NCBI GenBank assembly: GCA_049964795.1
Contig: JBMFWY010000003.1
Coordinates: forward strand, 1 to 57,947
Origin: Candidatus Micrarchaeia archaeon
GTDB lineage: Archaea; Micrarchaeota; Micrarchaeia; Micrarchaeales; Micrarchaeaceae
DNA length: 57,947 nucleotides
Direction: 5' to 3'
Of the stretch, positions 1-57,947 are shown in pieces. Numbering within the stretch: the first letter of the stretch is position 1; each line of letters begins with the position of its first letter. Position numbers and translations under genes: made by a program. The notes beneath the pieces were generated by a model. It saw nothing but the letters and a program-made list of their open reading frames with translations, was not told the DNA's origin and ran no database searches.

Positions 1-1
1 C

Positions 2-256
2 TCTTATGGCACTACGCCAGGATTTTACTCTATATATTCCACACCGTCAACAGCATACGGTTCGATAGGCACAGGTTATCCATACTCAAATGTTGCTTCG
101 GGATCTTCAACTTCTTATGTATACTCAACTTCATCTGCTTACATAACCCTTCAAAATTGGGGAACTGATCAAAATTGGGTAGTAACATACGTAAGACAAC
201 GAGCTGTGCCACCAAATGGAGTGATGCCTAGTGTTACCGTAGGCAGTGTCTCATAG
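2..256 (+). CDS. 3' end of a Ser/Thr/Tyr-rich surface protein ending in an 'R-x-R-A-x-PPNGVMPSV' motif (DUF2341-like); truncated by the window edge
   Basis: The frame from nt 2 is open to TAG 254-256 and reads ...ITLQNWGTDQNWVVTYVRQRAVPPNGVMPSVTVGSVS*. Not in the ORF track. Family assignment is from recall of the motif. Confidence 0.65.
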   Translation, partial: SYGTTPGFYSIYSTPSTAYGSIGTGYPYSNVASGSSTSYVYSTSSAYITLQNWGTDQNWVVTYVRQRAVPPNGVMPSVTVGSVS

Positions 257-265
257 GTTGTTAAT

Positions 266-868
266 ATGGAAAACGAAGCCAATACAGAAAATATAGGAAT
301 AACGGCCCAGGACGCAGGAACTCAAGAAAATATGCAGAAAAAAGCGCCAGGCAAAGGTAAGATAGTTTATTTTGCAATTATTATAGCAATAGTTGCTTCT
401 TTAGTCCTGTTGCTATTCTTACATTCACCTCATGTTCAATATAAGAAAACGTATCCTAACCTTACATCCACAGTATCCACAACGCAGTCTAATTTTACAC
501 CGCTTAACAACAGGTATGCAACAGGCAATAGAAGCAGCACAAACAACAACGTCGCTTTGAAAAGTTGTAGCGACTTCGCAGTTTCCACGCCTTTCTTCTT
601 AGACACAGAAAAAGGGGTATGCTACTGGAATGGCGGCAACCTCTCAATATATTATGGAGGGGGCAACAGCAGCTATATAAACTTTACAATAACAGGCCAA
701 AATGGCAAAAGGTATTTGGACTATGGCGCAAACAGCACGTGTCTTAAATATTATAGCAGTATTTATTTGCCGCCTCAGAACTATACAGTCTTAATAAATT
801 CAGGCGGAGGGGGAGGCAACTGCGGAGTAGCACTATTTTTATTTAATAGCTCGAATTCGCTAGTTTGA
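266..868 (+). CDS. membrane-anchored extracellular protein of unknown function
   Basis: N-terminal TM helix (IVYFAIIIAIVASLVLLLFL), Ser/Thr/Asn-rich linker and a beta-rich C-terminal domain with 4 Cys. Starts 9 nt after the upstream stop. Confidence 0.7.
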   Translation: MENEANTENIGITAQDAGTQENMQKKAPGKGKIVYFAIIIAIVASLVLLLFLHSPHVQYKKTYPNLTSTVSTTQSNFTPLNNRYATGNRSSTNNNVALKSCSDFAVSTPFFLDTEKGVCYWNGGNLSIYYGGGNSSYINFTITGQNGKRYLDYGANSTCLKYYSSIYLPPQNYTVLINSGGGGGNCGVALFLFNSSNSLV

Positions 869-991
869 GGGCATGCACAAGAGCGAGAACGCTCTTTGGT
901 TGAATAGTTTGTACGGATTTGCCTAGTGAAATTTATACGTAGGCGAGGTATTCAAAATTAAATAGAATTGAAATACGCAAAAAAGCAAGAA

Positions 992-1106
992 CGGGCCTGG
1001 CGGGATTTTCAACGCTTCTTTTTTCGCTTCAATCAAAGAAGCTTATTTGAACCCGCAGCCACCTGGTCCGAAGCCAGGCGCGCTGTCCAAGTTGCGCCAC
1101 AGGCCC
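992..1106 (-). tRNA. tRNA-Arg(TCG) with a 40-nt intron at 59/60 (intron 1006-1045)
   Basis: Acceptor stem GGGCCTG/CAGGCCC; anticodon arm CCTGG-CT-TCG-GA-CCAGG; the T arm is interrupted by a bulge-helix-bulge (TTCA/TGAA helix, two AAT bulges). Confidence 0.93.
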
Positions 1107-1181
1107 ACTAATAATTTGCTCTAGAAAGATACAAAAAGACGCGCTAATTTGAAGATTCGAAAATATCAAGAATCATCGCGT

Positions 1182-1931
1182 TTACCGCTGCCTGAAATGA
1201 AATTTTTCAGAATCCGAAAAATACCTGAAATTTTCGAGCCGGGTTTGCCTTATTCTTTGCATTGTCTTCCAGTATTCACGCGTATTGCTCATGAAAGAGT
1301 CATTGCCAATGTTCTTAAGTATTGCATTGATTGTCTTGCTGTCTGAAGGATACCCTGAGCCTATTTTCTGCCTTAGAGACTTTTCAAGCTTTTTCACTTC
1401 TGCATCCCTAGTCACTTTGGCAATTATGCTTGCAGCTGAGACTATAGGGTACCTAACATCTGCCTTGTGCTCTGCTATTATCTTAGTGTATTTCTTTCCT
1501 GCTTCAAGCTTTGATTTTATCCCTACAACTTTAGTTGGCTTGCTTGTCTGAGTATTGACGCGTATGGCAAACTTCTCCGCTATTACATCAGGAGAGTCGA
1601 GATATAGGTAGCTTGTTTCGCTTGAGACGCTGTCGAAAAGCCTCGAGAAGTGCATCGCTTCGAGTTCATTGAGCGAGATCTTGTTTTTCATCGCATCGTT
1701 TATCTCTTGAGGCGTTATTATGCTTACCTTTTTTTCAATGGCGAGATTTTCTATTTCGCCGTAAAGCTCTTCGCGGCGCTTTCTTGAAAGCATCTTCGAG
1801 TCCCTAACCCCTATATCTGCAAGCTTTTTCTCAGAATCCTTTCTGAATACTACAAGCGCAACTACAAGAGGACCTATTACAGCGCCCCTGCCTGCTTCGT
1901 CGCCGCCGCATACCAGCATAGGATTACCCAT
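1182..1931 (-). CDS. rnhB: ribonuclease HII
   Basis: DEAGRG, RDSK, VSAASIIAKVTRD and GSGYPSD motifs. Confidence 0.95.
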   Translation of the reverse strand: MGNPMLVCGGDEAGRGAVIGPLVVALVVFRKDSEKKLADIGVRDSKMLSRKRREELYGEIENLAIEKKVSIITPQEINDAMKNKISLNELEAMHFSRLFDSVSSETSYLYLDSPDVIAEKFAIRVNTQTSKPTKVVGIKSKLEAGKKYTKIIAEHKADVRYPIVSAASIIAKVTRDAEVKKLEKSLRQKIGSGYPSDSKTINAILKNIGNDSFMSNTREYWKTMQRIRQTRLENFRYFSDSEKFHFRQR

Positions 1932-1972
1932 CGCCTAAAGTAAGAAAAAGTAAAATAAATATAAAAAAGAAA

Positions 1973-2227
1973 TTAAGCTATGTTCTTTCTGTCGACTACT
2001 ATATAATCGTTTACCGCCATTACTGCAGCATAGGGTATTTTTATCTGGCCGCCTTCAGCCTTGAGCTTGCTTGAGAAACTGCTGTCCATGTTCGGCTCGA
2101 CAAGTATATTGTTTATCTTGCCAGTAACCTCACTTATTTCAGCATCAACAAACCTTCCTACATCAAATCCGTCGCTTGTAACGACCTTTCTCCCAACAAG
2201 CTGCTTGGCTATAATATATTTCACCAT
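1973..2227 (-). CDS. PRC-barrel domain protein (CdpB-like)
   Basis: LVGRKVVTSDGFDVG...IPYAAVMAVNDYIVV pattern. ATG 2227 follows a GGTGA SD. Confidence 0.85.
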   Translation of the reverse strand: MVKYIIAKQLVGRKVVTSDGFDVGRFVDAEISEVTGKINNILVEPNMDSSFSSKLKAEGGQIKIPYAAVMAVNDYIVVDRKNIA

Positions 2228-2304
2228 GTTTTTCACCTTGGCTTTCTAAATTTATATGAAGTCTACAATTTATTAATCTTATCTATTCTTGACCAAATGT
2301 GGAA

Positions 2305-2829
2305 TTACTGCTTCTCGCTGATGAAAATCCTGTTTGTTATGCCAAATCTGCTTCTCTTTATTAGCTCCATGCTCTCTAGCTTTTTGAGCATGCGGTGAAC
2401 TTTTACCTTGGAGAAGCCGCTCTTTGCAACCAAGTCGGACTGTAGCATGCCTTCTTCCCCCTCTATTATGCTTAGAATCTTTTTCTCTTCTGGAGTGAGC
2501 ATGCTGCTTAAAAGCGAGGATTTTGCGCTTTTTATTTGCTGCATTGCGTGCTTCTGGAGGCTTTGCTTTACAGTATAGTTACGGTACTTTAACATTGTCA
2601 AGCCGGAAATTATGAGCAGCAATCCGCCTATGAAGGGTATTATGAAGTTGAAGAATACGTTTATCACATTTATCCGTATGTCATAAATTGAATTTAAAGG
2701 AATCCCCCGTATAAAAGCTATAATCATATATGTTCCTTTTATTGCTGAAATAAGCAGAAGAAAAGAACCGACTACAAGTACTAATATCCCGAAAGGCTCT
2801 ATATTTTTCCTGCTTACGACAAAATCCAA
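2305..2829 (-). CDS. membrane-anchored winged-helix protein (2 TM + C-terminal wHTH)
   Basis: Two hydrophobic helices, then LTPEEKKIL...QSDLVAKSGFSKVKVHRMLKKLE. TTG start with GGTGG SD. Confidence 0.8.
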   Translation of the reverse strand: MDFVVSRKNIEPFGILVLVVGSFLLLISAIKGTYMIIAFIRGIPLNSIYDIRINVINVFFNFIIPFIGGLLLIISGLTMLKYRNYTVKQSLQKHAMQQIKSAKSSLLSSMLTPEEKKILSIIEGEEGMLQSDLVAKSGFSKVKVHRMLKKLESMELIKRSRFGITNRIFISEKQ

Positions 2830-2999
2830 TATTCCACCGATTTTTAGTTATAGTGATGCTTTGGGCTTTAAGCCTAAGCAAGGCCTACAGAGTGATATTA
2901 TAGGAGGCTAGGCAAAAAATAAATACATGTATGTGGCTCTGATATTAAGGCAAAATCCAAAAAGCGCTGTGTTTTTGTAAGTATGCGGCAAGTGATTAA

Positions 3000-3326
3000 A
3001 CGGAAAAAGGGATTTTATTTAAGGAGAAGCAGCTTAGTATACTTCTTGCACTTCGTGATTCTTCGAAGAGCTGGAGCATTTCTGAGCTGGCAAAATCCAC
3101 GGGCACCACATATGCGCATGCATGCAATTTTATAATATCATGCGAAAAGGCAGGAATTACTTCAAGCGAAAAGCACGGCAAACTTAAAGAGATAAAACTG
3201 AGTGACAAAGGCAAAAGAATAGCCGAAGCGCTTACCGAAGTCAAATCGCTGATGATGCAGAGCACTGCAGGACAGCAAGCAGAGCAAAAACCTTCTAATT
3301 CACAGCCGCAGGCGGAAGAAGTGTAA
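3000..3326 (+). CDS. MarR/ArsR-like winged-helix protein with an apparent ACG start (not in ORF track)
   Basis: A 108-codon open frame directly after TAA 2997-2999 reads (T/M)EKGILFKEKQLSILLALRDSSKSWSISELAKSTGTTYAHACNFIISCEKAGITSSEKHGKLKEIKLSDKGKRIAEAL... An SD-like AAGTGA lies 4 nt upstream. Confidence 0.75.
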   Translation, partial: TEKGILFKEKQLSILLALRDSSKSWSISELAKSTGTTYAHACNFIISCEKAGITSSEKHGKLKEIKLSDKGKRIAEALTEVKSLMMQSTAGQQAEQKPSNSQPQAEEV

Positions 3327-3375
3327 GTTGTTTTGTTCTATGAAAGCGAAGGCTAGCACGCTTTTTTAAAATGCT

Positions 3376-4692
3376 TTATACCTTTATTATAGGTGACAAT
3401 TCACCCAAACCTATGCTTTTAAGCAGAGCTTCAGGATTGTCATAGTAAGCCTTGACTGCCTCGCTTATCTCGGAAACGCTTCTTCTGTTCAGCTTATTTA
3501 GCTGCTCTAATACCATTGCGCGCACGCGCTCTTCTGCCAAAATATCAGGAGGGGGCAACCCCAGAATCTGGGATAGTGCATCCCTATAAGTAACACTTGG
3601 CAATATCGGAGATGATTTGAAAGTCTTATAATCAAATTTGTAAAGGTCTGAAAGCAGCACTTGTGTTTCTATTCCTGAGAGCTCGGATATCTGTATTATT
3701 TTTCTAACAGGCATTCCATTTCTGTATACTTGCGACAGGACTATAAGCGCGTCTATTACAGGAATGATGTCCTTTGGCACGTTCATTGGGGAGTGTTGCA
3801 GCCTATTTATTATATCTCTTGAAGAAGAAGCGTGTATTGTGCCCATCACTATTTTGCCTATGTTCATCGCGGTTATCATGTCATTGGCCTCCTCCCCTCT
3901 AACTTCTCCTATTATTATCATGTCGGGCCTCATTCTTAGTGCATTCTTGACAAGATCTTCCATTGTCATGTCTTCACTAGTCTCAAGGTTAACGCAATTT
4001 TCCTGCGTGGAAGTGTCAAGCTCGTATGTTTCTTCTATTGTGACTACGCGTTGCTCCGGCCTGAGGAAAGAGAATAGGGAATTGAGCAAAGTAGTCTTAC
4101 CAGCCGCAGGCATTCCTCCTATAAGCAAGTTGGCGGGCCTCACCTTGAAACCATCCATATAAAGCCAGAGCCTTGCTGCTATGCTGTAGTCGAGCGTGCC
4201 CTTGTTTATCAAATCTATTACGCTGTAAGGCGCTTGCCTAAAGTTCCTGATTGTGATATCGTAGCCGCGGGGCGATGATATTATGTTCACCCTGCTTTTT
4301 GAAGGAAGATGCACATCTAGTATGTTGCCCTTCGCCACAGAGTTTGTAGAAAATAGCTTAAGCTTAGCAACGAATTTTGAGAGCTCATACGTGGAGCTTA
4401 TTCTTTCAGGTGTTTTTATCTGACCCTTCCTTGAATCGTAAACAAAAATGTTCTGTGTGTTGTTTATCATTACGTCCTCAATATTTTCGTCATCCAGCAT
4501 TTTGCTTATAGGGCTCAGATCGGCCATGTCTTGAAAAATAGATTCCAATCTTTCAGGGCTTATGCTGGGATCGAGAGCCTTTGCCACTTCCATTATCATC
4601 TGCTTTTTCTGCTCATCACTTTCGACATTTACAAATTTTCCCTCTAGCCTGGCAAGAATTTTCATCTCGAGCTCTTCGTCTTTATCTTCCAT
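3376..4692 (-). CDS. type II/IV secretion system ATPase (CpaF/VirB11/FlaI family)
   Basis: Walker A GMPAAGKTT, TIEETYEL, ALRMRPD, Walker B IIIGEVRG, and GTIHA. Confidence 0.9.
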   Translation of the reverse strand: MEDKDEELEMKILARLEGKFVNVESDEQKKQMIMEVAKALDPSISPERLESIFQDMADLSPISKMLDDENIEDVMINNTQNIFVYDSRKGQIKTPERISSTYELSKFVAKLKLFSTNSVAKGNILDVHLPSKSRVNIISSPRGYDITIRNFRQAPYSVIDLINKGTLDYSIAARLWLYMDGFKVRPANLLIGGMPAAGKTTLLNSLFSFLRPEQRVVTIEETYELDTSTQENCVNLETSEDMTMEDLVKNALRMRPDMIIIGEVRGEEANDMITAMNIGKIVMGTIHASSSRDIINRLQHSPMNVPKDIIPVIDALIVLSQVYRNGMPVRKIIQISELSGIETQVLLSDLYKFDYKTFKSSPILPSVTYRDALSQILGLPPPDILAEERVRAMVLEQLNKLNRRSVSEISEAVKAYYDNPEALLKSIGLGELSPIIKV

Positions 4693-4788
4693 TTAGGCCG
4701 CCACAAAAACCATTCTCAGTTCTATTTTTATTGTATGGCAAAAATTAAAAAGAGTAGCAAAGGATGTCGCAAAACAAATTGAATGGAG

Positions 4789-6090
4789 TTAAGAGGCTTT
4801 TGGAAGTATGTTGTCCACTATAAAAAGGGGTTTGAACTTCACAATTGCGCCGTAGGATTCACCTGTGCCAAGGTAAAGTATAGGTATGCCTGTTTCCTTT
4901 GCTATTGAAAGGGCATTGCCGCCTTTTGCATCGCAGTCCAGTTTTGTAAGTATTATTCCATCTATTTTGGCAACATTGTTGAATTCCTTGATTTGGCCTG
5001 CAAGAGCAGAACCTGCAGTGCTCTCCGCTACAAATATAGTAAGATCAGGCTTTGTGACGCGCACGAGCTTTTGTATCTCGCTTATCAAATTTTTGTTTGT
5101 CTCTTGCCTGCCGGCGCTGTCTATCAGCACGACTTCTATACTCTGCGCCTTTGCATGTGCAATCGCGTCGAAAGCAACACTGGAGGGATCTGCGCCATAT
5201 TTGCTTTTTACAACGGGGACGCCTACCCTATTCGCATGATACTCTGTCTGTTCTATTGCTGCGGCCCTAAATGTATCGCTTGCGGAAATCAATGCGCTAA
5301 TGCCATTCTGCTTTAACATGTATGCTATCTTTGCTATGGTGGTGGTCTTGCCCGTGCCATTCGGACCGAGGAAAAGGATTTTGACGGGCAGCAGGTTTTG
5401 GCGGGCTCTTGCTTTTACAAACTCCAAAAGGTCTACACCCTCCTTTTCACTTGACAGCAGTGATATCATTGACTCGCGGACTTTGTCTATAAACTCAGAA
5501 TCCGCTTTTGAAGGAGAAACCTTCATGCCTTTGAGGCTTTCGCGGATTGACTCAGAAAGCTCTTCTGCAACACCGTAGGAGACATCGGCCTCAAGGAATG
5601 AGATTTTTACCTTATCCACGAATTCAGAAATTTCGTTGTCACTCAGCGTTATACTTCCCGCAAATACGCCTTTTATCTTAGAAGCAAAAGAAACTTTAAG
5701 CAGCTTTTCTTCGCGCTTTGGAATTTTGTCTGTTTTATCCTCAACGCTGCCTGCACCTTCTATTGCTTCTCCTGAAATTTTCCCGCTTTCTTCATGAGAT
5801 TCAAACTTTTCCCTTGTGCCAACATTCTGCACCTCCTGGCCCGGTTCCTTTTTTATTTCGATACTTTTTTCAGCTGCCGGGACACTTTGGATCGGGCTTG
5901 CCTCCTTTTTTTCTTTCTGCTTTGAAACTTTTTCGTTTTTCGTTTCTTCTTCTGCTTCTGCAGCTTTTTGATTTGGAGATAAAGCAATAGGTTCTTCCTT
6001 TCGCACGGATTCGCGCGCTTGCTCTGCTTCCTCCTTCTTTATTATGCCTTTTATAGCACCGGATATCTTCTTTCTAAGTTCTTCAAACAT
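4789..6090 (-). CDS. ftsY: SRP receptor FtsY
   Basis: MFEELRKK start, GPNGTGKTTTIAK, DTFRAAA, DSAGR and TKLDCDAKGG motifs, plus a charged N-terminal region. Confidence 0.95.
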   Translation of the reverse strand: MFEELRKKISGAIKGIIKKEEAEQARESVRKEEPIALSPNQKAAEAEEETKNEKVSKQKEKKEASPIQSVPAAEKSIEIKKEPGQEVQNVGTREKFESHEESGKISGEAIEGAGSVEDKTDKIPKREEKLLKVSFASKIKGVFAGSITLSDNEISEFVDKVKISFLEADVSYGVAEELSESIRESLKGMKVSPSKADSEFIDKVRESMISLLSSEKEGVDLLEFVKARARQNLLPVKILFLGPNGTGKTTTIAKIAYMLKQNGISALISASDTFRAAAIEQTEYHANRVGVPVVKSKYGADPSSVAFDAIAHAKAQSIEVVLIDSAGRQETNKNLISEIQKLVRVTKPDLTIFVAESTAGSALAGQIKEFNNVAKIDGIILTKLDCDAKGGNALSIAKETGIPILYLGTGESYGAIVKFKPLFIVDNILPKAS

Positions 6091-6517
6091 GCAAATCCTG
6101 CTGCTCTGAAAGCTTATATGATATCTCAAGCAAAGCGTCTTCTAGCCTGTCCTTTTCGACCGTTAGCTTATTCAAGTATTCGCTTCTGCTTTTTAGAATT
6201 TCCGCGACGAATTGCTTTGCTGAAGTTATGTCTTTTTCTACCAGGAATCCGGCGCCCACTTCCACAAGTGCCTTCCCATTCGGCTCTGCTATCGCATGCA
6301 CGAGCATGTGTTTGCCTGAGGGCACGAGCATTCCTTTACCTTCCATAGAATCCAAGCTTGAAAGCGTTTCAGAAGATCTATTAAGATCTTCAATGTCTTC
6401 GATGACGCGTCGGATTTCGGAGGTCACTGAAGAGTACCTATCGCTATATATATCGTTTAGATACCGTAGGCTTTCTATCGCGTCCGGCAACGCCACTCCT
6501 TCTTTTTCGTTTGGCAT
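6083..6517 (-). CDS. pfdA: prefoldin alpha subunit
   Basis: Coiled coil-beta hairpins (LVPSG...LVEVGAGFLVEK)-coiled coil; conserved position upstream of ftsY. Confidence 0.88.
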   Translation of the reverse strand: MPNEKEGVALPDAIESLRYLNDIYSDRYSSVTSEIRRVIEDIEDLNRSSETLSSLDSMEGKGMLVPSGKHMLVHAIAEPNGKALVEVGAGFLVEKDITSAKQFVAEILKSRSEYLNKLTVEKDRLEDALLEISYKLSEQQDLHV

Positions 6518-6638
6518 TTTTTACCACGTTTACGGGAGAATTTCAAATACATGCGGATCTATTCCAGCACACACATAATCAGTTATTTGATGCAACAAAC
6601 AAAATAAATGCTTTGGTATATTGGAAGGCAGAAAAATG

Positions 6639-7313
6639 CTAAGGAGTAAGGTCAAGTCCTTCCATAAGGCGCTGAAGCTCGAAACCTGTCGTATCTTTTC
6701 CCACAACTGCGCCCTTGGAGTTTGCTATGGCGGAAATCCCTAGATATAATGACCCGGTATTTGCGGTTGATTTTATAGGTTTGAACTTCGTTGCTTGGCC
6801 TATAATTCCTTCCTCACTTTCAGTGCTCCTGTTGTTCACTACTATACCCTTGTTAGTAAGCATGTTGCTTGCTCCAACAGTCTTGTATCGCATGCTTGGC
6901 CCCTTCAGCACTTCGACGCCTAGTATGTCGCTTATCTGCTTCATGTCCTCGGGAGTGTATTCGGGGTTTACTATTGCTATTTTGTCGTTTGCGAGTATAT
7001 TGTTCCCTATCGCGTTAAGCTCGCTGTCCACAACGCCGATGTTTATACCCAAATTCTGCTCTTTGAGCCTTTCTACTTCCACTTTTTCCACAAGATTGGA
7101 CAATAGGATGCCGTTTGAGTTGGCGCGGGAGAAAATTCCCACCAAGTCAGAAAAGGATATTGTAAGATCAACATGCTGCGCAGCAAGGGCCTCCTCCATC
7201 ACAATTTTATCTTTTTCTGGTATGCCTGCACCAACAAAGATAAAATTTTCAGAAGCGGTGGCGAAAGCGCCAATGTGGCTGCTATTCCTTATTGAATAAA
7301 GTATTGTGCTCAT
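6639..7313 (-). CDS. eif6: translation initiation factor aIF6
   Basis: HIGAFATA, NAIGNNILAND and ANSKGAVVGKDTTGFEL motifs; follows rpl31e. Confidence 0.93.
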   Translation of the reverse strand: MSTILYSIRNSSHIGAFATASENFIFVGAGIPEKDKIVMEEALAAQHVDLTISFSDLVGIFSRANSNGILLSNLVEKVEVERLKEQNLGINIGVVDSELNAIGNNILANDKIAIVNPEYTPEDMKQISDILGVEVLKGPSMRYKTVGASNMLTNKGIVVNNRSTESEEGIIGQATKFKPIKSTANTGSLYLGISAIANSKGAVVGKDTTGFELQRLMEGLDLTP

Positions 7314-7780
7314 TTTGACTCCTTCGGAGCGCTTGCTTCAGCCTTTGCCTCCTTTTTCTTTGGAAAGGTTTGCTTCAGCTTGGGCTCCTGCTTCGCATTT
7401 GCGGGCTCCGGCTTGCCTGCCACGGCGCTTGCGGCGCTATGGCCGTTCTTTGCCTTCTCCGGGAATAGCCTTGCATTCATCTTGCCAAAGCTTCTGCTCT
7501 TTGCAGCAGCGCGCTTTGTTATTATTGAACGCTCGAAGGGCTTAGCAGTTGCTACGCCATTGTCAAGGCTCACGCTAAGCTTAAGCTTTTTCATGCTTTT
7601 AGAGTAATGCTTCATTATCATATTATTGAGCTCAATGCTTAGCTTGACGTTTTCGGGGCTGAGCTTCATGTGCTTTGCAACCTTTTCGCGCACATAGCCT
7701 GCTGCACGCACGAACCTCTTGTTCCTTGCCTGCTTCAGCAGGAAATTTCTCATATTTACAGTAATTAGCGTTTCTGCCAT
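7310..7780 (-). CDS. rpl31e: 50S ribosomal protein L31e with a long basic C-terminal extension
   Basis: ITVNMR...RAAGYVREKVAKHMK...VKLSIELNNMI core; located between rpl39e and aIF6. Confidence 0.85.
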   Translation of the reverse strand: MAETLITVNMRNFLLKQARNKRFVRAAGYVREKVAKHMKLSPENVKLSIELNNMIMKHYSKSMKKLKLSVSLDNGVATAKPFERSIITKRAAAKSRSFGKMNARLFPEKAKNGHSAASAVAGKPEPANAKQEPKLKQTFPKKKEAKAEASAPKESK

Positions 7781-7790
7781 AAATAACACC

Positions 7791-7949
7791 TCAATCCTTG
7801 ATCTTCAGCTTCCTGCTCCTCCAGCTCCTGGCATAATTGTTGCTCTGCAGGCGCCTGTGGGTTCTTATCATAGCAAGAGCGGGAAGACGCCTGTTCCTCT
7901 TAGCCATCTTTGCTAAGCGCCTCTTTTTTACAACGCTTTTCTTGGACAT
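7791..7949 (-). CDS. rpl39e: 50S ribosomal protein L39e (52 aa; not in ORF track)
   Basis: Translates MSKKSVVKKRRLAKMAKRNRRLPALAMIRTHRRLQSNNYARSWRSRKLKIKD; syntenic position. Confidence 0.92.
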   Translation of the reverse strand: MSKKSVVKKRRLAKMAKRNRRLPALAMIRTHRRLQSNNYARSWRSRKLKIKD

Positions 7950-8005
7950 TGGACCATCATTAAATATTGAATATCAACCAAGCTTTTTATTTTGTGGTAT
8001 TAGTT

Positions 8006-8320
8006 TTACTTGTGCCTGAAGCTTATTTTGGGCTCAGGCCTATATGTGAGTTTTTGAAGAAGCTGAAGAAACTGGGCTTCTGTGAGCTTTGATGCGAGCC
8101 TGTTGCTTTGCACAAGCGATATTATGAGGTCTGCAAGCTGTAGGTATAGCTCCCTATTTGAAGCGCGTATGTTCATCATCCTCTCGTATGAAGCATCGTC
8201 CAGAAATCTCCGTAGCACCTCTTTTCTCTGCTGCTCTGCCTCTGCTTCCTTCAGCGCTTTAGCCCACGCCTTCTTAAGTTCAGCATTGTTTTCAGTTGCA
8301 TTGCCGTTGGGCATTGGCAC
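8006..8320 (-). CDS. PDCD5/TFAR19-family DNA-binding protein
   Basis: QRKEVLRRFLDDASYERMMNIR pattern; located between rps19e and rpl39e. Confidence 0.85.
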   Translation of the reverse strand: MPMPNGNATENNAELKKAWAKALKEAEAEQQRKEVLRRFLDDASYERMMNIRASNRELYLQLADLIISLVQSNRLASKLTEAQFLQLLQKLTYRPEPKISFRHK

Positions 8321-8339
8321 TCACCCGCTAGAAAGCTAG

Positions 8340-8756
8340 CTACTGCTTCCCTTGTGATATTTGGGAGGCTATTTTGTCAAGGAAGGATTTTCCCTGCGGG
8401 GTTATCACGCGGCCGCCCTTTGCGCTTTTTACAAGCTTTGCGTTCTCGAGCTCTTGCAGCATGTCCCTTATTATGCCCCTCGCGGCGTTGACATGATGAT
8501 GCCTGTGCACCCCGTGCTCCTTTTTGTTTCCGTAGCGCGTTGAAAGCCTCTGCACGCCTATCGGACCATTAACATATATCTGCCTTAGCAATGAAGCGCT
8601 GCGAACATACCAGAAATCCTCATCTTTTGGGGGCCTTTCCTTGCCGGCACCTGACTTCACATAATTTATGTACTCTTTCTTTTTGATCTTGTCCTTCAGC
8701 GCAATTGCTGCGGCTGCGACAAGCTCTGAGGGCTTCACTTCATACACATTAGACAT
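8340..8756 (-). CDS. rps19e: 30S ribosomal protein S19e
   Basis: VKSGAGKERPP, FWYVRSASLLRQIY and GRVITPQGKSFLD motifs. ATG 8756 follows GGTGA. Confidence 0.95.
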   Translation of the reverse strand: MSNVYEVKPSELVAAAAIALKDKIKKKEYINYVKSGAGKERPPKDEDFWYVRSASLLRQIYVNGPIGVQRLSTRYGNKKEHGVHRHHHVNAARGIIRDMLQELENAKLVKSAKGGRVITPQGKSFLDKIASQISQGKQ

Positions 8757-8945
8757 TATTTCACCTAGATTAAATCGCATGCTCAAACTGCAAAATTGAA
8801 AAGCAGCTAGATTTTACAGATAGCTTTTGATGAGGCAAGGTATTAATAGTTTTTGCTTTTGGCAGCTGCGCCTGCCTGCTCTGACCCTACAAATGAGATA
8901 GAGGCAGACAAAAGGCAAGAGAAGCGAAGAAAAGGGGAATTTCCT

Positions 8946-10268
8946 TTATTGCTTGCTGGAGTTTGCGGACTTCACGGCTTTTTCAAGTATGTCAAGGCCC
9001 TTTTCCATATTCGAATCGCTTATTGTTATCGGAGGTATTATTCTTATGGAGGATTCGCCTGCGGGCAAAAGCAGAAGGCCGTTGTTGAAAGCTTCTTCAA
9101 GTATCATTTCCCTTTCTTTTATTCCCGGCGCCTTGCTCTTTTTGTCGCGGACAATTTCTATTGCCTGCATCAAGCCTATGCCTCTTGCATCTCCCACTAT
9201 TTCGTATTTATCTTCCATTTCCTTGAGCCTCTTGAGCATGCGCTTGCCCTTTCTCTTTACTTCGCTTTCCAGCCTGCGCCTGTTCTTTGCTATAAACTTC
9301 AAGGAGGCGAGGGCTGCGGCAACGCTTACGAGATTGCCTCCGAAAGTATTTGCGTGCGATCCTGAAGGGATATCGCCAAAAGATTTGCTCACGATTGTGG
9401 CGCCTATTGGCAAGCCTGCGCCAAGCGACTTTGCCATGGTGTATATATCAGCTGTAACTCCAAAATTGTCAAGCGCAAGGAACTTGCCCGTTCGCATGTA
9501 TCCGGATTGCACTTCATCGGCCACAAGAAGCATGCCGTTGTCTTCGGTTATCTTTTTAATCTCCTTGAAATAATCTGGAGGAGGCACTATATAACCGCCT
9601 TCGCCTTGTATTGGTTCAATGAAGAATGCAGAAACTTCCTTGGGGCTGACTTCTTTTGAAAGAGGGTACTTCTTTATGTAATCCACGCATGCAAATCCGC
9701 AACCGGGATATGAAAGATTGAATGGGCACCTGTAGCAATAGGCAAACGGGACATGTATGACCCCCGGAAAAGGCCCGAAATTGGCGCGCTGGATGCTTTT
9801 TGAAGCTGTGAGTCCCAGCGAGCCCTTCGTCCTGCCGTGGAATGCGCCGTAAAAGGCAAGGATGTGGCTTCTCTTTGTATATAGCTGCGCAAATTTTATC
9901 GCCGCTTCGTTGGCTTCTGTGCCAGAGTTTGACAGGAAAAGCTTTCCGAAACCCTTTGGAAACATGCGAATTAATTCCTCGCCAAACTTCACTGGCAATT
10001 CGGAATAATAATCCGTAAAGGCGGCATGCATAAGCTTGTCTACCTGCGCTTTTACCGCATTTCTTACGCTGGCATTAGCATTTACGCCTATATTGTAAAC
10101 TGAGATATAGCTGGCGAAATCTATGAATTTATTGCCCTCAATATCATAGGAGTAATCCCCCTCCCCATGATCAGCAACAAACGGATAAGACTCTCTTGTT
10201 GTAGTTAGGAATATCCTCTTATCCCTTTCTATTACGCTCCTTATCCTCTTGGTTATCTTTACAGCCAT
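8946..10268 (-). CDS. class III PLP aminotransferase (ornithine/acetylornithine/4-aminobutyrate type)
   Basis: NSGTEANE, FHGRT, EPIQGEGG, DEVQSG, MAKSLGAG and HANTFGGN motifs. Confidence 0.9.
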   Translation of the reverse strand: MAVKITKRIRSVIERDKRIFLTTTRESYPFVADHGEGDYSYDIEGNKFIDFASYISVYNIGVNANASVRNAVKAQVDKLMHAAFTDYYSELPVKFGEELIRMFPKGFGKLFLSNSGTEANEAAIKFAQLYTKRSHILAFYGAFHGRTKGSLGLTASKSIQRANFGPFPGVIHVPFAYCYRCPFNLSYPGCGFACVDYIKKYPLSKEVSPKEVSAFFIEPIQGEGGYIVPPPDYFKEIKKITEDNGMLLVADEVQSGYMRTGKFLALDNFGVTADIYTMAKSLGAGLPIGATIVSKSFGDIPSGSHANTFGGNLVSVAAALASLKFIAKNRRRLESEVKRKGKRMLKRLKEMEDKYEIVGDARGIGLMQAIEIVRDKKSKAPGIKEREMILEEAFNNGLLLLPAGESSIRIIPPITISDSNMEKGLDILEKAVKSANSSKQ

Positions 10269-10366
10269 TATATCGCCGAAACGCTGCGCATGCAACTGCA
10301 CTGAGCATCGCACTTTGCTTTCGCGCCTTTTGACTTTTCTACTAAATCAATACGCTTGATGTAATT

Positions 10367-11776
10367 TTATATTATCTTCTTCTTGTACTTGGAATAACTT
10401 ACAAGAGCGTTAAGCGATTTTGCTGCGAGCTCTTCCGAATCGTACACAGGCACACCTGAGCTTTCCATCATATCTTTGTGGACTTGGGTGTAGCTGCCTC
10501 CTGGGCTTATTACTACCAAAGGCTTCGAAAATTCCGTGCCGTAGCGTATCAGCATTGATGCAACCCTGGAATCGGCTCCGGGAGTCTGAAATAGCACTAT
10601 TGCCATTACTGCATCCACATTTGGATCTTTTATTACAGTGTCGAGTGCAGATGCGAACCTTTTGTCATCCGCGTCGCCCCCTATGTCAAGAGGAAACTTT
10701 ATGTTTACTATTGGTGGCATTGATTTGCGAAGCGTTTTTTTCGATTCTTCAGAAAGCTCCGCCATGACAAGACCGTTTTTGTACAGCGCATCGGTAGCAA
10801 GTACTCCCATGCCTCCACCGTTTGTAATAAGCCCTACCCTGTTGCCTGTTGTGAGCGGCTGAGTGTCAAATATCTTTGCGTAAGCTATAAGCTCATCGAG
10901 ATTATTGGCTTCAACAAAACCAAACTGCTTGAAAACTGCATCATAAGACTCGCTGCTTCCCGCAAGCGCAGCAGTATGGGAATGCGCTGCCGAAGCGCCT
11001 TCGGAGGTCTTGCCACCCTTTATAACAAGCACGGGCTTATTCATCGTAGCTTTTTTGGCGACTTCTATGAATTCCTTGCCCCTCTTTACGCCTTCAAGGT
11101 AAAATACGATAATCTTGGTATCCTTGTCTGTTGAAAGGTAATGCAATATGTCCGTTTCATCCACAACCGCTGCGTTGCCGTATGAGATAAACTTTGACAT
11201 CCCAAACCCTTCGTGGGAGATTATGTCTAGTATAAGGCTCCCAACCGCACCGCTTTGCGAGGCAAAGCTTACTCCTCCTATCTTTGGCTTGTCAAGCTTG
11301 AAGGTTGGGAGGTACAGCGTGTCTATTCTAGAACGCATGTCCATTACACCAAGGCAGTTAGGGCCTATTACAGGCAGTGAATATTTTTTCGCTATGCTTT
11401 CAAGATCTTGTTGCCTTTGTATTTCGCCCACTTCCGCAAAGCCGCTGCTCACTATTATTACGCCTTTGACATGCGCCTTGCCACATTCTTCGACTACCTG
11501 ATTTACATACTGCGCGGGCACGGCAATTACCGCAAGGTCCACCTTGTCCTTTATCTCGAGTATGCTTTTGTAGGTTTGCATGCCAAGGATTTTGCCTTCA
11601 TAATTGTTGTTTATAGGATAAAGCCTGCCTGAATAGCCCACATCGAGATAATTCTGAAGTATTACATGACCTACCTTTTCCGGATTTGCAGAAGCGCCTA
11701 CTATCGCGACGCTCTTAGGATTCAATATAGGATCCAGATTCGCATACAGTTTTTCTTTACCCTCCGTAAAATCCAC
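10367..11776 (-). CDS. acdA: ADP-forming acetate/acyl-CoA ligase, alpha subunit
   Basis: PKSVAIVGAS, GPNCLG, SQSGA, phospho-His motif SHTAALAG, and TNGGG. Confidence 0.92.
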   Translation of the reverse strand: MDFTEGKEKLYANLDPILNPKSVAIVGASANPEKVGHVILQNYLDVGYSGRLYPINNNYEGKILGMQTYKSILEIKDKVDLAVIAVPAQYVNQVVEECGKAHVKGVIIVSSGFAEVGEIQRQQDLESIAKKYSLPVIGPNCLGVMDMRSRIDTLYLPTFKLDKPKIGGVSFASQSGAVGSLILDIISHEGFGMSKFISYGNAAVVDETDILHYLSTDKDTKIIVFYLEGVKRGKEFIEVAKKATMNKPVLVIKGGKTSEGASAAHSHTAALAGSSESYDAVFKQFGFVEANNLDELIAYAKIFDTQPLTTGNRVGLITNGGGMGVLATDALYKNGLVMAELSEESKKTLRKSMPPIVNIKFPLDIGGDADDKRFASALDTVIKDPNVDAVMAIVLFQTPGADSRVASMLIRYGTEFSKPLVVISPGGSYTQVHKDMMESSGVPVYDSEELAAKSLNALVSYSKYKKKII

Positions 11777-11848
11777 CTTTTAAAGCATTAATTGCGCACT
11801 TCATGCATTGCTATTTGCTTGCTTTGTTGGTCTTTGCCACTTGTTTCT

Positions 11849-12472
11849 TTATTTCATTACCCTTAGATCTACTGCAACATAGCCATTGCTGTGCAATATG
11901 ATTGGGTTTAAGTCAAGCTCACTTATGTCATTTTCCATAATCATTTTTGAAGCTCTCATGAGCAAAGATTCTACCATGCTGGCAGACTCAGGACTTGAAG
12001 CGATTATGCTGCGCGACTTGAGCTGGCTTATCATACTCTTTGCATCATAGCTGCTTATAGGGCATACTCTTAAGGCAACATCCTTGAAAGCTTCGACATA
12101 GATTCCGCCGAGCCCTAAGAGTATAAGCTTGCCAAATTGTGGGTCGGTCTTTCCGCCTACTATGATTTCTATACCATTTGGTGCCATTTCCTGCGCCAGT
12201 ATCCTGTAGTCCTTAAGCTTAAGCGCCTTGGCCTGCTTTTCGAGATATGAGAATGCGTCAATTATTTTATCTTCGTTGTATAGGTTAAGCTTTACAAGCC
12301 CGCTCTTTGACTTGTGCAGTGCTTGTTGCGAAAGAACTTTCATCACTATAGGCTTGCCGCCAGAAAAGCTTACTGCCTCTTCCCCACTTTTTATATATGC
12401 ACTCCTTGCGGTTTTTATCCCGTATTTGCGCAGCATTTTTTCCGCTTCCAAATAGTCTAATAGTACAACCAT
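11849..12472 (-). CDS. acdB: ADP-forming acetate/acyl-CoA ligase, beta (ATP-grasp) subunit
   Basis: HKSKSGLV, DPQFG, LGGIYVE and ELDLNP motifs. ATG 12472 follows GGTGG. Confidence 0.9.
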   Translation of the reverse strand: MVVLLDYLEAEKMLRKYGIKTARSAYIKSGEEAVSFSGGKPIVMKVLSQQALHKSKSGLVKLNLYNEDKIIDAFSYLEKQAKALKLKDYRILAQEMAPNGIEIIVGGKTDPQFGKLILLGLGGIYVEAFKDVALRVCPISSYDAKSMISQLKSRSIIASSPESASMVESLLMRASKMIMENDISELDLNPIILHSNGYVAVDLRVMK

Positions 12473-12537
12473 TCCACCATCCTCATTTGTGCATGCACAC
12501 AATAAACGCGGCGCACGCCTGCCCAAAACAGATTACG

Positions 12538-13293
12538 CTAGATTATCTTCATCTTTAACAGTATTATCAGCACTACAAGCACTAATATAATTGCAAACTC
12601 TATAGCCATATCGCGCTTTGCCTTTCTCTTTTTTGCATCACTTATTATTTTTTCAACTTCGCTCACGGGCTGCGCTTGCGGGGAAGAAGGCGCAATTCCC
12701 ATATCGGCATTAGGCTGCATGTTGTTTTGCTGAGCACCAATCTGTACTTGACCAGCAGGTGGAGGAGCAGGCGCTTGCAATGTCCCAGAAGCAGGAGCTT
12801 GCGGTGCAGGCTGAGGGCTTGGCGTTGCAGGCTTGGGCATGCCTTCCTTTACCTGAAGGAATCCTTTTTCGGTAAGTGCTATGTCGAGAAGCCCATTCCT
12901 GAAATCTGAAGTTATATACTGCATCTTGAGCAGCTTGTAAAGATGCAGTGCCATGTCACGGGGGCGAAGATTCACTGCGCCGCTTAGATCTGCAAGCGTC
13001 TTCTTGCCTCCGAAAAGCTGCGTCAGCAGCGTAAGATCAAGCGGATCAAAAGCTTCCTTAGATTTTGCTTCCGCCTCGCTCAGAAGCTGCTTGCCTGCTT
13101 CGGTTACGGTAATTGCGCTCTGGCCTGGAAAAGAAGTGGTAAAATCTATGAGCCCTTTTACCTTTAGAGTGCCAAGTATGTTAGATGCATCGAAGAATGA
13201 AGAATTTATCATGCCTCCGAACTTTTCGACCACGCTGTCTGGCCCTATCTTGGAAAGCGCCATTATGTCTACAAAGTTTATTTCGTCTGACAT
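12538..13293 (-). CDS. hypothetical protein: tandem winged-helix-like domains, Pro/Gln/Ala linker and C-terminal TM anchor
   Basis: Two wing-like motifs (ITVTEAGK, IALTEKGF), a low-complexity PAPQ linker, then KKRKAKR and a hydrophobic C-terminus. Confidence 0.7.
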   Translation of the reverse strand: MSDEINFVDIMALSKIGPDSVVEKFGGMINSSFFDASNILGTLKVKGLIDFTTSFPGQSAITVTEAGKQLLSEAEAKSKEAFDPLDLTLLTQLFGGKKTLADLSGAVNLRPRDMALHLYKLLKMQYITSDFRNGLLDIALTEKGFLQVKEGMPKPATPSPQPAPQAPASGTLQAPAPPPAGQVQIGAQQNNMQPNADMGIAPSSPQAQPVSEVEKIISDAKKRKAKRDMAIEFAIILVLVVLIILLKMKII

Positions 13294-13400
13294 CGCATCA
13301 CTATCTATAAGATGGCAACATTTATATATTTTAAACACTTTTCTTACGCTTGCAAGGTTTAGCAACGTTTTCTTGATTGCTAATTTGACAGATAGATAAA

Positions 13401-14654
13401 ATGAAAATAAAGCTTCTAGGTGGAGCACAGGAGGTAGGAAGATCCGGGCTCCTTGTAAAGGATTCAAAAACCTTTCTTTTTGATTACGGCATAAAGCTCG
13501 ACCACAAGACCGAGTACCCTCTGCAAACGGGAAGGATTGACGCGTTTCTTCTAAGCCATGCGCATCTTGACCACAGTGGGATGGCACCCGCCTTGTACAA
13601 CTCGATGCTGCCTAATTCATTTGGGACTGCACCTACTTTGGAGCTTTCAAAACTGCTGCTTAACGACGCCATGAAGATAGCGAGAAGGGAGCGCAGGCAG
13701 GAAAAATACCACAGGAGGCAGCTACACAATTTCGAAAAGCACTACACTAGCGTAGAATATGCTTCTGAAATTGAATATGGCGATTTCCTTATAGAATTCC
13801 ATGATGCAGGGCACATATCCGGAAGCGCTGGCATATTGCTTGAAAGGCTCGATGCTAAAGAGAACAAGCGGATACTTTATACAGGGGATTTTAAGCTGCA
13901 GCCTCAAACGCTACATTCTGGAGCAAAGATAGTAAAAAGCGACATTCTTGCGATAGAGTCTACTTATGCGTACAAAGACCATCCAGACAGGAAAGAGCTC
14001 ATAAGGGAATTCATAAAAAAGGTCAAGGAGATACTAGAAAATGGGGGCAATGTGCTGTTGCCTGTGTTCGCGGTTGGAAGGGGCCAGGAGATACTTTCGG
14101 TGCTGTACGAAAACGGGCTGGCGGAATCGGTTTATGTAGATGGAATGGTTAGAGAAGCCACACGCATAGTTGCTAGCTATCCAGATTTCATAAAAGATGC
14201 GCATTTGCTTAGAAAAGCTGTTGAGAGTGCAACTGTTATAGGAGACAGATCTGATAGGGACATAGCGCTGTCAGAGCCTTCAATAATACTTACCACCGCG
14301 GGCATGCTTAGCGGAGGACCAGTGCTCGACTATATAACAAAGCTTAACAGGAATTCCGAGATCCTTCTCACAGGCTACCAGATAGAAGGAACTAACGGCA
14401 GCACTCTTCTCAAGAACGGCTTTATAACAATCGATGGAAAAAGATCCAAGATAAGTAATAGAGTTACGTTGTATGATTTTTCGGCACATGCGGGCATGAC
14501 CGACTTGTACAAATATGTGAGGGAAAGCGCGCCAAATATCGTAATCTGCATGCATGGAAGCGAGGAGAACACAAAACTGTTTGCAGAAAATCTGCGTGGA
14601 GAGGGATTTGAAGCCTATGCGCCGAAGATAGGAGAGGAGATAGATCTGGCATGA
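13401..14654 (+). CDS. beta-CASP metallo-beta-lactamase ribonuclease (aCPSF2-like)
   Basis: LGGAQEVGRS, SHAHLDH, AGHISGS, YTGDF, ESTY and FSAHA motifs; no KH domains. Confidence 0.9.
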   Translation: MKIKLLGGAQEVGRSGLLVKDSKTFLFDYGIKLDHKTEYPLQTGRIDAFLLSHAHLDHSGMAPALYNSMLPNSFGTAPTLELSKLLLNDAMKIARRERRQEKYHRRQLHNFEKHYTSVEYASEIEYGDFLIEFHDAGHISGSAGILLERLDAKENKRILYTGDFKLQPQTLHSGAKIVKSDILAIESTYAYKDHPDRKELIREFIKKVKEILENGGNVLLPVFAVGRGQEILSVLYENGLAESVYVDGMVREATRIVASYPDFIKDAHLLRKAVESATVIGDRSDRDIALSEPSIILTTAGMLSGGPVLDYITKLNRNSEILLTGYQIEGTNGSTLLKNGFITIDGKRSKISNRVTLYDFSAHAGMTDLYKYVRESAPNIVICMHGSEENTKLFAENLRGEGFEAYAPKIGEEIDLA

Positions 14655-14664
14655 AACAGGAGCT

Positions 14665-15342
14665 TTATACCTCTATCACAGGCTGGCTATTTCCTGAATC
14701 TTCCGCCTCTCCCACAACTTTTCCTAAAATTTCAGAATGAATGCCGAATTTTTCCTTTACTCTTGAATACTTTGGCTCTAGAGTACTTATTAATTTGGAA
14801 ATGTGCGCAGACCTTTTCTTTTTGATGAAACGGAATATGCCAGAATTGCTTTTTTCAAGCTCTTCATACAATGCAGTGAGCCTTCTGTCATAATAGTATA
14901 GCAATCTCTTGTAGCGGGAGCTTTTTGCTGAGAGCTTGCGCAGGATTACTTGTCTGTGCCTTTCCGCAGTTTCTACGCTTCCGGGCCAAGAAAGAAGGCC
15001 GGTCACAATGAGAAGAGCAGCATCCTTATCAAAAGTCTTGGAATAAAAATATGCTATTGATTCCAAGGATCTTACAAACTTTTTAGCATCATCCACCTGA
15101 AGCATGTTTATGCTCGAGATAAACTTGTCCATAGAATGATAATCGTATTTGAATCCTGGCAATATATCTTCCATTTTGGCTAGATGCGCTTCCACAAGCT
15201 TTATTTTGGCCTGTTGAGGTATTCGCAGGCGCCAATCGCCGTAGGATATGTTCCTTAGCGCACGCTCTACCATCCCTACCGATTTCACGTCTGATGAATA
15301 GCTATTGCTGTCTTGATTTTTAGTCGCAAAGGAGCTGGTCAT
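14665..15342 (-). CDS. hypothetical helical protein
   Basis: Long ORF filling the gap; ATG 15342 follows GTGGT. No motif recognised. Confidence 0.6.
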   Translation of the reverse strand: MTSSFATKNQDSNSYSSDVKSVGMVERALRNISYGDWRLRIPQQAKIKLVEAHLAKMEDILPGFKYDYHSMDKFISSINMLQVDDAKKFVRSLESIAYFYSKTFDKDAALLIVTGLLSWPGSVETAERHRQVILRKLSAKSSRYKRLLYYYDRRLTALYEELEKSNSGIFRFIKKKRSAHISKLISTLEPKYSRVKEKFGIHSEILGKVVGEAEDSGNSQPVIEV

Positions 15343-15450
15343 TTTACCACTTGATGCAAAAAGGTTGAAAAAATATTGAATGAAACAATTTATATTTTGT
15401 TTGCATGAAGGCACGGCAGGAACTTTATGTAAGCAGGCATTCAAGATAAA

Positions 15451-16158
15451 CTATTTGCCATGCAAAACAAAATCCTTTATGATCTCGCTTCCTTCTATAA
15501 AGACAAAGCCTTTCCTTTTTGCATAACGTATTGCATCCTTCTTTGAAAGGGAATGCCCGTCATCGCCGAGCATTTCGACTATTGTGGCTGAGGGGGTTAT
15601 GCCCGCTTTGTAGGCAAGATAAGTAGAAAGCTCGGTATGCCCTTTTCGCGAGCTGAGCAGGCCTTTTGCTGCGATTAATGTAAACACATGCCCGGGAGAC
15701 CTAAAATTCCTGCCAAAATCTTTCCTGAGCTGCGTGCTTGGCTTTCCGCCTTGCAAAACTGCTTTTTTCACTATCTTTGAAAACTCTGATATGGTCAAAG
15801 CCCTGTCAACATCAGGTATTCCTGTAAAGGTCTTCCTGTGATTTATTGTTATAGAAAACGAAGATTTCTCTCCGTAAGGTATGTCGTTTGGATACAGGCT
15901 TTTCACAAAAGGCATCCTGCTCCTTTTGTATATATTGAGCAAATAGTCAAGTCCTAGCGCAGATGCGGCAGTATAAGGCATGGTGATGCATATAAGCCCT
16001 CCTCCCTCTTTCCTCATCATCCTTATTGAATGAGGAGTAACAAATTCCGAGCCTATTACTATATCAGTCTCTCCTTCTCTTTTCTCCGAATCGAAGATTA
16101 ACACGGGTTCCCCTTTTCCCAATGCGCCTATGGCTTTTTGGAGAATTGTACTTCGCAT
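15451..16158 (-). CDS. ribB: 3,4-dihydroxy-2-butanone-4-phosphate synthase (archaeal type)
   Basis: DSEKREGETD, GGGLIC, TGIPDVDRA, FRSPGHV and RKGHTE motifs. Confidence 0.93.
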   Translation of the reverse strand: MRSTILQKAIGALGKGEPVLIFDSEKREGETDIVIGSEFVTPHSIRMMRKEGGGLICITMPYTAASALGLDYLLNIYKRSRMPFVKSLYPNDIPYGEKSSFSITINHRKTFTGIPDVDRALTISEFSKIVKKAVLQGGKPSTQLRKDFGRNFRSPGHVFTLIAAKGLLSSRKGHTELSTYLAYKAGITPSATIVEMLGDDGHSLSKKDAIRYAKRKGFVFIEGSEIIKDFVLHGK

Positions 16159-16257
16159 GGTTAAGTCACACATGCCAGATATAATAAGGTAATTGCCAAG
16201 TTTAATTTATGCTATTACATCTTTTGCAAATACCTAGTCTTGATTCAATGAATGTTT

Positions 16258-16288
16258 TGAAAGAAAAAGAAAAAAGAAAGAAAAAGAG
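16258..16288 (-). terminator. oligo-T archaeal-type terminator after the DUF981-like gene
   Basis: Long T-rich tract on the minus strand immediately after the stop codon. Confidence 0.5.
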
Positions 16289-16289
16289 T

Positions 16290-16856
16290 TTACGGTGGAG
16301 ATCCAAGATGCGAATATATGCCTGCGTATCCTATGAATAGTGCAAGAAACGCGGTTATTATGAGCAGCGCGAAGAGAAAGTAGTACGCATATCTTCCGCT
16401 GCCTTTTGCGTTTGCATACACCAATGGCGAGAATATTCCGGAAAGGGCCGCGAATAGGTAAAGGCTAAACGCTGGGAGAAAATACTGGCCGGATTCCAGA
16501 TTGAATGCCGCCATGCCCAGGGCTTCCACTGCAAGATATATACCAAGGAAAAAGCCGAAGATTGACAAGCTGTTTATGCTTATGTTCTTGGTATGCATGT
16601 ACGCGCCTGCCATCATTATAAGGCCGAGCATTAGAAGTGGGTCTCCGAACAGCATGTTGTACGCCCCAGGAAGCGGCCACATGAAGGACATCATGAACCC
16701 GCTTATGAAGTTGAAAAAGCCCAGTACGAATATAGGAGGCACGAGGCTGCTGATCCATTTCTTGTTCATCCCTTTAGCAAGGAGATAGAGTGCTAGGAAT
16801 ATAGAGCTCAGCCCCAGGCTGAGCAGCATCACGGTCAAAGGATCCACGAATGCCAT
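16290..16856 (-). CDS. DUF981-like membrane protein
   Basis: FVDPLTVML start and WPLPGAYNMLFGDP motif; about 6 TM helices. Confidence 0.8.
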   Translation of the reverse strand: MAFVDPLTVMLLSLGLSSIFLALYLLAKGMNKKWISSLVPPIFVLGFFNFISGFMMSFMWPLPGAYNMLFGDPLLMLGLIMMAGAYMHTKNISINSLSIFGFFLGIYLAVEALGMAAFNLESGQYFLPAFSLYLFAALSGIFSPLVYANAKGSGRYAYYFLFALLIITAFLALFIGYAGIYSHLGSPP

Positions 16857-16930
16857 ATAATCACTTTTAATTTATTTACTATAAACTCGTTATACTTAAA
16901 AAGCTTTGCAAACGATTTATTGTGGGTTTT

Positions 16931-17803
16931 ATGATAGCGTGGTACTATCTGGTAATAATATCCTCCATATTTATGGGTGCATCTACTCTTCTAGAAAAAA
17001 AGACCCTGAAAAAAGAGCATGCTGCAGCTTATAGCTCTGCAGTTATGATAGTCGTACTTCCGCTTACCCTGCTGCTTCTTCCACTGGCAAAATTCAATAT
17101 CAATTTTTATGAGCTGCTTATAATCTATGTAATAAGCGTGCTTTCAACAATAACATATGTGTTGACTGCTAGGGTATTTAGGCACGGAAATATCTCAATC
17201 GCCTCTCCATTATTCAGCTCGCTTCCCGTAGTATTCACTGTGCTGTTTGCATTTTTGTTCCTAGATGAAAAGCTTTCAACAATCCAATATGTGAGCGTTG
17301 CGGCGCTTGTAGTCGCTTCATACTTCATGATTTTTGGCACGGGCAATAATGTGCAAAAAGGTTACGGCAAAAACAAATACGTTACAATTCTGCTGTTTGA
17401 CACTATACTTATGGCAATAGGCGCCATATTTCTGAAGTACCTTTTCATACTTGGGGTGAATGTATTTGGGTATTTCATAATAGACGAATATTTTATGGCT
17501 TTTAACATATTGGCATTGATGATATTGCGCTATGGGGGCATGAATGAGGTAATCCAAAATATAAAGAGATATAAGTTGCCGATATTCTCAATTGCGGTGC
17601 TTACGATAGCATATAGGGTTACGAACTACCTTGCCATATCATATGCATATGTAAGTTTGACTTCGCCGCTGCGCAACAGCATAAACGTGCTGATTACCGT
17701 TTTGATAGGGGGAATTATGTTTGGGGAGAGGAACCTCAAGAGGAAATTGCTGCTATCGGCGCTTATAGTAGTAGCGGCTTACACGCTTATATCTTTTAAT
17801 TGA
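16931..17803 (+). CDS. EamA/DMT-family transporter
   Basis: About 10 TM helices in two repeats (ISIASPL...FLFLDEKL and VSLTSPL...MFGERNL). Confidence 0.85.
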   Translation: MIAWYYLVIISSIFMGASTLLEKKTLKKEHAAAYSSAVMIVVLPLTLLLLPLAKFNINFYELLIIYVISVLSTITYVLTARVFRHGNISIASPLFSSLPVVFTVLFAFLFLDEKLSTIQYVSVAALVVASYFMIFGTGNNVQKGYGKNKYVTILLFDTILMAIGAIFLKYLFILGVNVFGYFIIDEYFMAFNILALMILRYGGMNEVIQNIKRYKLPIFSIAVLTIAYRVTNYLAISYAYVSLTSPLRNSINVLITVLIGGIMFGERNLKRKLLLSALIVVAAYTLISFN

Positions 17804-17817
17804 TTTGAAGTGTTGCT

Positions 17818-18531
17818 ATGACGGAAAAAATATACCTTGAAGACGCATATGCAAAGGAATTCGATGCCGTGGTAGTGGAGAGGAAAGGCAATGCCTTAAT
17901 TTTAGACAGGACAGTTTTTTACCCGACGGGAGGAGGCCAGCCTTGTGATACAGGAGTAATAGAAAGCAATGAAAAAACTTACAAAGTAATAGAAACAAAA
18001 AAGGAGGGGGAAGAAGTGCTCCATGTAATCGAAGGGGAAGCAAACCTCAATCCAAGAGATAGCGTCCATGGCAGAATAGACTGGGAGAGAAGATATATGC
18101 ACATGCGCCTTCATACGGCCATACATGTGCTTGATGCGGTTATGGAGAAGAGGAACGCGGGCGTGATAACAGGCAGCCAGATATATGACGACAGGGCTAG
18201 AGTGGATTTTAATCTACCTGAGATGAATAGGGAGGTTGCGTCAAAAATACTAGAGGATACTCAAAAGGTTATAGATGAAGGAAGGAAGGTCTATCCTAAA
18301 GTGCTTAAGAAAGATGAAGCCTTGGGCATAGAAAACCTTTCTAGGACAGAGCCAGGAAGGAAGCTACTTGAAAGCCTTGAGGAAGTAAGGGTAATAGTGA
18401 TAGAAGGGTTTGACATGCAGATGGACGGAGGCACCCACGTTTCTAATACTAAAGAAATAGGGAAGCTTGTGCTTGCAAAATTCGAAAACAAGGGCTCGCA
18501 CAACAAAAGGATAGAGATAACCTTGCTATGA
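17818..18531 (+). CDS. alaXM: AlaX-M alanyl-tRNA editing protein
   Basis: LDRTVFYPTGGGQPCD, HTAIH and DGGTHV motifs. Confidence 0.92.
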   Translation: MTEKIYLEDAYAKEFDAVVVERKGNALILDRTVFYPTGGGQPCDTGVIESNEKTYKVIETKKEGEEVLHVIEGEANLNPRDSVHGRIDWERRYMHMRLHTAIHVLDAVMEKRNAGVITGSQIYDDRARVDFNLPEMNREVASKILEDTQKVIDEGRKVYPKVLKKDEALGIENLSRTEPGRKLLESLEEVRVIVIEGFDMQMDGGTHVSNTKEIGKLVLAKFENKGSHNKRIEITLL

Positions 18532-18558
18532 AACGGCAAGAGGGAGCGTGCCAAAAGC

Positions 18559-18960
18559 CTAGAGCTGTTTTGTGGCGTTGTCGGGCTTCTTGTGCTCGCT
18601 TATGAATACTGCTTCCTTCAGCGTGCGAAGCGAAAGAGTGGCGCATTTGAGCCTTGCAGGACCAGGGTCTAAGCCTATAAGGTCTATTATGTCTTTTACA
18701 CCCATTTTCTCCACCTCAGCTAGGCTCTTGCCTTTTACCATATCTGTAAGCATGCTGGCGCTCGCCATGCTTATTGCGCAGCCGTCTCCTTCAAACTTGA
18801 TGTCTGAGATCTTGCCATTTTTTATCTTGAGGTAAAGGGTCAACTCGTCCCCGCAAGTTGGATTGTATTCATGATGCTTTACCGAGGGTTTTTCCAGCTT
18901 CCCCTTGTTGTGGGGATGCTCGTAATTCGATATTATCTGCTCTGCAAACAAGTTGTCCAT
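18559..18960 (-). CDS. sufU: SufU/IscU-type Fe-S assembly protein
   Basis: NPTCGD, GCAISMAS and RLKCA (three conserved Cys). Confidence 0.92.
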   Translation of the reverse strand: MDNLFAEQIISNYEHPHNKGKLEKPSVKHHEYNPTCGDELTLYLKIKNGKISDIKFEGDGCAISMASASMLTDMVKGKSLAEVEKMGVKDIIDLIGLDPGPARLKCATLSLRTLKEAVFISEHKKPDNATKQL

Positions 18961-18975
18961 CTGTCGCACCTTTAT

Positions 18976-20223
18976 TTATACCTTGAATATTTCTTTTGTT
19001 TTTAATATAGCGGAAACTGCCTTATCTATATCTTCTTCGCTGTTGTATATGTAAAAGCTCATTCTTGAAAGTGCGGGCTCGCCAAGCACTCCTCTGACCA
19101 ATGGTATTGCGCAATGATGGCCAGCGCGTATTGCTATACCTTCGCTGTCGAATACACTTGCAATGTCGTGAGAATGCACATTTTTCATGGAAAAAGACAC
19201 CACGCCTACGCGATTGCCTGCCTTGGCTTTTCCTGGACCGTAGACAGTTAAGCCTTTTATTTCCGAAAGCCTTTCAAGCGCGTACTTTGTAAGCTTTTCC
19301 TCGTGCCTTCTTATGTTTTGCATCCCTATTTCAGTCAAATAATCTACAGCTGCACCCAGGCCAATACCCCCTTCTATATTAGAGGTGCCAGCCTCAAATT
19401 TCCAGGGGAGATCGTTCCACACTGAAGAGTCCAACTTGACATCCTTTATCATATCGCCTCCGCCAAACATCGGCTCGGTCTCGTCAAGTATTTCTTCCTT
19501 TGCATAAAGCACACCAATTCCTGCAGGCCCGAGCATTTTATGGCCTGAAAAAGCTAGAAAATCGCTATCTATTTCTGAAACATCTATGCCAATATGGGGC
19601 ACGGATTGGGCACCATCAACAAGAACTTTTGCTCCTGCCCTATGGGCCATGCGAGCTATATACCTAACGTCGTTTATCGTGCCAAGCACGTTTGATGCAT
19701 GCACTACCGATACTAGCCTTGGCTTGTATTGCTGAAGCTTCTCCTTGAAGTCGTCCATATCAAGCCCGTCTTTTGCACTGTTAAGCTTGACATACTTGAA
19801 GATTATCCCTTTCCTGCGCGAAAGAAGCTGCCATGGCACTATATTGCTGTGGTGCTCCATCTCCGTTATTAGTACGACATCTCCTTTCTTTAGATTCTGC
19901 TCTGCCCAAGACAGGGCAACAAGATTTATGGCTTCGGTAGTATTTCTCACATATACTATTTCCTCTATGCTTTTTGCGTTTATCAGCCTTGAAACTTTCT
20001 CCTTTGATTCTACATAAGCGGCAGTTGCCTTTTCTGATAGCTCGTATATGCCGCGGTGTATATTGGCATTGTAGTTCTTGTAATAGTCGGAAACTGCTTC
20101 TATGACTTGAAGTGGCTTTTGTGAAGTCGCAGCGCTGTCCAGATATGTAAGCGGCTTTCCATGCACCTTTACTCGAAATATAGGGAAGTCCTTCTTTATT
20201 TCTTCAGCGTTTATCGCGGCCAT
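18976..20223 (-). CDS. sufS: cysteine desulfurase SufS
   Basis: YLDSAATSQKP, EHHSN, SGHKM and RAGHHCA motifs. Confidence 0.95.
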   Translation of the reverse strand: MAAINAEEIKKDFPIFRVKVHGKPLTYLDSAATSQKPLQVIEAVSDYYKNYNANIHRGIYELSEKATAAYVESKEKVSRLINAKSIEEIVYVRNTTEAINLVALSWAEQNLKKGDVVLITEMEHHSNIVPWQLLSRRKGIIFKYVKLNSAKDGLDMDDFKEKLQQYKPRLVSVVHASNVLGTINDVRYIARMAHRAGAKVLVDGAQSVPHIGIDVSEIDSDFLAFSGHKMLGPAGIGVLYAKEEILDETEPMFGGGDMIKDVKLDSSVWNDLPWKFEAGTSNIEGGIGLGAAVDYLTEIGMQNIRRHEEKLTKYALERLSEIKGLTVYGPGKAKAGNRVGVVSFSMKNVHSHDIASVFDSEGIAIRAGHHCAIPLVRGVLGEPALSRMSFYIYNSEEDIDKAVSAILKTKEIFKV

Positions 20224-20281
20224 TTTATCACACCACAGAATGCTTCGTAGGCGATATGCATTATTATATTCCGTCCAGATA

Positions 20282-21040
20282 TTAACTGCTTTCCTTTGCT
20301 CCTGAGCCCTGCTGGGCAAATCCAGAATAGCCTCCTTTTTCTAGCTTTTCCACGATTTCAGGCCCACCATTTTCGATTATTTTGCCTTCGTAAAGCACAT
20401 GCACAAACTTCGGCTTCATGTAGGAAAGTATCCTGCTGTAATGCGTTATTACAAGAAGGCCCATTTTCTGCTTTTCGTAAATCTCATTTACAATATTTGC
20501 AACATCCTTTAGGGCATCTATGTCAAGGCCGGAATCGGGCTCGTCTAGTACTGCGATCTTTGGCTTAAGAAGCGCAAGCTGAAGTATTTCTGCTTTTTTC
20601 TTCTCACCTCCAGAAAAGCCTTGATTTAGATTTCTGCCTATTACACTGCCGGAAAATTTCAGCTTTTCCGAATATTCTTTTATGGCTTCCATAAACTCTT
20701 TCATGTTTACGCTTCCGCTTAACTCTTCCTTTGCAGATCTTGCAAAATTGACAAAGCCTACTCCCTCTATCTCTACAGGATTCTGGAACTGCAGAAAAAG
20801 CCCGAGTTTTGCTCGCTTGTCAGGACCAAATTTCTCTATAGGCTTGCCGTCAACAAGTATGCTGCCCCCCGTTATCTTTGCGCCCGGATGACCCATTATT
20901 GCTTTTGCAAGGGTAGTCTTGCCTGCACCGTTAGGTCCCATAAGCACATGGAACTCACCTTCTTTTATTCGAAGGTTTATGCCTTTGAGGATTTCCTTTT
21001 CGCCGACTTTTACGTGCAGATCTTTCAGTTCTAGTATCAT
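20282..21040 (-). CDS. sufC: Fe-S assembly ATPase SufC
   Basis: GPNGAGKT, FSGGEKKK and LDEPDSGLD motifs. Confidence 0.95.
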   Translation of the reverse strand: MILELKDLHVKVGEKEILKGINLRIKEGEFHVLMGPNGAGKTTLAKAIMGHPGAKITGGSILVDGKPIEKFGPDKRAKLGLFLQFQNPVEIEGVGFVNFARSAKEELSGSVNMKEFMEAIKEYSEKLKFSGSVIGRNLNQGFSGGEKKKAEILQLALLKPKIAVLDEPDSGLDIDALKDVANIVNEIYEKQKMGLLVITHYSRILSYMKPKFVHVLYEGKIIENGGPEIVEKLEKGGYSGFAQQGSGAKESS

Positions 21041-21081
21041 TGCACCACCTTTTATTTTCGATGTTGGTCCATGCCTGCCCA

Positions 21082-22386
21082 TTATTTATGCCGCAAGGAC
21101 GAATCTTCCTGTTCCTTTTCTTGCCCCGAATATTTTGCGCCGCCTTCAAACATCTCTTTTTTTGCATTTGTATTTGACCATGCTCCTGCTGTGCTGTTGT
21201 TAACAAGCTTTCCAAATTCCCCTGAAATTACTTTTGCATGCAAATGCGAAAGTATTATAGAGCGGGCTATTGGGTCTATTATCGTTGAAATGTTATCTGA
21301 AACAAAACCTTCTAAGATCATGCTTTCTGCAACTATGCGCGGCAGGCCTTTGGACATAAGATAGAACAGGCTTTCTTCTTCTATAGGCGCCGATGCGGCA
21401 GAATGAGTAGCTTTAACATCATTTTCATTTATTGACATGTCGGGCAGCAGGCTTATCCTTGCTTTCTGGCTTGACATGATAGCGCGCTCTTTTATGTATG
21501 CGCTAGCGCCTTTTGAATTGGGGGCTATGCTACTCATGTCTTTTACAAAACCCAAGCTGTTGCCAGAGAGTATGGCATGGACATCGCCAAAATAAGAACT
21601 CCCAATTCCGAGATTTAGCGATGAGTTGAACATGTCGATTTTCTGCTCCTGCGACAGTACTATTGAGGAGCTGGAGCGAAAGTTTGAATGCTCTCCTCGC
21701 AATGATGCAAAATTGCGCACTATGCTGCTTTTAGAGCCAATATAAGTAGAGTTTAACAAAAGGCTTGAGCGGTCTTCGAGTGAAAAGCTTGAAAAATGCA
21801 GGGCATGGGTATTTTCGTCTTCATTATGCAATATGTTGATTTCGGCAGATGCACCCGCTTCTGCAACCACGCGCAATGACGATGCATTCAATGACGCCCT
21901 TTTCTGCTCAGATAAAAATAGCACAAAAAGTTTCAGATTGGAATTTTTCCCTGCTACTATTTCTATATTTGAAACTATAGGTGATTTGAAGTTGGACAAG
22001 GCAATAGAAAGGCTTTGATTTTCGCCCTCGTTGATTTCTATTTCTATGCGCTTGTCCACTTTTTCTTTCAGCATGGTTAGATATTCAGAGTCGGAACTAG
22101 ACAGCATATATGGTATGGATTCATGCAAGGGTTTTGACTTTCCGGCGTTGGAAATTTTTATGGCATCGCTGCTTATCATATGGCCGTTTTTGCAAACAAA
22201 CGCGTCAAAGTTTATCATTAGCTTTTCCTCGGCGTCTTCTGCAAAATCCTCGAATGCGCCTGGGGTGCTGTTGTAGCTGCCGGCAAGTATGCCGCTTATC
22301 TCAGCTTTTTCGCTAAGGGTGTGCCTCTTGTATAGTTCATTAAGGCTCGCTGTATTCTCTGCGTAGCTTATTTCTTCCATTGACAT
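21082..22386 (-). CDS. sufD: SufD-like Fe-S assembly protein
   Basis: C-terminal LPDMSINENDVKATHSA...LFYLMSKG; located between sufB and sufC; divergent N-terminal half. Confidence 0.85.
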   Translation of the reverse strand: MSMEEISYAENTASLNELYKRHTLSEKAEISGILAGSYNSTPGAFEDFAEDAEEKLMINFDAFVCKNGHMISSDAIKISNAGKSKPLHESIPYMLSSSDSEYLTMLKEKVDKRIEIEINEGENQSLSIALSNFKSPIVSNIEIVAGKNSNLKLFVLFLSEQKRASLNASSLRVVAEAGASAEINILHNEDENTHALHFSSFSLEDRSSLLLNSTYIGSKSSIVRNFASLRGEHSNFRSSSSIVLSQEQKIDMFNSSLNLGIGSSYFGDVHAILSGNSLGFVKDMSSIAPNSKGASAYIKERAIMSSQKARISLLPDMSINENDVKATHSAASAPIEEESLFYLMSKGLPRIVAESMILEGFVSDNISTIIDPIARSIILSHLHAKVISGEFGKLVNNSTAGAWSNTNAKKEMFEGGAKYSGQEKEQEDSSLRHK

Positions 22387-22400
22387 TGAAGCACCGAAAT

Positions 22401-23819
22401 TTAGCCGACTGCCTTTGCCGTGTCCAGCTTTATCAGCCTTTTCAGCTCCAAGGAGTATTCTAATGGTAGCACTTTTACCAGCGGCTCTATGAAGCCCAAA
22501 ACTATAAGCGTTACAGCTTCTTCCTCGCTCAGCCCTCTTGACATTAGATAGAAAAGCTCCTCGTCGCCTATCTTGCCGAATTTGGCCTCGTGGCTGACTG
22601 TCGCATCGTTTGCATATATTTCGTTGTAAGGAAGCGTGCTGGACCTTGCTTTTTCGTCAAGCAGCAGAGTGTCGCACCTCACAGAGGATTTGGAGTTCTT
22701 TGCCCTTTCATCTATATGTACAAGACCGCGAAATGTCGTAATTCCTGTGCCTTTCGATACGCTTTTCGATACTATTTTTGAAGTTGTGTTAGGCGCAAGG
22801 TGATATACCTTTCCGCCGCTGTCTTGCACCTGTGAGTCTCCTGCCACTGCTATAGATAACACTTCGCCTATTGCACCTTCCCCCTTAAGAAAAACGCTGG
22901 GATACTTCATGTTTACTTTGCTCCCTATGTTTGCGTCTATCCATTCGACATGCGCATTTTCGTACGCAAACGCGCGTTGAGTAACTAAATTGTAAATATT
23001 CTTAGACCAGTTTTGTATCGTGACATACCTCACGTGAGAATTTTTGTGTGCAACAATTTCCACTACGGCGGCATGAAGAGAAGAGCTTCTGTAAATGGGC
23101 GCGGTGCATCCTTCAACGTATGTGACTTCCGCACCTTCGTCCGCGATGATAAGCGTTCGCTCAAATTGTCCTATCTTTTCAGAATTAATCCTGAAATATG
23201 CATGTAAAGGCATGGAAAGCTTTACCCCTTTCGGCACATATATGAAAGAGCCGCCGCTCCATACTGCAGTGTTCAGAGCCGCGAACTTGTTGTCTGTTGG
23301 AGGCACGACCGTACCAAAATATTTCTTTACCAAATCCGGATATTTTTTGACTGCCGTGTCAGTATCTACATATATGATACCCTGGGCTTCCAGGTCCTTC
23401 CTTATGCTCCCGTAAACAACTTCGGAGTCGTACTGCGCTTCTTCTCCTGCAAAGAACTTCCTTTCTGCTTCCGGAACGCCCAGCTTGTCAAATGTTTTCT
23501 TTATCTCTTCTGGCAGGCTTTCCCAGCTGCCTTCCTTCTTGTCTGTTGGCTTTTTGTAATAGTAAGTATCTTCAAAGTCTATCCCTGCGAGGCTTGGTCC
23601 CCATTTTGGAATAGGCTTGCTTAAGAAAATCTTGTATGCACTCAGCCTCTTTTCAAGCATCCAATCTGGTTCCATTTTTATTGAAGAGATCTCCCGCACT
23701 ATTTTCTCGGAAAGACCTTTCTCGGTGCTGTATTTGTAGTTGACACTGTCGCTGAACCCGTACATTTTTAAGTACTCCGATTCTTTTTGGACTACCTTTT
23801 CGCTTTTGCCTGAAACCAT
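22401..23819 (-). CDS. sufB: Fe-S assembly scaffold SufB
   Basis: GQFERTLII, YVEGCTAP, MKYPS, RCD and SHEA motifs. Confidence 0.95.
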   Translation of the reverse strand: MVSGKSEKVVQKESEYLKMYGFSDSVNYKYSTEKGLSEKIVREISSIKMEPDWMLEKRLSAYKIFLSKPIPKWGPSLAGIDFEDTYYYKKPTDKKEGSWESLPEEIKKTFDKLGVPEAERKFFAGEEAQYDSEVVYGSIRKDLEAQGIIYVDTDTAVKKYPDLVKKYFGTVVPPTDNKFAALNTAVWSGGSFIYVPKGVKLSMPLHAYFRINSEKIGQFERTLIIADEGAEVTYVEGCTAPIYRSSSLHAAVVEIVAHKNSHVRYVTIQNWSKNIYNLVTQRAFAYENAHVEWIDANIGSKVNMKYPSVFLKGEGAIGEVLSIAVAGDSQVQDSGGKVYHLAPNTTSKIVSKSVSKGTGITTFRGLVHIDERAKNSKSSVRCDTLLLDEKARSSTLPYNEIYANDATVSHEAKFGKIGDEELFYLMSRGLSEEEAVTLIVLGFIEPLVKVLPLEYSLELKRLIKLDTAKAVG

Positions 23820-24066
23820 ACAAACCTGATTAATCCAGAAGCATTGCGGTATTTAAAATTTATGCGAAATAAAAAGAGGAGACATACACTTTTTGCACTG
23901 CTGATTTACAGCGCGCCAAGTTTTTCATGCGATAAGTTTTTATTAGTTCGATGAGACAGACAACCAGATATGCAGGCGCTTTTCTGGCTGCTGCTTTTGG
24001 TGATGCATGCGCTTTGAAAAGCCGCTTTCCTTTTGGCGTGATAAATAGATAACGAAGGTGGAGGAA

Positions 24067-25704
24067 ATGGCTGACAATTTCAGAAATGAATTTACATATA
24101 AAAACTTCTTGGAGTCTGGAAGGGAAAAGGAGTTTGACGCGCTTTTCGATGAAGCGGTAGACAAAGCCAAAAAAAGCTTTGGCGCGACCTACCCTATGGT
24201 AATAGGAGGCAAAGAAGTATTTGCGCAGGAAACCATCGTTGAAAGGTCGCCGATAGATTTGTCTATAGTGATAGGCTATTTTCAAAAAGGCAGCAGGGAG
24301 CATGCAAGGCAAGCCATAGCGGTGGCGAAGGAAGAATTCGCCTCGTGGAGCAAAAAAAGCTACAAGGAGCGCGCGGACATATTCAGGAAAGCCGCCGAAG
24401 TATTTTCAAAGGAAAAATTCAATTTGGCCGCGATACTTAGCTTCGAAAACGCTAAATCAAGATACGAATCGGTAGGGGAAGTAGATGAAGCAATAGACTT
24501 CATGAGGTATTATGCAAACGAATTGGAAAGGAACAAGGGCTATATAAGAAAAACAACTCTTGAAGAAAGCAGCGTGAAAGCAGGGCTTGGATTCCAGGGT
24601 GCGCCGTCTAGCGCGGAGAAAGTTACCATAAGCATGAAGCCGTACGGTGTTTTTGGCGTTATAGCGCCTTTCAATTTCCCAGTATCTATATCCACGGGAA
24701 TGAGCGTAGGCGCAATGATAACTGGCAACACTGTAGTCTTCAAGCCTTCTTCTTCGGACAACATGACAATGCTCACCGGCTACATGATATACAAGCTTCT
24801 AAAAGAGGCAGGGGTGCCTGAGGGGGTCTTTAATTATATCACTGGCCCGGGATCGGAAGTAGGGGATGAGCTTGTAGTTAACAAGGATGTGCAAGGGATA
24901 GTATTTACAGGGTCTAGAGACACGGGCTTGAGGATGCTTACCAAGGTATATAGCGCAGGCATGCAGAAAGTTTTCGTTGTAGAGATGGGGGGCAAGAACC
25001 CTACAATTGTATCAAAATACGCGGACATCGACGATGCGGTAAACGGCGTTGCCAGCGCGGCATTTGGATTTGCAGGTCAGAAATGCAGCGCTCTTTCTAG
25101 GGTGTATGTGCACGAATCAATAAAAGAGCTTTTTCTGAGCAAGCTGATAGAAAAAGCGCGATCTTTCAAGATAGGCGACCCTATCAAAAAGGAAAACTAT
25201 ATGGGCCCGCTTATAAGCGAAAGCGCATACAAGCGTTATGCAGAATCTGTCGAAAAGATAAAATCTTCCGGCAGGCTGCTTTATGGAGGCAACGCTGTGA
25301 ACACAGGATTGAAAGGCTTCTATGTGGAACCCGTTATTGCAGAGCTAAGCCATTCTCATGAGCTGTTCCACAAAGAGCTTTTCGTGCCTATACTAGTCAT
25401 AGACAGCTACAAGAGCTTCGAGGAAGCTTTGCAGAAAGCAAATGATGTGGAGTATGGGCTTACGGCAGGCTTGTACAGCAGGAACAAGAAAGAGATAAGG
25501 GAATTTTCAGAAGGAATAGAAGCAGGAGTTGTTTATATAAACAGAGCGATAAGCGCAACTACAGGAGCCATAGTTGGCCTGCATACTTTCGTGGGGTGGA
25601 AAGGGAGCGGGCTCACAGGAAAAGGCACAGGCAGCAAGTTCTACCTCCAGCAGTTCCTCAGAGAGCAAAGCGTATCGCTGACAGACAGCAAGAAGCCAAA
25701 ATAA
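24067..25704 (+). CDS. aldehyde dehydrogenase, probable 1-pyrroline-5-carboxylate dehydrogenase (PruA/RocA type)
   Basis: EAIDFMRYY, PFNFP, FTGS, EMGGKN and the P5CDH-type catalytic motif AFGFAGQKCSA. Confidence 0.85.
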   Translation: MADNFRNEFTYKNFLESGREKEFDALFDEAVDKAKKSFGATYPMVIGGKEVFAQETIVERSPIDLSIVIGYFQKGSREHARQAIAVAKEEFASWSKKSYKERADIFRKAAEVFSKEKFNLAAILSFENAKSRYESVGEVDEAIDFMRYYANELERNKGYIRKTTLEESSVKAGLGFQGAPSSAEKVTISMKPYGVFGVIAPFNFPVSISTGMSVGAMITGNTVVFKPSSSDNMTMLTGYMIYKLLKEAGVPEGVFNYITGPGSEVGDELVVNKDVQGIVFTGSRDTGLRMLTKVYSAGMQKVFVVEMGGKNPTIVSKYADIDDAVNGVASAAFGFAGQKCSALSRVYVHESIKELFLSKLIEKARSFKIGDPIKKENYMGPLISESAYKRYAESVEKIKSSGRLLYGGNAVNTGLKGFYVEPVIAELSHSHELFHKELFVPILVIDSYKSFEEALQKANDVEYGLTAGLYSRNKKEIREFSEGIEAGVVYINRAISATTGAIVGLHTFVGWKGSGLTGKGTGSKFYLQQFLREQSVSLTDSKKPK

Positions 25705-25816
25705 GCTGACTTCTTGATGCTATTCTGCCCAGCCAACAGGCAAGGCAGCTGAAGCACATTTTCAAATAGTGAGTTAATCGGGTCGGAGCATGTGTATATT
25801 CAGGCTTCTTTATAAG

Positions 25817-26200
25817 ATGCAAAAGTATTCGAAGCGGAAAGTGATGATTGGGGGCGAAAAGTTCGAGCTGTTTGTTGCTGATTCTTTCACAAAAAAAGCG
25901 ATAGGCTTAATGTACAGGGATACTATAGGCAAAAAGGAAGGCATGCTATTCAAATTTGATAAGGAAGGGTATTACAGCATATGGATGCACAACATGCTTT
26001 TCAGCATAGACATATTTTGGGTAGACAGTTCCGGAAATATAGTTGACATGGTAAAGGATGCCAAGCCTTGCGAGAAGTTCATGGGATTGGGGTGCAAGGT
26101 CTACAAGCCAAAGGAAAAGAGCATGTATGTAATAGAGACGGCCAGCGGCTTTGCCGGAGCGGCAAGCATAAGTATAGGGGATAAAGTAAGCTTTGCATGA
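25817..26200 (+). CDS. DUF192 family protein
   Basis: GLMYR, GMLF, WMHNMLFSIDI and YVIE motifs. Confidence 0.85.
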   Translation: MQKYSKRKVMIGGEKFELFVADSFTKKAIGLMYRDTIGKKEGMLFKFDKEGYYSIWMHNMLFSIDIFWVDSSGNIVDMVKDAKPCEKFMGLGCKVYKPKEKSMYVIETASGFAGAASISIGDKVSFA

Positions 26201-26324
26201 AGATAGCAATAAAATGCAGAATGCAAAGCTTCAATGAGCGCGTTCGAAGCCTATGATAAGCAGAGTAGACAAAAAAAGATCCAAAAAGTAAAAGTAAAGA
26301 ATAAAATAAAACAAAAAAGGCTAA

Positions 26325-26549
26325 TTATCTCCTTCCCTTCCTGTTTGCCTTTGCCCTTGCGATATATCCGCTTTTGTCAATGAAGTACAGGTATCCCTCT
26401 TGCTTCGCGATCTTTTCAGATCCTACTTTTGCCTTTCTTCCACGAGGATTTGTCTTCATTGGAGCCCTCCAGGCATATCCATCCTTACCTACAAAATAGA
26501 GATAGCCATCTTCTTTCTCTATTTTTTCCTTTCCTATTCTTTCGGCCAT
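26325..26549 (-). CDS. small basic protein with two GYLYF repeats, function unknown
   Basis: 74 aa with two ~30-aa repeats. GGTGA SD, TTTAAAT TATA box and a T-rich terminator. Confidence 0.85.
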   Translation of the reverse strand: MAERIGKEKIEKEDGYLYFVGKDGYAWRAPMKTNPRGRKAKVGSEKIAKQEGYLYFIDKSGYIARAKANRKGRR

Positions 26550-26592
26550 TACTTTCACCGATAGGATACACACACATCAAATTTAAATACTT

Positions 26593-26612
26593 ATCGTCGT
26601 GACGCCGACGAT
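26593..26612. promoter_or_regulatory. inverted repeat ATCGTCG-N6-CGACGAT next to a TATA box
   Basis: Perfect 7-bp arms, imperfectly extendable (TACTT/AAGTA), adjacent to TTTAAAT at 26582-26588 in a divergent intergenic region. Confidence 0.5.
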
Positions 26613-26734
26613 TAAGTAAATGGTGCTTTTGAACATTTTACACTGCAAGCACTCCTCAAAAAGCCGCAATTCGACTACAAAAGGCAAAACAAAACAATTA
26701 TTAAATGTTATTTTCAAGGATAAAGCGTGATTGT

Positions 26735-27469
26735 ATGATAGAGATAAAGATGATTAAAGATGCCGATTTCAAGGGATACACATTTGTAGAAGGTTTCCCT
26801 GGAACAGGGCTCGTCGGCCCGATGGCTGTCAGCTATATAATAGACAAGCTGGAGCTTGAATATGCAGGCTACCTTGACAGCGCTGATTTTCCCCCTCTCG
26901 TCTCTGTGCACAATAGCTCGCCGATGAAGCCGGTAAGGATTTACTACAGCAGCAAATACAAAATTTGCACAATCTTCGCGGAGTTTGCCATGCCCGTAAA
27001 CATGATCTATGAAGTGTCTTCGGAAATATACAAATTCATGAAAAATAAGGGAGTTTCAAAAATAATATCTATAGGAGGCATTCCGGAAACCACACCTACA
27101 AAAAGCATCCTTTCAATAGCCTCGACTCCTGCAATGCAGAAGCTTGCAAAGATGGCAGGGCTTACCCTGATAAATGATGGGGTTTCTGTTGGGGTCAGCG
27201 CAATGCTGATAAGCAATGCTACCCTTGACAGCATAGACGACCTAAATATACTGGTGCCGGTAGCAGGAGAGATAATAGACCCGAAGTATGCGGAATATGC
27301 GATAGAAGCGTTCAACAAGGTTACAAAACTCAATATAGATGTAAGCGAACTGGAGAGAGAGGCGAAAGAAGTAGAGGCAAAGATACGCGAGATAATGAAG
27401 AAAGGCAAGGATACGCATGATAGCTACAAGAAGGTAGTAAACAACACAAGCCCCTCAATGTACGCATAA
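26735..27469 (+). CDS. PAC2-family proteasome assembly chaperone
   Basis: EGFPGTGLVG, FPPLVSV and IISIGG motifs; C-terminal HbYX-like MYA. Confidence 0.9.
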   Translation: MIEIKMIKDADFKGYTFVEGFPGTGLVGPMAVSYIIDKLELEYAGYLDSADFPPLVSVHNSSPMKPVRIYYSSKYKICTIFAEFAMPVNMIYEVSSEIYKFMKNKGVSKIISIGGIPETTPTKSILSIASTPAMQKLAKMAGLTLINDGVSVGVSAMLISNATLDSIDDLNILVPVAGEIIDPKYAEYAIEAFNKVTKLNIDVSELEREAKEVEAKIREIMKKGKDTHDSYKKVVNNTSPSMYA

Positions 27470-27495
27470 GCTTTTAATGCTGTGCATTTTTTTAT

Positions 27496-27598
27496 GCAGG
27501 GGTGGCAGAGTCTGGTTTGGCACAAGCCACAGAAAAATGCGCAGGACTTAAGATCCTGTGGTCTAGCGCCTACGTGAGTTCGAATCTCACCCCCTGCA
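27496..27598 (+). tRNA. tRNA-Leu(TAA) with a 19-nt D-loop intron at 20/21 (intron 27517-27535)
   Basis: Acceptor GCAGGGG/CCCCTGC; anticodon arm CAGGA-CT-TAA-GA-TCCTG; long variable arm; splice motif with a TCTG/CAGA helix and a TGGC/GCCA intron hairpin. Confidence 0.92.
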
Positions 27599-27794
27599 CA
27601 ACCACATTTTGCAGGCAGCTGGCCGTAAATGGAAGACTTGAACTTGCACGCTTCAGATTTAGGGCATTGAGAGGGCAGACAGCACAGCAAAAAGAATAAA
27701 TAAAGATGGGTAGCTTAACAATATTAATATCTCATTGTGACATCCTTATTTAGGAATATGCAAATTGCGGATAAAAGTGCACAGAGTTGGTTGA

Positions 27795-29240
27795 ATGGCT
27801 GAAAAATATGATGTTATTGTAGCAGGGGCAGGCATGGCAGGGCTTCCAGCAGCGACAATGGCGGCAAAGAAGGGCGCCAAAGTGCTCCTACTTGACAGGA
27901 ATAATAAGGAAAACGTAGGAAGAAAGACAAACTGGGGATGGGTTTGCGGAGATGCAGTGGCAAAGTCTCACCTCGATTTCATAAAGTCAAATCTTGGTTT
28001 AAGCTTTTCGCATCCAGAGCTGGATCATGAAGTGGAAGGGGTTTATGCAATATCTCCTGATTTTAAGTCGCAGATTCTTTTTGATGAAGGGAGCGGTTAT
28101 ATATTAAACAGACCTCTTTTTGAAGGCAAGATGCTGGATCATGCCCTTAAGCAGGGAGTGGAATACCTGCCAAACTTTGAGGTTGAGAGGCCTATTATTG
28201 AAAACAATTATGTTGTAGGCATAGCAGGAAAAGACGAAAAGAAAGAGCACAAGGAATTTAGGGCAAAGGTAGTAATAGATGCCCTTGGAATTTCCACTAC
28301 AATAAGAAGGCTGCTTCCGGAAAACGAGTATGTTGAAAGGATGGTAGATATAGACGATTTGGAGCTTACCGGCAGGTTCCTTTACGAATTTGAGCTAGAC
28401 CACGAGGATCCGCTACTTTACAATCAAAAATATGCGCTTATACACCTCAACCAAGTCATAGCGCCTGGAGGCTACGGTTGGGTGTTTCCTAAAAATGGCA
28501 ACAGGGCAAACATAGGCATAGGAGTGCAAAAGAGGAGCCTTGAGATAAGGAACAAGAAACTCAATAAGAAAGACACGCTCCAAAGCCTCATGAAGGAGTA
28601 TGCAACTTCCATACCTGTATTCAAAAATATGAGGATTTACAACGAAGGACCAAATGGAGGAGAAGGCTATTGGTCTGTTGCAGTCAGGCACCAGATGGAA
28701 GCGCTTACTTTCAACGGCTACTTAGGAGCAGGAGATAGCATGGTAATGCCAAATCCAATAAGCGCAGGAGGTATAGGGCCTGCTCTTACTGCGGGAGTGC
28801 TCGCGGGCATAAACGCTGCGGATGCAATATCGAAAGGTGATGTAAGTATAAGAGGATTGTGGAAGTACAACCTCGATTTCAACGAGCATTACGGCAAGAA
28901 AAGCGCAAGCCTTGAGGTATTCAGGGTTTACCTTCAATCTTTGAACAACGACATAATAAATTACGGCATGAAAGTTTTCCTGACTGCTAGCGAGGCAAAG
29001 CAATTGAGCTACGGGCTTGTGCCTGAACTAAGCCTTGCTGCAAAGTTCAAGACTATTTTGCAAGGAGCAAAGAATATCAATGCCTTCAGAAATCTCCTAT
29101 ATGTAGTAAACAAGATGAAAGAGATAAACAAGATATATGAGGAATATCCAAAAACACCAGAAGAATTTGGAGCGTGGAAGAAGAAAATAAAGCAGGAGGT
29201 TGAAGAGGTAAAAGAAAAATTCAAGCCAAACCCTGTTTGA
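27795..29240 (+). CDS. geranylgeranyl reductase family FAD oxidoreductase (DGGR-like)
   Basis: VAGAGMAG, VCGDA, GGYGWVFP and GDS..MPNPISAGGI motifs. Confidence 0.85.
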   Translation: MAEKYDVIVAGAGMAGLPAATMAAKKGAKVLLLDRNNKENVGRKTNWGWVCGDAVAKSHLDFIKSNLGLSFSHPELDHEVEGVYAISPDFKSQILFDEGSGYILNRPLFEGKMLDHALKQGVEYLPNFEVERPIIENNYVVGIAGKDEKKEHKEFRAKVVIDALGISTTIRRLLPENEYVERMVDIDDLELTGRFLYEFELDHEDPLLYNQKYALIHLNQVIAPGGYGWVFPKNGNRANIGIGVQKRSLEIRNKKLNKKDTLQSLMKEYATSIPVFKNMRIYNEGPNGGEGYWSVAVRHQMEALTFNGYLGAGDSMVMPNPISAGGIGPALTAGVLAGINAADAISKGDVSIRGLWKYNLDFNEHYGKKSASLEVFRVYLQSLNNDIINYGMKVFLTASEAKQLSYGLVPELSLAAKFKTILQGAKNINAFRNLLYVVNKMKEINKIYEEYPKTPEEFGAWKKKIKQEVEEVKEKFKPNPV

Positions 29241-29272
29241 AAGCTTGAAAGTAAAATTATTAGATGATAGAT

Positions 29273-29497
29273 ATGGCAGAAAAATCAGGAAAAGAGGCTC
29301 ACACGTATACAAAATATGAAAAGGCGAGGATAATAGGAGCAAGAGCCCTCCAGTTGGCTTACGGTGCTCCGCCGCTTATCGAAGTACCCAAAGGCGTTAT
29401 CGACCCGTTAGAGCTCGCGGAGCTTGAATTCGACAAAGGAGTAATACCGATAACAATAATAAGGGAAAAACAAGGCTACGTAGAGGAAAGTGAATGA
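29273..29497 (+). CDS. rpoK: RNA polymerase subunit Rpo6 (K)
   Basis: TKYEKARIIGARALQLAYGAP motif. Confidence 0.95.
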   Translation: MAEKSGKEAHTYTKYEKARIIGARALQLAYGAPPLIEVPKGVIDPLELAELEFDKGVIPITIIREKQGYVEESE

Positions 29498-29511
29498 GCT
29501 TTAGAATTCTG

Positions 29512-30315
29512 CTATTTTCCGCGTTTCGGCAAGGCATTGTCTGTTCTGACTCCTTTAGAGGATAGGTAAGAGACACTGCCCACAAATTCTCCGCTGAGTA
29601 GGTATACTTCAGCGCTCTCATAATTGAATATCTTGTTCCTGAACAAAGGGCTTAGGTTTTCCTTTGAAGAAAATCTTGAAGCGTCAGTCCCTGCTATCAG
29701 GTCGTTGAAAGCGGGCATCGAGACAAGCTTGATTTCTTTATTATAATTGGGATATAGCCTTGGCGCCCCTTCCCCTGCCTTTGAAACAAGCCATGCCTTT
29801 GAGTAGTAAACACCACCTTTACGATCTTTTATTGATATTGCTATATGGTTGTGCGCTGAGATGATATACCTTTTTGACATTGCTTCGCTGCTTGGCATGG
29901 CATGCCCATGCAAAAGCGCAAAATCTCCCTGAAATATTTCGCTTTCTGTGTTTATGCCGGTTATTTCTGAGAGATGTGAATCGTGATTTCCGCCTGCGAT
30001 CTTTATCTCGTATTGCGACAGTTCGCTGAAAAACTGTCGAATCGCTTTTGCCTCTACCTCCTCAGGATAAAGTATGCTTTCTTTTATGTCGCCCAGAAGT
30101 ATCAGCCTTTTTGCCTTAAACTCTTTTAGAAGCAAGGAAACTTTCTGCGCCATCCTGCTAGCAAATTGGTATAAATGCACTCCTTTGCCCTTCAGTTTTT
30201 GTTCTACGCCTATGTGCAAATCTCCAATTACAAGAGCTTTTGACCTGCCGCTCCCAATGAGCAATGCTGGCTCATTATATACAAATTTTATCCTGTTTCC
30301 TTCTTCTCCACGCAT
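29512..30315 (-). CDS. calcineurin-like metallophosphoesterase
   Basis: GDLHIG, LGDIK, GNHD, HGH, AHNH and MPAFN motifs. Confidence 0.88.
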   Translation of the reverse strand: MRGEEGNRIKFVYNEPALLIGSGRSKALVIGDLHIGVEQKLKGKGVHLYQFASRMAQKVSLLLKEFKAKRLILLGDIKESILYPEEVEAKAIRQFFSELSQYEIKIAGGNHDSHLSEITGINTESEIFQGDFALLHGHAMPSSEAMSKRYIISAHNHIAISIKDRKGGVYYSKAWLVSKAGEGAPRLYPNYNKEIKLVSMPAFNDLIAGTDASRFSSKENLSPLFRNKIFNYESAEVYLLSGEFVGSVSYLSSKGVRTDNALPKRGK

Positions 30316-30463
30316 GAAGGCACAGTAATTGTTTCCACTCAAATCTTTATAGTATTTAGCTTTGATTTGCAAGCAATTATTTTGAATTGTACGGTACAAA
30401 GATAAGCATAAGATGCGCAGGTATTAAAATTGTAAGTTGAAAAACCAAAGTTAAGGCTTAAAA

Positions 30464-31555
30464 ATGCCCGGGATATCTCCAAGCATAGGAAAAATTGCAG
30501 GTGTAGAGATAGAGCTCCACTGGACTTTCTTGCTGCTTCTCCTGTTTGTGCTTATAGTGAGCCTCTATGTATTTGCGCTTTTTGTCATACTTTTCATATG
30601 CGTGCTGATACACGAGCTTGCGCATTCGATTACTTCGCAGCACTACAAGATAAAAGTAAAGAAGATTGTGCTCCTTCCGATAGGAGGAATTTCCGTCATG
30701 GATTTGGACAAAGTGAAGCCTAGCCAAGAATTTTATATAGCACTCGCAGGACCGCTGGCAAGTATCGCGCTTGGTATAATTTTCATGGCGATAGCCCCTT
30801 TCTCTCCGGCAGGGATAATAAGACAGACTATAACCTTTACCTTTGAAATAAACCTCCTGCTTGGGGTATTCAACTTAATACCAGGATTCCCGCTTGATGG
30901 CGGAAGGGTATTCCGCGCGTATCTTGAAAAAAAGAGAAACTTCCTGCGTGCAACGCAAATAACAGTAAAACTTGGTAACATAGTGTTCCTGCTTTTTATT
31001 GCTGCAACAATAATATTTGCCATCTATGCAAAGGGCTACTCCACCGTTGGCAGAGAATTTATAGTTTTCTATGATGTTTTTATAGTGATGTTCCTGTATT
31101 CTGGCTCGCAGTCCGAACTGCAAGCTGCTTACATGAAAGAATACGCCTCGGACCTTTACGTAAAAGACGCGATAAGCAGAAACTTCATAGAGGTAGGCAA
31201 AAACGAGAGCCTGGAAGAAGTATATGGGAAGATGCTTAAAAAACATACTAACATTGTGTTGTTTAAAGATGGAAAGGTAATCAAAGTTGCTAGGATACCG
31301 CTGCAAGGCAATATAAAAGGCAATCGAATGATGAACAGGCCCGTCTCTGATTTTGGAATAGCGTTGCCAGTAATAGAATACAAAAGCAATCTGTATAAGG
31401 CGCTAACAGAGATGCAGTCAAGCAATTCTGGCATATTGGTAGTCACAAAAGGAGCGAGGATAGTTGGTATGATAACTGAGCAGCACGCCCAGTCAATAAT
31501 TGCGCTTCATGTATCAAGGAAGTTAGAAAGCAAAAACAAAAAGACAAGGCAGTAA
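30464..31555 (+). CDS. site-2 protease (M50) with CBS domains
   Basis: HELAH, AGP and NLIPGFPLDGGR motifs; C-terminal CBS-like pair. Confidence 0.92.
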   Translation: MPGISPSIGKIAGVEIELHWTFLLLLLFVLIVSLYVFALFVILFICVLIHELAHSITSQHYKIKVKKIVLLPIGGISVMDLDKVKPSQEFYIALAGPLASIALGIIFMAIAPFSPAGIIRQTITFTFEINLLLGVFNLIPGFPLDGGRVFRAYLEKKRNFLRATQITVKLGNIVFLLFIAATIIFAIYAKGYSTVGREFIVFYDVFIVMFLYSGSQSELQAAYMKEYASDLYVKDAISRNFIEVGKNESLEEVYGKMLKKHTNIVLFKDGKVIKVARIPLQGNIKGNRMMNRPVSDFGIALPVIEYKSNLYKALTEMQSSNSGILVVTKGARIVGMITEQHAQSIIALHVSRKLESKNKKTRQ

Positions 31556-31684
31556 CCTTTTGCGGTATTTCATATTCCAATTGTTAGATACCTCCGCCTA
31601 AACTGCATGAAGTCCTAGCTGCAGGGAAACAAATAAAAAGATTCAAATACATAAGAAATAGGCGAAGTGCGACCAGGTAATCGA

Positions 31685-34600
31685 ATGCTACATTTGGAGA
31701 AGCTTACGCTGCACAACTTCAAGTCGTTCAGGCAGGCATCGATGAAGTTCGGCGAAGGCTTCAACTGCATAGTAGGCCCCAACGGCTCTGGAAAATCTAG
31801 CATATGTGATGCGATTCTTTTTTCGCTTGGGGAGACTTCTCTAAAAAGAATGAGAGTGGGTAACTTAGCACAGCTTATAAACAATTCTGTAAAGCCAAAT
31901 CCTGAAGACGATATGAAAAGGGCGTGGGTCTCTGTTACCCTAAACGGAAGCGAGCAGATTGAGATAACGAAAATCGTAAGGTCGGATGGCAAGGTAAGCT
32001 ACAGGCTTAACGGGAAACATGTCACAAGGCAAGAGGTAATAGATGCTTTGCATGCACACCGCAGTGAGTTGGAATCTACAAACACGATAACTCAAGGCGA
32101 AATAATAAAAGTGCTTAACCTCAATCCGAAGGAGAGGCGCGAGCTTATAGACGTTGCAGCAGGCATAAAAGAGTTTGACGATAAGAAAGACGCCGCGCTA
32201 AAGGAGCTCGAGAAGGTTGAAGCGAAGATAGGCGAGGCAAAGATAATGATGAACGAGAGGAGAGGGTTCCTCGATGAGCTTGAAAAAGAAAAGAGGGACG
32301 CGGAAAAGTATACAGAAGCAACAAACACGCTCAAAAGGTCAAATTATACTATACTAAAGTTGAGGGAGAGTCAGCTTACTGAGGAGCACCAGAAGCTGCT
32401 CGCATCTCAGAAAGCAATAAGCGAAAAGATAGCGGAGGTGGAACGCTCGCTAAATGCAAATGTGCTCAAAATAGAAAGCCTTAATGTAGAGAAATCAAAG
32501 ATTTCTGACGAACTCAACAAAAGATCGGTAGAAGTAAACTCTTCCAACCATAAGGCGGAGGAGCTGGCAAAGCAGATAGCAGTAATAAGGGAGCAGATAA
32601 AGGCGTTAGAGAGCAGCGCAGAAACTGCGGAAATGGAGCTTAGTGAAAAAAGCAAGGAGAAAGAGGCAATAGAAGCCAAGCTTAAGGAAAACGAGCTCAA
32701 CATACAAAAGTTAAAGTCGGAACTTGAATTGAAGGAGAATGAACTCAAGGAGAGCGAAGCGTATTCTTTATCGGAGGAGGACAATGAGCAGATGATGCAC
32801 GAATATGAGGAGCAGAGGGCTACGGCAGAAAAACTTGAGGGCGAACTTTCTTCTCTCAAACTTGAAAAAGTATCGATAGAGGGCAATGCAAAAGCGACAA
32901 GAGGAAGCCTTGAAGAAGCGAAGGAAGGCTTAAAAACGGCGCTTGAAGAGTATGCAAAGATTGAAGAAAGCGTCAAGGCTTACGGCGAAGAAAAAACGGT
33001 GCTTGAAGACAGCGCAAATGCACTAAAAGCGAAGCTTGACGAGCTGTTTATAGAGCAGAACAAGCTGAAAGGCGAAGCGGGAAGCTGTGAAATGGAAATA
33101 TTGAGAGCAAAAGAGAAGATATCCATTTATGGGGCCTCAGATAAGACAGGGCAAGCATTGCAAAAAGCCATGAAGAAAGGGTTTTATGGAAGAGTAAGGG
33201 ACCTTGTGACTTACGAACCAAAATATACTGAGGCTGTAAATGCAGCTGCTCAGAGCAGGATGAATTATTTTGTGGTAGACACGATAGAGGATGCAGAAAG
33301 GGCAATACAGATTTTGAAGGAAGGTGGGTTTGAAAGGGCATCGTTCATACCTATAAATGACATAAAAGTCGGGGAGCAAAAGAGGATAAATGGGCTTAAG
33401 CAGATTTTGGACTTGGTAAAATTCGAAGACAAATTTGAAAGCGTCATGAATTTTGTATTTTCAAACACTTTTCTCATAGAAAGCGTTGGCAAAGCGAGAA
33501 GCTATGGAATAGGAAAGGCAAGGTTTGTGACACTTGAAGGAGAGCTAGTAGAATCCTCAGGAGTAGTGAGCGGAGGAACTGCAAAAAGCGTGCCTTCCAT
33601 TTCATCGCTCAACTCAAGGCTTGCTACGCTTGAAAAGGAAAAAGCCGAGATTTCAAGAAAGATGGAAATTATTGAGAAGGAAGCTGAAGAACTGAAGAAG
33701 GAGTTTGCAGACAAAGAGGTAAAGATTTTGGCGATAGATTCGGAAAGCGCGGGCTCTAGAGAAAGGCTGCTATTGCTAAAGGCGCGCATAGAAACCTTGA
33801 AAGCCAAGATAAGCACTTATGAAAGGCAGCTAGAAGCTATTGCCAGCGATTCTGAAAAAATTGACGAGCGTGCCAAGGCACTAGAAAAAGAGATGATTGC
33901 CACAAAGGCGAAGGCGGGCTCAATATATTCCACAATATCAAGCATGATGACGGCAAAGGGGAAGGCTTCAGGAGACAAGGAGAAGCGCGCAAAAGCAAAA
34001 GCGCTCAGGGAAGAAACGGAAAGGCTGAAAATAGGGCTTGCGGCTACAGAAAAGGAAAGCGAGATGATGAAGCTTCGCGCATTGGAAGTGCAGAAGGAAG
34101 CGGAGCTTAACGCTGGCCGCGTGAAAGAAGCCAAGGAGAAAAAGAAGGAGCTTGCCGAAGAAGTCGAGAAGCTTGAAAAGAGTAAGGCAGAAGTGGAGGA
34201 ATCGATAAAAGAGCACGACTCAAAATCTGCTGCGCTTTTCAAGAAAGTTTCTGAATTCGAAAACGAGATATCTAAGCTTAGCTTTGAAAAAGGCAAGCAA
34301 GAAAGCGAATTGTCGAAAATGAAGGGAGAGCTTCAGGTGCAAGGAATGTCGATAGCTCAGGTGCAGACAAGGCTTTCAGACATAAAGGCAGAGCTTCTCT
34401 CATACCAGGATGTAATACCGATAGACGGCATGTCGATAAAAGAGCTTGAAGACAAGACAGTGTTGTTAAAGGCAGAGCTTGAAAGGCTGGGAAGCGTAAA
34501 CCTAAAGGCTCCCGAGATGTATGAGGAAAGAAAGAAGATGCTTGAAGATGCAGAGAAAAGGCTTGATACGCTTGAAAGCGAAAAGGCTTCGATACTTTCT

Positions 34601-35110
34601 GTAATAGATGAGGTAGAAGCAAAAAAGCTTAATGTGTTCAATGAAACGCTGCAAAAAGTCAACGAAAACTTCTCTAAGCTATATCCTTACGGCTTTGAGG
34701 GAGAGGCAAAGCTTGAGCTTTCTGACCCGAAAGATCCGTTCAATTCAGGGCTCCTGATAAGCATAACAAAGACAAAAGGCCCGCGCAGCGTTGACACTAT
34801 GTCAGGAGGAGAGAAATCCTTTGTCACGCTTATGCTTCTGTTTGCAATACAGATGATGAATCCCATGGCGTTTTACATTTTTGACGAGATAGATTCCGCG
34901 CTTGACGAAGAGAACTCCAAGAAACTCTCAAAGATGATAAAGGAGTTAAGCAGCAGGTCGCAGTTTATAGTGGTAAGCCACAATAGCACGCTAATACAGG
35001 CGGCAGACGTCGCGATTGGAGTGGCAAGACAGGATGGCGAATCACGCGTTGTTGGAATACAGATCGCAAAGCAGCAAGTAGAAGCTGGGGCTTCTTCAGG
35101 CAAACAGTAA
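31685..35110 (+). CDS. smc: chromosome segregation protein SMC
   Basis: GPNGSGKS, long coiled coils, hinge (GFYGRV...VTLEGE...SGG), MSGGEKS and FDEID. Confidence 0.96.
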   Translation: MLHLEKLTLHNFKSFRQASMKFGEGFNCIVGPNGSGKSSICDAILFSLGETSLKRMRVGNLAQLINNSVKPNPEDDMKRAWVSVTLNGSEQIEITKIVRSDGKVSYRLNGKHVTRQEVIDALHAHRSELESTNTITQGEIIKVLNLNPKERRELIDVAAGIKEFDDKKDAALKELEKVEAKIGEAKIMMNERRGFLDELEKEKRDAEKYTEATNTLKRSNYTILKLRESQLTEEHQKLLASQKAISEKIAEVERSLNANVLKIESLNVEKSKISDELNKRSVEVNSSNHKAEELAKQIAVIREQIKALESSAETAEMELSEKSKEKEAIEAKLKENELNIQKLKSELELKENELKESEAYSLSEEDNEQMMHEYEEQRATAEKLEGELSSLKLEKVSIEGNAKATRGSLEEAKEGLKTALEEYAKIEESVKAYGEEKTVLEDSANALKAKLDELFIEQNKLKGEAGSCEMEILRAKEKISIYGASDKTGQALQKAMKKGFYGRVRDLVTYEPKYTEAVNAAAQSRMNYFVVDTIEDAERAIQILKEGGFERASFIPINDIKVGEQKRINGLKQILDLVKFEDKFESVMNFVFSNTFLIESVGKARSYGIGKARFVTLEGELVESSGVVSGGTAKSVPSISSLNSRLATLEKEKAEISRKMEIIEKEAEELKKEFADKEVKILAIDSESAGSRERLLLLKARIETLKAKISTYERQLEAIASDSEKIDERAKALEKEMIATKAKAGSIYSTISSMMTAKGKASGDKEKRAKAKALREETERLKIGLAATEKESEMMKLRALEVQKEAELNAGRVKEAKEKKKELAEEVEKLEKSKAEVEESIKEHDSKSAALFKKVSEFENEISKLSFEKGKQESELSKMKGELQVQGMSIAQVQTRLSDIKAELLSYQDVIPIDGMSIKELEDKTVLLKAELERLGSVNLKAPEMYEERKKMLEDAEKRLDTLESEKASILSVIDEVEAKKLNVFNETLQKVNENFSKLYPYGFEGEAKLELSDPKDPFNSGLLISITKTKGPRSVDTMSGGEKSFVTLMLLFAIQMMNPMAFYIFDEIDSALDEENSKKLSKMIKELSSRSQFIVVSHNSTLIQAADVAIGVARQDGESRVVGIQIAKQQVEAGASSGKQ

Positions 35111-35123
35111 ATGAAGTGATACG

Positions 35124-36149
35124 TTGGCAAAACATAAGGCAAGAAGCCAGAAAAGACAAAAGAAAAATGAAGGCGGCAAATCCATAAACACGCTGCCGCT
35201 TTACATAATCATATTGCTGCTTTTCATATTCTACATAATGTTTCAAAGATATGTGGTTGTTTCGGCTTTTGCAGGAATTGCGCTTTTCCTTGTAATTATT
35301 ACTACTATAGCGGTAGAGATGGGCGCCAGCTTCAAGGAAGAGGGAGTGAAAAAGAGCGTGCTGGAGCTCTCTATAGCTGTTGTAATAGTAATAGTATTCT
35401 GGTTCGGCCTAAAGATTGTGCTAGGCACGCAGTATCCCTTGAACGTAGTGCCTACATGCAGCATGCTGCCCGTATTGCATCGCGGAGATCTTGTAGTAAT
35501 ATCTGGAGTTACAAGTGCCGCGGAGCTGAAAGCGCCAATAGTGAACATAAGCAGCGCGGAATGGAATACTACAATGAGCAATTTCGGCACTGAATTCCTT
35601 GAGTGCGCTGCATACAATGCAAGCAATGAAACAGTTTCCTCAGTATTCAAAAAAGGGGACGAATTGGTGCTCTTTCCCACTTCAGGCTACAATCGTATAA
35701 TAGACTTGAACCAGCAAGGCAACAATCTTATAAAATACGGCTGCGGAGTGAGAGAAGTTAAGGCGAGCGATGGAACCAGCTTTCTTGAAGCTTATACCGA
35801 TTATATAAAGGTCGGCAATACGACAATAGAAGGAGATAGGAATAATTCAATAGTTGTTTACAAAACGGTGCCGCAAGACTATTTTTACAGGATGGGAGAC
35901 ACATATATAGTGCACAGAATATACGCGATAATAAACGCGAGCGGTACTTACTACGTGCTTACAAAAGGCGATAATAATCCGGGTCTCGATATACAGTTTG
36001 GCAATTACCCCATATTGCTGCAGAGGTCAAACAACTATGTCGAAGGCAAGGTCATCTTTGTAGCACCTTACATAGGATATTTGAGGCTTATATTTAGCAG
36101 GCAGCTCAGCGAACCCCAGGGGTGCAACACTACGATAACGCACGGCTGA
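35124..36149 (+). CDS. archaeal/ER-type signal peptidase I (S26) with a large insertion
   Basis: 3 TM helices, VVPTCSMLPVLHRGDL (Ser box), IVHRI (His), TKGDNN and GKV..PYIG. Confidence 0.8.
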   Translation: MAKHKARSQKRQKKNEGGKSINTLPLYIIILLLFIFYIMFQRYVVVSAFAGIALFLVIITTIAVEMGASFKEEGVKKSVLELSIAVVIVIVFWFGLKIVLGTQYPLNVVPTCSMLPVLHRGDLVVISGVTSAAELKAPIVNISSAEWNTTMSNFGTEFLECAAYNASNETVSSVFKKGDELVLFPTSGYNRIIDLNQQGNNLIKYGCGVREVKASDGTSFLEAYTDYIKVGNTTIEGDRNNSIVVYKTVPQDYFYRMGDTYIVHRIYAIINASGTYYVLTKGDNNPGLDIQFGNYPILLQRSNNYVEGKVIFVAPYIGYLRLIFSRQLSEPQGCNTTITHG

Positions 36150-36234
36150 AACACAACATGCAGCAATACAAAAAGATGCGCAGTGCGGCAGGAAGATGTG
36201 GGGTTTTCTTCACTGCTCCACACTGGCACAAACA

Positions 36235-36375
36235 TTAGTGTATTTTTAGTATAGACAACACCCTCGAAATGAGGGTTTTCCTTTGGGTTGGAAGAGAATA
36301 AGCGTACTTTGGCGCGAGGTCCCATATTCGGCCTTGGACTTTTTCACGCACTTCGAAATCTTGAATCGTTTCCAT
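36235..36375 (-). CDS. putative 46-aa small protein (not in ORF track)
   Basis: METIQDFEVREKVQGRIWDLAPKYAYSLPTQRKTLISRVLSILKIH*; ATG 18 nt after the upstream stop; amphipathic C-terminal helix. Confidence 0.5.
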   Translation of the reverse strand: METIQDFEVREKVQGRIWDLAPKYAYSLPTQRKTLISRVLSILKIH

Positions 36376-36393
36376 GTATCTCGCCACTTTTAT

Positions 36394-36681
36394 TCACTTT
36401 CTCTTTAGACAATAATAGCTCATCGCATAGCCGTACTTGCTGTGCATGCTTTCTGCTATTTTGTTTCCAAGCTCTGAATCGTTACTGCTTGTTTTCGCCT
36501 TTACGAGGAAGCCGTAATCTCCTTCGGTTATGTAGACTTCCTCTATTCCTGCTACACTGAGCAGCTTTGAAGAAAGTTCATCGGCATTAAGGTTCGGAAT
36601 CGGCTTCAAAAAGAAGAACTTATGCATACTACTTACCTTCTTTGCGCCACCGACTTTCGCATATTCTTTTTTATTGACCAC
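36394..36681 (-). CDS. stand-alone Lrp/AsnC ligand-binding (RAM-like) domain protein
   Basis: LLSVAGIEEVYITEGDYGFLVKA pattern; no HTH; GTG start after GGTG. Confidence 0.75.
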   Translation of the reverse strand: MVNKKEYAKVGGAKKVSSMHKFFFLKPIPNLNADELSSKLLSVAGIEEVYITEGDYGFLVKAKTSSNDSELGNKIAESMHSKYGYAMSYYCLKRK

Positions 36682-36721
36682 GGCAACACCGGTATTTTTG
36701 TTTTTTTTGTTTGCTTACCCG

Positions 36722-36898
36722 TTACCCCCTTTCATAGGGAAAAAGGACGAGTAATATCTTTACGTTCCATACTGGATGAGAACGGGGATTGGGCTGTTTT
36801 TTGTTTCCGGGCCGATATGCAGAAATCTTATCTTTACTGGGCGCATAGCTCTCGGGCTGCCAGGATTCGTGCTCCTTGTTAGTGTTATAACTTGGCAC
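36722..36898 (-). CDS. putative 58-aa small protein (not in ORF track)
   Basis: GGGGTGA SD followed by GTG: MPSYNTNKEHESWQPESYAPSKDKISAYRPGNKKQPNPRSHPVWNVKILLVLFPYERG*. Confidence 0.4.
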   Translation of the reverse strand: MPSYNTNKEHESWQPESYAPSKDKISAYRPGNKKQPNPRSHPVWNVKILLVLFPYERG

Positions 36899-36929
36899 AG
36901 CTTCACCCCAAACCTGTTAGATATTTTGT

Positions 36930-37086
36930 GAGTTTGATTATAAATAGATAATTAAGTTATAGAGAACTAAGCCTAGTCTTATCGAGAGATATAACCAGAT
37001 TATTTCTAATAATTGTCATTAATTTAACCTTATAAATTAATAGTATAAAGATAAATTTAAATACATTAATAACCTTATTTAATACT
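36930..37086. promoter_or_regulatory. very AT-rich divergent promoter region
   Basis: Several TATA-like boxes (TTATAAAT twice, TTTAAATA) between divergent genes. Confidence 0.55.
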
Positions 37087-38418
37087 ATGGAAGTGCCACA
37101 GACAGTAATGGAGGCATTCTCTGGGTTAAAGGCAGGGTATCCTTACTATATTTCTCTAGCGAGGATCAACGGCAAGTTCTATGTATATAGGTCGCAATCT
37201 TTTTGGGACAGTGCACAAAAGCGCGTGCGCACAAAAAAGACATATCTTGGCAGAATAGAAGAAGATGGCACATTCATCGAAAAGAAGGTAATACAAGCAC
37301 CTATACAAATAGTACATGGGTCGAGCCAGATTGATGAGATAGACAAAACAATACTTACGCATTTGAGTATGAACTGCAGGATTCCACTCTCTGTAATAGC
37401 AAAAAGGACAGGGCTTAGCGTAAGGGCAGTAGAAAACAGGAAGAAAAAACTTGAGAAGAGATTCGGTATAAGGTATCTTGCGAGTATAGTTCACGTTAAG
37501 TTGAATTTTTCACCTTATTTGTTACTCATAAAGTTCCTTAAAGAAAAGCCGCCGATAGATGACATAAGGCAAGTATTTGAAAAAGAGCCGCATGTGCAGC
37601 TGGTCATGACAACACAGGGCGAATATGATCTGCTAGTATTTATGCTAGCAGAAAGCACATTAGAACTTGAAAATGCCATTTACATATTAAGAGGTAATGA
37701 AAAAATCTCAAAATACGAAGCGGAATGGAACGCTACAGCTTTTCAGGATAATTATAGTTATATTACGTGGAGAGATAATTTCTTTCAACTGCTAGAAAAA
37801 AAGGTATGGCATCGCAGCAAAGTTGCACCGAGGCCCCCAAGCGATAGCATTACTCGAAGAGAGTATATATTACTTAGAGAGTTGAACAGAGATGGTGCCC
37901 AACCTTTTTCTGAAATAGATAAAAGGTATAATTTTGGAAACGGTGCTGCAAAGTATACGTTTGAAAAATTAAGGAAGAAGGGTATTATTTTCAGAGAGAC
38001 CCTTACGATGCACATACCTGATATAAAATACAATGCAGCGATAATTGTTGAGATAATAAACGAATCAAAGTTCATTTATAGCCGTGAAAGTCTTCTAAAA
38101 TATATGATCAAAGATACAGATGGACCTACAAACACTTTCGCGTATGTTGCTGAAATAACCGCGCCTAACGGTTTCTTGTTTATATTGCCAGTAATTAACG
38201 AAGGAAAACTAGAAGAGGAGATAGAAAATATATCAAAGCAGATAAAAGGTATTACTATCAAATCGATGATAATTACCCAGACGGTCTTAGGAGAACTATG
38301 CTATAGGAGAATAGATAATAATCAGTCAAGTCAGATGGAGATATTAGTTTCAAGATATAAAATACCACCACCAAAAGAAAGAGTAGACTATGAAACAGAA
38401 AAAATAGAAAGTAAATAA
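37087..38418 (+). CDS. tandem Lrp/AsnC-type regulator (two HTH + ligand-domain units) with a transposase-like N-terminal domain
   Basis: HTH1 IDEIDKTILTHLSMNCRIPLSVIAKRTGLS; ligand domain with TQGEYDLL; HTH2 REYILLRELNRDGAQPFSEID; N-terminal INGKFYVYRSQSFWD...YLGRI. Confidence 0.8.
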   Translation: MEVPQTVMEAFSGLKAGYPYYISLARINGKFYVYRSQSFWDSAQKRVRTKKTYLGRIEEDGTFIEKKVIQAPIQIVHGSSQIDEIDKTILTHLSMNCRIPLSVIAKRTGLSVRAVENRKKKLEKRFGIRYLASIVHVKLNFSPYLLLIKFLKEKPPIDDIRQVFEKEPHVQLVMTTQGEYDLLVFMLAESTLELENAIYILRGNEKISKYEAEWNATAFQDNYSYITWRDNFFQLLEKKVWHRSKVAPRPPSDSITRREYILLRELNRDGAQPFSEIDKRYNFGNGAAKYTFEKLRKKGIIFRETLTMHIPDIKYNAAIIVEIINESKFIYSRESLLKYMIKDTDGPTNTFAYVAEITAPNGFLFILPVINEGKLEEEIENISKQIKGITIKSMIITQTVLGELCYRRIDNNQSSQMEILVSRYKIPPPKERVDYETEKIESK

Positions 38419-38443
38419 TATAGAGAAAAATAACTTTAAAGAT

Positions 38444-38542
38444 TTAAAGTGGAACTGGCCTCTTCCAGATAATTCTTCCGCCAGATCCATCTCCGGTTCC
38501 TCCGCCTCCTGAATCCTGCCCCCGCTTTATCAAATCTTCCAT
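38444..38542 (-). CDS. 32-aa Gly-rich peptide
   Basis: MEDLIKRGQDSGGGGTGDGSGGRIIWKRPVPL*; AAGGTG SD 5 nt before the ATG and TTATTTAAAA upstream. Confidence 0.65.
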   Translation of the reverse strand: MEDLIKRGQDSGGGGTGDGSGGRIIWKRPVPL

Positions 38543-38705
38543 GTTTACACCTTTTGTAATAATTACTACGATACTCTCTTTACTGGAAGGTTTTAAATAA
38601 GTTTTGGAGAGCTTTGGAACTATAAATGCTTTTGCGGGATAAACTAACAATCATTGAATATTTAAAAACGGAAAGTCTACAGAAGAGGTAGATAATTCTA
38701 CGAAG

Positions 38706-38948
38706 ATGAGCCAATTAGGCAAAATAGCGACTGGGTATTTTGCTGCTGTGGCTGCGGTAGACATAGGAGCTGGAATATATCTGCTGCTATCTCATGGCGA
38801 GTACAATGGTATGGAAGGTATTTTGGTGGGCAGCTTTTCGGCTGCGGCAGGCGTAACAATAGGGATGGGGAACAGAACAAGCCACGGTCTACGTGCTGCA
38901 AAAGAGCAAATTCTTCTAAGGACAAAAGTTACTGTTGAACCTGCTTGA
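38706..38948 (+). CDS. small two-TM Gly/Ala-rich membrane protein
   Basis: GAGGT SD, two hydrophobic segments and a T-rich terminator downstream. Confidence 0.65.
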   Translation: MSQLGKIATGYFAAVAAVDIGAGIYLLLSHGEYNGMEGILVGSFSAAAGVTIGMGNRTSHGLRAAKEQILLRTKVTVEPA

Positions 38949-39229
38949 TCTAACGGCTTTTATTGCTTTCTTTTTCTTCGCTTTCTTTGTTCTGTTCTGA
39001 TTTCACGCGCTGCGGATCGGCACTAAATAGGATAGCTGGGCTTGCTTCCGGAAATCTTTCTTCTGCTCTGCAATTCGCAACACATTTATATGTTTTCCTC
39101 TTACAATTCTCACAGTAACAGGATAGTTTTTATATATCTTTATTTTCAATTCTATCACTGCTCTGCGATTTGTATCCTTCATTTGCAGGAATTGAATTGC
39201 GGCGCGTGTTTGCTTTGATTGTGATCTAA

Positions 39230-39694
39230 ATGACAGACCTATCTGGAGATATACGCTTGGCAGTAGACAGCGGCAAGGTAGCGATAGGAGCGAACAGTGT
39301 CATCGCTTCCATAACTACAGGCACGGCAAAATTAGTCGTCCTCTCACCTAAGGGCAAGCAGGATCCTTACAATGATATTTTACACCTTGCAAAGTTGTCA
39401 GAACTTAGGATTATAAAATTTGAAGGGAACCCTATAGAACTTGGGGCAGTATGCGGAAAACCCTTTCCGGTATCTGCGATAGCTATAATAAATCCAGGCA
39501 ACTCAAATATACTCAACGAAGATTATTCAAAACAGACAAATACTGCGGAAGAGGAGAAGAGAGCTGCAAGGAAAGAAAAGAAGGAAAAGAGGAGGAAGGC
39601 AAAGGAAGAAGCTATTGAGAAGGAAGAGGAAGAAGCACGTGTAGACAATGATGATGCACAAGAAGAAGGCGAAGGAGCCCAAGAAGGTGCTTAA
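39230..39694 (+). CDS. rpl30e: 50S ribosomal protein L30e with a charged C-terminal tail
   Basis: AVDSGKVAIG and ELGAVCGKPF...IINPGNS motifs. Confidence 0.93.
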   Translation: MTDLSGDIRLAVDSGKVAIGANSVIASITTGTAKLVVLSPKGKQDPYNDILHLAKLSELRIIKFEGNPIELGAVCGKPFPVSAIAIINPGNSNILNEDYSKQTNTAEEEKRAARKEKKEKRRKAKEEAIEKEEEEARVDNDDAQEEGEGAQEGA

Positions 39695-39723
39695 AAATAT
39701 TATTAATAAATTATGTGGTAATC

Positions 39724-40152
39724 ATGGGAAATGGAGAATTTGCCGCTAGAAAACTTCTTAAGCAAAGAAAGCATCAGGTTATGCTGAAGAAATGGTTGAA
39801 AAGGAAAAAGCTGAAGTTAAAGCAGAAGTATGACCCGGTAGGCGTCGTACCCAGAGCAAAGGCTCTCGTCATCGAGAAATATGCGCTTCAGCAAAAGCAA
39901 CCAAACTCAGGGAATATAAAATGCGTGAAGGTGCAGCTAATAAAGAATAACAAAATTGTGGGCGCTTTCGTGCCTAAGGATGGATCTATCAACTTTATCG
40001 ACGAACACGATGAAGTCACGATAGAAGGCCTTGGCGGTTCTCAAAGAGGCCAGATGGGAGCGATACCAGGAGTAAGATTCAAAGTGGTCGAGGTTAACGG
40101 AACGAGCCTTGAAGAAATAAGGACTGGCAGGAAAGAGAAACCCAAGAGATGA
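39724..40152 (+). CDS. rps12: 30S ribosomal protein S12 (uS12)
   Basis: GEFAARKL, KQPNS, KCVKVQLIKN, FIDEHDEV and PGVRFKV motifs. Confidence 0.95.
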   Translation: MGNGEFAARKLLKQRKHQVMLKKWLKRKKLKLKQKYDPVGVVPRAKALVIEKYALQQKQPNSGNIKCVKVQLIKNNKIVGAFVPKDGSINFIDEHDEVTIEGLGGSQRGQMGAIPGVRFKVVEVNGTSLEEIRTGRKEKPKR

Positions 40153-40925
40153 AACAGGTTGATTACATGGATAAAGCCGAAGTTAATGTTGAAAAAGAGG
40201 CAAAAATGGCGCAGGGAGCTGCCGAGATGCAAAAGAATGCGCACGAAGCATCAACACAGAAGAGCGCGCAGAAAAGAAAGCCGATACAGAAAAAGGAGGC
40301 TGCATCCTTGTCTAATCTTGAGGATACTTCGATGCTTTTCGGCAAATATGATTATAATGTAACGATATCCGATGTGAGCCTTAAGAACTACATTAATTTG
40401 AAACCTCTTGAATACCCTAACTCGTTCAGGAGAAACAGCAACAAGGACTTTTCCAAAACAGGGATAAATGTAGTGGAAAGGCTTGAGAACTACCTTATGA
40501 GAGGAGGTACAGGTAAGAAGATAGGAAGCCATGTAATAAGAACAAAAGGCAGGCTTCAAGGCAAAAAGATCAAAGTTATGCATATAGTCGAAAGGGCATT
40601 TGACAAGATAGCAGACAAGACAAAAGAAAACCCGCTTCAAGTCTTTATAAGAGCCCTTGAGAACAGCGCGCCGATTGAGGATACTACTAGGGTCAGATAT
40701 GGAGGTGTAGTTGCAAACGTTACGGTAGATATAAGCGCAAGCAAAAGGATGGATATAGCGCTTAGGAATATTGCTTTTGCTACAGTAATTAGCGCATTCG
40801 ACAAAAAGAGGAGCATAGTCGATGCGCTTGCAGATGAGCTTATTATGGCAGCAAACAACGATATCAACAGCTATGCAGTCAAGAGGAAGAACGAAATAGA
40901 GCGCATGGCAAGGAGCGCAAGATAA
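40149..40925 (+). CDS. rps7: 30S ribosomal protein S7 with an N-terminal extension
   Basis: LFGKY, NPLQV..ALENSAPIED and ERMARSAR motifs. Confidence 0.95.
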   Translation: MKQVDYMDKAEVNVEKEAKMAQGAAEMQKNAHEASTQKSAQKRKPIQKKEAASLSNLEDTSMLFGKYDYNVTISDVSLKNYINLKPLEYPNSFRRNSNKDFSKTGINVVERLENYLMRGGTGKKIGSHVIRTKGRLQGKKIKVMHIVERAFDKIADKTKENPLQVFIRALENSAPIEDTTRVRYGGVVANVTVDISASKRMDIALRNIAFATVISAFDKKRSIVDALADELIMAANNDINSYAVKRKNEIERMARSAR

Positions 40926-40939
40926 AGCGGTGCTGATTT

Positions 40940-43135
40940 ATGGTAAGGAAAGAATTGATGGTAGAGGAAATCTCAAAACTCATGAAGGATTATGACAGAA
41001 TAAGAAACATAGCGATAATTGCGCATGTGCACCATGGCAAGACTACACTTACGGATTCGCTTCTTGCAAAGGCAGGCCTTATCTCGAAGACCGTAGCAGG
41101 AGACGTGCTCTATACTAATTATGATGCGATAGAAAAGGAAAGGAAAATGACGATTAAATCGGCAAATATCTCTCTAGGGTTCAAGTACAAGGACAATGAT
41201 TACATAATAAACCTGATCGACACGCCAGGCCACGTAGATTTTGGAGGGCATGTCACAAGGTCGATGAGGGCTGTAGACGGCGCAGTACTTGTAATAGACC
41301 CTGTTGAAATGATAATGCCGCAAACAGAAACAGTTCTGAAGCAGGCGCTAAAGGAAAAGGTGAGGCCTGTGCTTTTCGTGAACAAGGTAGACAGGCTTCT
41401 AAGTGAGCTTAAACTCACGCCTGAGCAGACGCAGGAGAGGCTTCTGGAGCTTGTGCGCAAGGTCAACTATTTCATAGAGCAATTTGCGCCTGAAGAGTTT
41501 GTCGAAAAGTGGAAAGTAAGCGTTGAAGGGAATAGCGTTGCTTTCGGCTCTGCGTATGACAAATGGGCAGTTTCAAAAACAATAATGGAGAAATACAAAA
41601 TCACTTTCAAAGATGTTTTCAAATACTTTGAAGAAGGCAGGGAGAAGGAACTTCAGCAGATAGCGCCGATAGAGGAAGCGATATTGCCTATGATAGTAGA
41701 GAACCTTCCAAATCCGAGACAGGCGCAGCCTTATAGAATACCGTTAATATGGCATGGAGATATCAACAGCGAAGACGGCAAGGCCATGATGAACGCGGAC
41801 TTCAACGCAAAGACAAATATAGTCGTCTTCGGCATAACATATGACCAGCATAGTGGAGAAGTGGCAGTCGGAAGAGTTTTCTCCGGAATCGCAAGGAAAG
41901 GAGTTGAACTTCACATTTCAGGCAAAAATAATACCGAAAGGATACAGCAGGTCGGCGTTTATATGGGCCCGGACAGAGTGACAGTTGAAGAGGTGCCTGC
42001 TGGCAACATAGCGACGATAGTAGGCTTGAGCGATTTGACAATAGGGGATACGCTCAGTGAAAATATCATAGAGCCCTTCGATCCAATAAAGCACTATTCA
42101 AAGCCTGTAGTAACAAAGGCTATAGAGGCGAAGGATTCAAGGGATACGATGAAGCTTATCGAAGCGCTCAGGGAGCTCTCAAAAGAAGACCCCACAATCC
42201 AAGCAGAGATAAACCAGGAAACTGGCGAGCATTTGGTAAGCGGAATGGGAGAGCTTCATCTTGAGATTATAGAAACGAAGCTTAAGGATGAATTTGGTAT
42301 ACCAATAATATCAAGCGAGCCTATAGTAGTATACAATGAGGCAATAGAGACTAAAGCGGGACCAGTAGAAAGCAAGACCCCGAACAGGCATTCCAAATTC
42401 TATATAACCGTAGAGCCATTGCCTCCTGCTTTGCTCAAGGAGCTGGACGATGGTGCAATAAAAGAGGGCAAGCCAAAAGGCCAGGCGGCAATAGAGCTAA
42501 TGGTAAAGAACGGACTCGACAGGAATATTGCCAAGAACGTAGTGGATATATACAACAGGTGCATCCTTAGCGATGTCACTCACGGCGTGCAATACATCAA
42601 TGAGGTAATGGAAAATGTGATAGAAGGTTTTGAAGAAGCGATAAAAGACGGCCCTCTCGCAAGGCAGAAAGTTGCAGGGGTGCTTGTCAGCATAGTCGAT
42701 GCTACAATACACGAGGACCCGGTGCACAGGGGTCCTGCGCAGGTAATTCCTGCAATAAGAAATGGAGTGTATGCTGCACTGCTGGAAGCTGGAGTAACGC
42801 TCTTAGAGCCAAAGCAGAATTATGAGATAACTATACCGCAAGAGTATATGTCAGATGTGATATCATTCCTGCAAGGGATGAGAGGAGTAATACTTGATAT
42901 ACAGCAAGACAGGGATCAAGTAATAATAAAGGCGAAGGTGCCTGTGGCAGAGACGCTCAAGAATTTCTCCAACGGCTTGAGAAGCCTAACGCAAGGAAGG
43001 GCACTATGGGCAATGGAATTTGCAGGATATGAAAAGGTGCCGCAGTCGCTACAATCCCAGGTAGTTAGAGAAATAAGGAAGAGGAAAGGAGTTGCTGAAG
43101 AGCCGCCGAAGCCGGAAGACTTTCTTGTAGGCTGA
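40940..43135 (+). CDS. fusA: elongation factor 2
   Basis: IRNIAIIAH..HGKTT, DTPGHVDFGG, NKVD, GMGELHLE and diphthamide loop HEDPVHRGPAQ. Confidence 0.97.
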   Translation: MVRKELMVEEISKLMKDYDRIRNIAIIAHVHHGKTTLTDSLLAKAGLISKTVAGDVLYTNYDAIEKERKMTIKSANISLGFKYKDNDYIINLIDTPGHVDFGGHVTRSMRAVDGAVLVIDPVEMIMPQTETVLKQALKEKVRPVLFVNKVDRLLSELKLTPEQTQERLLELVRKVNYFIEQFAPEEFVEKWKVSVEGNSVAFGSAYDKWAVSKTIMEKYKITFKDVFKYFEEGREKELQQIAPIEEAILPMIVENLPNPRQAQPYRIPLIWHGDINSEDGKAMMNADFNAKTNIVVFGITYDQHSGEVAVGRVFSGIARKGVELHISGKNNTERIQQVGVYMGPDRVTVEEVPAGNIATIVGLSDLTIGDTLSENIIEPFDPIKHYSKPVVTKAIEAKDSRDTMKLIEALRELSKEDPTIQAEINQETGEHLVSGMGELHLEIIETKLKDEFGIPIISSEPIVVYNEAIETKAGPVESKTPNRHSKFYITVEPLPPALLKELDDGAIKEGKPKGQAAIELMVKNGLDRNIAKNVVDIYNRCILSDVTHGVQYINEVMENVIEGFEEAIKDGPLARQKVAGVLVSIVDATIHEDPVHRGPAQVIPAIRNGVYAALLEAGVTLLEPKQNYEITIPQEYMSDVISFLQGMRGVILDIQQDRDQVIIKAKVPVAETLKNFSNGLRSLTQGRALWAMEFAGYEKVPQSLQSQVVREIRKRKGVAEEPPKPEDFLVG

Positions 43136-43215
43136 ACAAGTACTGCATACCAAAACTTAAAAACCTTTGCGGCGAATAATATATGCGGTTTCTTCCTCGC
43201 ATATGCATGCAATGC

Positions 43216-43246
43216 TTACCGATGAAGTTGGACTGACAGATGGTGA
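43216..43246 (+). promoter_or_regulatory. kink-turn-like hairpin in the rpl7ae 5' leader
   Basis: GATGA...CTGA box C/D-like pair; GA-AGT-TGG-ACT-GA hairpin; TTACC can pair with the GGTGA SD. Confidence 0.5.
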
Positions 43247-43251
43247 AACAA

Positions 43252-43701
43252 ATGGCAAAATCATACGTGAAGTTCGAAGTGTCGAATGATGTTGTGGCGA
43301 AAGTGTATGAAGCTTTGCAGCTTGCAAAGCAATCCGGTACTGTAAGAAAGGGCGCTAACGAGGTTACAAAAAGTGTCGAAAGAGGGCTTGCTACATTTGT
43401 CGCTATAGCGGGCGATGTAGAGCCGGAGGAAGTAGTTATGCACATACCTTCGATATGCGAAAGCAAAAAGGTCCCGTACGTTTTCGTACCTAGCAAGCAG
43501 GAGCTTGGCAAGGCTATAGGGCTTAATGTTCAATGCACTGCAGTGGCTGTCGAAGGCAGAGGCAAAGCTTCAGGCCAGTTTGAGGATATAGTTTCAAGGA
43601 TAACAGGCAAAGCGCAGCAGAAGGATCAAGAAAAGAAGGAAGCAAAGCCAAAGCAAGAGAAAGAAGCAAGTGCCGAAAAGCCAGTAAATACAGCGGTTTG
43701 A
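43252..43701 (+). CDS. rpl7ae: 50S ribosomal protein L7Ae
   Basis: RKGANEVTKSVERG, DVEPEEVVMH and SKQELGKAIGL motifs. Confidence 0.96.
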   Translation: MAKSYVKFEVSNDVVAKVYEALQLAKQSGTVRKGANEVTKSVERGLATFVAIAGDVEPEEVVMHIPSICESKKVPYVFVPSKQELGKAIGLNVQCTAVAVEGRGKASGQFEDIVSRITGKAQQKDQEKKEAKPKQEKEASAEKPVNTAV

Positions 43702-43730
43702 ACAAAGAATAAAGTATTAAAGTGTTGCAC

Positions 43731-44051
43731 ATGGCAGCGAACAATGAAAAAGGGGACGCCCAGGAGAAGGGAAGGCAGGAAGAGCCGAAGGAAAAGACTG
43801 AAAAGCCTGCCGCTGAAGCATCACAGGGACAGCCGAATGCATTTAGGGGAATTGCTGCAGAAATCGTTGAAGTAAGCAATAAAGGAAAAACTGGCATGTA
43901 CGGTGAAATCTATACTGTAATGTGCAATATACTTGAGGGTAGAGATAAAGGCAGGGTCATAAAGAGGAATATACTCGGGCCTGTGAAGGTTGGGGATATA
44001 GTAAGGCTTGTAGATACAAGCAGAGAAGCCAAGCAAATATCTGTAAGATAA
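43731..44051 (+). CDS. rps28e: 30S ribosomal protein S28e with an N-terminal extension
   Basis: GKTGMYGE and ILEGRDKGRVIKRNILGPVKVGDI motifs. Confidence 0.93.
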   Translation: MAANNEKGDAQEKGRQEEPKEKTEKPAAEASQGQPNAFRGIAAEIVEVSNKGKTGMYGEIYTVMCNILEGRDKGRVIKRNILGPVKVGDIVRLVDTSREAKQISVR

Positions 44052-44086
44052 GCGGAAAAGCTTAGGCTGTAAAAAAGGTTATTTTT

Positions 44087-44230
44087 ATGAAATGCTCTTA
44101 TTGCTCAAAAGAAATAGAAAAGGGCAAAGGAATAATGTTTGTCCACCGCTCAGGTAAGATAAGCTATTACTGCAGTAATAGATGCTACAAATTTGATGTG
44201 GTATATCACAGGAAACTTAATAAGGAATAG
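44087..44230 (+). CDS. rpl24e: 50S ribosomal protein L24e (47 aa; not in ORF track)
   Basis: MKCSYCSKEIEKGKGIMFVHRSGKISYYCSNRCYK zinc-finger motif; follows rps28e. Confidence 0.92.
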   Translation: MKCSYCSKEIEKGKGIMFVHRSGKISYYCSNRCYKFDVVYHRKLNKE

Positions 44231-44295
44231 CAATATCTCTGCTTGCTTCTCTTGCAACAACTTGTTATTTTTTTAAGGTTAATGTGAGTAGGTAG

Positions 44296-45396
44296 CTATT
44301 TCTTCTGCGCTTGAGCTTTCTTCTTTTCTTCGGTGAATACTTCATCTAGGTCTAGCTCGTCCATTGTTTTGATGCTCCTTGCTATTCCTTCCTCAGTATA
44401 TTGAGGAAATTCTACGCCGCTTATAACTATAGTGACGCGCACTGTGTCCTTTTTCATCTCTGGATCTATCCTTGCTCCCCACTTAAGCAAAGCGTCGGAA
44501 TCTATCCTGCTCGACACTTCCTGAAAGACACTTTCCGCCTCCTTCAGCGTAAGCCCTTCTCCGCCAACTATATTTACAAGCGCTTTCTTCGCTGTTGAAA
44601 GCTCAGCGTCTAGTATTGGACTTTTTATAGCGCTCTCCAAGGCGTTTATGGCGCGCAAGCTGTTGCCATCTGGAGCCGTGCTTTCGCCGCTTCCTATTAC
44701 CGCAAATCCAGAGTCCTTCAAAACTGCGCGCAAATCTGCAAAATCAATATTGACCAAGCCAGGCTTTGTGCTCATTTCCACTATCCCCTTCGTTGCTTCC
44801 GCAAGCACTTCGTCGGAAACCCTAAAAGCCATATTAAGCGGCAGATCCGGTGCTACGGAAAGAAGCTTGTCGTTTGGGATTATGATTGTAGTATCTGAGA
44901 CCTTTTTCAGCTTGGCAAGGCCCTCAAGGGCATTTTTCATCCTTGTTTTGCCCTCGCTCGAGAAAGGTAATGTTACCACGCTTACTGTAAGAGCTCCTGC
45001 TTCCTTGGCTTCGTGCACTATTGTTGAGATGGAGCCTGTACCTGTGCCTCCGCCGAGTCCGCATGTCACAAGAACAAGAGTTGCATCGCCTATCATATGC
45101 CTTATCTCATCCTTGCTTTCAAGAGCAGCCTCTTCGCCTACCTTTATGTCGCTTCCAGCGCCCAAGCCGCGAGTTATCTTTTTGCCTATCAAAAGCTTTC
45201 TTTCGGAGCGCGTTTTTACAAGATGGGCGGCGTCAGTATTCATTGCGATTAGTGTGGCGTTGTCTATCCCTATGCTGGAAAGGCGTGTTATCGTGTTGCT
45301 TCCGCTGCCTCCTGTGCCTATCACATATATTTTTGGTCTTGCACTTTCAATAAAACGCAATATTTCCTCATCATCAGGGCTTACATTTTCAGGCAT
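44296..45396 (-). CDS. ftsZ: cell division protein FtsZ
   Basis: GTGGSGSN, NTD, GLGAG, GGGTGTG signature and NIDFAD T7 loop. Confidence 0.96.
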   Translation of the reverse strand: MPENVSPDDEEILRFIESARPKIYVIGTGGSGSNTITRLSSIGIDNATLIAMNTDAAHLVKTRSERKLLIGKKITRGLGAGSDIKVGEEAALESKDEIRHMIGDATLVLVTCGLGGGTGTGSISTIVHEAKEAGALTVSVVTLPFSSEGKTRMKNALEGLAKLKKVSDTTIIIPNDKLLSVAPDLPLNMAFRVSDEVLAEATKGIVEMSTKPGLVNIDFADLRAVLKDSGFAVIGSGESTAPDGNSLRAINALESAIKSPILDAELSTAKKALVNIVGGEGLTLKEAESVFQEVSSRIDSDALLKWGARIDPEMKKDTVRVTIVISGVEFPQYTEEGIARSIKTMDELDLDEVFTEEKKKAQAQKK

Positions 45397-45499
45397 AAAA
45401 CCACTGGTCGCTACTAAGCTGATAGGTAGGTAAAAAATAAAAGCTTAACCTTGAAAGTATATGCTAGAGGATGCGACGCATATACATTGCGAACACGCT

Positions 45500-45553
45500 C
45501 TGGTTTATTTGTGCAAAATGCATTGGTATAAAATGCTGTTGCTGGTTTATTTG
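45500..45553. repeat. 12-bp direct repeat CTGGTTTATTTG, two copies 42 bp apart
   Basis: Copies at 45500-45511 and 45542-45553 in the ftsZ/dys divergent intergenic region. Confidence 0.7.
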
Positions 45554-45596
45554 AGAATTTTGCAGGCTTTATGTTAAATGCTCAAAAGGTAATTAT

Positions 45597-46553
45597 ATGA
45601 CTGGAAAAAAAGAAAATGAAAAGGTGCTTGGCTCTCCTGTCAAGGACCTTAGCCTAAGAAAAGACATGAAAGTTTCGGAACTGATGGAAGAAATGCGAAG
45701 GATAGGGGGCTTCTCCGCACAGCACATGGTTGAAGGCACGCAGATACTGAAGGCGATGATTTCAGACAAAAGCTCTTTCAACTTCCTCTCTTTTCCTGCT
45801 GATATTATAGCAACAGGAATCAGAGGTGCAATAGCTAGCGCAACGAAATATTTCAACGCAATAATAACCACGGGAGGCATGCTTGACCATGATATAGCAA
45901 GAGCTTCTGGAGGAATCTACAGCCTTGGCTCTTTCTACGCTGACGACGCAAAGCTCCATGAAAAAGGAGTATATAGGCTTGGCAACGTTTTCATAGAGAG
46001 GGACGAATACGGCCTTAAGCTTGAGAAAAGGTTCAACGAGATAATGGAGGATATATATACAAGCAAGGATTACAAAAAGGAATATAGCGCTAGCGAGCTT
46101 ATATACGAATTCGGGAAGAGGATCAAGGACGAAGGCTCAATAGTCAGGCAGGCATACCTTCACAATGTAAAAATTTTCAATCCAGGCATACTTGATGGTG
46201 CGTTTGGCACCCAGCTTACTATATTCTCGCAGGACCACGACTTCAAGCTGAACCTGATAAAGGATGAGATAGAGCTAAGCAACATAGTCTTCGACCATAA
46301 GGTGACAGGAGCGCTGATGGTAGGAGGAGGAATAAGCAAGCACCATGTAATATGGTGGAATCAGTTCAAGGGAGGACTGGACTATGCAGTTTATATTACG
46401 ACCGCTACGCAGTTTGATGGCAGCCTTTCTGGTGCAAGGCTTTCTGAGGCAGTGTCGTGGGGCAAGATAAAGGAAAAGGCAAGGTACACTACGATAGACG
46501 GCGATGCTACAATATTGCTGCCGTTTATGTTCTCCGCGCTGGATTTGGTATAG
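45597..46553 (+). CDS. dys: deoxyhypusine synthase
   Basis: RLGNV, GGGISKHH and DGSLSGARLSEAVSWGK (catalytic Lys present). Confidence 0.95.
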   Translation: MTGKKENEKVLGSPVKDLSLRKDMKVSELMEEMRRIGGFSAQHMVEGTQILKAMISDKSSFNFLSFPADIIATGIRGAIASATKYFNAIITTGGMLDHDIARASGGIYSLGSFYADDAKLHEKGVYRLGNVFIERDEYGLKLEKRFNEIMEDIYTSKDYKKEYSASELIYEFGKRIKDEGSIVRQAYLHNVKIFNPGILDGAFGTQLTIFSQDHDFKLNLIKDEIELSNIVFDHKVTGALMVGGGISKHHVIWWNQFKGGLDYAVYITTATQFDGSLSGARLSEAVSWGKIKEKARYTTIDGDATILLPFMFSALDLV

Positions 46554-46632
46554 GTAATTTCTTTACGGCTGCCCAAAAATTTGCAGAGCAGCTTTTTATT
46601 CTTTTTGCACTAAAGAAGTTCAGGTGGAACGG

Positions 46633-47115
46633 ATGTTTTTGAAAAAGGAAGAGAAAGAGGGAAATAAAAACAGCGAGGTATACAAGCCTGAAGAGGTAAT
46701 AAAGTCTGTGGACCGCTACATAGATATAGTGGCAAGGGAATATGAAGAGGCGATAGAGAATGAGAAAGTGCCGAACATAAGAAAGAAGCTGGAAGAAATG
46801 AGAGATTCGGTGCTTGAGTGCAAATTGGCAATGAATGGGAGGGATGCTGGAAAAAAACAGGACTTGGGGCTCTTTGACCATCTAAGATACGACAAAGATG
46901 ACTTGGGCAATGGGGATTTGCATGAAACCCTTGGTGCAGTAATAAAGCTTACTGACGAAGGTATAAAGCTGCTTGAGACAATGGCAAAAATAAAGGGCAA
47001 GGAATATAGCAACAAAGAGGTAGAAGAGAGGTTGAAAACGGCGGAAAGCTGTATGCGTAAAATAAAAAGAGGGGCGGAGGAGGAGCTTAGCGAAGCCATA
47101 GGCAACGAATGGTGA
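46633..47115 (+). CDS. hypothetical charged helical protein
   Basis: ATG after GGTGG SD; Glu/Lys-rich ORF with no motif recognised. Confidence 0.65.
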   Translation: MFLKKEEKEGNKNSEVYKPEEVIKSVDRYIDIVAREYEEAIENEKVPNIRKKLEEMRDSVLECKLAMNGRDAGKKQDLGLFDHLRYDKDDLGNGDLHETLGAVIKLTDEGIKLLETMAKIKGKEYSNKEVEERLKTAESCMRKIKRGAEEELSEAIGNEW

Positions 47116-47170
47116 GAAGCTCTCACCGAAGCAGACATTATCAGGAGCAGGATGTTTTGATTAGATAAAT

Positions 47171-47243
47171 TAGCCCCGACCGGATTCGAACCGATGTAGC
47201 AGGCTCCAAAGGCCTGCGTCCTTGGCCGCTAGACGACGGGGCT
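47171..47243 (-). tRNA. tRNA-Gln(TTG), no intron
   Basis: AGCCCCG/CGGGGCT acceptor; CAGGC-CT-TTG-GA-GCCTG anticodon arm; GTTCGAATC T loop. Confidence 0.96.
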
Positions 47244-47568
47244 GTAAGAATTCAGTGTTATATTTAGTACTTATCCTTATTTTATTCTTTTTGCTTTCTT
47301 TGCTTTGCTATGAATGCAGATTAAAAATTACACCTACAAAAAAGAAATCTAAGAGAGGAGCGACGTCAAACCTAAAAGGGTTGGAATCAAGCGACACAAA
47401 AAGCAAGCAATTAGATCTGCGTTGTTGGTAGCCTTGACGAAAAGAGCACAGGCAGCATGCAAAGGTGCTATGATTAAGGCGCAGATTAAATAATTAAGAC
47501 TTGTTCGTTCTTTGTCTAATACTACTTCGCTAAATTTAAATATTTCCTATTTAAGCTTATTGATTTAC

Positions 47569-47877
47569 ATGGCGGAAAAAACAAAAAGCATGGAAGATAT
47601 AGAAAAGGATATTGAATTTGTAACCGAAATGCAGGAACCTTACAGCGAGGACTTAGCAAAAGCGGTGCTGCACTTTCTTAGAGCGAGAGGCTATGAGATA
47701 GATGAAAGGGCAGTAAAGAAAGGTGTGGAGATCATTACGGAAATAGATAGCAGAGGTATAAACGCCAAGGATACGAAAGCAGAAGCAGTTTACTGCGTGC
47801 TAAGATGCGACAAGGAAAATGAAAATGACAACGCGTTCTGGAATTGCGCATCGTCCTGCTATGAAGGAGACAGATGA
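47569..47877 (+). CDS. hypothetical small acidic protein with two C-terminal CxxxC motifs
   Basis: ATG downstream of TTTAAAT; contains CVLRC and CASSC. Confidence 0.6.
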   Translation: MAEKTKSMEDIEKDIEFVTEMQEPYSEDLAKAVLHFLRARGYEIDERAVKKGVEIITEIDSRGINAKDTKAEAVYCVLRCDKENENDNAFWNCASSCYEGDR

Positions 47878-47891
47878 AGAGCTTAATGCAA

Positions 47892-49331
47892 TCAGTAAGA
47901 TCTTGCAAAGTTCACCATTTGTTGTGCTTCTTTTCCACAATAGATGCATTTTCTGCCTTTTTCTTTGCCTTGGGCATAAAAGGGTATATTTGTTATCTTT
48001 GCTCCTGTTTCCTCTTTGATTTTCCTTTCGCATTCGGGGCTGCCACACCACGGTGCTTGAGCGGCGCCTTTTGACCCTTTAATAACTTCCTTTAACTCAT
48101 CGTATGAATTTACTTCGTGGATATGTGCCTCCATGAATTTCTTAGCCCTTTGGTAGAGATTCTCATGGATTTCTGCAAGCAATCCTTCTACTCTTTCGCG
48201 CAACTCGCTTATGCTTACCTGCTTCTTCTCTGAAGTATCCCTTCTTGTGAGGGTAGCAGTTTTCGCCTTTAGTTCTTTTTCGCCTAGCTCTATTCTTAAA
48301 GGCACTCCGCGTAGCTCCCATTCGCTAAACTTCCACCCGGGCGAGTAAGAATCATTATCGTCTATGTATGAACGTATGCCTTCTCCCAATTTTTTCTTTA
48401 CCTCATTTGCATAGGAGAGCACTGCATTCATGTTCGAATCGTTGTATATAGGTATAATTACTACTTGCGTCGACGCTAGCTTAGGTGGAATTACCAAACC
48501 TTTGTCATCGCCGTGTATTGCGACCATGACCCCAAGTTCTCTAGTACTTATTGCAAAAGTATTCTGGTAAGCATAGGCTTTCTTGCCGTCGCGGTCGAGA
48601 AAAGAAATTTCAAAAGCTTTTGAGAATTTTTGGCCGTCGCTATGAAAATCTGGGCCTTGTATCATCCAGCCATCTGGCATGATATGCTCTATGCTATAGC
48701 TTGCCTCGGCTCCTGCAAATTTTTCACTGTCGGTCTTTCTCCCCATTATCCCTGGCAGAGCCAAATAATCCTTAAGTATGGCGCTGTATATTCCGAGTAT
48801 TTCATCTCTTTCTGCTTCGGCTTCCTCGCGGGTTGCAAAAATTGTGTGACCTTCATTCCAAAGGAACTCCCTGGATCTTAGGAATGGAGTAGGGTGCTTG
48901 AACTCCCATCTTACTACGTTATTCCACTGGTTCATGCGCAGCGGCAAGTCACGCCAAGACCTTACCCACTTTGACACTATGTCATACATTATGGTTTCAG
49001 AAGTTGGCCTCACTGCAAGCCGTTCGTCAAGCTTTGAGCTTCCGGCATGAGTCACCCATGCAACTTCAGGAGAAAAGCCTTCCACATGCTCCTTTTCCTT
49101 TTCAAGCAGATGTTCTGGGATAAAAAGAGGGAAATACATATCTTGTATGCCCGCTTTCTTAAATAAGGCATCGGTAGCGCTCCTTATCGTGTCCCACGCG
49201 AAATAACTTGGTGCCCTAAATACTATTACTCCAGAGACAGGGGAATAATCTATGAACTTCGAATCTATCAAAACTCTTGTGTACCATTCCGAAAAATTCT
49301 CGTTTTTCTTTGGCCTTTTCTGATCTGACAA
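47892..49331 (-). CDS. proS: prolyl-tRNA synthetase (archaeal/eukaryotic type)
   Basis: RPTSET, VRWE, FLRSREFLWNEGH, C-terminal Zn Cys residues and FARSY end. TTG start. Confidence 0.97.
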   Translation of the reverse strand: MSDQKRPKKNENFSEWYTRVLIDSKFIDYSPVSGVIVFRAPSYFAWDTIRSATDALFKKAGIQDMYFPLFIPEHLLEKEKEHVEGFSPEVAWVTHAGSSKLDERLAVRPTSETIMYDIVSKWVRSWRDLPLRMNQWNNVVRWEFKHPTPFLRSREFLWNEGHTIFATREEAEAERDEILGIYSAILKDYLALPGIMGRKTDSEKFAGAEASYSIEHIMPDGWMIQGPDFHSDGQKFSKAFEISFLDRDGKKAYAYQNTFAISTRELGVMVAIHGDDKGLVIPPKLASTQVVIIPIYNDSNMNAVLSYANEVKKKLGEGIRSYIDDNDSYSPGWKFSEWELRGVPLRIELGEKELKAKTATLTRRDTSEKKQVSISELRERVEGLLAEIHENLYQRAKKFMEAHIHEVNSYDELKEVIKGSKGAAQAPWCGSPECERKIKEETGAKITNIPFYAQGKEKGRKCIYCGKEAQQMVNFARSY

Positions 49332-50183
49332 TCAAACACCCTGGCGCTCAAACAAAGACTTTATTATTAATGATAAGTGCCCTGCTTCCCTAAGCCTCCT
49401 ATAGGAATAACTTATCCACTTGTCTCCGAAAGGTATGTATACTGAAACACTTTCTCCTTTAGCTGCAAGCTCTTTGAGATACCTGTTCCTTACTCCTTTT
49501 AGCATTGCATAAGTAACCTCTCTTTTATATCGTGAGTTAAGCTTTAATGCCTTTTCTATAATGGCAAGATCGTGCGTTGCTATAGTGAACTTGCTAAAAT
49601 GCTTGAAAAGGTACTCCATCAGCTTTAGGTAGTTGCTGTTTATCTCTTCTCGTGTGCTATACATGGCGCTTGTGAGCGAATATGCGCCTTTAACCAGCCT
49701 AATTACTGCCTTTTGCCTGGCAAGAAGCCTTAGATCTCCGGAGCTCCTCTTTAAGTAGGACTGTATGCATATGCCAACCCCGTTGTAGGAGAACTCTTTT
49801 GAATAGAGGTGCACAACCTTCCCGACTGTTTCAGGCTCTTCCATGTCTATCCATACAAAAATACCAAACTTTTTGGCCTCCCTTAAAATCATCTTCAAGT
49901 TTGAAGCAAAAAGCTGTTCGCTTACGAGCAAGCCAAGTTGCGTCGGCTTTACGGATATGTCAGCATTTACCCCGCCAGACTTTATAGCATGAATAGCTTC
50001 CTTTATTTTAGCGATTGCCTCTTCTGCATCTTCTTCTCTTTGAAACTCTTCGCCGAGATAATTTATTATCGCCTTTACCCCTATGCGATTGAACTTTTGG
50101 GCTTCTCTGACTGCGTCCTCAACCCTAGCGCCGGCTATCCATCTTCCAGCGAAGATCTTCTCTAAACTTTCAGAGCACCCCAT
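49332..50183 (-). CDS. monofunctional proline dehydrogenase
   Basis: SVKPTQLG, WIDME, RLVKGAY, ATHD and YSYRRLRE motifs. Confidence 0.9.
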   Translation of the reverse strand: MGCSESLEKIFAGRWIAGARVEDAVREAQKFNRIGVKAIINYLGEEFQREEDAEEAIAKIKEAIHAIKSGGVNADISVKPTQLGLLVSEQLFASNLKMILREAKKFGIFVWIDMEEPETVGKVVHLYSKEFSYNGVGICIQSYLKRSSGDLRLLARQKAVIRLVKGAYSLTSAMYSTREEINSNYLKLMEYLFKHFSKFTIATHDLAIIEKALKLNSRYKREVTYAMLKGVRNRYLKELAAKGESVSVYIPFGDKWISYSYRRLREAGHLSLIIKSLFERQGV

Positions 50184-50825
50184 TCAATCAAGCCTCACGC
50201 CCAACTTTTTAAGATCTTTTTCAAGCTTGCCTGACCCCGTGAAAAGCAGACCTTTTATACCTACAACTTCAGCACCCAGCACGTTTTCTTTTAAATTGTC
50301 TATGAATATAGCTTCTTCTGGCTTAACCCTCATTTTCCGCAGAACATATAGGTAGATCTTTCTTTCAGGCTTCCTTGTTTTAAGGAAGCATGACGCAAAG
50401 TACCTTTCAAAGCTATCTTTCCTCACTATTTTAAGCGATTGATAATACCTGCTTCTTGAAATATTCGAAAGTATGACTACTTTGTACCTTTTTCTAAGCT
50501 TCTTCATTATTCTGTAAACACCGTAATCTAGACTGGAAAGACTATAGAAGCGCTCTCCCCATTTTACCACGTCTTTTGGTATGCCTAGCCTTTTTGATAT
50601 TATATCATTGAATCTTTCAAGCGATAGCTTCCCTAAATCAAGCTTGGGATCAAGAGATTTTACCAAAGTTAGAATTTTCTTTGCAGGCACTCTTGTCTCG
50701 TTGCTAAGTTCTTTTGCATACCAGGCTTCTGAGTATCTTATTACCACTCCCCCAAGATCAAAAATGACCAACTTGGTGCTTTCCCTTCTCGCTCCGAGTT
50801 GATCGGCTACACTATTACTTTTCAT
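50184..50825 (-). CDS. HAD-superfamily hydrolase (YihX-like)
   Basis: FDLGGV, LSN, RKP and FIDN motifs. Confidence 0.88.
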   Translation of the reverse strand: MKSNSVADQLGARRESTKLVIFDLGGVVIRYSEAWYAKELSNETRVPAKKILTLVKSLDPKLDLGKLSLERFNDIISKRLGIPKDVVKWGERFYSLSSLDYGVYRIMKKLRKRYKVVILSNISRSRYYQSLKIVRKDSFERYFASCFLKTRKPERKIYLYVLRKMRVKPEEAIFIDNLKENVLGAEVVGIKGLLFTGSGKLEKDLKKLGVRLD

Positions 50826-50881
50826 TGAATCAATATCCTATGCAAAAGAATGCATAAATAAGTTTTGAAACAATCCAGATT

Positions 50882-51805
50882 ATGGAAAAAATAGTGATTG
50901 CACTAGGAGGCAATGCGCTTTTGAACGCTAAGGGGAGCCAGAAATTGTCAAAGGAGATGCATGCTACAGAAAAGGCAATGACGGCGATTGCGGATTTTGC
51001 TAGGAAAAGCGATGCCATGATAGTTATAACTCATGGCAATGGGACTCAGGTTGGCGATGAACTCCTTAAGAACGAGTTGCAAAAGAAAGTACCCAAGCTG
51101 CCGCTGTACCTTCTCAATGCTGAAACGGAGGGTTCAATAGGTTCTAGTTTAGAGATAGCGCTCAGAAATGCGCTTGAAAAGAAAGGAGTAAGAAGTAATG
51201 TCTGCGCATTGTTGACGCATGTGGTTGTAAAAAGCAATGACAAGGCTTTCGACAACCCTACAAAGCCCGTTGGGCCATTCTATACAAAGGCACAGTTAAG
51301 CTCTCTCTTTGGCAATCAAAGATTCGATTATGTAAAAGAGAAACAAGGCTACAGAAGAGTAGTTCCGTCTCCATTCCCAAAAGAGATATTGGAAATAGAT
51401 TCTATTGAAAAAGAGCTTGCAAGTGGAAAGATAGTTATTGCAGCTGGTGGGGGAGGAATACCTGTCATAAGAAAGGGCAAAGCATACTTTGGGATAGATG
51501 CTGTAATAGACAAAGATCTTGCAAGCATGGTACTTGCCAATGCTATAGGAGCAAAGAAGCTTGTTATATTGACCAATGCAGATTTTGTCTATAGGGATTA
51601 CAAAAAAAAGAGAGGGGCGATTAGGAGCATTGAGGTAAAAGAGATTAAAAAGATGCTGAAATATCTTGAAGAAGGCACCATTAAGCCTAAAGTAGAAGCA
51701 TGCGTTGGATTTGTTGAGAAAGGAAAAGGCAGGGTTGCGTATATAGGTAACTTAAGCGTGCTAGACAAAGTGCTCCAGGGCAAGGCCGGCACTAAAATAT
51801 ACTAA
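50882..51805 (+). CDS. arcC: carbamate kinase
   Basis: ALGGNA, THGNG.QVG, PTKPVG, RRVVPSP, GGGGIPV and AVIDKD motifs. Confidence 0.93.
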   Translation: MEKIVIALGGNALLNAKGSQKLSKEMHATEKAMTAIADFARKSDAMIVITHGNGTQVGDELLKNELQKKVPKLPLYLLNAETEGSIGSSLEIALRNALEKKGVRSNVCALLTHVVVKSNDKAFDNPTKPVGPFYTKAQLSSLFGNQRFDYVKEKQGYRRVVPSPFPKEILEIDSIEKELASGKIVIAAGGGGIPVIRKGKAYFGIDAVIDKDLASMVLANAIGAKKLVILTNADFVYRDYKKKRGAIRSIEVKEIKKMLKYLEEGTIKPKVEACVGFVEKGKGRVAYIGNLSVLDKVLQGKAGTKIY

Positions 51806-51817
51806 TAGGGTTTGGAG

Positions 51818-52648
51818 TTATTCCTGCTTGCCAAAATCAAACTTTGTGCACTCTACTACCTCACCTATTAGCGCATTGAAAAGTTTGCCTGGCTTGCTGC
51901 CATTAAGTATAAATCCTTGGCTGCCTGTGCTCTTTGCTATATCGCTAAGAAGTGCAACTTTCGCGTTCATCCCTCCTGTGACATCGACTTTATGGGCCGA
52001 ACCTGCAGCGCCGAGTATTTCATGCAAATTGCTTTCATTTACCAGAGGAAGCAACTTAGCATCGCCGTACTTGAACGGATCCTTGTCAAAAACGCCGTCC
52101 ACGTCAGTGGCAAGAACTACTTTCTTCACAGGGAAATGCTTGGAAAGAATGCGGAAGATCTCCTCTGTTGAAGCTATCGAAACGCCTTTTTCAAGATCCA
52201 TTACCACATCCCCATAAATTATAGGTGTTAACCCGTAATCGAATGCATTCTTTATTACCTCTACTTCAGCGCGTTCAGCCTTGCCAGATCTTGATAGGAT
52301 AAAGCTAGACGGATCAAAAGGGAAGACGTCGAAACCTGCTTCGATAGCTGCATTTACCATTATAGTATTAAGCTCGCGCGCCGAAAGCTTTACTAGTGCA
52401 GCGCCTTTCCTGCTTTCTTCGTTTATTATGCCCTCGTTTACCCTGTACTTTTTTGCTGGAATATGTGGAAAAGAACCTCCACCATGCCCTATTATAACGT
52501 CAAATCCCTTTTTTTCTCTTGCCTCTTTTATTTCGCGAAGCAGCCTTACAATATCTTCCTTCTTTGCAACTCCTGGCTTATCTGTATCCGTTATCACTGC
52601 TCCGCCAAGTTTTACCATATAAAGATCTTTCCCATTCCACGAACTCAT
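51818..52648 (-). CDS. ipk: isopentenyl phosphate kinase
   Basis: KLGGAVIT, HGGGSFPH, GDVV and DVTGGM..K motifs; in an operon with mevalonate genes. Confidence 0.9.
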   Translation of the reverse strand: MSSWNGKDLYMVKLGGAVITDTDKPGVAKKEDIVRLLREIKEAREKKGFDVIIGHGGGSFPHIPAKKYRVNEGIINEESRKGAALVKLSARELNTIMVNAAIEAGFDVFPFDPSSFILSRSGKAERAEVEVIKNAFDYGLTPIIYGDVVMDLEKGVSIASTEEIFRILSKHFPVKKVVLATDVDGVFDKDPFKYGDAKLLPLVNESNLHEILGAAGSAHKVDVTGGMNAKVALLSDIAKSTGSQGFILNGSKPGKLFNALIGEVVECTKFDFGKQE

Positions 52649-52649
52649 G

Positions 52650-53699
52650 TCATACACCCTTTAGTATATCTTCGCTTATGAGAGACTCATCCTTATCGAG
52701 AAGAGTAGGGGCACCTCCTGCATGTGCTTCGATAAAGCTTATACTGGGAACGGCTTCACGCACTGCCTTCTTTATTTCACTTAAGTAGCGGTCTTCAGTT
52801 ATTATATGCACATTGGGACCTGCATCCAAAGTGTACGCAGAGATGTTTTTCCCGTAAGACGAGTTTACCTCTTGGACCTTTTCTATTACAAGCCAGGAAA
52901 GGTCGTTTATGTAATGTATTGGTGGAAACGAATCGAGCATTACAGCGTGCATGTTATTGCTTTCCCTCATTATGAGATCAAAAAGGCCGTGTGCATCCCT
53001 ATTTATTATAAAATGTATAGCCTTGTTTACATGCTCTTCTGCTATACGCGGCCTCAAAGAATACATGCTGCTCGTATTTGTAGTGATGACGTGGCCTTGA
53101 CTGGATGAAATCTTTTTTTCGCCGGATGAGATTAGTGCTATTAAATCCACGATGCCGGGCCAGTGATTTTCACCGCATATTGGTTCTGCATAAGATTCTT
53201 CGCTTTTGTCCGAGGCATGCCAGATCACAAAGCCCCCAAACATGCTCCTGCTTCCGCTTCCACTTATTTTTCGCGCGAATATAGACAGCTCCTTTGAAGA
53301 AAGATTAAGTTCCAAAGCTGCGTTTGCTGCATATACCAAAGCTGCAGCGCCAGACGCGCTGGACGCCATGCCTGCTGAAGTAGGAAAGTTGTTTTTCGAT
53401 ACCACTATGGCGTTAGAAGAAGTACCAGCGAGCTTTTTCATTTGGTCCAAAATTTCAAAAAGTTTATGAGATTTTTTGTTTTCGCTTAAATTTTGAACTT
53501 CAAAACCGTTAATGTAAATCTTATCATTATTGAACTTTTTTGAGAATACGATGCTTGTTGCAGTACTGACATTCCTATCAAGAGTCATACTCACAGAAGA
53601 ATTTAAAGGTAAATTGTCTTCTTTTTTGCCCCAATACTTTACTAATGCTATATTCGAATTGGCAGATGCAGTATAAACTTCCCTCTCCATTAAAACCAT
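52650..53699 (-). CDS. mvaD: mevalonate 5-(di)phosphate decarboxylase family protein
   Basis: NIALVKYWGK, PTSAGMASSAS, SGSGSRS and DAGPNVH motifs. Confidence 0.88.
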   Translation of the reverse strand: MVLMEREVYTASANSNIALVKYWGKKEDNLPLNSSVSMTLDRNVSTATSIVFSKKFNNDKIYINGFEVQNLSENKKSHKLFEILDQMKKLAGTSSNAIVVSKNNFPTSAGMASSASGAAALVYAANAALELNLSSKELSIFARKISGSGSRSMFGGFVIWHASDKSEESYAEPICGENHWPGIVDLIALISSGEKKISSSQGHVITTNTSSMYSLRPRIAEEHVNKAIHFIINRDAHGLFDLIMRESNNMHAVMLDSFPPIHYINDLSWLVIEKVQEVNSSYGKNISAYTLDAGPNVHIITEDRYLSEIKKAVREAVPSISFIEAHAGGAPTLLDKDESLISEDILKGV

Positions 53700-53701
53700 T
53701 C

Positions 53702-54781
53702 TTATAATAGACTTTTTGTTCTTTCATTTTCTACAAGCTTGATGACGTTGCCCAAGCTACTTTTTGCTCCTTTAGGCGCTACGGTGGTATTATATATAGG
53801 CATACCTATGTTCCTAAATGCTTCCGTTATGGCAGGTATTTTATCCTCAGGAGCGATTGCAATTATAATACCTCCGCCACCCCCACCACTTAGTTTTGCC
53901 CCAAAAGCGCCCTTTTTCACTGCCAAATCTACTGCTGCGTCGAGTGAAGGTGTAGAAACGCCGATCTCGCCCAGCAACCTGTGGTTCTCCAGCATATGCT
54001 GCCCCACGAGCTCATAATCGCCTTTACTCAACGCTGAGAGCCCTTCCTTAGAGCATTTGCCTATTTCCGAAAGTATGGCACTGACTTTATCCTTCTCTTT
54101 AGCATACAATTCTGAAACATGACCGACGGTTTCCGCTGTGCTCTTCTTTGGTCCTGTGTCTATTATAAGAAAGTTGCCTGGAGGCAAGTCATGCTGATTT
54201 ACCCCAGTATTTTTACTGTAGCTTACATAGCCCCCATAGTATATCGTGCTTACATCTATCATGCCTGCACTTTTATTTCTGTGCGCTATTCTCTCGCCTG
54301 TACGAGCAATCTCCATTATTTTATTATCATCAAGATTTAGCGAGAAGTAATTGACTAGAGATATAGTAAAGGCAGTAAAGCAAGCAGCGCTGCTTGCAAG
54401 CCCTTTGCCTAATGGTATGTTTGAACGTATTGATGCTTTGATCCCTGAAATGTCCACGCCATATATACTCTCGAGTTGTGCTGCTATAGTCAGGTAAGGC
54501 AGAGGCTTCCCATTAAACATTTTAGTGAAACTTTCAAAACCATGGTATTGATAAGCAGAATAAAAAGCTTCTATTTCTACTGCACGTCTTTTTAAATCAA
54601 GCTCCAAATCTTGCAGCGAAAGCTCAAAGTAATCAGGGTGGCCTTTTATACTTTCAACATGCGAGTATGCATACATGTTAAGCGCAGCACCTAAAGATAA
54701 TTCGCCGTAGATTGCAGCGTGCTCTCCAAAAAGCTTCGCAGCTGCAGGTGCATAGGCTACTGCCACTTTTTTGCTTTCCAT
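53702..54781 (-). CDS. mvk: mevalonate kinase
   Basis: KLFGEHA, PLGKGLASSAA and GAKLSGGGGGG motifs. Confidence 0.88.
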   Translation of the reverse strand: MESKKVAVAYAPAAAKLFGEHAAIYGELSLGAALNMYAYSHVESIKGHPDYFELSLQDLELDLKRRAVEIEAFYSAYQYHGFESFTKMFNGKPLPYLTIAAQLESIYGVDISGIKASIRSNIPLGKGLASSAACFTAFTISLVNYFSLNLDDNKIMEIARTGERIAHRNKSAGMIDVSTIYYGGYVSYSKNTGVNQHDLPPGNFLIIDTGPKKSTAETVGHVSELYAKEKDKVSAILSEIGKCSKEGLSALSKGDYELVGQHMLENHRLLGEIGVSTPSLDAAVDLAVKKGAFGAKLSGGGGGGIIIAIAPEDKIPAITEAFRNIGMPIYNTTVAPKGAKSSLGNVIKLVENERTKSLL

Positions 54782-54874
54782 AAAAACATCAGATTTTGAC
54801 AAAATTCTTTTATTTTTCCACATATTTATATGTTGGCAGGTATATGGCTTGCTGACGAAAAAGAGGCTCGCAAA

Positions 54875-55690
54875 CTAGCTAAACCGCAATATCTGCTTCA
54901 CGTAGTTCTGGCTGCATATGCTCCTCGGAGTGTAATTATCTATTGAGCATATCTGAGCGGTAAATATATTTGCACTGCCTATTATTGCTTGCGAAACTTG
55001 CGAATTAGGGTTGTTTAGTTCCTGGATTATCTGGCTCCACGTAAGCTTGTTTATAAGCGTGGGGCTAAACTCTGCACCATTCTGCACGCTTTTGTTGGCG
55101 AAATCCACAAAAGGTATACCTCCGCGCTCACTTGAAGGTAAAGCAGGATTGTTGAGGTTATACTTGTTAAATGTGGCGTTTTCAAGACTGTCAGGATAAG
55201 AAAGAGGCGTATAGTTCCTCGTAAGGGTTTCCACTCCTGCAAAGTATATTAAATTGCTGAAGTAAGAAGAATTGTAGAATGTAAAAGTGGGAGTGCTAGG
55301 CGCATAATCAGTTGGACTTGACTCCATATAATGCAATGAGGTGAAATTGCCGAACCGCATTAATGCTATTATGAGGGCCCAGCGCGTAGCGGCACAAAAT
55401 GGGCAGTAATCTGCACCGATGTATATTATTGTAGGCTTGCCATTGGTGTATATGGGTGTACCGTTTTCAAGCGTTGGAAGATTTCCTGCAGAGCCACTGC
55501 CGACTGCGCTTGCAAGCGTCTGGTTCATTGCAATATCTTTAAGTTGCGAAAGGGTTGTGTTTGAAACAGGAGCGCCGACTAGAGCTGAAGAGCTTGCAGG
55601 CTTCGTATTAAGGTATGCCGCAACTACTGCCACTACAATCAATATTAATATTGCGAAGTACGTTGTTGCATTTTTCTTTTTCTGATCCAA
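54875..55690 (-). CDS. DUF929-like membrane-anchored thioredoxin-fold protein
   Basis: N-terminal [17 protein letters not shown] and IPFVDF motifs. Confidence 0.82.
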
Positions 55691-55701
55691 TTCAACACCT
55701 T

Positions 55702-56316
55702 TCAAAGCGCGTTATTAGCTTTGCCAAGCCTGCGACTTATTGCAAGAGGAGGCATGATTTTGAGCAGAACGCGGTCTATTGCTCTGTTTAATTTAACCCT
55801 GTAAGCAAATAATATATAAGAAACAGCAAGGCTTAAGATTACACCTGCAACAACATCGGTAAAGTAATGCAAGCCAAGGTAAATTCTTCCGAAGAGCACT
55901 AACAGAAGCCAGGCAATGTAAAGAGATTGAAGTATTTTATACTTGCTCATGAAAAACGGCAGGCCGGTCAGCACGCTGGCATGGTTGCTTGGAAATGAGA
56001 ATGAATTCTCGCAAGAAACCTTGTTTATCCAAGAAAGCTCTGCAATGTTGCAAGGCCTAGGCTCTGCAACTATCATCTTTATGGAATCAGATATTAAATA
56101 AAGTAACACTCCTGCAAGAATAAAAGAGTAGGTGTTTGGTTCTTTCTTTAGATAAAGGTAAAGAGCGACAAGGGGCAAAACTACAAGAAAGCTTTTGCCG
56201 AGCGCGGTCATTATGCTCGTTAGAAGTGGGCTTGCTATAGCTTTCATTAACTGAAAGGCATATATATTTATCCCAAGGTTGTAAGCAGAAACGAGCATAT
56301 AAGATAGATAGTACAA
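55702..56316 (-). CDS. PAP2-family membrane phosphatase
   Basis: K......RP, SFPSNH and [12 protein letters not shown] motifs. Confidence 0.9.
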
Positions 56317-56844
56317 TCAAGCACCTTTATTCGATTTTGGCTTTACAAACTGCACATAGTATAATATTGCCGCAATAGTTTTCGAGTCTTTGATATAGTT
56401 TTTCTTTATCATCTGAAGCGCCTTTGGAAGAGGGATAGATACCAAATTTATTATTTCATCCTTGTCCAAATGGCGCTTTGATGGTATGAGACCTCCAGCC
56501 AAGTATATATAAAGCATTTCTGTTGTAAGTCCTGGAGAAGGCAACAAGGACAGCATAAATTTAAGCTTTTTGGGAGTGTATCCTGTTTCTTCACGCATTT
56601 CGCGACGCGCAGCTTCCAGATTGCTTTCCCCTTTTTCTATATGCCCAGCGGGCAACTCATATACATATTTGCGTATTGCAGGACGGTATTGCCTTTCCAT
56701 TATTATCTTATCTTTTTCTATAAATGCGAGCATCACTACGCTGTTGTGCTCTCGTATCCTAAGAATATCGAAGCTTTTGCCTTCTTTGCTCATGTGTTCT
56801 TTTTCCAAAGAGAACAACCGAGACTTGAACAAAACTTTTTTCAT
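56317..56844 (-). CDS. NUDIX hydrolase (ADP-ribose pyrophosphatase-like)
   Basis: QYR, ELPAG and Nudix box GESNLEAARREMREETG. Confidence 0.9.
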   Translation of the reverse strand: MKKVLFKSRLFSLEKEHMSKEGKSFDILRIREHNSVVMLAFIEKDKIIMERQYRPAIRKYVYELPAGHIEKGESNLEAARREMREETGYTPKKLKFMLSLLPSPGLTTEMLYIYLAGGLIPSKRHLDKDEIINLVSIPLPKALQMIKKNYIKDSKTIAAILYYVQFVKPKSNKGA

Positions 56845-56947
56845 GCATAGCACTTAAATACTGAAAGCAAAAAGAATTTAATAGAGAAACCTTCAATTTA
56901 ATATTCAAAAATAACTAATAAATAACTTAACAAAAGGCATTGCAAGA

Positions 56948-57087
56948 GGGGTTGTTGCGTAATCTGGCAGCGCGGCAGGCTCCAGATGTTTGTATATCAG
57001 ATTGAGCGCTTATGCGCGATGATTAAGATCTGGAAATATGAAGACATGAGTTACCTGCAAATCTGGGTTCAAATCCCAGCAACCCCA
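56948..57087 (+). tRNA. tRNA-Trp(CCA) with a 67-nt intron at 37/38 (intron 56986-57052)
   Basis: GGGGTTG/CAACCCC acceptor; GCAGG-CT-CCA-G[intron]A-CCTGC; relaxed BHB motif. Confidence 0.93.
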
Positions 57088-57149
57088 AACTTTTTCTGTG
57101 AAGTAGAAGGCAAGTTATTTATTTGTTTTTTAATACTATTAGTGAGAGC

Positions 57150-57947
57150 ATGCAGAAAAAGGGCAAGGCGTATAGGATAAGTTCAAAAAGATATGCTTCA
57201 GCAAAGGCCCAGTCAGCAATGGAATACCTCATGACCTACGGCTGGGCAATACTCATCATTGCAGTTGTGCTTGGCGCCTTGTTCCAGCTTGGCGTTTTCA
57301 ATGCAAACAACTTCGCACCAAAGGCGCCGCCAGGCGCATGCCAGGTCTTCAGGCCCAACGGACCTGGCACGACACAGTTCATAAATCTTGAAGGCATATG
57401 CAGTGGCGAGCTGCCGCAGTATGTGGCGCAGTTCAACGGACAGAACGGCTATATAACTTCAACTGTAAACGGTCTACCAATAGGTAGTGAACAGCGAACT
57501 GTAACAGCATGGTTTTATGTCCCTACGCAACCACCTAGTGGTAATCAAGATGCCTTATTCGCATATGGCACGCAAAATAACTGCGATCAGACTTTTTGGG
57601 TTTCAGTTAGCGGTACAGGTGCAACATGTAATGGCGGCCAGATATTCATAGATAATTGGTGTACATGTCAATCTTTCCCTGGATATACTACCCTTATTAC
57701 AGGCACGTGGTATTTTGTAGCCTTTGAATATAATGGCACATATCAGATAGGGTATTTGGGAAACAATGGTAATATAGTAAAAGTTGATGCACAAGCAAGC
57801 GTAAATACGGGCAGTTCACCATTCTACATTGGTTTTTGGCCGGTTAGACAATACTTTAATGGTAATATAGCCAATGTGCAAATCTACAACACCTCGCTCT
57901 CATCAAGCGAAATCCAAGCCCTCTACCAAGTAGGCATTGGCGGCGCG
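57150..57947 (+). CDS. pilin-like (class III signal peptide) LamG-domain surface protein; runs off the window (not in ORF track)
   Basis: KAQSAMEYLMTYGWAILIIAVVLGAL signal; LamG motifs TVTAWF, WYFVAF and FNGNIANVQIYNTSLS; open to the window end. Confidence 0.88.
   Translation, partial: MQKKGKAYRISSKRYASAKAQSAMEYLMTYGWAILIIAVVLGALFQLGVFNANNFAPKAPPGACQVFRPNGPGTTQFINLEGICSGELPQYVAQFNGQNGYITSTVNGLPIGSEQRTVTAWFYVPTQPPSGNQDALFAYGTQNNCDQTFWVSVSGTGATCNGGQIFIDNWCTCQSFPGYTTLITGTWYFVAFEYNGTYQIGYLGNNGNIVKVDAQASVNTGSSPFYIGFWPVRQYFNGNIANVQIYNTSLSSSEIQALYQVGIGGA

Follow-up and report, generated by a model that had tools for sequence, protein, structure and literature searches.

Regulators of the Lrp/AsnC (FFRP) class combine an AsnC-type wHTH with a RAM fold, and a typical member has one HTH+RAM module of about 150 aa and forms dimers or octamers. 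The same folds make up a 443-aa regulator encoded in the window studied here (the whole stretch of 57,947 nucleotides that was analyzed), but this protein carries two modules in a single chain together with a 67-residue N-terminal domain and is, as modeled, an architectural variant of the class. A second precedent is the FL11/DM1 pair, for which the available text of one report describes a hetero-octamer formed in vitro and the view that RAM-only proteins join assemblies of this kind (PMC2995911). The locus resembles this pair in that a separate RAM-only protein, which like DM1 is a small RAM fold lacking an HTH, accompanies the regulator. It differs in that the RAM-only gene is a fixed divergent neighbor (54 of 95 regulators) and in the presence of a convergent Gly-rich micro-gene. 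Fused Lrp-like modules are also found in NirDL, one of the NirDL/AhbA-AhbB siroheme decarboxylases, and NirDL (4ch7) was the best whole-chain structural match of the regulator (E 1.5e-11, 348 aligned columns), with single Lrp regulators ranking next. However, the sequence identity is only 12–13%, and unlike these enzymes, the regulator has a first HTH that is a good AsnC-type DNA-binding match. Genes for haem d1 or alternative haem were not among the recurrent neighbors of the regulator at 50 loci compared with Pfam.

In RRNPP-type signaling, a TPR-type receptor responds to a hydrophobic or leader-bearing peptide that is exported and then re-imported. RRNPP, Rgg-SHP, and RopB pairs share with our locus a very short peptide gene beside that of a cytoplasmic transcription factor, and the available text of one study describes leaderless peptides of 8–9 aa that are active as translated (PMC10518010). 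The Firmicutes receptors, however, have a TPR rather than an Lrp fold, and their peptides are hydrophobic rather than oligoglycine-like. Moreover, these pairs are bacterial, whereas the arrangement described below is archaeal, has no linked transporter, and is always convergent at the regulator 3′ end. Leader-peptide attenuators, of which the his and leu leaders are examples, and micro-uORFs offer a different parallel: a tiny ORF with its own start signals in which one amino acid and one codon dominate and sequence conservation is otherwise weak, as in the micro-gene. An attenuator ORF lies upstream of its target on the same strand, whereas the micro-gene follows the one candidate target nearby and is antisense to it. 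To our knowledge, leader-peptide attenuation has not been described in Archaea, and a literature search for it found none. A precedent for a sensor of this kind is the uORF of AdoMetDC, whose hexapeptide ORF (MAGDIS) is described in the available text as acting purely in cis (PMC2811004).

Locus layout and the double-Lrp regulator

An ORF coordinate check recovered every element of the locus where the original prediction had placed it (Table 1). The block is flanked, as had been proposed, by a signal-peptidase-like gene on one side and the L30e-S12-S7-EF2 genes on the other, and its predicted AT-richness is evident from sliding GC, which dips to 0.34–0.37 over positions 36800–38600 and is 0.42–0.46 in the flanks. 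With a GC of 0.362, this segment ranks at the 0.36th percentile among 2249 1.8-kb windows from its own genome (mean 0.437, sd 0.024). The GC3 of the regulator is 0.354, and that of its neighbors is 0.48–0.49, the RAM gene (0.479) being among them. At the syntenic site of a genome of the same genus (G002, contig C26), the order is EF2-S7-S12-L30e, a 102-aa ORF, RAM, a 53-aa ORF, and a pilin-like gene of 311 aa, followed by signal peptidase and SMC. The RAM operon is thus present there without the regulator, and positions 39031–39229 of the window match this contig at 89%.

Table 1. Features of the locus in the window.
Feature	Position	Strand	Remarks
Small protein gene, end of RAM operon	36235..36387	-	50 aa from GTG; 46 aa from ATG at 36375
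Stand-alone RAM (Lrp/AsnC ligand-domain-like) protein, 95 aa	36394..36681	-	core from 36627 = 77 aa; divergent from regulator
58-aa ORF	36722..36898	-	probably no gene; leader/promoter DNA of RAM operon
Divergent promoter region, RAM operon/regulator	36899..37086	.	AT-rich, GC 0.35; TATA-like boxes in both directions
Block absent at syntenic site of G002 (regulator, micro-gene, 2-TM ORF)	36960..39030	.	boundaries approximate; mostly coincides with AT-rich block
Single-chain double-Lrp regulator, 443 aa	37087..38418	+	Pfam, PDB profile, structure model
Gly-rich micro-gene, 32 aa, MEDLIKRGQDSGGGGTGDGSGGRIIWKRPVPL	38444..38542	-	convergent; inside a 68-aa frame
Micro-gene signals	38543..38610	-	SD GGTG 38548-38551, five bases from ATG; TATA-like TTATTTAAAA 38592-38601
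2-TM ORF, 80 aa	38706..38948	+	inside variable block; outside conserved cassette

The deviating GC and GC3, the missing syntenic counterpart, a spurious 58-aa ORF (see below), and the position of many family members near contig ends would fit an ordinary Lrp regulator in a horizontally acquired AT-rich island, the small ORFs being annotation noise. We regard this as extremely improbable. A regulator GC below that of the flank is a trait of the family (70 of 88 regulators), and the genes around the regulators are housekeeping genes (aaRS, ScpA/B, aIF5B, SAM synthetase, NDK, Hjc) rather than those of mobile elements. For this survey, the neighbors at 50 loci were clustered, and representatives of recurrent clusters (numbered up to 27) plus two ORFs of G002 were compared with Pfam; no transporter, exporter, importer, protease, or mobile-element gene was found among the recurrent neighbors.

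The proposed tandem-Lrp architecture of the regulator is supported by an AsnC-type HTH match (PF13404) at residues 82–123 (E 4.2e-12; 46.1 bits, cut-off 27) and by a structure model with a pLDDT of 89. In the model, an extra N-terminal beta domain (residues 1–67) and a linker precede two wHTH-RAM modules (84–224 and 257–401), with both wHTHs visible; Pfam detects the second more weakly, at residues 255–304. The match to the ligand-domain family PF01037 reaches only 18.8 bits, under the 25-bit cut-off, while PDB profile searches align residues 84–215 with whole Lrp chains (FL11, LrpA, and others) at E-values down to 1.8e-15. No TPR domain was detected in the regulator by Pfam, and the fold is that of Lrp throughout the model. 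The N-terminal domain is confined to 155 sequence clusters, the majority of which have the same architecture, and is almost private to this regulator family. In the phylum sample, the family is limited to two families of one order and is multicopy (1–11 cassette copies per genome). One relative is annotated as an Lrp/AsnC family regulator of Candidatus Micrarchaeaceae. The genome under study has two long regulators, and a paralogous locus with a RAM gene and a downstream small gene lies on its contig C11. Many family members were found near contig ends.

The divergent RAM operon

The stand-alone Lrp ligand domain is likewise borne out. Relatives of the 95-aa protein occur in 34 of 41 related genomes, and 20 of 24 family members match PF01037 at E<=0.1 (best 2.5e-7), with the window protein itself scoring 17.1 bits, below the 25-bit cut-off. 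A profile search with the family recovers the RAM part of FL11 (E 3e-4) as well as DM1 (2e1a, E 3e-3). The protein is modeled (pLDDT 81) as a beta-alpha-beta-beta-alpha-beta fold, for which the top Foldseek matches are Lrp RAM domains, albeit weak ones (E 2e-3, TM about 0.5). Of the 95 regulators, 54 have a divergent RAM-only gene no more than 1.3 kb upstream. Because of this conserved adjacency and the FL11-DM1 precedent, we infer that the RAM-only protein would hetero-assemble with the full-length double-Lrp protein.

The original prediction of a divergent mini-operon holds for the RAM gene and the 46-aa gene behind it, but not for the 58-aa ORF, which is not conserved as a protein. Five of 41 genomes have relatives of the 46/50-aa protein at E<=0.1. 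Those in G002 (E 1.5e-11, 55% identity), G001, G004 (two), and on C11 of the same genome lie directly 3′ of a RAM gene; the match in a fifth genome, G034, falls within a 531-aa frame and was dismissed as chance. In other genera, unrelated small ORFs occupy the same position. The 58-aa ORF has no Pfam match. What the window, G001, G002, and the C11 paralogue share is limited to its final ~11 codons and a TATA-like block (CTATTTATA, about 36940–36950), and its body is unalignable despite 74–83% identity of the adjoining RAM proteins. It is probably no gene, since the window and G002 share just two promoter-like DNA blocks here. Most of 19 RAM-bearing loci have about 150 nt of AT-rich DNA beside the regulator start. 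Since Lrp family members commonly autoregulate, the regulator is expected to bind the corresponding promoter region of the window, 36899–37086. A comparison of the micro-gene promoter with the divergent promoter revealed no shared locus-specific sequence.

The small 2-TM protein of the original prediction exists as an ORF but does not belong to the conserved cassette: no syntenic relative was found among related genomes. Its best match (E 3.5e-4) is a 104-aa ORF between thermosome and aminopeptidase genes on contig C10 of G003, and it shows no similarity to the ORF adjoining the peptide genes of G002.

The Gly-rich micro-gene

The convergent 32-aa Gly-rich ORF of the window, whose stop lies 25 nt from the regulator stop, has the SD and TATA-like box that had been proposed for it (Table 1). 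These signals, like the terminators discussed below, were scored as consensus matches only. SDs are in general use across this genome, preceding 23% of 436 long ORFs versus 4% of random positions. Six ORFs in its 724,721 bp pass the Gly filter and only two of these have SD and TATA; both sit behind the two long regulators. Family-wide, 35 of 95 regulators have a strict convergent Gly-rich micro-ORF with TATA, SD, and ATG 1–218 nt beyond their stop (median 9 aa). In the discovery set, 16 of 50 regulators had such an ORF in their convergent 260-nt zone. This zone makes up 13.4 kb of 948 kb of strand-bases yet held 20 of the 34 strict ORFs, an enrichment of about 100x. The Gly filter had been chosen after the first cases were seen and was applied unchanged to a replication set of 40 loci from genomes outside the discovery set. 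Here, 19 of 45 regulators scored, and of the 28 ORFs found in 405 kb, 23 lay in the 11.9 kb of zone (about 150x). Related genomes in these counts are not independent. Nevertheless, the association of micro-ORF and regulator is far above chance. Enrichment in two separate locus sets, the genome-wide result of two out of two, and the codon-level evidence for coding described below led us to reject the chance-ORF reading for the micro-ORF and the RAM gene; micro-ORF conservation that spans genera and the two main clades of the regulator tree also speaks against it. The survey of homologous regulators on which the original prediction was staked, in which ligand-domain genes recur 54 times and SD-led Gly-rich ORFs 35 times among 95, did not refute it, and the regulator, peptide gene, and stand-alone ligand domain are a real conserved cassette. 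Flanking DNA sufficed to evaluate both the RAM gene and the micro-ORF for 86 regulators. Of these, 22 have neither, and the two are not associated (micro-ORF in 20 of 52 with RAM and 12 of 34 without).

Start signals and geometry are regular. GGTG/GTGA begins 8–9 nt ahead of the ATG in 29 of the 37 micro-ORFs having such an SD, and the stop is TAA in 31 of 43. The micro-ORF is always convergent with the regulator (median stop-to-stop distance 37 nt), with nothing ahead of it save the regulator antisense strand. The first T5 run lies <=60 nt past the micro-ORF stop at 13 of 35 loci, and the positions of these runs suggest that the regulator and micro-gene transcripts overlap. The peptides, of 6–33 and mostly 6–13 residues, consist of 54% G, 7% D, 7% S, and 4% P; most lack a leader and have almost no hydrophobic or aromatic residues. 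Gly is encoded by GGA in 65% of cases (n=222). In regulators this share is 28%, in translation genes 26%, and in other long ORFs 24%.

Because translation genes prefer GGC, the bias is not due to expression-linked preference. This, the repetition of GGAGG-like words within micro-ORFs, and the constant position of the tract inside the predicted regulator 3′ UTR would suit selection on the (GGA)n purine tract on one strand and (UCC)n in the regulator 3′ UTR, rather than on oligoglycine. The tract could, for instance, bind or divert ribosomes in the manner of an SD, adopt an unusual structure, or serve the 3′ end of the regulator mRNA. Such an RNA- or DNA-level element is quite improbable, however: nearly all loci keep an SD-spaced ATG in frame with GGN and a stop right past the tract, and an Rfam search of the locus returned zero family matches. 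In addition, the sequence comparisons point to coding. On contig C13 of G002, tandem copies encoding peptides of 33 and 36 aa and a degenerate third copy lie right at the regulator 3′ end. When the window and both copies are aligned over their last 17 codons, 7 codon positions differ synonymously, including a TCT/AGT swap for Ser, and 3 amino-acid positions change. Differences between the MRGPGGGDA and MKGPGGGDA genes are also mostly synonymous, and similarity ends at the stop codon. The non-Gly parts are conserved as amino acids, and by these substitution patterns the micro-ORF is shown to be under purifying selection in both comparisons. We consider it very likely that the cassette is real and the micro-ORF translated.

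Possible action of the cassette

We interpret the block as a single copy of a regulatory cassette that is multicopy, specific to this lineage, and found in one archaeal order. How it acts can be stated only tentatively. At somewhat less than even confidence, we prefer a double-Lrp/RAM-partner switch combined with a cis-acting, translation-dependent micro-gene sensor. The regulator, a built-in Lrp “dimer,” would bind the common AT-rich divergent promoter and, with its RAM-only partner, would jointly form effector sites, as in the Pyrococcus FL11/DM1 assembly in vitro. The micro-gene would act chiefly in cis through its own translation, a short ORF rich in GGA Gly and in Asp and Pro codons reporting glycyl-tRNA or translation status, with the convergent overlap setting the level of antisense transcription or RNA duplex over the regulator 3′ end. 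The peptide might be a cofactor as well.

A trans-acting peptide is the main competitor. The micro-gene product would bind one or both of the double-Lrp factor and its RAM-only partner and alter DNA binding, either intracellularly or, as the leaderless RopB-type peptides do, once released and taken up; both forms seem rather unlikely to us. The peptide gene adjoins that of the putative receptor at many loci, and unprocessed 8–9-aa peptides encoded beside their receptor are described in the available text of PMC10518010. Arrays of 2–3 copies in G002 and 7 in G024, where a single promoter precedes seven tandem octapeptide ORFs, most with a GGTG-type SD, suggest that product dosage matters. Each paralogue in a genome has its own peptide variant, related regulators matching related peptides, and although non-Gly residues are poorly conserved family-wide, they are under purifying selection within genera. 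A peptide product accounts equally well or better for the arrays and the conserved non-Gly tails (RIIWKRP. and MFGPE). Conversely, the Gly-dominated composition and short length of most peptides leave little for specific recognition, the recurrent neighbors include no exporter, importer, or protease, and RAM ligands known from the available text of PMC2995911 are single amino acids. The original proposal of a peptide-sensing switch therefore stands as to a recurrent cassette whose peptide is conserved in a same-genus genome, but not as to peptide sensing or RRNPP/Rgg-like signaling, given an Lrp rather than a TPR fold.

The GGA bias and strict tail-to-tail convergence are left unexplained by a trans-acting peptide, and this fixed geometry and codon bias indicate a cis-acting, translation-level role at least equally. 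Against the preferred cis sensor, only 35 of the 95 regulators carry a strict micro-ORF. The loci with neither feature, the independence of RAM gene and micro-ORF, the two promoters without common sequence, the small share of loci with an early T5 run, and the regulator-free RAM operon of G002 count against it as well. Moreover, leader-type sensors normally sit upstream of the gene they control, and we know of no convergent case. In its most explicit form, which is possible but doubtful, translation of the 6–13-codon GGA-rich ORF would gate convergent antisense transcription into the gene for the double-Lrp factor, the signal being glycyl-tRNA supply or slow Gly/Asp/Pro peptide-bond formation, and the factor and its RAM-only partner would read amino-acid status.

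No description of the regulator/RAM/micro-gene arrangement was found in the literature, and the cassette may link gene control to nutrient or translation status in a manner that is new. If the cis sensor is true, it would be without precedent both as a leader-peptide-like translational sensor described in Archaea and as one acting from the 3′ end of its target; recruitment of Lrp/RAM domains for binding a gene-encoded oligoglycine peptide would be equally novel. At about 2.3 kb, the cassette is compact and tractable in vitro with two promoter fragments plus three products, all of them small proteins or peptides. Should the micro-genes be sensors or cofactors, the known controls of Lrp-type regulators would gain an oligopeptide encoded by a gene or an antisense switch coupled to translation, and genes of 6–10 codons, called by no annotation pipeline, could be conserved partners of regulators. 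The lineage concerned consists of tiny, host-dependent symbiotic archaea. As 1–11 copies are kept in genomes of only 0.6–1.2 Mb, these archaea probably rely on the cassette as a main means of regulation, and micro-genes with a sensor or cofactor role would show how archaea unable to make amino acids gauge their supply.

Architecture and distribution of the double-Lrp cassette

Comparison of related genomes established the parts of a small gene cassette and how often they recur, together with its start signals, the constraint on its coding sequence and its biased codon use. Its core is a regulator that joins two Lrp-like modules in one chain, flanked by a divergent gene for a stand-alone RAM (Lrp ligand-domain-like) protein and by a glycine-rich micro-gene that converges on the regulator's 3' end. 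An ORF check of the window sequence recovered every reading frame of the original prediction where it had been placed.

Positions of the cassette genes and of other features discussed in the text
Feature	Location	Strand	Length
RAM gene	window 36394-36681	-	95 aa
Double-Lrp regulator (long class)	window 37087-38418	+	443 aa
Micro-gene	window 38444-38542	-	32 aa
Hydrophobic ORF	window 38350-38490	-	46 aa
Block of low sliding GC	window 36800-38600		
Segment missing at the G002 syntenic site	window, about 36960-39030		
Segment matched in G002:C26	window 39031-39229		
ORF overlapping matched segment	window 39003-39182	-	59 aa
tRNA called by Rfam	window 56948-57087	+	140 nt
tRNA called by Rfam	window 1048-1106	-	
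Second long regulator, same genome	C11:8760-10091		
Cluster of long regulators	G116:C11:33000-60000 (L086-L087)		about 25 kb
ORF with HELYH motif	G002:C13, L079 926-1837	-	at least 303 aa
Laminin_G_3 protein	G002:C26, L063 5548-6483	+	311 aa

The assignment of the regulator as a tandem-Lrp protein held up. Pfam placed an AsnC-type HTH over residues 82-123 (E 4e-12), and its weaker hits, below threshold, were an Lrp ligand domain over residues 154-202 and another winged helix over 255-304. The AlphaFold model (pLDDT 89.1, pTM 0.75) contains an N-terminal part of one helix and four strands (residues 5-65), a disordered linker (68-78) and two complete wHTH-RAM-type modules, each a wHTH with a beta-alpha-beta-beta-alpha-beta unit (84-224 and 257-401). 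A profile of 22 family members matched whole Lrp chains in the PDB over residues 84-215 (FL11/PH1519 at E 1.8e-15, LrpA and others), and the top structural match was NirDL (4ch7; E 1.5e-11, 348 aligned columns), likewise a fusion of two Lrp-like modules, with single Lrp regulators next. One relative is named 'Lrp/AsnC family transcriptional regulator [Candidatus Micrarchaeaceae archaeon]'. A search of 1.84 billion representative proteins with the N-terminal 73 residues gave just 155 clusters at E<=1e-3; because these clusters are few and mostly comprise 440-500-aa proteins matched at their N-terminus, the domain is all but private to the regulator family. Proteins of ~110 aa from elsewhere (P0093, P0103 and P0131) carry its beta-hairpin part (..Y.Y.S.S.WDK..K.PR...Y.GR..) followed by a coiled-coil-like tail.

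Regulator matches were present in 37 of 41 related genomes, mostly several per genome; the per-genome maxima were 13 for matches of every kind and 11 for the long class. The genomes are all metagenome-assembled and mutually related, so these and the following locus counts do not represent independent events. The window's own genome holds a second long copy on C11, 38% identical, and, on C8, a tandem-Lrp relative that is shorter, and a contig of G116 carries six long-class genes, four of them with a glycine-rich micro-ORF by the strict filter described below. In a 151-genome sample of the phylum, which takes in one genome flagged unpublished (G054) that enters no other result, matches at E<=1e-30 were found in 37 of 45 genomes of family f1 and 17 of 25 of family f3, and the 18 other families, with 81 genomes, gave none at that threshold; many copies in this sample sit no more than a few hundred bases from the end of a contig. 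A metagenome scan with the regulator returned a single distant locus (L085, 31% identity), which was left out of the analysis, and 18 pattern matches in viral contigs searched with the family alignment yielded no confirmed case. Recurrent neighbours were a class I aminoacyl-tRNA synthetase (7 loci), ScpA/ScpB, aIF5B, SAM synthetase, NDK and Hjc, with no mobile-element genes among them. As these are housekeeping genes, a mobile-element reading was rejected.

Relatives of the RAM protein were found in 34 of the 41 genomes. By coordinate comparison, 30 of 63 long regulators have a RAM gene 260-2903 bp upstream, divergent in all 30 cases, and family HMMs placed one within 1.3 kb of 54 of 95 regulators; measured from the regulator start, the closer end of the RAM ORF lies at a median of 403 nt. 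PF01037 was matched at E<=0.1 by 20 of 24 family members (best 2.5e-7), and in the PDB the family profile found FL11 at E 3e-4 as well as DM1 (2e1a), a RAM-only protein, at E 3e-3. The model of the RAM protein has the expected fold (pLDDT 81), with Lrp RAM domains as top but weak Foldseek matches (E 2e-3), and its family profile aligned weakly with RAM module 1 of the regulator family (E 0.021). Directly behind the RAM gene lies a 46/50-aa ORF that is conserved at this position within the genus and at the paralogous locus. ORFs at this position in other genera are small but unrelated to it; several of these (56-72 aa; L065 and L066 in G012, L030/L034/L060 in G014, L073 in G032) have in common a motif of the form ..V.K......W.h.WADEY, which sets them apart from the window's 46/50-aa protein. 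Two further members of the predicted module did not survive comparison: the 58-aa ORF of the proposed mini-operon was rejected as a gene, its protein not being conserved and just two promoter-like DNA blocks being common to the window, G001, G002 and the C11 locus, and the small 2-TM ORF was dropped as a cassette member, its sole relative being weak and non-syntenic.

On a FastTree tree of the regulators, the presence of the RAM gene and micro-ORF is scattered (45 changes vs 50.4 in shuffles), and thus there is no clade-specific story; each occurs in both main clades. Shorter tandem-Lrp proteins (333-354 aa) that lack the N-terminal domain also have a divergent RAM-only gene in L071 (G004:C62), L072 (G028:C2) and L073 (G032:C1), and in the latter two a convergent 54-61-aa ORF with a common CPRL motif lies at the 3' end. 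These loci look like a sister cassette with another small partner.

A glycine-rich micro-gene behind the regulator

A scan of the sequence 3' of every regulator retrieved brought out a general order of a TATA-like box, GGTG or GTGA, ATG and a very short glycine-rich ORF, the ORF being without exception convergent with the regulator; throughout, promoters, SDs and terminators were called by match to a consensus. Examples of the products are MGGSGGD, MGGTGGGA, MNGGPNGGG, MRGPGGGDA and MFGPEKPENDNNGGGGGGG. Among 43 micro-ORFs the median length was 9 aa, with 54% G, 7% D, 7% S and 4% P, and TAA was the stop in 31. Their stop codons lie a median of 37 nt from that of the regulator (range 1-218), and of the 37 that bear an SD, 29 have its first base 8-9 nt ahead of the ATG. 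SD usage in the window's genome is normal (23% of 436 long ORFs vs 4% of random positions).

Recurrence was quantified with a strict filter (ATG start, 6-40 aa, >=4 Gly, >=28% Gly) within the convergent 260-nt zone behind the regulator's stop. Among the discovery loci, 16 of 50 regulators had such an ORF, and 20 of 34 passing ORFs fell in the zone, which covers 13.4 kb of 948 kb strand-bases (about 100-fold enrichment). Because the filter was set only after the first cases had been seen, it was applied unchanged to 40 loci from other genomes, where 19 of 45 regulators were positive and 23 of 28 ORFs lay in the zone (11.9 kb of 405 kb; about 150-fold). Six ORFs in the whole of the window's genome passed, two of them with both SD and TATA, behind the two long regulators. 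SD-led glycine-rich ORFs and stand-alone ligand-domain genes, the two elements that homologous loci were to be scanned for, therefore both recur. The strict filter loses clear relatives with fewer glycines and copies cut by contig ends (e.g. G001); a looser TATA+SD filter gave a small ORF in the zone for 32 of 50 regulators, about 25 of them family-like by eye. Among 86 regulators with enough flank for both features, 20 had both, 32 the RAM gene only, 12 the micro-ORF only and 22 neither.

Evidence for coding came from related copies. G002:C13, whose first 102 bases encode a regulator C-terminus, carries directly behind it two near-identical tandem copies of the window's 32-aa ORF and a degenerate third, and over the last 17 codons of the window and two G002 copies seven positions differ synonymously, including a TCT/AGT serine switch, whereas three differ in the amino acid. 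Likewise, MRGPGGGDA of C11 and the orthologous MKGPGGGDA of G002 differ at four codons, three of them synonymously, and in this pair the promoter is conserved and similarity stops at the stop codon. In G024, a single promoter precedes seven tandem octapeptide ORFs, most with a GGTG-type SD. Chance ORFs fit this ATG, stop and frame evidence poorly and are a very improbable explanation; an element that works only as RNA or DNA is also a poor fit and seems unlikely. Of the 222 glycine codons in the micro-ORFs, 65% are GGA; the share is 28% for the regulators, 24% for the remaining long ORFs at those loci and 26% for translation genes, which prefer GGC. This bias indicates selection at the nucleotide or tRNA level as well, beyond the peptide. 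tRNA-Gly(UCC) was not among the 22 tRNAs found by ARAGORN in the 91.6%-complete assembly, which is no evidence of its absence. ARAGORN missed two window tRNAs called by Rfam, one of which probably has an intron since it spans 140 nt.

Two other ORFs adjoin these genes. The 46-aa, very hydrophobic ORF of the window starts inside the micro-gene in another frame, with GGAGG-like words just upstream, and lies antisense to the part of the regulator gene that encodes a Lys/Glu/Pro-rich C-terminus. We take it as a probable mirror-image artefact of the regulator coding sequence. Upstream of the G002:C13 peptide genes, on the same strand, lies an ORF with an HExxH-like HELYH motif and C-terminal hydrophobic segments, for which Pfam gave no match.

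The AT-rich block and its counterpart in G002

The AT-rich island noted from the sequence was confirmed, with sliding GC of 0.34-0.37 vs 0.42-0.46 on both flanks. Ranked against 2249 stretches of 1.8 kb from the 724,721-bp assembly (mean 0.437, sd 0.024), the block's GC of 0.362 falls at the 0.36th percentile, and GC3 is 0.354 in the regulator vs 0.48-0.49 in SMC, signal peptidase and EF-2, with 0.479 in the RAM gene. GC below that of the flanks characterises the regulator family in general and was seen in 70 of 88 members (mean difference -0.043). Over 36650-38760 no repeats were found beyond short matches typical of AT-rich DNA, and Rfam gave just chance-level rows at E<=5 over 36100-39300, with tRNAs as the only window hits at gathering score.

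The syntenic counterpart of the window's flanks, G002:C26, reads EF2-S7-S12-L30e, a 102-aa ORF, the RAM gene, a 53-aa ORF, a pilin-like Laminin_G_3 protein, signal peptidase and SMC, with no regulator, micro-gene or 2-TM ORF at the site. From this synteny and an 89%-identity match, the segment missing at the G002 site is essentially the AT-rich block. The G002 regulator and peptide genes sit on other contigs, so the regulator and micro-gene move or are lost together, independently of the RAM operon. The Laminin_G_3 protein (E 8e-20; pilin-like N-terminus by eye) is absent from the window. The matched segment, just upstream of the L30e gene, holds the 59-aa ORF and a 58-aa ORF on the plus strand, and could be a promoter or leader, a small gene or an RNA.

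Known systems and possible modes of action

Although Lrp regulators and RAM-only proteins are already known, full-text literature searches yielded no description of a single-chain double-Lrp protein with this N-terminal domain, of a fixed double-Lrp/RAM-only gene pairing or, above all, of a conserved oligoglycine micro-gene at a regulator's 3' end, in agreement with the earlier view that no characterised equivalent is known. The Lrp regulator of the 'ARMAN' paper is an unrelated copper-island gene (PMC5498576). The suggested likeness to RRNPP/Rgg-SHP signalling holds for a short peptide gene adjoining a regulator. Since the cassette has neither a TPR receptor nor a hydrophobic or evidently exported peptide, it is not an RRNPP, Rgg or LCP system. 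Nor is it a leader-peptide attenuator, because the micro-gene is not upstream of a target, or a NirDL/AhbAB system, because no haem genes are among the recurrent neighbours; it lacks defining features of each known kind compared.

As a first step, the double-Lrp factor would act as a built-in 'dimer' on the shared divergent promoter, and by analogy with the in vitro assembly of FL11 with DM1 (PMC2995911) it may combine with the RAM-only protein. A complex prediction for the regulator, two RAM proteins and the 32-aa peptide scored 0.00 against a mark of 0.32, without controls, and speaks neither for nor against binding. No sign of an operator shared by the micro-gene and divergent promoter was seen, the longest common word averaging 8.46 within loci (n 39) vs 8.44 across (n 228).

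For the micro-gene itself, the main rival is a peptide acting in trans as cofactor or signal. Non-glycine residues are conserved inside genera, peptides are related where regulators are related, micro-ORFs occur in tandem arrays, and leaderless 8-9-aa peptides of Firmicutes act on adjacent regulators (PMC10518010). However, the sequences are nearly featureless, linked transporters are absent and the GGA bias is left unexplained, and we consider this role rather unlikely. We tentatively favor a second step in which the micro-gene would act in cis and depend on translation, at somewhat less than even odds, because of its fixed convergent position adjoining the regulator's stop, its bias to one amino acid and one codon, typical of leader peptides, and the weak conservation of its non-glycine residues across the family. 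T5 runs weakly suggest that the regulator and micro-gene transcripts may overlap by roughly 100 nt, and the MAGDIS hexapeptide ORF is a purely cis-acting precedent (PMC2811004).
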